64,000 bases of DNA from Escherichia coli (GTDB lineage Bacteria > Pseudomonadota > Gammaproteobacteria > Enterobacterales > Enterobacteriaceae), in NCBI RefSeq assembly GCF_003334815.1, contig NZ_QOWO01000021.1, one strand, 5' to 3'. Positions within the stretch are counted from its first letter, which is position 1, and every line of letters starts with the position of its first letter. The notes under the pieces were generated by a model that was not told where the DNA came from, did no database searches, and saw nothing but the letters and a program-made list of their open reading frames with translations. A program made the translations under genes and the position numbers. Of the stretch, positions 1 through 64,000 are shown piece after piece.

Positions 1-2
1 GC

Positions 3-140
3 TATGAATATCTGCTGGAGAAGTACAGCTCGCTGGAATCCATTCATACTGAGATTGGCACCAACGAACTTGGCGAGCTGGAAGAGCAAAAAATCTTTAC
101 CGGCGATCTGCTGACACCGTGGCGTAACAGGCGATATTGA
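3..140 (+). CDS. 3' end of an uncharacterized upstream gene (C-terminal 45 codons, truncated by window edge)
   Basis: Open frame from window start to a TGA at 138-140 (translation ...YEYLLEKYSSLESIHTEIGTNELGELEEQKIFTGDLLTPWRNRRY); co-directional with and 67 nt upstream of the helicase gene; frame choice not certain. Confidence 0.35.
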   Translation, partial: YEYLLEKYSSLESIHTEIGTNELGELEEQKIFTGDLLTPWRNRRY

Positions 141-207
141 TAGCGACGCCCTCTTCTCTAAGTTAAGTCAGCAGGCTTTTTCAGGACATCTTAAGAGGTA
201 AGTACAT

Positions 208-3200
208 ATGGACTTATTTGACCTGTTAACAATTAAATTTACCTTGCCCGCGAAAGCTGCCCCTGTAAGAAAAGTGGGTGGGAATTATGTTCATAAATTA
301 CTTTGCCGATCAACAACAGTATTGGCTCAAGTCAGAAATGCACGTTTCCAAGGATATTTTGAACTTGTTACGGGTCTAAAGCCCCCTCTGGACTATGTCT
401 ATCTGAAAGATCCAAATTCCAGGGGTAAATGCGCAGATGGTGTAGCTTCCCTTAAAGCTAAGGAACCATTTACATTCGAAAAATGGCGAGAAGATACTGA
501 GTTAAGCTGGGAGCAATTTCCAGAGCAGGTAATTAGCACTTCACCTAATGAAATTAATGAACAATGGCATCATCAATTTCAGTTTAGAGAGGACGATCCA
601 GAGCGCAATTCTCCCGGTCTCAGAAAACCCCAACTGGGTGCACTTCATGCAATTGCAGGCTATTTCGCCACTGATTTGCAGGTAGAACCTGCTACCGTCG
701 TACTGCCCACTGGAACGGGAAAAACGGAAACAATGCTGGCTACCATGATATACCAGCGATGCGAGCGAATTTTGCTCATAGTCCCATCTGACTCTCTCCG
801 AACACAGATATCCAAAAAGTTCATCGATTTAGGATATTTGCCAGAGCTAACAGTCGTTCCACCCAACATTGCACTTCCTAATGTCGCCATTATTAAGAAA
901 GGAATTCAGGTAGCGGAAGAAGCTAAGCAATTAGCTTGTGAATCAAACGTCTTGGTTGCTACGACCAGCGTTTTGTCTGCCTGCTCCGAAACAGCATTAA
1001 ATGCACTTTGCGAGTTGTGTAGCCATCTTTTTGTTGATGAGGCTCATCATATCTCAGCCTCATCATGGCAGACAATTCGCAAACGATTTAAAAACAAACG
1101 TGTAGTGCAGTTTACAGCTACCCCTTTTAGGAATGATAAAAAGTCCCTTGGTGGGAAAATTATCTATAACTACACGATGGGGGAAGCCCAACGAGCAGGC
1201 TATTTTACAAATGTAAATTTGCTGCCTGTAGAAGAGTATTACTCTGACCTTATGGATCACGCAATCGCAGATAAAGCTGTTGGCCAACTGCGTATAGACT
1301 TAAATAATGGCCTTGATCATTTGCTTATGGCCCGTACTAGCAATAAGCAGCGAGCAGAAGAAATACTGACTATTTATCAGAATATTGTACCGAACTTTAA
1401 TCCAATCGTTATTCATTCTGATTATCCTAAAACGGAAATAAAAAAACGTCTTAATAAATTATTATCAAGACAATCAAGAATCGTTATTTGCGTAGACATG
1501 TTGGGAGAAGGCTATGACCTACCCAACCTGAAAATTGCCGCTTTGCATGATCACCATAAGTCTCTTGCAGTAACTTTGCAGTTTATTGGCCGTTTTACTC
1601 GTGTCAATAAAGCACAGAAAATTGGTCAAGCTAGTGTAGTCATGAATGTTGCAGACCCTAATGTTGAAGGTGAATTACAGCATCTATATTCAACAGATGC
1701 CGATTGGGATAACGTATTAAGGCGACTCTCTGAAGGACGAATTGCTAGAGAGATTAGGTTGCAAGAGGTCGTGGATGCCTTAAAAAGGAAAGGTGATTTA
1801 CACGATCAGATCTCTCTCTGGAACCTTGAGCCAAGTTGTTCTGTCATGTTATTTAAAACATACTGTGACAATTGGGAGCCTGAAAGATACAAGGAAAAAC
1901 TGCCTAGATTCGATGAATCATGGCATGCAATAGCAGAAGATGAGAATTTGCTTGTTGTGCTAGCTGTCCAGACAACTTCAGTCCGGTGGGGAAACTACAA
2001 AGATCTTAAAGATACCAATTATAAAATTCTAATTGCTCATTGGGATCAAAGCAGATCCGCCTTGTTTGTATTCTCAAATGACTATAAAGCATTCCGGGTT
2101 GAGAATCTGGTTAGTACTATTTGTGATGATAAATTTGAAATTGTCAGTGGTGAAAAAGTTTTTAATGTATTTAATGGTATTGAATATCCTTTAGCAAGAA
2201 ATTTAGGCGCATCCCAAATTGGAGCAATAAGCTTTACTCAATATTTTGGCCCAAATGTCACTGAGGGGCTATCACTAATTGAAGCGTCTCAATCAAGCTT
2301 AAGCAATATTGCTGCATTAGGTTATGAATCCGGAAACCGTGTAATCTGGGGATGCTCGCAACGCAGAGGTAAGGTCTGGTCACCACAAAAAGGGGGTAGC
2401 ATTGCTGATTGGTGCAACTGGGTTAAGAAAACTTGGGACAAAATCTTTAGTTCTGAACCAGATCCAAACAACCTTACGCGTAACTTTTTGCGTCCTGTCC
2501 CATTACTCGAACCCTATAATGAATATCCAATATCAGCTCAATGGGGTGAGTATTTGCTTACTACGTTCGAAGATAAAGTTATTTTTCATTTTGATGCTAT
2601 ATCAGCTCACTTATATTTAGTAGATGTGAAGACTGCTGGAAAGTTTGACGATGGCAATGTGCGGCTCATTTTTTCTACAGATGAAACTTCATCTGAATAT
2701 AAATTATGTCTTACAGGTAGTACTACAGCAAAAGGTTATGCCTATCAGTTGATTTCTGGCCCTGAAGTCTTTGTACAGCGAGGTGAATCTGAACCTGTAT
2801 CACTATCAGAATATATGGAAATTGATCCAGTAATGATTCATTACTCCGATGGCTCATTTTCTTACAACGCTCATATAGTTCATGTAAGCCCAAATATTGG
2901 CCTTTATGACAAAGACGAAATTGTAGCTTTTGATTGGAATGGAACTGATGTTCGACTGGAATCAATGGGCTATACTCGTGATCCATCATCCATCCAGTGG
3001 CGTTGGTACAGTGAAATTAAAGATAATTACGATGTTATTATTAATGACGACGGTAAAGGTGAGTCAGCTGATTTAGTTGGGTTAAGAATAGTTGATGACT
3101 GTATTGTTCTCTCTTTAATTCATTGCAAGTATTCAGGCTCAGAAGAAGCTGGAGCAAGACTTAAAGATCTTTACGAAGTATGTGGGCAGGCACAGAGATG

Positions 3201-3489
3201 CATTCGTTGGAAGCACCTGAATCTTTCCTATTTATACCACCACATTAAGCGGCGCGAGGAACAGTGGCGATCGCTTGGTCATTCTCGCTTTCTAAAAGGC
3301 ACTATAAAAGACCTTGCAGCTATGAAAGAGCGCTCCAGAATCACACCTCTTAAATTCCAAGTTGTTATTGTTCAACCAGGACTTAGAGTAAACAAAATTA
3401 ATGAAGAAGGCCTTAAGTTACTTGGCAGTACGGCCTTATTTATCAAGAAAACAACGATGGCAGACTTAGTTGTTATTGGTTCTAAATAG
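208..3489 (+). CDS. SF2 (ResIII/DEAD-DEAH type) helicase-family ATPase with long uncharacterized C-terminal region (1093 aa)
   Basis: ATG at 208 preceded by AAGAGG at 193-198; Walker A GTGKT (nt 712-726), DEAHH (nt 1036-1050), TATP motif III, QFIGRFTR motif VI (nt 1579-1602); residues ~470-1093 unassigned; AT-rich codon usage. Confidence 0.85.
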   Translation: MDLFDLLTIKFTLPAKAAPVRKVGGNYVHKLLCRSTTVLAQVRNARFQGYFELVTGLKPPLDYVYLKDPNSRGKCADGVASLKAKEPFTFEKWREDTELSWEQFPEQVISTSPNEINEQWHHQFQFREDDPERNSPGLRKPQLGALHAIAGYFATDLQVEPATVVLPTGTGKTETMLATMIYQRCERILLIVPSDSLRTQISKKFIDLGYLPELTVVPPNIALPNVAIIKKGIQVAEEAKQLACESNVLVATTSVLSACSETALNALCELCSHLFVDEAHHISASSWQTIRKRFKNKRVVQFTATPFRNDKKSLGGKIIYNYTMGEAQRAGYFTNVNLLPVEEYYSDLMDHAIADKAVGQLRIDLNNGLDHLLMARTSNKQRAEEILTIYQNIVPNFNPIVIHSDYPKTEIKKRLNKLLSRQSRIVICVDMLGEGYDLPNLKIAALHDHHKSLAVTLQFIGRFTRVNKAQKIGQASVVMNVADPNVEGELQHLYSTDADWDNVLRRLSEGRIAREIRLQEVVDALKRKGDLHDQISLWNLEPSCSVMLFKTYCDNWEPERYKEKLPRFDESWHAIAEDENLLVVLAVQTTSVRWGNYKDLKDTNYKILIAHWDQSRSALFVFSNDYKAFRVENLVSTICDDKFEIVSGEKVFNVFNGIEYPLARNLGASQIGAISFTQYFGPNVTEGLSLIEASQSSLSNIAALGYESGNRVIWGCSQRRGKVWSPQKGGSIADWCNWVKKTWDKIFSSEPDPNNLTRNFLRPVPLLEPYNEYPISAQWGEYLLTTFEDKVIFHFDAISAHLYLVDVKTAGKFDDGNVRLIFSTDETSSEYKLCLTGSTTAKGYAYQLISGPEVFVQRGESEPVSLSEYMEIDPVMIHYSDGSFSYNAHIVHVSPNIGLYDKDEIVAFDWNGTDVRLESMGYTRDPSSIQWRWYSEIKDNYDVIINDDGKGESADLVGLRIVDDCIVLSLIHCKYSGSEEAGARLKDLYEVCGQAQRCIRWKHLNLSYLYHHIKRREEQWRSLGHSRFLKGTIKDLAAMKERSRITPLKFQVVIVQPGLRVNKINEEGLKLLGSTALFIKKTTMADLVVIGSK

Positions 3490-3584
3490 GACGAAAAATT
3501 GATAATATTCGATTTTAGTAATATTAAATAACGAATTGAATATGCTATAAAAATGATGGAAAAAGCAAGAAAAGAGAGTAAATT

Positions 3585-4907
3585 ATGATCCTATTCTTTT
3601 ATCCCTACATAATGCTTTGCTATAGCGCTGGATACGCTTTATTGCAAACACTGGATGGGATGGGTGTGATTAGTACCAACTTTGTAGAAATGAACGCACA
3701 GGGTGCTCTTTTGAGCAGTTACTGGTCTCCCAATAAAGTTGCTGTAGTCTTAGGAGGATGTTTTCTTGAGCTCTTTATTTTATTATTACCTTTTGTTTTC
3801 TTGAGCTCATGGATACTTGCCAGAAAAAAGGGACTCATCATTTGTTTTGTTCTTCTTATAACCCCTGGCCTATTATCGCTCTGTCACCTTCTTCCTGCTA
3901 TCCAGTGGTTGCCATTGACCTATGAAATAGGAGGTACAGGTGCAACAGGTAACGCAGCTGGACTCGGAAGTCTTAGCTTCATAGGGCTATTGAGTGGTTG
4001 GATTTTGGCAGTAATCATTAGTGATATTTTTGCTACAGGAGAGAAATTCAGACAGTGGACAGATATTTTCCTAATACTGACAGCAGTTGGAAACGGTCTT
4101 TTCTGGGTATCAGACAGAGAGGTGGCTGTCGGTAAAACCGCATATGAGAAAACAATTACGGATATTAATGATGCAGCCAAATACCTTCTTTTTCAGGTGA
4201 AAGACTACAGCCGCATGTGTGACAATAACGGGCTTACCGAAATGTCATCTTGTCAGTGGGCATCGTACATTCAAGAAACGCTAGAAAATATTGCCAGTAC
4301 AAAATCATCTGTTATTGAATATGTAATACCTGAAAATCTTGACACCTTCTACCGAATTCCTGAGTACTATAGCAATCAAGTATCTCCAGATAAAATCAGA
4401 CAGGAATTTCAAGACTTCAATAAAAAACTATGCCCAAATAAATCTCTTTCCAAAACAATAACACAATTGCCATCACCTTCTCGATGGTGCCAGACCCCAC
4501 CCCCAGCTTACTGCAATGCCATTCAAGAGGGAAAATATAAAACAGGCATGTCAGACCGTTTCGCTGTCGCCAATGAGTGTGTAACTACATCATTATTAAG
4601 GTACCGCCAAGTTTTATTAAAAGAACAAGCTCGTTTATCCTTAAGTAAAAATGCCCCTCATTATAGATGGATGTGGTTTATTGCTATGTCTTTTTTTATT
4701 GGAGGGAAAATTGCCAATGTAATGACAAAAATAGGTAATGTAGAGAATCGTCTCATAACTGAGAAACATAGAGTTAAATTCATCCTTCTAAAAACATGTG
4801 GTTTTATTGTGCGTACATTAATAAGATGTGCCATCTTATTTCGGAAAGTGTTTTTTTCAACGATCAATTATATCAAAAGATTGAAGAAAATAAAGCATGA
4901 TACTTAA
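3585..4907 (+). CDS. Putative polytopic membrane protein, function unknown (440 aa; start codon uncertain)
   Basis: 1.3 kb ORF in AT-rich DNA; N-terminal half has several hydrophobic helix-length segments, one more near C-terminus; 95 nt downstream of helicase gene, same strand. Confidence 0.55.
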   Translation: MILFFYPYIMLCYSAGYALLQTLDGMGVISTNFVEMNAQGALLSSYWSPNKVAVVLGGCFLELFILLLPFVFLSSWILARKKGLIICFVLLITPGLLSLCHLLPAIQWLPLTYEIGGTGATGNAAGLGSLSFIGLLSGWILAVIISDIFATGEKFRQWTDIFLILTAVGNGLFWVSDREVAVGKTAYEKTITDINDAAKYLLFQVKDYSRMCDNNGLTEMSSCQWASYIQETLENIASTKSSVIEYVIPENLDTFYRIPEYYSNQVSPDKIRQEFQDFNKKLCPNKSLSKTITQLPSPSRWCQTPPPAYCNAIQEGKYKTGMSDRFAVANECVTTSLLRYRQVLLKEQARLSLSKNAPHYRWMWFIAMSFFIGGKIANVMTKIGNVENRLITEKHRVKFILLKTCGFIVRTLIRCAILFRKVFFSTINYIKRLKKIKHDT

Positions 4908-5425
4908 ATAGAATAGTGACAAACACTCAATTGCAAGGTCATTCTTTGTGTTGAATGAATAAAGAACAAGGGGTACTTTCTCCTGTACCCTTGGAGTTTA
5001 TATTAGATAATACATCTGAATCTACTCTGGTGATTCACACTAGCGGCAATAGTGTTTTGTACTCAACCGTTTATACAATAGCATCCATGACTAATTGAGC
5101 GTAGAGTTCAGTAAGCTTATTAATTATCCACTTATTGAAAGAATTCGTGGAACGCTCTTACCGATAAAATCAGTGAATGTATTGCTCTTGGTGATAATGC
5201 CATTGGGAAAAATTACCAACCAGCCATCCCATTAAGGCTAGCCGATTAACTTTAATTGAATCGCCACGGATTTGGCAAACAATTCACATGTCTCTACTAC
5301 GCTTGATTTTTTCGTAGTATAACAGCGTAACCCTTTTTCTCCCGGTTTACATACAAGAAACCTGTTCATCATTGCTGATGAAGATATATGCTGCCCTTAC
5401 ACGATAATTGTTTAGGATAGTAACA

Positions 5426-6391
5426 ATGCCTTTAGATTTAAGTAACACTTTAGTGATTGGCATCAGCGCGACTGCGCTTTTTGATATGAGTGAATCCGAT
5501 CGCATGTTTTGCGAAACCTATGCGACCGATCCTGATAGCGCCATTGAAAAATACCGCGCCTATATGCTGGAGCACGAAAACCAACCTTTACAGCCCGGAA
5601 CAGGCTACCCTTTAGTCAAAGCGTTGCTGGGTCTGAACCAGTACCGTCAACCGGATGATAAATCACCGTTGGTTGAAGTCGTTGTGATGTCACGTAACAG
5701 CCCTGATACAGGTATCCGCGTTCTGAATACTATTCGCCATGACAGGCTCGATATCACGCGCTCTGCCTTTACAGCAGGCGAAACTGTTGCTGATTACCTT
5801 GATGCCTTTGATGTGGATCTGTTTTTAACAACTAACGTTGAAGATGCGCAAAAGGTGATTGATTCCCGATTCTGCGCCGCTGCAATCCTGAAAGATCCGC
5901 CTTCTGACGCATCTGATATCCCGGAAGGGCAAGTGCGCATTGCTTTTGACGGCGACGCGGTACTTTTTTCCGATCAAAGCGAACTGGTTTATAAGACCCA
6001 AGGAATGGTTGCCTTTCATGCTCAGGAAGACGCGCAGCAGGATATCCCTATGGAAGAGGGGCCTTATGCCACTTTGCTAAAAAAAATAGCCAAGCTTCAG
6101 GAACGATTGCCGACCCGCGTTGAGTATTCTCCTGTTCGTATTGCATTGGTGACAGCCCGAAATAGCCCTTCGGAAATGCGCGTTATTAAAACGCTAAGAA
6201 GCTGGGGGGTATATGTCGATGAAGCTTTTTTTCTTGGCGGCGTAGAGAAAACAAAAGTTCTGAAGGCATTTAAACCACACATTTTCTTCGACGATCAGGA
6301 TGTGCATTTAAATACAGCTGCAAAGGTTGTACCTTCCGGGAAAGTACCTTATGCCAGTAACTCCGAACTGGCAGAGCGTGAAGCATCGTAA
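5426..6391 (+). CDS. HAD-like 5'-nucleotidase-family protein (putative)
   Basis: ORF with AGGA 8 nt upstream of ATG 5426; two internally similar halves each with an Asp-rich segment (LFDMSESD and IAFDGDAVLF) and C-terminal FFDDQD resembling HAD phosphatase motifs; family assignment from recollection. Confidence 0.65.
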   Translation: MPLDLSNTLVIGISATALFDMSESDRMFCETYATDPDSAIEKYRAYMLEHENQPLQPGTGYPLVKALLGLNQYRQPDDKSPLVEVVVMSRNSPDTGIRVLNTIRHDRLDITRSAFTAGETVADYLDAFDVDLFLTTNVEDAQKVIDSRFCAAAILKDPPSDASDIPEGQVRIAFDGDAVLFSDQSELVYKTQGMVAFHAQEDAQQDIPMEEGPYATLLKKIAKLQERLPTRVEYSPVRIALVTARNSPSEMRVIKTLRSWGVYVDEAFFLGGVEKTKVLKAFKPHIFFDDQDVHLNTAAKVVPSGKVPYASNSELAEREAS

Positions 6392-6582
6392 TTATCGCTG
6401 ATAAACCATTTAGTCATTAAGGCTGGATGGTTTGTATACCACACGCAAAATAACGGCCCTACCCCAGATCAATGCTCGCCTCTGAACACCTCTTTCCTGT
6501 GCCATTCCACAAACTGTTCGCCCGGATAATTTTCTTTAACCGGTGGCAACGCAATCGCTTTTCCCGCAAAATCCCAGAACAG

Positions 6583-7344
6583 TCACTGTACCACTCCACC
6601 ATCATTTACCGCACCGGAAACTACCACACGCATATTTTCATCCAGGTCAATCGAACCGCGATCAAACGCTTTATGATGGATTGCGCACAATGCCAGGCCA
6701 TTAGGTACTTCACAAGGGCCATGGTGCTGTTTCCATCTGATATGAGCAGCTTCCAGAGCAATCGGCGCATTGTCGTGGCGCATGTTAAAGCCGCAGATAG
6801 CGCACTGATAATTGTAAGCATGTAGCACCATCTGGCGAAACTTCGGATCGCGTTGACGAAGAGAGGTGCGAATATCAAAACTCCTCTCGTCAGCTATCTC
6901 TTCCTGAATACTGGCCGGGAAATGCGCCTCCAGGAGCTGCTGCGCCAGCGTATCAATTAACCTGTAATTTTTTTCCACCAACGCAAAATTATCGGCATCA
7001 AATCCACCAGCGACATTATATTCAATGAGTTCACGTCGGGGCGGCTGGCGGCTACCACTGGTTGAGCACAGTTCCGCGTTATGTAGTTCCCAGAAGCCAT
7101 CGCCCTTCAGACGCCAGAACGGCATGTCCGGGCGCTGGTCACGGCGCTGCGGTCCATAACGTTCCAGGAGATCCAACAGGGGCTCGTAGATTTCAGAAGC
7201 ATAGTTAAACAGGCGACCATGACTCTGCCGATAGTGTGAGAGAACGTACAGCAGCAATAATGGCTTATGTGGCGCACGTTGTTCACCTTTGCGCCAGATG
7301 GTGATATTTGATATCGCTTGCTTTAGGGTTTTGTCAGAGGTCAT
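6583..7344 (-). CDS. HNH endonuclease-family protein with uncharacterized N-terminal domain
   Basis: C-terminal HNH signature (YQCAICGF ... AAHIRWKQHHG ... NGLALCAIHHKAFDRG); start could be ATG 7344 or upstream TTG 7389. Confidence 0.75.
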   Translation of the reverse strand: MTSDKTLKQAISNITIWRKGEQRAPHKPLLLLYVLSHYRQSHGRLFNYASEIYEPLLDLLERYGPQRRDQRPDMPFWRLKGDGFWELHNAELCSTSGSRQPPRRELIEYNVAGGFDADNFALVEKNYRLIDTLAQQLLEAHFPASIQEEIADERSFDIRTSLRQRDPKFRQMVLHAYNYQCAICGFNMRHDNAPIALEAAHIRWKQHHGPCEVPNGLALCAIHHKAFDRGSIDLDENMRVVVSGAVNDGGVVQ

Positions 7345-7463
7345 TGCGTTGAAGAATCCATGAGCATATGTTTGCGATGATGCTCGCAACTATATGTATA
7401 TTCAAGGCATTATTGCAGACATCCTTTTTGCCTGACGGCTCTGTACCTGGCAGATGGAATTCT

Positions 7464-7518
7464 GAAAAAAATACAGCGACCAACCAGTCCTAAGCGGTCT
7501 GGTTGGTCTTTTAAATTT
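7464..7518. terminator. Hairpin (gaccaaccag / ctggttggtc) flanked by A-run and T-run; candidate bidirectional intrinsic terminator
   Basis: 10-bp perfect inverted repeat at 7478-7487 / 7499-7508 with 11-nt loop, AAAAAAA upstream and TTTTAAATTT downstream. Confidence 0.5.
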
Positions 7519-7549
7519 AAACATCAGCCAAGGAGTAACGGCATTCAAC

Positions 7550-7780
7550 TCACTCGCCATTACCCCGATTGATCTTCGCATAGTCAAACGGCGTAATCGC
7601 TCTTTCCCGATTGGCATCCAGAAAATCGACCCACCACTGCAACATCAGCTTACGCTCATCCAGATATTCCGCTTTATGGATTATACGCGGCCTGCACTGA
7701 GTTACGTCCATGTGGCTCATCTGACGTTCAGCCGCTTTATCTCGTGCTGTTTTGGTCTCAATACTTCCATGCCGTTGCAA
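7550..7780 (-). pseudogene. Remnant of a P4-type tyrosine integrase (C-terminal ~70 codons only)
   Basis: Translation aligns to the C-terminus of the intact integrase at 10668-11933 (about 37 of 58 residues identical by manual alignment, e.g. IHKAE.L.ER.LMLQWW.DFLDANRER); N-terminal catalytic body absent. Confidence 0.7.
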
Positions 7781-7957
7781 TTACCTCTTAAACCATTCCT
7801 TACCATTTTCATGTCTTCGATAAGAAATCTTCATCATGCATGATCGATTTTGTCTATCTATTCGATCGAATTTTTTCTTTTTACCCTGTCTTTTGCATGG
7901 TTTTAAAATAAGCAACCTTCTTTATCGGGTGGGTAAGAACCAACGGAGATGATTGAA

Positions 7958-30706: not shown

Positions 30707-31438
30707 TTAGCCCAAATCGCCAAATCGTACTTGTAGCGCGGTAATGGCGGTGAGCGCAGTTGTCTCTGTACGCAAAACGCGAGGTCCCAACAGGATATCA
30801 GTAAATTGATAGCGGGCAGTCATGGCAATTTCATCTGCCGATAAACCGCCTTCCGGGCCAATCAGCAGGCGGACGCGTTCAACCGGTAACGGCAACGTAT
30901 TGATGCTGTTACTGGCGCGCGGGTGAAGATTCAGTTTCAGTCCTTCATCCTGCTCTGCACACCAGGCTTCCAGATCCATCGCTGGACGGATTTCCGGCAC
31001 CCGGTTACGACCACACTGCTCACAGGCAGCAATTGCAATCTTCTGCCACTGCTGAAGCTTCTTGTTCAGACGTTCACTATCCAGTTTAACGCCGCAGCGC
31101 TCAGAAAAAAGTGGCGTAATGAGGCTTACACCGAGTTCGATCGATTTCTGGATAGTAAATTCCATTTTTTCACCACGCGACATCACCTGACCGAGGTGAA
31201 TATGCAGCGGAGATTCGCGATCGTCGATCTGGCCTTCCAGCACCTTCACTTCCACGCTTTTTTTGCTGGCGCTGGTAATTTCGGCGTCAAAGACCTGGTT
31301 GCTACCGTCAAACAATTGCAACGCCTGCCCCGGCCCCATGCGCAGTACGCGCCCGATATGGTTGGCGGCATCTTCGCAAAGCGCGATGTGAGAATGGCTG
31401 GTCAGTGGTTCAGGATGATAAATGCGGGGGATACGCAT
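30707..31438 (-). CDS. rsmE: 16S rRNA (uracil1498-N3)-methyltransferase
   Basis: Translation [34 protein letters not shown]... recognised as RsmE. Confidence 0.92.
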
Positions 31439-31517
31439 AGTTAAAAATCCGCGTCGTCTCCCCACGCGGTTGTACGCGTGGGGTAGGGGTTAACAAAAAG
31501 AATCCCGCTAGTGTAGG

Positions 31518-32225
31518 TTAGCTCTTTCGCGCCTGGCAAGCGCGTTGCACATACGGGTTATGATTGCCCTGCACCTTCGCGATGCGTTCATCGCGCTCGC
31601 ACTCCCAGTCGGTAACCGGATACATCTTGTTCCATGCGTTGAACAGCTGCGTTTGCTGGCGAGAGAGTGTCAGGTTGTATTGGTCGCGCATATAGAAGTA
31701 GGTGCGCGCAATGGCACCGCGTGCACGCGCTGGTGGTTCGGCAGCTTTTTCTTTGAAATCGACCTTCATGGCGCATTGACCGTACTGGCCTTCACCGCCA
31801 TTCCACTGGCTGTACATAAAGTTGCCGCGATCGCCATTCACCTCACCGACTGACGGCTGCAGGTTATGCATATCGCTTTCCATCTTGCGATAGACCGGAT
31901 CTTTAGCGCAGTTTTTACGTCCACCGTCCTGCCAGCACTGGCGCTGGTGACCGAACTGCCAGGCGGGAACGACATGTTCCCACTCTACGCGGCTGGCGCG
32001 GTTTTCATTTTTGCGCACCTGATAGCCGCACGATTGCAGATCAACAACGCCTTTTTTGCCCTGCCAGTTAATTTTACATCCGCAATAAAACGTACCGGGC
32101 GCGTCAGCGTGGACTTTTACCGCCGCGGCTTTCGCCTGAGAAAAACTATTGATACCTTCGGCCAACGCCGGGCCGGAAAATGCTGCGCTCAGTACCACCG
32201 CAGCAATAGACAAATAACGGTACAT
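31518..32225 (-). CDS. endA: Periplasmic endonuclease I
   Basis: Translation [32 protein letters not shown]... recognised as EndA. Confidence 0.93.
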
Positions 32226-32319
32226 CACTTACTCCGTGTTAAAACGAGCCAGCAACGTAGCGAAAGCTGTTTTGGTATGCAATCAGCCAGATCAGGAAAG
32301 TTCCTGATAGTTCAGATGG

Positions 32320-32817
32320 TTATTTCGCAACCAGCTGTTCACCGCAGTGAACACAGCGATAGACGGCCTCGCCACGAACTACGCGATTATGGCGGCGTAC
32401 GGTAAGCTGATGCTCCTGGCACTTGCAGCGGTAGGGGAAGGTGTTGCGACGCACGGATTGCAGTTCGAACTGATGCGTACGACGGGCGGGAACACCCAGC
32501 ACGTTTTCCATCATCCACTTCCACTCTTTGCCATGTGGCGCTACGCGGCCGAAATGTTTCCATACCAGCAAATGTGCCAGTTCGTGCGGTACCACTTCTT
32601 CAATAAAAGCTTCACTGTTTTCCAACAGCAAAACGGGATTGAGGCGAATTTCATAGCTTTCCAGCCAGGCCGTTCCGGCGGAGGTTCCGCGCTGGGTGTA
32701 AGAGAGTTTTGGCTCCGGGTAGTTACGCCCTAGCTTCAGGTTGGCCTGGGCGAGTTTTTCCCGCAGGCGACGCATAACGGCCTGTTGGATGGCGATAGGG
32801 AGACGGGATGTTTTCAT
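32320..32817 (-). CDS. sprT: SprT-like zinc metalloprotease family protein
   Basis: Translation [48 protein letters not shown]... with HELAH motif; recognised as SprT/YggI. Confidence 0.9.
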
Positions 32818-32893
32818 AGCGGCAGAGGATAGAGCGAAGAAAAGATGACTGCAAGAGGTGGCTTCCTCCGCGATGGGAGGAAGCTTGGGGAGA

Positions 32894-34288
32894 TTAATTG
32901 TGAGCGCCTATTTCGCGCAGTTTACGACCTTTCATCAGATTACGTTCAATATGTTCCAGCGAAACGTGTTTGGTTTCCGGTACCAGCCACAATGTCAGCA
33001 GGATAAACAGTACGTTCAGAGCCGCATACACCCAGAAGGTGTTGGCGTTACCCAGCGTGTTGAGCATGGTCAGGAACGTTGCGCCAACGATCATGTTGGC
33101 AATCCAGTTGGTGGCAGTGGAGCAGGTGATGCCAAAATCGCGGCCTTTCAGCGGCTGAATTTCGGAGCACAGTACCCAAATCAGCGGACCGGCACTCATG
33201 GCAAAACCGACAATAAACATCAGCAGCATGGCGATGGCGAAATACTGCGCCGACGGAGAGTGAATACCGATATGCATCATTGTACCGAGTACGCCCATGC
33301 CAGCAGCCATCACCAGGAAGCCCAGCGTTAGCGTTGGTTTACGTCCCCAGCGGTCAACAAGGCCGATTGCGATAAAGGTGGCAAGTACGTTGGTCAGGCC
33401 GACAATCACGGTCCCCCACATTTGCTCGGTAGTGTTGGTATAACCCGCCAGTTCGAAGATTTTCGGCGCGTAATACATGATGACGTTCATCCCGGTGAAT
33501 TGCTGCATTACCTGCAACAGTACGCCAAGGAACACCGCGCGGCGGAAGTTGCTGTTCTCTTTAAACAGCGCCCAGCCACTCTGTTTAACCTGCAAACTTT
33601 CACGGATTTCATCCAGTTCGCGTTTCGCTTCCGCGCTGGTGTCACGCAGGCGTAGCAGCACGCGTTCGGCATCAACAAAACGGCGTTTGGCGGCAAACCA
33701 ACGTGGGCTGTCTGGCAGGAAGAAGACACCAATCAGCAGCAAAATTGCCGGGATGATAATCACACCCAGCATCCAGCGCCATGCACCGGTGTAGCTGAAG
33801 GCGGTATCAGAAAGATAAGCACCGAGGATCCCGATAGTGATCATCAACTGATACATCGAGATCATACTGCCACGAATTTTTTCCGGCGCAATTTCAGAGA
33901 GGTACAGCGGTGCGGTATAAGAGGCCACACCCACCGCCAGCCCCAGTAGAACGCGGGAAAGAATCAGTACTTCAACGTTTGGCGCAGCCGCAGAGAACAG
34001 CGAACCGGCAACAAACAAAATTGCGCCGATCATCAGGCTCTTTTTGCGCCCGAGTTTAAAGGAGAGCCAGCCGCTGCCCACCGCACCGACTGCCGCACCG
34101 AACATCATGGAGCTTACGACCCATTCTTGCGTGTGCGAAGTAATCTGGAATTCATCTGCAATAAACGGCAGTGCGCCAGCAATTACACCGATATCCAGGC
34201 CAAAGAGTAATCCCGCCAGAGCGGCAAGGAAGCAGACGAAAAACGTCATTGCCTTGTTTGACCGCCCCTGTTTTTTAGCGTCAGGCAT
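32894..34288 (-). CDS. galP: Galactose:H+ symporter (MFS)
   Basis: Translation [43 protein letters not shown]... recognised as GalP. Confidence 0.95.
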
Positions 34289-34632
34289 GATGCCCTCCAA
34301 TATGGTTATTTTTTATTGTGAATTAAGATAGGTGAGTACGACGTAAAAAGATGTGAAGCAAATCACATCAGTGTAATCGCTTACACTAACATTTATCTTA
34401 GTTATGATTTAAGTGCATGAAAATAATTGAGTTATATCATCATAGATTAAACGCTGTTATCTGCAATTAAGACTTTACTGAAAAGAAATGTAACAACTGT
34501 GAAAACCGAATAATAATATGAAAATATTACAAATCTTTGTCTGTTGTGGTTGGTGTAATCGGTTTCAGTTGTGATGATAATCTGCGGTGAAACGTGATCA
34601 GGAAGAATGATGTTATTGTGCGGGCGGTTTTT

Positions 34633-34660
34633 TTGCCGGATGCGGCGTGAACGCCTATCC
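34633..34660. repeat. Single REP unit
   Basis: gccggatgcggcgtgaacgcctatcc adjacent to metK terminator. Confidence 0.6.
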
Positions 34661-34689
34661 AAAAGAAAAAGGCCAGCGCGAGGCTGGCC
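34661..34689 (-). terminator. Intrinsic terminator of metK
   Basis: Hairpin ggccagc / gctggcc followed on the minus strand by TTTTTCTTTT. Confidence 0.75.
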
Positions 34690-34711
34690 TTTGAACGCAG
34701 GTGAAGAAAGA

Positions 34712-35866
34712 TTACTTCAGACCGGCAGCATCGCGCAGCAGCTGCGCTTTGTCGGTTTTTTCCCACGGGAAATGTTCACGACCAAAGTGACCGTATGCTG
34801 CGGTTTCTTTGTAGATCGGGTGCAGCAGATCCAGCATCTGAATCAGACCGTATGGGCGCAGGTCGAAGAACTCACGTACCAGCAGGGTCAGTTGTTCAGA
34901 AGGCACTTTCTCAGTACCGAAAGTTTCTACCATGATGGAGGTCGGTTCAGCCACGCCGATTGCGTAGGAAACCTGAATTTCACAACGATCGGCCAGGCCA
35001 GCAGCAACGATGTTTTTCGCGACATAACGTGCTGCGTAGGCTGCGGAACGGTCCACTTTTGATGGATCTTTACCAGAGAATGCACCGCCACCGTGACGCG
35101 CCATGCCGCCGTAGGTATCAACGATAATTTTACGACCAGTCAGACCGCAGTCACCCATTGGGCCACCGATAACGAAACGACCGGTCGGGTTGATGAAGAA
35201 TTTGGTGGCAGAAGTCAGCCATTCAGCGGGCAGAATTGGCTTGATGATCTCTTCCATTACCGCTTCTTGCAGCGATTTCTGGTCGATCTCTTCAGAGTGC
35301 TGAGTGGAAAGCACGACAGCATCGATACCAACGATTTTGCCGTCGTCATACTGAAAAGTCACCTGGCTTTTCGCGTCCGGGCGCAGCCACGGCAGAGTGC
35401 CGTTTTTACGCACTTCAGCCTGACGCTGTACCAGACGGTGTGCATAGGTGATAGGTGCTGGCATCAGCACGTCGGTTTCATTAGTTGCGTAGCCAAACAT
35501 CAGACCCTGGTCACCCGCGCCCTGTTCCAGCGGATCGGCACGGTCAACGCCCTGGTTGATGTCAGGAGACTGTTTGCCGATAGCGCTCAGAACCGCACAG
35601 GAGTTAGCGTCAAAGCCCATGTCGGAATGCACATAGCCAATTTCGCGAACGGTGTTACGGGTGATCTCTTCGATGTCTACCCAGGCGCTGGTGGTGATTT
35701 CGCCGCCAACTAAAACCATGCCGGTTTTTACGTAGGTTTCGCAAGCAACGCGTGCTTTCGGATCCTGTTCGAGGATCGCGTCTAAAACGGCATCAGAAAT
35801 TTGGTCAGCAATTTTGTCAGGATGCCCTTCAGAGACGGACTCGGACGTAAAAAGGTGTTTTGCCAT
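34712..35866 (-). CDS. metK: S-adenosylmethionine synthetase
   Basis: Translation [43 protein letters not shown]... recognised as MetK. Confidence 0.96.
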
Positions 35867-36170
35867 ATTTAATATCACCTAAAGAGAATTTGGTTAGCTC
35901 AAACTGTTGTGTGGATTTTCTGTGGTAGCGGATCCTACCACGACTCTGCAGGTTAAAAACACTGGCAGTCTGAGTGTTAATCGGTATGGATGGATTAACA
36001 TCTGGATGGCTATTTTAGGTCAATTCTTCACCCTATTTCCACTTTTTTTTTGAATCGTGTCTCATTCTGTTAAAAACGTGGCTGGAAATTTTTCCTGACA
36101 ATGCCGGCATTCTGCGTATTTATCTTTTGCAATTTTCTGCCATTGTGGGGTATAAAACGCGGCGCGCGGC

Positions 36171-36386
36171 TTAAATAAAAAGCACACGACGTTTCTTTCG
36201 TGTTGCCACTTCCAGCCGGGTTGAAATCAGAGTTTTGGCTTGTGGGTTCGTCTTAACAGGCGGCCGTGGAGGTGATACGAAATAATGAACCGTTGTCTGC
36301 TGCTTAACCTGTCTCACCGTTCTGGTGAAGATTCGTTCCCCGCACTCTGCATCTCTGCTTTGCATACCTGCCGATGTTATACCCAT
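36171..36386 (-). CDS. yqgC: Small protein YqgC (71 aa)
   Basis: ORF in metK-speA intergenic region at the position of K-12 yqgC; identity from memory. Confidence 0.5.
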
Positions 36387-36521
36387 CTCGGCGCTTCTCA
36401 GGATTCAAGAGCTGGTTACAGTTACTGAGGACTGAACAAGGGCGCTCTTGTAAAAACAAGAGTTTTCTCGTGGTTTCGCCGAACTTTCACACTTACGTTC
36501 GGTTATGTGCTTAATAATGTT

Positions 36522-36653
36522 ATGAAAAAGAAACCGGTTGCGCAGTTGGAGCGTCAGCATTCACTGCTGGAAAATCCATGTGCTTATGGGTTGTTATCGC
36601 AGTTCCAGGCTGCGATAGTCGTTAACTGTTTTACACTTAATAAAATAATTTGA
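36522..36653 (+). CDS. yqgB: Small protein YqgB (43 aa) in speA leader region
   Basis: ATG 36522 to TGA 36651-36653, translation [43 protein letters not shown]; immediately upstream of speA. Confidence 0.65.
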
Positions 36654-36661
36654 GGTTCGCT

Positions 36662-38638
36662 ATGTCTGACGACATGTCTATGGGTTTGCCTTCGTCAGCG
36701 GGCGAACACGGTGTACTACGCTCCATGCAGGAGGTTGCAATGAGCTCCCAGGAAGCCAGCAAGATGCTGCGTACTTACAATATTGCCTGGTGGGGCAATA
36801 ACTACTATGACGTTAACGAGCTGGGCCACATTAGCGTGTGCCCGGACCCGGACGTCCCGGAAGCTCGCGTCGATCTCGCGCAGTTAGTGAAAACTCGTGA
36901 AGCAGAGGGCCAGCGTCTGCCTGCACTGTTCTGTTTCCCACAGATCCTGCAGCACCGTTTGCGTTCCATTAACGCCGCGTTCAAACGTGCGAGGGAATCC
37001 TACGGCTATAACGGCGATTACTTCCTTGTTTATCCGATCAAAGTTAACCAGCACCGCCGCGTGATTGAGTCCCTGATTCATTCGGGCGAACCGCTGGGTC
37101 TGGAAGCCGGTTCCAAAGCCGAGTTGATGGCAGTACTGGCACATGCTGGCATGACCCGTAGCGTCATCGTCTGCAACGGTTATAAAGACCGCGAATATAT
37201 CCGCCTGGCATTAATTGGCGAGAAGATGGGGCACAAGGTCTATCTGGTCATTGAGAAGATGTCAGAAATCGCCATTGTGCTGGATGAAGCAGAACGTCTG
37301 AATGTCGTTCCTCGTCTGGGCGTGCGTGCACGTCTGGCTTCGCAGGGTTCGGGTAAATGGCAGTCCTCCGGCGGGGAAAAATCGAAGTTCGGCCTGGCTG
37401 CGACTCAGGTACTGCAACTGGTTGAAACCCTGCGTGAAGCCGGGCGTCTCGACAGCCTGCAACTACTGCACTTCCACCTCGGTTCGCAGATGGCGAATAT
37501 TCGCGATATCGCGACAGGCGTTCGTGAATCCGCGCGTTTCTATGTGGAACTGCACAAGCTGGGCGTCAATATTCAGTGCTTCGACGTCGGCGGCGGTCTG
37601 GGCGTGGATTATGAAGGTACTCGTTCGCAGTCCGACTGTTCGGTGAACTACGGCCTCAATGAATACGCCAACAACATTATCTGGGCGATTGGCGATGCGT
37701 GTGAAGAAAACGGTCTGCCGCATCCGACGGTAATCACCGAATCGGGTCGTGCGGTGACTGCGCATCACACCGTGCTGGTGTCTAATATCATCGGCGTGGA
37801 ACGTAACGAATACACGGTGCCGACCGCGCCTGCAGAAGATGCGCCGCGCGCGCTGCAAAGCATGTGGGAAACCTGGCAGGAGATGCACGAACCGGGAACT
37901 CGCCGTTCTCTGCGTGAATGGTTACACGACAGTCAGATGGATCTGCACGACATTCATATCGGCTACTCTTCCGGCATCTTTAGCCTGCAAGAACGTGCAT
38001 GGGCTGAGCAGCTTTATTTGAGCATGTGCCATGAAGTGCAAAAGCAGCTGGATCCGCAAAACCGTGCTCATCGTCCGATTATCGACGAGCTGCAGGAACG
38101 TATGGCGGACAAAATGTACGTCAACTTCTCGCTGTTCCAGTCGATGCCGGACGCATGGGGGATCGACCAGTTGTTCCCGGTTCTGCCGCTGGAAGGGCTG
38201 GATCAAGTGCCGGAACGTCGCGCTGTGCTGCTGGATATTACCTGTGACTCTGACGGTGCTATCGACCACTATATTGATGGTGACGGTATTGCCACGACAA
38301 TGCCAATGCCGGAGTACGATCCAGAGAATCCGCCGATGCTCGGTTTCTTTATGGTCGGCGCATATCAGGAGATCCTCGGCAACATGCACAACCTGTTCGG
38401 TGATACCGAAGCGGTTGACGTGTTCGTCTTCCCTGACGGTAGCGTAGAAGTAGAACTGTCTGACGAAGGCGATACCGTGGCGGACATGCTGCAATATGTA
38501 CAGCTCGATCCGAAAACGCTGTTAACCCAGTTCCGCGATCAAGTGAAGAAAACCGATCTTGATGCTGAACTGCAACAACAGTTCCTTGAAGAGTTCGAGG
38601 CAGGTTTGTACGGTTATACTTATCTTGAAGATGAGTAA
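36662..38638 (+). CDS. speA: Biosynthetic arginine decarboxylase
   Basis: Translation from [49 protein letters not shown]... recognised as SpeA. Confidence 0.95.
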
Positions 38639-38707
38639 GTCCTGTGTTACTTGAATCCGCTTAATTTAGCGGTGATAATCCGCCACAATTTATTGTGACA
38701 AATCCAA

Positions 38708-38747
38708 CCCTTCCTCGTCGGGCCTAACGACGCGGAAGGGTTTTTTT
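38708..38747 (+). terminator. Intrinsic terminator downstream of speA
   Basis: GC-rich hairpin cccttcc...ggaaggg followed by TTTTTTT. Confidence 0.8.
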
Positions 38748-38775
38748 ATATCGACTTTGTAATAGGAGTCCATCC

Positions 38776-39696
38776 ATGAGCACCTTAGGTCATCAATACG
38801 ATAACTCACTGGTTTCCAATGCCTTTGGTTTTTTACGCCTGCCGATGAACTTCCAGCCGTATGACAGCGATGCAGACTGGGTGATTACTGGCGTGCCGTT
38901 CGATATGGCCACTTCTGGTCGTGCGGGTGGTCGCCACGGTCCGGCAGCGATCCGTCAGGTTTCGACGAATCTGGCCTGGGAACACAACCGCTTCCCGTGG
39001 AATTTCGACATGCGTGAGCGTCTGAACGTCGTGGACTGCGGCGATCTGGTATATGCCTTTGGCGATGCCCGTGAGATGAGCGAAAAGCTGCAGGCGCACG
39101 CCGAGAAGCTGCTGGCTGCCGGTAAGCGTATGCTCTCTTTCGGTGGTGACCACTTTGTTACGCTGCCGCTGCTGCGTGCTCATGCGAAGCATTTCGGCAA
39201 AATGGCGCTGGTACACTTTGACGCCCACACCGATACCTATGCGAACGGTTGTGAATTTGACCACGGCACTATGTTCTATACCGCGCCGAAAGAAGGTCTG
39301 ATCGACCCGAATCATTCCGTGCAGATTGGTATTCGTACCGAGTTTGATAAAGACAACGGCTTTACCGTGCTGGACGCCTGCCAGGTGAACGATCGCAGCG
39401 TGGATGACGTTATCGCCCAAGTGAAACAGATTGTGGGTGATATGCCGGTTTACCTGACTTTTGATATCGACTGCCTGGATCCTGCTTTTGCACCAGGCAC
39501 CGGTACGCCAGTGATTGGCGGCCTGACCTCCGATCGCGCTATTAAACTGGTACGCGGCCTGAAAGATCTCAACATTGTTGGGATGGACGTAGTGGAAGTG
39601 GCTCCGGCATACGATCAGTCGGAAATCACTGCTCTGGCAGCGGCAACGCTGGCGCTGGAAATGCTGTATATTCAGGCGGCGAAAAAGGGCGAGTAA
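38776..39696 (+). CDS. speB: Agmatinase
   Basis: Translation [49 protein letters not shown]... recognised as SpeB. Confidence 0.95.
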
Positions 39697-39698
39697 GC

Positions 39699-39895
<197 letters not shown>

Positions 39896-39901
39896 CAGGC
39901 T

Positions 39902-40660
39902 TTACTTAATCCCATCCGCGCTCATGCGATCGCGAATATGCTGGGCGCGTTCGGCGGATGCAGGATGGTCGTCAAACATTGAGCTTTGGCGACCTTCTTC
40001 CAGTTTTGCCAGTTTTTCAAAGCTGGTGGCAAGACCTGCCGGGCTGATGCCGCGTTGGCGCAGAAGATCGTAAGAATAATCATCGGCTTCTGCTTCCTGG
40101 CGCTGGGAGAATTGCGAATTGACTAATTTCTCGCCCAGATTACCAAGTTGTGATTGAGATAAACTTCCGACAATCCCGCCCGCAGAGGCCGCAGCTACTC
40201 GCACGGCATTTGTACCAAGTGCCACCTGCATTCCTTTTTTCACATGGCCTAACGCCACGTGCCCCATTTCGTGACCGATCACCGCTTCGACTTCGTTATC
40301 CGTCATCATATCCATCAGCCCGCTATAGACGCGGATACAGCCGTTAGCCATTGCAAAGGCGTTCACATCCTTCGCCATATACACTTTGTAATTTACCGGC
40401 TGACCGTTGATATTGTTGCCTAGCGCATTGGCAATAGTTGTCAGACGTTTAGCGTATTCGCTATTGGCTGGCGCAATCGTCGCCTTGCTGTCCATCTCCT
40501 GACATGCCTGATCGCTCAGGGTTTTCACCTGCGCATCACTCAAACTGTAAGCCTGAAAAGCTTCCGCTCCTGATGAGAGCAGTCCGTTGGAGTCCATATT
40601 CTGGCAACCAGTCAGTACCGTTGCCACGCTCATTGCTACCAATAAGGCGCGAATTTTCAT
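39902..40660 (-). CDS. loiP: Periplasmic/outer-membrane metalloprotease LoiP (M48 family)
   Basis: Translation from MKIRALLVAMSVATVLTGCQ... with HEMGH zinc motif; recognised as LoiP/YggG; 73-codon upstream extension of the ORF track rejected. Confidence 0.9.
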   Translation of the reverse strand: MKIRALLVAMSVATVLTGCQNMDSNGLLSSGAEAFQAYSLSDAQVKTLSDQACQEMDSKATIAPANSEYAKRLTTIANALGNNINGQPVNYKVYMAKDVNAFAMANGCIRVYSGLMDMMTDNEVEAVIGHEMGHVALGHVKKGMQVALGTNAVRVAAASAGGIVGSLSQSQLGNLGEKLVNSQFSQRQEAEADDYSYDLLRQRGISPAGLATSFEKLAKLEEGRQSSMFDDHPASAERAQHIRDRMSADGIK

Positions 40661-40937
40661 GTTTTCTCTTCCGCACAAGGTCAGGATTATTCTAAAAATG
40701 CGCCGTTTGCAGGTGAATCGACGCTCAGTCTCAGTATAAGGAAAAGCGCAGCGGACGGGCGAGTAGATTGCGCAACATGCGAGCATGATCCAGAGATTTC
40801 TGAAGCGGCAAAAGGATGTTCCATGTACATGACGCGCGGCTTGCGGTAAATTGTTGGCAAATTTTCCGGCGTAGCCCAAAACGCGCTGTCGTCAAGTCGT
40901 TAAGGGCGTGCCCTTCATCATCCGATCTGGAGTCAAA

Positions 40938-42929
40938 ATGTCCTCACGTAAAGAGCTTGCCAATGCTATTCGTGCGCTGAGCATGGACGCAGTACAGAAA
41001 GCCAAATCCGGTCACCCGGGTGCCCCTATGGGTATGGCTGACATTGCCGAAGTCCTGTGGCGTGATTTCCTGAAACACAACCCGCAGAATCCGTCCTGGG
41101 CTGACCGTGACCGCTTCGTGCTGTCCAACGGCCACGGCTCCATGCTGATCTACAGCCTGCTGCACCTCACCGGTTACGATCTGCCGATGGAAGAACTGAA
41201 AAACTTCCGTCAGCTGCACTCTAAAACTCCGGGTCACCCGGAAGTGGGTTACACCGCTGGTGTGGAAACCACCACCGGTCCGCTGGGTCAGGGTATTGCC
41301 AACGCAGTCGGTATGGCGATTGCAGAAAAAACGCTGGCGGCGCAGTTTAACCGTCCGGGCCACGACATTGTCGACCACTACACCTACGCCTTCATGGGCG
41401 ACGGCTGCATGATGGAAGGCATCTCCCACGAAGTTTGCTCTCTGGCGGGTACGCTGAAGCTGGGTAAACTGATTGCATTCTACGATGACAACGGTATTTC
41501 TATCGATGGTCACGTTGAAGGCTGGTTCACCGACGACACCGCAATGCGTTTCGAAGCTTACGGCTGGCACGTTATTCGCGACATCGACGGTCATGACGCG
41601 GCATCTATCAAACGCGCAGTAGAAGAAGCGCGCGCAGTGACTGACAAACCTTCCCTGCTGATGTGCAAAACCATCATCGGTTTCGGTTCCCCGAACAAAG
41701 CCGGTACCCACGACTCCCACGGTGCGCCGCTGGGCGACGCTGAAATTGCCCTGACCCGCGAACAACTGGGCTGGAAATATGCGCCGTTCGAAATCCCGTC
41801 TGAAATCTATGCTCAGTGGGATGCGAAAGAAGCAGGCCAGGCGAAAGAATCCGCATGGAACGAGAAATTCGCTGCTTACGCGAAAGCTTATCCGCAGGAA
41901 GCCGCTGAATTTACCCGCCGTATGAAAGGCGAAATGCCGTCTGACTTCGACGCTAAAGCGAAAGAGTTCATCGCTAAACTGCAGGCTAATCCGGCGAAAA
42001 TCGCCAGCCGTAAAGCGTCTCAGAATGCTATCGAAGCGTTCGGTCCGCTGTTGCCGGAATTCCTCGGCGGTTCTGCTGACCTGGCGCCGTCTAACCTGAC
42101 CCTGTGGTCTGGTTCTAAAGCAATCAACGAAGATGCTGCGGGTAACTACATCCACTACGGTGTTCGCGAGTTCGGTATGACCGCGATTGCTAACGGTATC
42201 TCCCTGCACGGTGGCTTCCTGCCGTACACCTCCACCTTCCTGATGTTCGTGGAATACGCACGTAACGCCGTACGTATGGCTGCGCTGATGAAACAGCGTC
42301 AGGTGATGGTTTACACCCACGACTCCATCGGTCTGGGCGAAGACGGCCCGACTCACCAGCCGGTTGAGCAGGTCGCTTCTCTGCGCGTAACCCCGAACAT
42401 GTCTACATGGCGTCCGTGTGACCAGGTTGAATCCGCGGTCGCGTGGAAATACGGTGTTGAGCGTCAGGACGGCCCGACCGCACTGATCCTCTCCCGTCAG
42501 AACCTGGCGCAGCAGGAACGAACTGAAGAGCAACTGGCAAACATCGCGCGCGGTGGTTATGTGCTGAAAGACTGCGCCGGTCAGCCGGAACTGATTTTCA
42601 TCGCTACCGGTTCAGAAGTTGAACTGGCTGTTGCTGCCTACGAAAAACTGACTGCCGAAGGCGTGAAAGCGCGCGTGGTGTCCATGCCGTCTACCGACGC
42701 ATTTGACAAGCAGGATGCTGCTTACCGTGAATCCGTACTGCCGAAAGCGGTTACTGCACGCGTTGCTGTAGAAGCGGGTATTGCTGACTACTGGTACAAG
42801 TATGTTGGCCTGAACGGTGCTATCGTCGGTATGACCACCTTCGGTGAATCTGCTCCGGCAGAGCTGCTGTTTGAAGAGTTCGGCTTCACTGTTGATAACG
42901 TTGTTGCGAAAGCAAAAGAACTGCTGTAA
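40938..42929 (+). CDS. tktA: Transketolase 1
   Basis: Translation from [41 protein letters not shown]... recognised as TktA. Confidence 0.96.
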
Positions 42930-42943
42930 TTAGCATTTCGGGT

Positions 42944-42971
42944 AAAAAGGTCGCTTCGGCGACCTTTTTTA
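42944..42971 (+). terminator. Intrinsic terminator of tktA
   Basis: Hairpin ggtcgc-ttcg-gcgacc followed by TTTTTT. Confidence 0.85.
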
Positions 42972-43242
42972 TTACCTTGATATGTCCGTTTGCGGACAAG
43001 CAATAGATAAGGCGTGTTGTAGATCACAAATATTTATATGCAATAAATATCAATTATGTAACATGCATCACGATATGCGTATTGACATTTGTTGTTATAT
43101 CTATAACTCAATGTTATATAAGAAATTAATAATTCACTGTTTTCAAAACACCGGTTTCCCTGCTCAATTGCTTTCATTAAACCGCACGAGTATTTTATTT
43201 TTACCGCCGGACGGTACCCTAAAAATAAAATAAGGATAATTT

Positions 43243-43686
43243 ATGCGGCTTAGTGATTATTTTCCAGAATCATCAATCTCAGTTATACATTCAGCAAAAG
43301 ATTGGCAGGAAGCTATCGATTTCTCGATGGTATCATTGCTGGATAAAAACTATATCAGCGAGAATTACATTCAGGCAATTAAAGATTCCACCATTAACAA
43401 TGGCCCTTATTATATTCTCGCACCAGGCGTGGCAATGCCTCATGCGCGACCGGAATGTGGGGCGCTTAAAACCGGGATGTCTTTGACATTACTTGAACAA
43501 GGTGTTTATTTTCCGGGGAATGACGAACCAATTAAATTACTCATCGGACTCTCTGCTGCCGATGCCGATTCGCACATTGGCGCTATTCAGGCGTTAAGTG
43601 AATTACTGTGCGAAGAAGAAATACTCGAACAACTCTTAACAGCATCATCAGAAAAACAATTAGCGGACATTATCAGCCGCGGATAA
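43243..43686 (+). CDS. cmtB: Cryptic mannitol-type PTS enzyme IIA
   Basis: Translation MRLSDYFPESSISVIHSAKDWQEAIDFSMVSLL... recognised as CmtB. Confidence 0.9.
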   Translation: MRLSDYFPESSISVIHSAKDWQEAIDFSMVSLLDKNYISENYIQAIKDSTINNGPYYILAPGVAMPHARPECGALKTGMSLTLLEQGVYFPGNDEPIKLLIGLSAADADSHIGAIQALSELLCEEEILEQLLTASSEKQLADIISRG

Positions 43687-43713
43687 TTACTCTCTCCTCT
43701 ACAGGATAATATT

Positions 43714-45102
43714 ATGGAAAACAAGTCTGCTCGTGCAAAGGTCCAGGCTTTTGGGGGCTTTTTGACTGCAATGGTCATCCCCAATATTGGTGCTTTTATT
43801 GCCTGGGGTTTTATTACTGCGTTATTTATTCCCACCGGTTGGCTGCCTAACGAACATTTCGCCAAAATTGTCGGCCCGATGATTACCTATTTATTGCCCG
43901 TGATGATTGGTTCTACAGGTGGTCATCTGGTCGGCGGTAAACGCGGGGCGGTCATGGGCGGAATAGGTACTATTGGTGTGATCGTTGGCGCAGAGATCCC
44001 GATGTTCCTTGGCTCAATGATCATGGGGCCGCTCGGTGGGTTGGTCATAAAATATGTCGATAAGGCACTGGAAAAACGCATACCTGCCGGTTTTGAGATG
44101 GTTATCAATAACTTCTCATTAGGTATCGCGGGGATGCTCCTTTGTCTGCTGGGTTTTGAAGTTATCGGCCCGGCGGTGTTAATTGCCAATACTTTCGTCA
44201 AAGAGTGTATTGAGGCGCTGGTACATGCGGGTTATCTGCCATTGTTGTCAGTCATCAATGAACCGGCGAAAGTGCTTTTCCTCAATAATGCGATCGATCA
44301 GGGCGTCTATTATCCGCTGGGAATGCAACAGGCTTCGGTTAACGGTAAATCCATCTTCTTTATGGTGGCCTCTAACCCAGGTCCGGGCCTGGGGCTGCTG
44401 CTGGCGTTTACCTTGTTTGGTAAAGGGATGAGTAAACGTTCTGCGCCCGGGGCGATGATTATTCACTTCCTCGGTGGGATCCACGAACTGTATTTCCCGT
44501 ATGTGCTGATGAAGCCGCTGACCATTATTGCCATGATTGCGGGCGGTATGTCTGGCACCTGGATGTTTAACTTACTGGACGGTGGTCTGGTGGCTGGCCC
44601 AAGTCCGGGGTCTATCTTTGCTTACCTGGCACTGACGCCGAAAGGCTCGTTCCTGGCGACAATTGCCGGTGTTACGGTAGGTACCCTGGTGTCCTTTGCT
44701 ATTACTTCGCTGATACTGAAGATGGAAAAAACGGTGGAAACGGAGAGCGAAGATGAGTTTGCTCAGTCAGCCAATGCGGTTAAGGCGATGAAACAAGAGG
44801 GTGCATTCTCGTTAAGCAGGGTTAAGCGTATCGCCTTTGTTTGCGATGCGGGGATGGGCTCCAGTGCGATGGGCGCGACCACCTTCCGTAAACGCCTGGA
44901 AAAAGCGGGGCTGGCAATTGAAGTAAAACATTACGCCATAGAAAACGTGCCTGCGGATGCGGATATCGTCGTTACTCATGCCAGTCTGGAAGGGCGCGTG
45001 AAACGTGTGACGGATAAACCACTGATATTGATTAATAACTATATTGGCGATCCAAAACTCGACACTTTATTTAATCAATTAACCGCCGAACATAAACACT
45101 GA
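43714..45102 (+). CDS. cmtA: Cryptic mannitol-type PTS enzyme IICB
   Basis: Translation MENKSARAKVQAFGGFLTAMVIPNIGAFIAWGFITALFIPTGWLP... recognised as CmtA. Confidence 0.9.
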   Translation: MENKSARAKVQAFGGFLTAMVIPNIGAFIAWGFITALFIPTGWLPNEHFAKIVGPMITYLLPVMIGSTGGHLVGGKRGAVMGGIGTIGVIVGAEIPMFLGSMIMGPLGGLVIKYVDKALEKRIPAGFEMVINNFSLGIAGMLLCLLGFEVIGPAVLIANTFVKECIEALVHAGYLPLLSVINEPAKVLFLNNAIDQGVYYPLGMQQASVNGKSIFFMVASNPGPGLGLLLAFTLFGKGMSKRSAPGAMIIHFLGGIHELYFPYVLMKPLTIIAMIAGGMSGTWMFNLLDGGLVAGPSPGSIFAYLALTPKGSFLATIAGVTVGTLVSFAITSLILKMEKTVETESEDEFAQSANAVKAMKQEGAFSLSRVKRIAFVCDAGMGSSAMGATTFRKRLEKAGLAIEVKHYAIENVPADADIVVTHASLEGRVKRVTDKPLILINNYIGDPKLDTLFNQLTAEHKH

Positions 45103-45116
45103 TTACAGAGGTAAAA

Positions 45117-46394
45117 ATGAAAACCAAAGTTGCTGCTATTTATGGCAAGCGGGATGTCCGTCTGCGCGTATTTGAACTGCCAGAAATTACCGATAATGAA
45201 TTACTGGTGAGTGTAATTTCTGACAGCGTCTGTTTATCGACCTGGAAAGCGGCGTTACTCGGTAGTGAACATAAACGCGTACCCGACGATTTAGAAAATC
45301 ATCCGGTCATTACCGGGCATGAATGTGCCGGGGTTATTGTCGAAGTGGGTAAAAATCTCACTGGCAAATATAAAAAAGGCCAGCGTTTTGTATTGCAACC
45401 GGCGATGGGGTTACCAAGCGGATATTCAGCGGGCTACAGCTACGAATATTTTGGCGGCAATGCCACTTATATGATTATTCCCGAAATCGCCATTAATTTG
45501 GGCTGCGTATTACCGTATCACGGCTCTTATTTTGCTGCGGCGTCGCTGGCAGAGCCTATGTGCTGCATTATTGGTGCTTATCATGCCAATTATCACACCA
45601 CGCAATATGTTTATGAGCATCGCATGGGCGTCAAACCTGGCGGCAATATTGCACTGCTGGCGTGTGCAGGTCCGATGGGCATTGGCGCTATCGATTACGC
45701 CATTAACGGCGGCATACAACCGTCGCGGGTGGTGGTGGTCGATATCGACGACAAACGTCTGGCGCAGGTACAGAAGCTGCTGCCGGTGGAACTGGCGGCC
45801 AGTAAAGGCATTGAGCTGGTGTATGTGAATACCAAAGGGATGAGCGATCCTGTCCAGATGCTGCGGGCGCTGACAGGAGATGCCGGGTTCGATGACATTT
45901 TTGTTTATGCGGCGGTGCCTGCTGTCGTTGAGATGGCTGATGAATTACTGGCGGAAGATGGCTGTCTGAACTTCTTTGCCGGGCCGACGGATAAAAACTT
46001 CAAAGTGCCGTTTAATTTCTACAACGTCCATTACAACAGCACGCACGTCGTCGGTACATCTGGCGGTTCAACGGACGACATGAAAGAGGCGATTGCCCTT
46101 AGCGCCACTGGGCAGTTACAGCCGTCGTTTATGGTGACCCATATCGGTGGCCTGGATGCGGTGCCAGAAACCGTGCTCAATCTGCCGGATATCCCTGGCG
46201 GTAAAAAACTCATTTATAACGGCGTGACCATGCCGCTCACTGCCATTGCCGATTTTGCCGAAAAAGGCAAAACCGATCCGCTGTTTAAAGAGTTGGCGCG
46301 GCTGGTTGAGGAAACGCACGGCATCTGGAATGAACAGGCCGAGAAATATCTGCTGGCACAATTTGGCGTTGATATCGGGGAGGCCGCGCAATGA
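45117..46394 (+). CDS. yggP: Zinc-dependent polyol/sugar-phosphate dehydrogenase-like protein YggP
   Basis: Translation MKTKVAAIYGKRDVRLRVFELPEITDNELLVSVISDSVCLSTWKAALLG... recognised as YggP. Confidence 0.88.
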   Translation: MKTKVAAIYGKRDVRLRVFELPEITDNELLVSVISDSVCLSTWKAALLGSEHKRVPDDLENHPVITGHECAGVIVEVGKNLTGKYKKGQRFVLQPAMGLPSGYSAGYSYEYFGGNATYMIIPEIAINLGCVLPYHGSYFAAASLAEPMCCIIGAYHANYHTTQYVYEHRMGVKPGGNIALLACAGPMGIGAIDYAINGGIQPSRVVVVDIDDKRLAQVQKLLPVELAASKGIELVYVNTKGMSDPVQMLRALTGDAGFDDIFVYAAVPAVVEMADELLAEDGCLNFFAGPTDKNFKVPFNFYNVHYNSTHVVGTSGGSTDDMKEAIALSATGQLQPSFMVTHIGGLDAVPETVLNLPDIPGGKKLIYNGVTMPLTAIADFAEKGKTDPLFKELARLVEETHGIWNEQAEKYLLAQFGVDIGEAAQ

Positions 46395-47356
46395 TGTCCC
46401 TGGCGTGGCCATTATTTCGCGTTACGGAACAGGCAGCGTTGGCTGCCTGGCCGCAAACCGGATGTGGCGACAAAAATAAAATTGATGGCCTGGCGGTCAC
46501 CGCGATGCGCCAGGCATTAAACGACGTCGCTTTTCGTGGACGAGTGGTTATCGGCGAAGGAGAAATTGACCATGCGCCGATGCTGTGGATTGGCGAAGAG
46601 GTGGGCAAAGGCGATGGGCCAGAAGTCGATATCGCGGTTGATCCCATTGAAGGCACGCGGATGGTGGCGATGGGGCAGAGCAATGCGCTGGCGGTCATGG
46701 CTTTCGCCCCTCGAGATAGCCTGTTACATGCGCCCGATATGTATATGAAAAAGCTGGTTGTTAATCGGCTGGCGGCGGGCGCGATTGATCTGTCTTTGCC
46801 TCTGACGGACAACCTGCGCAACGTGGCGAAAGCGTTAGGCAAACCGCTGGATAAGCTGCGCATGGTTACGCTGGATAAACCGCGCCTGAGTGCCGCGATT
46901 GAGGAAGCAACACAGCTGGGCGTGAAGGTTTTTGCCCTGCCGGATGGCGATGTCGCCGCCAGCGTGCTGACCTGCTGGCAGGATAATCCTTACGATGTGA
47001 TGTACACCATCGGCGGTGCGCCAGAAGGCGTGATTTCTGCCTGTGCCGTTAAAGCATTAGGCGGGGATATGCAGGCCGAGCTGATTGACTTTTGCCAGGC
47101 TAAAGGGGATTACACGGAAAATCGGCAGATTGCAGAGCAGGAGCGCAAGCGTTGCAAGGCAATGGGCGTTGACGTTAACCGTGTGTACTCGCTCGATGAA
47201 CTGGTGAGGGGGAACGATATCCTCTTTAGCGCTACGGGCGTGACGGGCGGTGAGCTGGTGAACGGTATCCAACAGACGGCGAATGGGGTGCGGACGCAGA
47301 CATTACTGATCGGCGGCGCGGACCAAACGTGTAATATAATAGACTCCCTGCATTGA
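46391..47356 (+). CDS. yggF: Fructose-1,6-bisphosphatase class II (GlpX paralogue)
   Basis: Translation MMSLAWPLFRVTEQAALAAWPQTGCGDKNKIDGLAVTAMRQALNDV... recognised as YggF; ATGA overlap with yggP. Confidence 0.9.
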   Translation: MMSLAWPLFRVTEQAALAAWPQTGCGDKNKIDGLAVTAMRQALNDVAFRGRVVIGEGEIDHAPMLWIGEEVGKGDGPEVDIAVDPIEGTRMVAMGQSNALAVMAFAPRDSLLHAPDMYMKKLVVNRLAAGAIDLSLPLTDNLRNVAKALGKPLDKLRMVTLDKPRLSAAIEEATQLGVKVFALPDGDVAASVLTCWQDNPYDVMYTIGGAPEGVISACAVKALGGDMQAELIDFCQAKGDYTENRQIAEQERKRCKAMGVDVNRVYSLDELVRGNDILFSATGVTGGELVNGIQQTANGVRTQTLLIGGADQTCNIIDSLH

Positions 47357-47377
47357 TGGTGATCTATCGGAAGACCA

Positions 47378-47887
47378 ATGGCGACGCTGACAGAAGATGA
47401 TGTGCTTGAGCAACTGGATGCACAGGACAATTTATTTTCATTTATGAAAACTGCGCATACCATTTTGCTCCAGGGGATACGCCAGTTTCTGCCGTCGCTG
47501 TTTGTCGATAACGATGAAGAGATCGTGGAATATGCAGTGAAGCCGTTACTCGCCCAAAGCGGCCCGCTTGACGATATTGATGTTGCACTGCGTTTGATTT
47601 ATGCGTTGGGGAAAATGGATAAATGGTTGTACGCCGATATCACGCATTTTTCCCAGTTCTGGCATTACCTGAACGAACAGGATGAAACGCCCGGATTTGC
47701 CGATGACATGACCTGGGATTTTATCAGCAACGTCAATAGCATAACCCGCAATGCGATGCTCTATGACGCGTTAAAAGCGATGAAGTTCGCTGATTTCTCC
47801 GTCTGGTCAGAGGCGCGTTTTAGCGGAATGGTCAAAACGGCGCTGACGCTGGCAGTAACGACCACCTTAAAGGAATTAACGCCGTGA
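47378..47887 (+). CDS. yggD: MtlR-like regulator YggD
   Basis: Translation MATLTEDDVLEQLDAQDNLFSFMKTAHTILLQGIRQF... recognised as YggD. Confidence 0.88.
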   Translation: MATLTEDDVLEQLDAQDNLFSFMKTAHTILLQGIRQFLPSLFVDNDEEIVEYAVKPLLAQSGPLDDIDVALRLIYALGKMDKWLYADITHFSQFWHYLNEQDETPGFADDMTWDFISNVNSITRNAMLYDALKAMKFADFSVWSEARFSGMVKTALTLAVTTTLKELTP

Positions 47888-48597
47888 AAATTGAATTAAC
47901 GGTGAATGGGCTGAAGATACAGGCACAGTACCAGAACGAAGAGATTGAAAATGTACATAAACCGTTGCTGCACATGTTGGCGGCCTTACAGACGGTAAAT
48001 CCGCAGCGGCGTACGGTGGTTTTTCTTTGCGCTCCGCCGGGGACGGGTAAATCAACCCTAACCACCTTCTGGGAATATCTCGCGCAACAAGACCCGGAAC
48101 TGCCCGCTATTCAGACGCTCCCGATGGATGGTTTTCACCATTACAATAGCTGGCTGGATGCGCATCAATTGCGCCCCTTCAAAGGCGCACCAGAGACATT
48201 TGACGTTGCGAAACTGACGGAAAATCTGCGCCAGGTCGTGGAAGGGGATTGTACGTGGCCGCAGTACGATCGACAAAAGCATGATCCTGTTGAAGATGCG
48301 TTGCACGTTACCGCACCACTCGTCATCGTCGAAGGAAACTGGTTGTTACTGGATGATGAAAAGTGGCTGGAGTTGGCATCTTTCTGCGATTTTTCTATTT
48401 TTATTCATGCACCTGCTCAAATTCTGCGGGAGCGCTTGATTAGTCGTAAAATTGCGGGAGGATTAACGCGGCAAGTAGCCGAAGCATTTTATGCCCGCAC
48501 CGATGGCCCCAATGTCGAGCGTGTGCTGATGAATAGCCGTCAGGCCAATCTGATAGTAGAGATGACTGAAGAAGGCCGGTATCACTTCACAAGCTGA
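47884..48597 (+). CDS. yggC: P-loop nucleoside/pantothenate kinase-like protein YggC
   Basis: GTG start 47884 overlapping yggD stop; Walker A PPGTGKST; recognised as YggC. Confidence 0.88.
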   Translation: MKIELTVNGLKIQAQYQNEEIENVHKPLLHMLAALQTVNPQRRTVVFLCAPPGTGKSTLTTFWEYLAQQDPELPAIQTLPMDGFHHYNSWLDAHQLRPFKGAPETFDVAKLTENLRQVVEGDCTWPQYDRQKHDPVEDALHVTAPLVIVEGNWLLLDDEKWLELASFCDFSIFIHAPAQILRERLISRKIAGGLTRQVAEAFYARTDGPNVERVLMNSRQANLIVEMTEEGRYHFTS

Positions 48598-48881
48598 CAA
48601 TTTATTCCAGTTATTGTAGGGTTATTATTACGCCAGCCTGGAATAAAGCTTCCCACAAAAGGGGATAAAAGTGTGATGTGAGTCAGATAAATGTCTTCTT
48701 CGGCTGGACAAACATTCCTTTTATTCCACGTTTCGCTTATCCTAGCTGAAGCGTTTCAGTCGATTAAATGTTCGACAATTAACCAATCAGTCGCAGTTTG
48801 CGACAGGTAAGGTTTCCCCGGACGATTTGCTGGATTACTCTGTCTGGCAAATTTGCTCAGGGAAAACCTTGCAGGAGATCT

Positions 48882-49901
48882 ATGACCGTACGCGTAGCGA
48901 TAAATGGCTTCGGTCGCATCGGGCGTAATGTGGTTCGTGCTTTGTATGAATCCGGACGCCGGGCGGAAATTACCGTGGTGGCAATCAACGAACTGGCGGA
49001 TGCTGCGGGCATGGCGCATTTGTTGAAATATGACACCAGCCATGGCCGTTTTGCATGGGAAGTACGACAGGAACGCGATCAACTTTTTGTTGGTGATGAC
49101 GCCATCCGCGTATTGCATGAACGTTCACTGCAATCGCTCCCCTGGCGTGAACTTGGCGTTGATGTAGTCCTCGACTGCACCGGCGTATATGGCTCCCGCG
49201 AGCATGGCGAAGCGCATATTGCCGCCGGGGCCAAAAAAGTGCTCTTTTCACATCCTGGCAGTAACGATCTCGACGCGACCGTTGTTTACGGCGTCAATCA
49301 GGATCAACTTCGTGCGGAACACCGCATCGTTTCTAACGCTTCCTGTACCACGAATTGCATAATTCCCGTCATCAAATTGTTAGATGATGCGTACGGTATT
49401 GAGTCCGGCACTGTGACCACAATTCACTCCGCCATGCACGATCAACAGGTTATTGATGCATACCATCCTGACCTGCGTCGCACCCGGGCAGCCAGCCAGT
49501 CGATCATTCCGGTCGATACTAAACTGGCCGCCGGTATCACACGATTTTTTCCGCAATTTAACGATCGCTTTGAAGCGATTGCGGTACGTGTGCCAACCAT
49601 AAATGTGACGGCAATCGATTTAAGCGTGACGGTGAAGAAACCTGTAAAAGCCAATGAAGTCAACCTGTTGCTGCAAAAAGCAGCACAAGGTGCATTTCAT
49701 GGTATAGTTGACTATACGGAATTGCCGTTGGTCTCTGTAGATTTTAACCACGATCCGCACAGTGCCATTGTCGATGGCACCCAAACCCGGGTCAGTGGCG
49801 CACACCTGATCAAAACGTTGGTCTGGTGCGATAACGAATGGGGCTTTGCTAACCGAATGCTCGACACGACGTTAGCTATGGCTACTGTTGCTTTCAGGTA
49901 A
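48882..49901 (+). CDS. epd: D-erythrose-4-phosphate dehydrogenase
   Basis: Translation from [55 protein letters not shown]... recognised as Epd/GapB. Confidence 0.94.
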
Positions 49902-49950
49902 GACGCAAGCAGCGTCTGCAAAACTTTTAGAATCAACGAGAGGATTCACC

Positions 49951-51114
49951 ATGTCTGTAATTAAGATGACCGATCTGGATCTTGCTGGGAAACGTGTATT
50001 TATCCGTGCGGATCTGAACGTACCAGTAAAAGACGGGAAAGTAACCAGCGACGCGCGTATCCGTGCTTCTCTGCCGACCATCGAACTGGCCCTGAAACAA
50101 GGCGCAAAAGTGATGGTAACTTCCCACCTGGGTCGTCCTACCGAAGGCGAGTACAACGAAGAATTCTCTCTGCTGCCGGTTGTTAACTACCTGAAAGACA
50201 AACTGTCTAACCCGGTTCGTCTGGTTAAAGATTACCTCGACGGCGTTGACGTTGCTGAAGGTGAACTGGTTGTTCTGGAAAACGTTCGCTTCAACAAAGG
50301 CGAGAAGAAAGACGACGAAACCCTGTCCAAAAAATACGCTGCACTGTGTGACGTGTTCGTAATGGACGCATTCGGTACTGCTCACCGCGCGCAGGCTTCT
50401 ACTCACGGTATCGGTAAATTCGCTGACGTTGCGTGCGCAGGCCCGCTGCTGGCAGCTGAACTGGACGCGCTGGGTAAAGCACTGAAAGAACCTGCTCGCC
50501 CGATGGTGGCTATCGTTGGTGGTTCTAAAGTATCTACCAAACTGACCGTTCTGGACTCCCTGTCTAAAATCGCTGACCAGCTGATTGTTGGTGGTGGTAT
50601 CGCTAACACCTTTATCGCGGCACAAGGCCACGATGTGGGTAAATCCCTGTACGAAGCTGACCTGGTTGACGAAGCTAAACGTCTGCTGACCACCTGCAAC
50701 ATCCCGGTTCCGTCTGATGTTCGCGTAGCAACCGAGTTCTCTGAAACTGCACCGGCTACCCTGAAATCTGTTAACGATGTGAAAGCTGACGAGCAGATCC
50801 TGGATATCGGTGATGCTTCCGCTCAGGAACTGGCTGAAATCCTGAAGAATGCGAAAACCATTCTGTGGAACGGTCCGGTTGGCGTGTTCGAATTCCCGAA
50901 CTTCCGCAAAGGTACTGAAATCGTGGCTAACGCTATCGCAGACAGCGAAGCGTTCTCCATCGCTGGCGGCGGCGACACTCTGGCAGCAATCGACCTGTTC
51001 GGCATTGCTGACAAAATCTCCTACATCTCCACTGGCGGCGGCGCATTCCTCGAATTCGTGGAAGGTAAAGTACTGCCTGCAGTAGCGATGCTCGAAGAGC
51101 GCGCTAAGAAGTAA
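49951..51114 (+). CDS. pgk: Phosphoglycerate kinase
   Basis: Translation from [45 protein letters not shown]... recognised as Pgk. Confidence 0.96.
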
Positions 51115-51328
51115 AAAATCACAGGGCAGGGAAACCTGCCCTTGTTTCAGCGCGCTTTTAGAGCACGCAATTTTTCATACTCTAAATAATTCGAGTTGCA
51201 GGAAGGCGACAAGAGAGTGAATCCCCAGGAGCTTACATAAGTAAGTGACTGGGGTGAGCGAACGCAGACGCAGCACATGCAACTTGAAGTATGACGAGTA
51301 TAAGGCCCGACGATACAGGACAAGAGAC

Positions 51329-52408
51329 ATGTCTAAGATTTTTGATTTCGTAAAACCTGGCGTAATCACTGGTGATGACGTACAGAAAGTTTTCCAGGTA
51401 GCAAAAGAAAACAACTTCGCACTGCCAGCAGTAAACTGCGTCGGTACTGACTCCATCAACGCCGTACTGGAAACCGCTGCTAAAGTTAAAGCGCCGGTTA
51501 TCGTTCAGTTCTCCAACGGTGGTGCTTCCTTTATCGCTGGTAAAGGCGTGAAATCTGACGTTCCGCAGGGTGCTGCTATCCTGGGCGCGATCTCTGGTGC
51601 GCATCACGTTCACCAGATGGCTGAACATTATGGTGTTCCGGTTATCCTGCACACTGACCACTGCGCGAAGAAACTGCTGCCGTGGATCGACGGTCTGTTG
51701 GACGCGGGTGAAAAACACTTCGCAGCTACCGGTAAGCCGCTGTTCTCTTCTCACATGATCGACCTGTCTGAAGAATCTCTGCAAGAGAACATCGAAATCT
51801 GCTCTAAATACCTGGAGCGCATGTCCAAAATCGGCATGACTCTGGAAATCGAACTGGGTTGCACCGGTGGTGAAGAAGACGGCGTGGACAACAGCCACAT
51901 GGACGCTTCTGCACTGTACACCCAGCCGGAAGACGTTGATTACGCATACACCGAACTGAGCAAAATCAGCCCGCGTTTCACCATCGCAGCGTCCTTCGGT
52001 AACGTACACGGTGTTTACAAGCCGGGTAACGTGGTTCTGACTCCGACCATCCTGCGTGATTCTCAGGAATATGTTTCCAAGAAACACAACCTGCCGCACA
52101 ACAGCCTGAACTTCGTATTCCACGGTGGTTCCGGTTCTACTGCTCAGGAAATCAAAGACTCCGTAAGCTACGGCGTAGTAAAAATGAACATCGATACCGA
52201 TACCCAATGGGCAACCTGGGAAGGCGTTCTGAACTACTACAAAGCGAACGAAGCTTATCTGCAGGGTCAGCTGGGTAACCCGAAAGGCGAAGATCAGCCG
52301 AACAAGAAATACTACGATCCGCGCGTATGGCTGCGTGCCGGTCAGACTTCGATGATCGCTCGTCTGGAGAAAGCATTCCAGGAACTGAACGCGATCGACG
52401 TTCTGTAA
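51329..52408 (+). CDS. fbaA: Fructose-bisphosphate aldolase class II
   Basis: Translation from MSKIFDFVKPGVITGDDVQKVFQVAKENNFALPAVNCVGTDS... recognised as FbaA. Confidence 0.96.
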   Translation: MSKIFDFVKPGVITGDDVQKVFQVAKENNFALPAVNCVGTDSINAVLETAAKVKAPVIVQFSNGGASFIAGKGVKSDVPQGAAILGAISGAHHVHQMAEHYGVPVILHTDHCAKKLLPWIDGLLDAGEKHFAATGKPLFSSHMIDLSEESLQENIEICSKYLERMSKIGMTLEIELGCTGGEEDGVDNSHMDASALYTQPEDVDYAYTELSKISPRFTIAASFGNVHGVYKPGNVVLTPTILRDSQEYVSKKHNLPHNSLNFVFHGGSGSTAQEIKDSVSYGVVKMNIDTDTQWATWEGVLNYYKANEAYLQGQLGNPKGEDQPNKKYYDPRVWLRAGQTSMIARLEKAFQELNAIDVL

Positions 52409-52432
52409 GATATTCCTTTCTGCTTATCTCAA

Positions 52433-52457
52433 GGCCCGCTCTGCGGGTCTTTTTTTC
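52433..52457 (+). terminator. Intrinsic terminator of fbaA
   Basis: Hairpin ggcccgc-tctg-gcgggtc followed by TTTTTTT. Confidence 0.8.
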
Positions 52458-52462
52458 GCCAA

Positions 52463-52578
52463 AAGCAAAATTGCCTGATGCGCTACGCTTATCAGGCCTA
52501 CACGTATCCTGCAATATATTGAATTTGCAGGTTTTTGTAGGCCGGATAAGGCGTTCACGCCGCATCCGGCATGACAAA
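52463..52578. repeat. REP/BIME cluster
   Basis: gcctgatgcgctacgcttatcaggcc and taggccggataaggcgttcacgccgcatccggca units; followed at ~52598-52627 by a second copy of the ccgctctgcggg terminator hairpin. Confidence 0.8.
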
Positions 52579-52765
52579 GCGCACATTGATATCTGTCTGA
52601 GCCCCGCTCTGCGGGGATTTTTTCGCCAAAAGCAAGGTGATTCAGATGAGAAATCTGTGATCTATTTGGCAAAATTATGCTTTATTGTTTACCCTTGTCA
52701 GACTGCCCGTCATAAGGCGGCGGAGTGTATTTCTCCATTTTGAGTCAGTTGAAAAGGAATATTGA

Positions 52766-53626
<861 letters not shown>

Positions 53627-53764
53627 TCAACGCTGAGGCCAGATAATACTCTCTGGCCTCTCTCTTATTAGTTTTTCTGATTGCCAATTAATATTATCAA
53701 TTTCCGCTAATAACAATCCCGCGATATAGTCTCTGCATCAGATACTTAATTCGGAATATCCAAC

Positions 53765-54400
53765 GTGTTTTCTTATTACTTTCAAGGTCTTGCACTTGGG
53801 GCGGCTATGATCCTACCGCTCGGTCCACAAAATGCTTTTGTGATGAATCAGGGCATACGTCGTCAGTACCACATTATGATTGCCTTACTTTGTGCTATCA
53901 GCGATTTGGTCCTGATTTGCGCCGGGATTTTTGGTGGCAGCGCGTTATTGATGCAGTCGCCGTGGTTGCTGGCGCTGGTCACCTGGGGCGGCGTAGCCTT
54001 CTTGCTGTGGTATGGTTTTGGCGCTTTTAAAACAGCAATGAGCAGTAATATTGAGTTAGCCAGCGCCGAAGTCATGAAGCAAGGCAGATGGAAAATTATC
54101 GCCACCATGTTGGCAGTGACCTGGCTGAATCCGCATGTTTACCTGGATACTTTTGTTGTACTGGGCAGCCTTGGCGGGCAACTTGATGTGGAACCAAAAC
54201 GCTGGTTTGCACTCGGGACAATTAGCGCCTCTTTCCTGTGGTTCTTTGGTCTGGCTCTTCTCGCAGCCTGGCTGGCACCGCGTCTGCGCACGGCAAAAGC
54301 ACAGCGCATTATCAATCTGGTTGTGGGATGTGTTATGTGGTTTATTGCCTTGCAGCTGGCGAGAGACGGTATTGCTCATGCACAAGCCTTGTTCAGTTAG
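53765..54400 (+). CDS. argO: Arginine exporter (LysE family)
   Basis: Translation [50 protein letters not shown]... recognised as ArgO. Confidence 0.92.
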
Positions 54401-54492
54401 GCGCTATCTGATGGAAAAATAAAACAGAGGCGCTAAGCTTGCCTCCAGAGGTCCTGAATTTTGGGCAAGTCAATTAACACGGAGAGACTAAC

Positions 54493-55233
54493 GTGAAGTT
54501 CAAAGTTATCGCCCTGGCGGCATTAATGGGTATTAGCGGGATGGCAGCGCAGGCTAACGAATTGCCGGATGGACCGCATATTGTCACCTCCGGTACGGCA
54601 AGCGTGGATGCGGTGCCAGACATTGCCACTCTTGCGATTGAAGTTAACGTGGCCGCGAAGGATGCCGCTACTGCCAAGAAACAGGCAGATGAGCGCGTCG
54701 CACAATACATTTCCTTCCTTGAACTCAATCAGATCGCGAAAAAAGATATCAGCTCAGCGAACTTACGCACCCAGCCAGATTATGATTATCAGGATGGTAA
54801 AAGTATCCTTAAAGGCTACCGCGCTGTGAGAACGGTGGAAGTCACGCTCCGTCAGTTAGACAAACTGAATTCCTTGCTGGATGGCGCGCTGAAGGCGGGT
54901 CTTAACGAAATTCGTTCTGTGTCGCTGGGCGTGGCGCAGCCGGATGCCTATAAAGACAAAGCGCGTAAGGCAGCGATTGATAACGCGATTCATCAGGCGC
55001 AGGAACTGGCGAACGGCTTTCATCGTAAACTGGGGCCGGTATATAGCGTGCGCTACCATGTTTCCAACTATCAGCCCAGCCCAATGGTGCGGATGATGAA
55101 AGCCGATGCCGCGCCGGTGTCCGCCCAGGAAACTTACGAGCAGGCCGCTATTCAGTTTGATGATCAGGTCGATGTGGTCTTCCAGTTAGAACCTGTGGAT
55201 CAACAACCCGCTAAAACACCTGCAGCACAATAA
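54493..55233 (+). CDS. yggE: DUF541 periplasmic oxidative-stress defence protein YggE
   Basis: Translation MKFKVIALAALMGISGMAAQANELPDGPHIVTSGTASVDAVPDIATLAIEV... recognised as YggE. Confidence 0.9.
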   Translation: MKFKVIALAALMGISGMAAQANELPDGPHIVTSGTASVDAVPDIATLAIEVNVAAKDAATAKKQADERVAQYISFLELNQIAKKDISSANLRTQPDYDYQDGKSILKGYRAVRTVEVTLRQLDKLNSLLDGALKAGLNEIRSVSLGVAQPDAYKDKARKAAIDNAIHQAQELANGFHRKLGPVYSVRYHVSNYQPSPMVRMMKADAAPVSAQETYEQAAIQFDDQVDVVFQLEPVDQQPAKTPAAQ

Positions 55234-55399
55234 TATTTGTAGCCCGACGTATTCGTCGGGCTAATGCCTTTACCCGATATTGCCTCCTTTTTCTGTAATT
55301 TTCTGTAAAACCATGACGTAATCACCTATCTTTGCTCGCGGTTTCATCAAGGATAGGCTGACTGAAACGGTTAAGCGGACAAGGATGCGGGGGAGGGGG

Positions 55400-64000: not shown

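Follow-up and report, generated by a model that had tools for sequence, protein, structure and literature searches.

Why does the same terminator hairpin stand twice between fbaA and mscS, once on either side of a REP cluster? The question bears on a large family of repeats. Several hundred REP and BIME elements are carried by each E. coli genome, and they have been studied for 40 years. TnpA-REP, to our knowledge the only enzyme proposed for REP/BIME mobility, has been shown in vitro to cut and join DNA; no footprint is left by insertions of its family.

The window (the whole 64,000-nucleotide stretch of E. coli DNA that was analysed) carries on the + strand fbaA, encoding class II fructose-bisphosphate aldolase (51329-52408, stop codon 52406-52408), and mscS, encoding the small-conductance mechanosensitive channel (52766-53626). 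The identity of fbaA follows from identical matches annotated fbaA in E. coli genomes, and its start is deduced from the annotated CDS of 1080 nt. Two copies of a repeat lie in the spacer, both on the + strand. Copy 1 (52432-52468, AGGCCCGCTCTGCGGGTCTTTTTTTCGCCAAAAGCAA) is the original intrinsic terminator of fbaA followed by CGCCAAAAGCAA; its stem-loop occupies 52431-52451 and its run of seven T 52450-52456. Copy 2 (52600-52635, AGCCCCGCTCTGCGGGGATTTTTTCGCCAAAAGCAA) is the duplicated terminator, again followed by CGCCAAAAGCAA; its stem-loop occupies 52602-52616 and is followed by A and six T. From copy 2 to mscS extends an unduplicated spacer (52636-52765, + strand), presumed to hold a promoter and leader.

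The two copies are alike well beyond the level expected by chance. They differ by three substitutions and one T indel over 37 nt and have a perfect core of 18 nt in common (TTTTTTCGCCAAAAGCAA). This core is the longest exact direct repeat of the region 52200-52900, for which 1000 first-order Markov simulations gave a maximum of 14 nt. In gapped local alignment the copies reach a score of 52, and the highest null score is 27. A terminator scan classes both as terminator-like, and each combines a GC-rich stem-loop with an adjoining T tract on the transcribed strand. Copy 1 folds with 9 pairs (-14.1 kcal/mol, z = -3.4), copy 2 with 6 pairs (-11.6 kcal/mol). In the stem of copy 2 a G.T pair is replaced by C-G, both sides being changed, and the next pair outward is broken; the stem stays strong and all-GC despite the change on both sides of one pair. 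The alignment, the simulations and the terminator scan confirm what the earlier note had read from the sequence, namely a terminator hairpin, a T-run and a following string occurring twice, on either side of a REP pair. The positions it gave for both hairpins were right to within a few bases, and the alignment of the two segments that it proposed shows similarity reaching beyond the hairpin, over 37 nt and far above chance. No paper treating fbaA, mscS and the terminator together was found in the accessible literature.

Judged by its sequence, the interval between the copies is a BIME-1, a non-coding element of about 130-150 bp, with a Y-REP, IHF-type linker, Z1-REP and right terminal motif. 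It is extragenic, between the stop of fbaA and the start of mscS, and all its parts are given here on the + strand. The left terminal motif is represented by the remnant AATT (52469-52472, from an alignment of 25 BIME-1 sites), the rest of the motif (consensus GAGACTGATGACAAACGCAAAACT) being missing at fbaA. The Y-type REP, a palindromic unit (52473-52501), is inverted relative to the Z1 REP and near-invariant over the 25 aligned sites. The long linker, L (52502-52536), contains the IHF-consensus-like core CTGCAATATATTGAATTTGCA at 52509-52529, which is conserved among BIME-1 sites and is a candidate IHF site. The Z1-type REP (52537-52571) starts with GTAG; its exact 29-mer, GGATAAGGCGTTCACGCCGCATCCGGCAT, is common to 120 metagenome loci. 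The right terminal motif (52572-52599) is diverged from the consensus GAACAAAGCGCACTTTGTCAGCAATCTGA and abuts copy 2 directly, likewise at other BIME-1 sites. The Y-REP and Z1-REP of the fbaA site align column for column with those of 24 other sites. The extended consensus of the 25-site alignment reads GAGACTGATGACAAACGCAAAACT, Y-REP, linker, Z1-REP, GAACAAAGCGCACTTTGTCAGCAATCTGA; conservation drops sharply outside these ends, which are inverted repeats of each other (12/14 positions matching). The canonical right terminal motif is retained in the E. whittamii orthologue (L009), and a search with the E. whittamii flank finds it again at many further loci of E. coli (identity 90-95%, with 96% of the flank covered).

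Two Rfam families overlap the element. ES036/CssrF matches the linker (window 52494-52536, - strand, 47.3 bits against a gathering score of 37.6), and a partial match to naRNA4 (CssrE) lies over the Z1 REP; apparently it is the repeat element itself that these 'sRNA' families describe. No repeat feature is annotated within the fbaA-mscS spacer of the MG1655 record. The external flanking motifs of BIME-1 were reportedly named A and B by Gilson in 1991. An origin of the terminal repeats from IS30 was considered; it was rejected on comparison with the real IS30 ends of MG1655, to which the similarity is not significant. Among IS30, IS911 and IS5, the three elements compared with the BIME-1 ends, none gave a significant match (best p = 0.06).

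Elements of the BIME-1, RIP or RIB type are said to consist of a Y-REP, an L linker with an IHF site and a Z1-REP, in descriptions credited to Gilson (1991), Boccard and Prentki (1993) and Oppenheim (1993). The fbaA element is like them in the content and order of its REPs and linker, in its 3' extragenic position and in its length of about 140-150 bp, and is unlike the standard BIME-1 in that the left terminal motif is missing. With REPINs (RAYT/TnpA-REP, IS200/IS605-like Y1 HUH) it has in common an inverted REP doublet, a long hairpin, a non-coding nature and a supposed mobilisation in trans. It is polymorphic among strains in the manner of BIME-1, for which presence or absence among isolates is stated in a passage of PMC1187871 citing Bachellier 1997. 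The fbaA-mscS element in itself is an ordinary, standard BIME-1; the modestly interesting and apparently undescribed part is the duplication of the stem-loop as a signature. A BIME-1 bracketed by a duplicated terminator stem-loop is not described in the accessible literature, a search in which the primary papers of the 1990s were not included, so that an earlier description is possible.

The spacer exists in two forms in E. coli. The long form is present in 3726 of 5426 complete genomes, K-12 among them (357 bp in MG1655), and the remainder are 167 bp shorter. This difference corresponds exactly to the REP cluster plus one repeat unit. On alignment, the short allele has a single terminator, identical to copy 1, and neither BIME nor second copy; the stretch 52636-52765 is alike in long and short alleles except for one variable base. 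In about 50 other species of Enterobacteriaceae (mscS loci, one genome per species; Citrobacter, Klebsiella, Kluyvera, Enterobacter, Kosakonia and others) the spacer is 176-194 bp long and contains one hairpin and no trace of BIME. Two divergent genomes labelled E. coli agree with these species in spacer length (about 190 bp) and in having a single hairpin. Because these outgroup species and both divergent genomes carry one hairpin, the single terminator copy is ancestral. The comparison of strains that the earlier note had called for is thereby answered in favour of one copy (about 1700 short E. coli genomes and about 50 other enterobacterial species), and its suggestion of a local duplication made or mediated by REP insertion is supported, the short alleles without the REP pair having one terminator.

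The long form with the same junctions occurs also in E. whittamii and in Escherichia sp. E1V33. A GGGGA change in copy 2 is common to E. coli and E. whittamii; the duplication event is therefore old. Some short E. coli alleles could have arisen secondarily, by precise loss through the repeats. Flanking SNP states occur with long and short forms alike, a distribution compatible either with recombination or with recurrent loss. In E. whittamii (L009:2330-2372) the stem-loop of the second copy is replaced by GGCCGCCAGGATAGAGGGGA, which gives no fold (z = +0.97), while the T-run and CGCCAAAAGCAA are still present; the second hairpin is therefore not kept in every lineage. The spacer of Escherichia sp. 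E1V33 is 527 bp long (L008:1973-2501) and has the order terminator, BIME, terminator, BIME, terminator, a 168-bp unit of BIME-1 plus terminator being repeated in tandem; its third hairpin has the ancestral form, its middle hairpin a variant form. BIME-1 elements are described as single copies, whereas tandem arrays of BIME-1 plus hairpin are seen here in E1V33, at yjcB-ssb (L087) and in L212.

The fbaA site is one of several. Six other BIME-1 loci, fetched to define the ends of the element, unexpectedly had a locus-specific GC-rich hairpin on both sides. A metagenome scan with the exact Z1 29-mer gave its 120 loci at 39 distinct genomic sites, a set that is not an unbiased census. For 21 strictly canonical sites, fbaA excluded, the 45 nt abutting each end were compared, with 420 mismatched pairs as controls, in which the left flank of one site was set against the right flank of another. 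The left-right direct repeats of seven of these sites score above all 420 controls (Mann-Whitney p = 8e-5 for the test). Of 26 recognisable BIME-1 sites from metagenomes that were inspected by eye, 12 have direct repeats of a locus-specific stem-loop on either side of the element, about eight have a hairpin on one side only and three have none.

Shorter E. coli alleles were read at uspB-pitA, phb-tkt, metE-ysgA, narP-ccmH, srmB-yfiE and mog-satP, each with one stem-loop; with fbaA-mscS included, the empty allele holds one stem-loop at seven of the seven bracketed loci tested. The arrangement of a target-site duplication, a direct flanking repeat that is single-copy in the empty site, is found at fbaA-mscS and at the six other loci. 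In most cases the stem-loop of the empty site is a bidirectional terminator of two convergent genes, preceded by an A-run and followed by a T-run; occupied sites read stem-loop, BIME-1, stem-loop, and the A-run and T-run remain outside. The duplicated lengths are approximately 20, 21, 21, 25, 25, 26 and 37 nt, the last at fbaA. The duplicated segment (20-26 nt, fbaA apart) coincides with the stem-loop to within 1-2 bases, and its length, not fixed as in a transposase-type duplication, tracks the stem-loop.

The copies are in direct orientation. Of 11 copy pairs, 10 are more alike in direct than in inverted orientation and one is tied, and the idea of a second hairpin made as an inverted copy by palindrome extension or fold-back synthesis was rejected on this ground; asymmetric loops and stem mismatches, which keep the direct orientation, also contradict a fold-back copy. 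Differences between copies lie mainly in loops or on both sides of a pair, and most copies still fold. No pair of copies is identical (2-6 differences in about 20-37 nt), and no fresh event was seen. At cueO-gcd the empty site already has a hairpin, and BIME-1 stands at the 3' foot of this hairpin with no duplication. Given this locus and the sites with a hairpin on one side or none, duplication is therefore frequent but not obligatory. A rule that would make the left copy ancestral in every case and the right one error-prone was true at the first four loci, failed at three more and was abandoned. The right copy equals the empty site at narP-ccmH, and both copies differ from the empty site at srmB-yfiE and mog-satP; the flanks of yiiF-fdhE are too divergent to inform, and the element at entD-fepA is nearly fixed.

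Two side observations concern the flanking hairpins. At five loci (L090, L088, L089, L117, L219) the two copies of a site are about 9-25% different (2-6 positions in about 20-27 nt), and occupied alleles have 93-99% identity to the corresponding empty alleles (L213, L215, L216, L217, L218) over about 400 nt of flank, which is mostly coding and makes the comparison a rough one. Given the time since insertion, the hairpin copies look more diverged than expected. The excess may come from hypermutability of hairpins, from error-prone synthesis during insertion or from selection, and processes acting after insertion may have shaped the copies in general. At the metagenome sites L126 and L168 the flanks of BIME-1 are inverted complements, for example GCGGGTTT, element, AAACCCGC; here BIME-1 appears to split one hairpin, and not to separate two copies of it.

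The arrangement at fbaA probably goes back to an ancestor from which part of the genus Escherichia descends, and in which a BIME-1 would have inserted beside the fbaA terminator and duplicated the target, giving the order terminator, BIME-1, terminator. BIME-1 would integrate at the feet of a GC-rich stem-loop. The two strands would be broken at opposite feet of an extruded hairpin or cruciform, BIME-1 would be joined to the broken ends, and gap filling would then copy the whole stem-loop. It is purely from the geometry of the sites that we infer this staggered-break model. As a tentative and rather doubtful generalisation, BIME-1 may be a structure-targeting element whose insertions fall at the feet of GC-rich stem-loops, in most cases those of intrinsic or bidirectional terminators, and duplicate the stem-loop as a whole. 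If this is true, the length of the duplication would be set by DNA secondary structure and not by transposase geometry, BIME-1 would have spread by a mechanism other than the IS200/IS605 'peel-and-paste' assumed for REP elements, and the position of BIME-1 at the 3' ends of transcription units would be explained.

Known mobile elements match this behaviour in part. Like bacterial MITEs, BIME-1 is short and non-coding, with terminal inverted repeats (12/14), flanking target repeats and single-copy empty sites. The duplications of MITEs are short, and the transposase fixes their length; those of BIME-1 range from 20 to 37 nt and coincide with a stem-loop, and no insertion sequence with matching ends was found among IS30, IS911 and IS5. 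TnpA-REP cuts single-stranded DNA between C and T. Target duplications are not made by its family (PMC3333891), nor are they left by single-strand transposition of the IS200/IS605 type (PMC3333891, PMC2817692). C-T dinucleotides of this kind sit 2-3 nt inside both conserved ends of BIME-1. Unlike the products of REPIN or IS200/IS605 transposition, about half of the BIME-1 sites (12/26) have a direct duplication of 20-37 nt, which is absent at cueO-gcd. The hairpin duplication does not fit the no-duplication transposition expected of TnpA-REP.

The fbaA site is atypical in the extent of its duplication, and an extra assumption is needed to account for it. Its right junction is canonical, the right terminal motif standing directly against the hairpin. 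The duplication extends 17 nt further, comprising the T-run and CGCCAAAAGCAA, in place of the left terminal motif, and the left junction lies in microhomology between the target (CCAAAAGCAA) and the motif (ACAAACGCAA). A junction of the original event may have formed at this CAAA(A/C)GCAA microhomology. Alternatively, a canonical insertion may have been followed by a short conversion patch from the downstream repeat, which would have replaced the left motif and restored a complete hairpin-plus-U-tract terminator directly after fbaA. With either reading a complete terminator stands directly after fbaA, and the BIME is therefore probably little transcribed.

Other histories of the locus have to be weighed against insertion with target duplication. 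The long two-terminator form may have been ancestral in Escherichia and the short form a precise deletion between the direct repeats, a history that is given less than an even chance. 'Excision of a whole BIME-1' is said to be the wording of a 1997 abstract by Bachellier. A crossover in the 18-nt perfect core would regenerate exactly the short allele, the flanking SNP states are found on both forms, and the long form is old, with the same junctions and the shared GGGGA in E. coli, E. whittamii and Escherichia sp. E1V33; BIME-1 polymorphism was, moreover, earlier described as presence or absence among isolates (PMC1187871). Set against such deletion are about 50 species of other genera with a one-hairpin spacer of about 190 bp and no trace of BIME; it follows that the single-copy state is the earlier one and that an explanation of the duplication is still required. 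The main rival on the side of mechanism explains the duplication differently, by two events: BIME-1 would insert at the foot of the hairpin by single-strand insertion, without duplication, and the hairpin would be copied across later, a step for which replication slippage, a template switch or gene conversion, favoured by the large palindrome, would account. The chemistry of Y1/HUH transposases, which makes no duplication (PMC3333891), fits this history, as do the cueO-gcd element at a hairpin foot without duplication, the sites with a one-sided hairpin, which are about as frequent as those with two, and the left junction at fbaA, which lies in microhomology and resembles a templated patch. 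Such a succession is nevertheless considered unlikely: only empty and fully bracketed alleles were seen at the seven bracketed loci (one or a few alleles read at each), at independent loci the second copy stands exactly against the terminal motif, and fold-back at the palindrome would yield inverted copies whereas the copies are direct.

Common descent of the two hairpins might itself be questioned. The second could be an independent structure, a terminator or insulator of mscS or the 3' end of an sRNA, whose likeness to the first is convergence or chance; its strong all-GC stem, kept through a two-sided pair change, and the matches to Rfam sRNA families inside the BIME would agree with such an origin. 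These matches, however, are to the linker and REP of BIME-1, and the likeness of the copies includes 18 identical non-structural bases past the stem, above all 1000 simulations. Copy 2 is, in addition, absent wherever the BIME is absent, and the E. whittamii copy is decayed (fold z = +0.97). An independent origin is extremely improbable and is effectively refuted. Insertion of BIME-1 with duplication of the terminator is retained as the preferred history.

Two further features were noticed near the locus. The 10 nt right after the fbaA stop codon (window 52410-52419, ATATTCCTTT) are perfectly complementary to 52753-52762 (AAAGGAATAT), the ribosome-binding region of mscS, just upstream of its ATG at 52766. 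Chance alone would give about 0.2 such complementary pairs in 700 nt, and the spacers of Citrobacter and Klebsiella do not conserve the complementarity. On a read-through transcript the predicted pairing could occlude the Shine-Dalgarno sequence of mscS. The pgk-fbaA spacer, upstream of the fbaA start, has on the + strand (window 51175-51294) a full-length but sub-threshold Rfam match to the Vibrio antisense RNA AS5 (38.9 bits, E = 3.8e-6; gathering score 96), which may reflect a conserved fbaA leader.

For the fbaA-mscS locus, insertion with target duplication would have consequences for transcription and for stability. The two tandem predicted terminators, 168 bp apart, would keep the BIME largely untranscribed and insulate mscS, copy 2 acting as a backstop before this gene. 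The pair is like tandem intrinsic terminators in having two GC-rich stem-loops with T-runs on the same strand, 3' of a highly expressed gene, and unlike them in the distance of 168 bp, in the mobile element between and in that the stem-loops are paralogous copies of each other. The direct repeats would permit precise loss and tandem expansion by unequal recombination, and duplicated hairpins would make such a locus prone to both. Annotation pipelines and terminator predictors will count such pairs as independent terminators. The insertion would rewire the 3' ends of genes, providing tandem terminators as at fbaA, or, at convergent genes, moving the hairpin-plus-U-tract beyond the element. For the REP/BIME family, a reproducible footprint, in which a whole terminator hairpin is duplicated directly at numerous independent loci and matching empty sites exist, provides testable constraints on BIME mobility; its form speaks for hairpins or cruciforms as targets and for breaks at each of the two feet, and it suggests a reason for the position of BIME-1 at gene ends.
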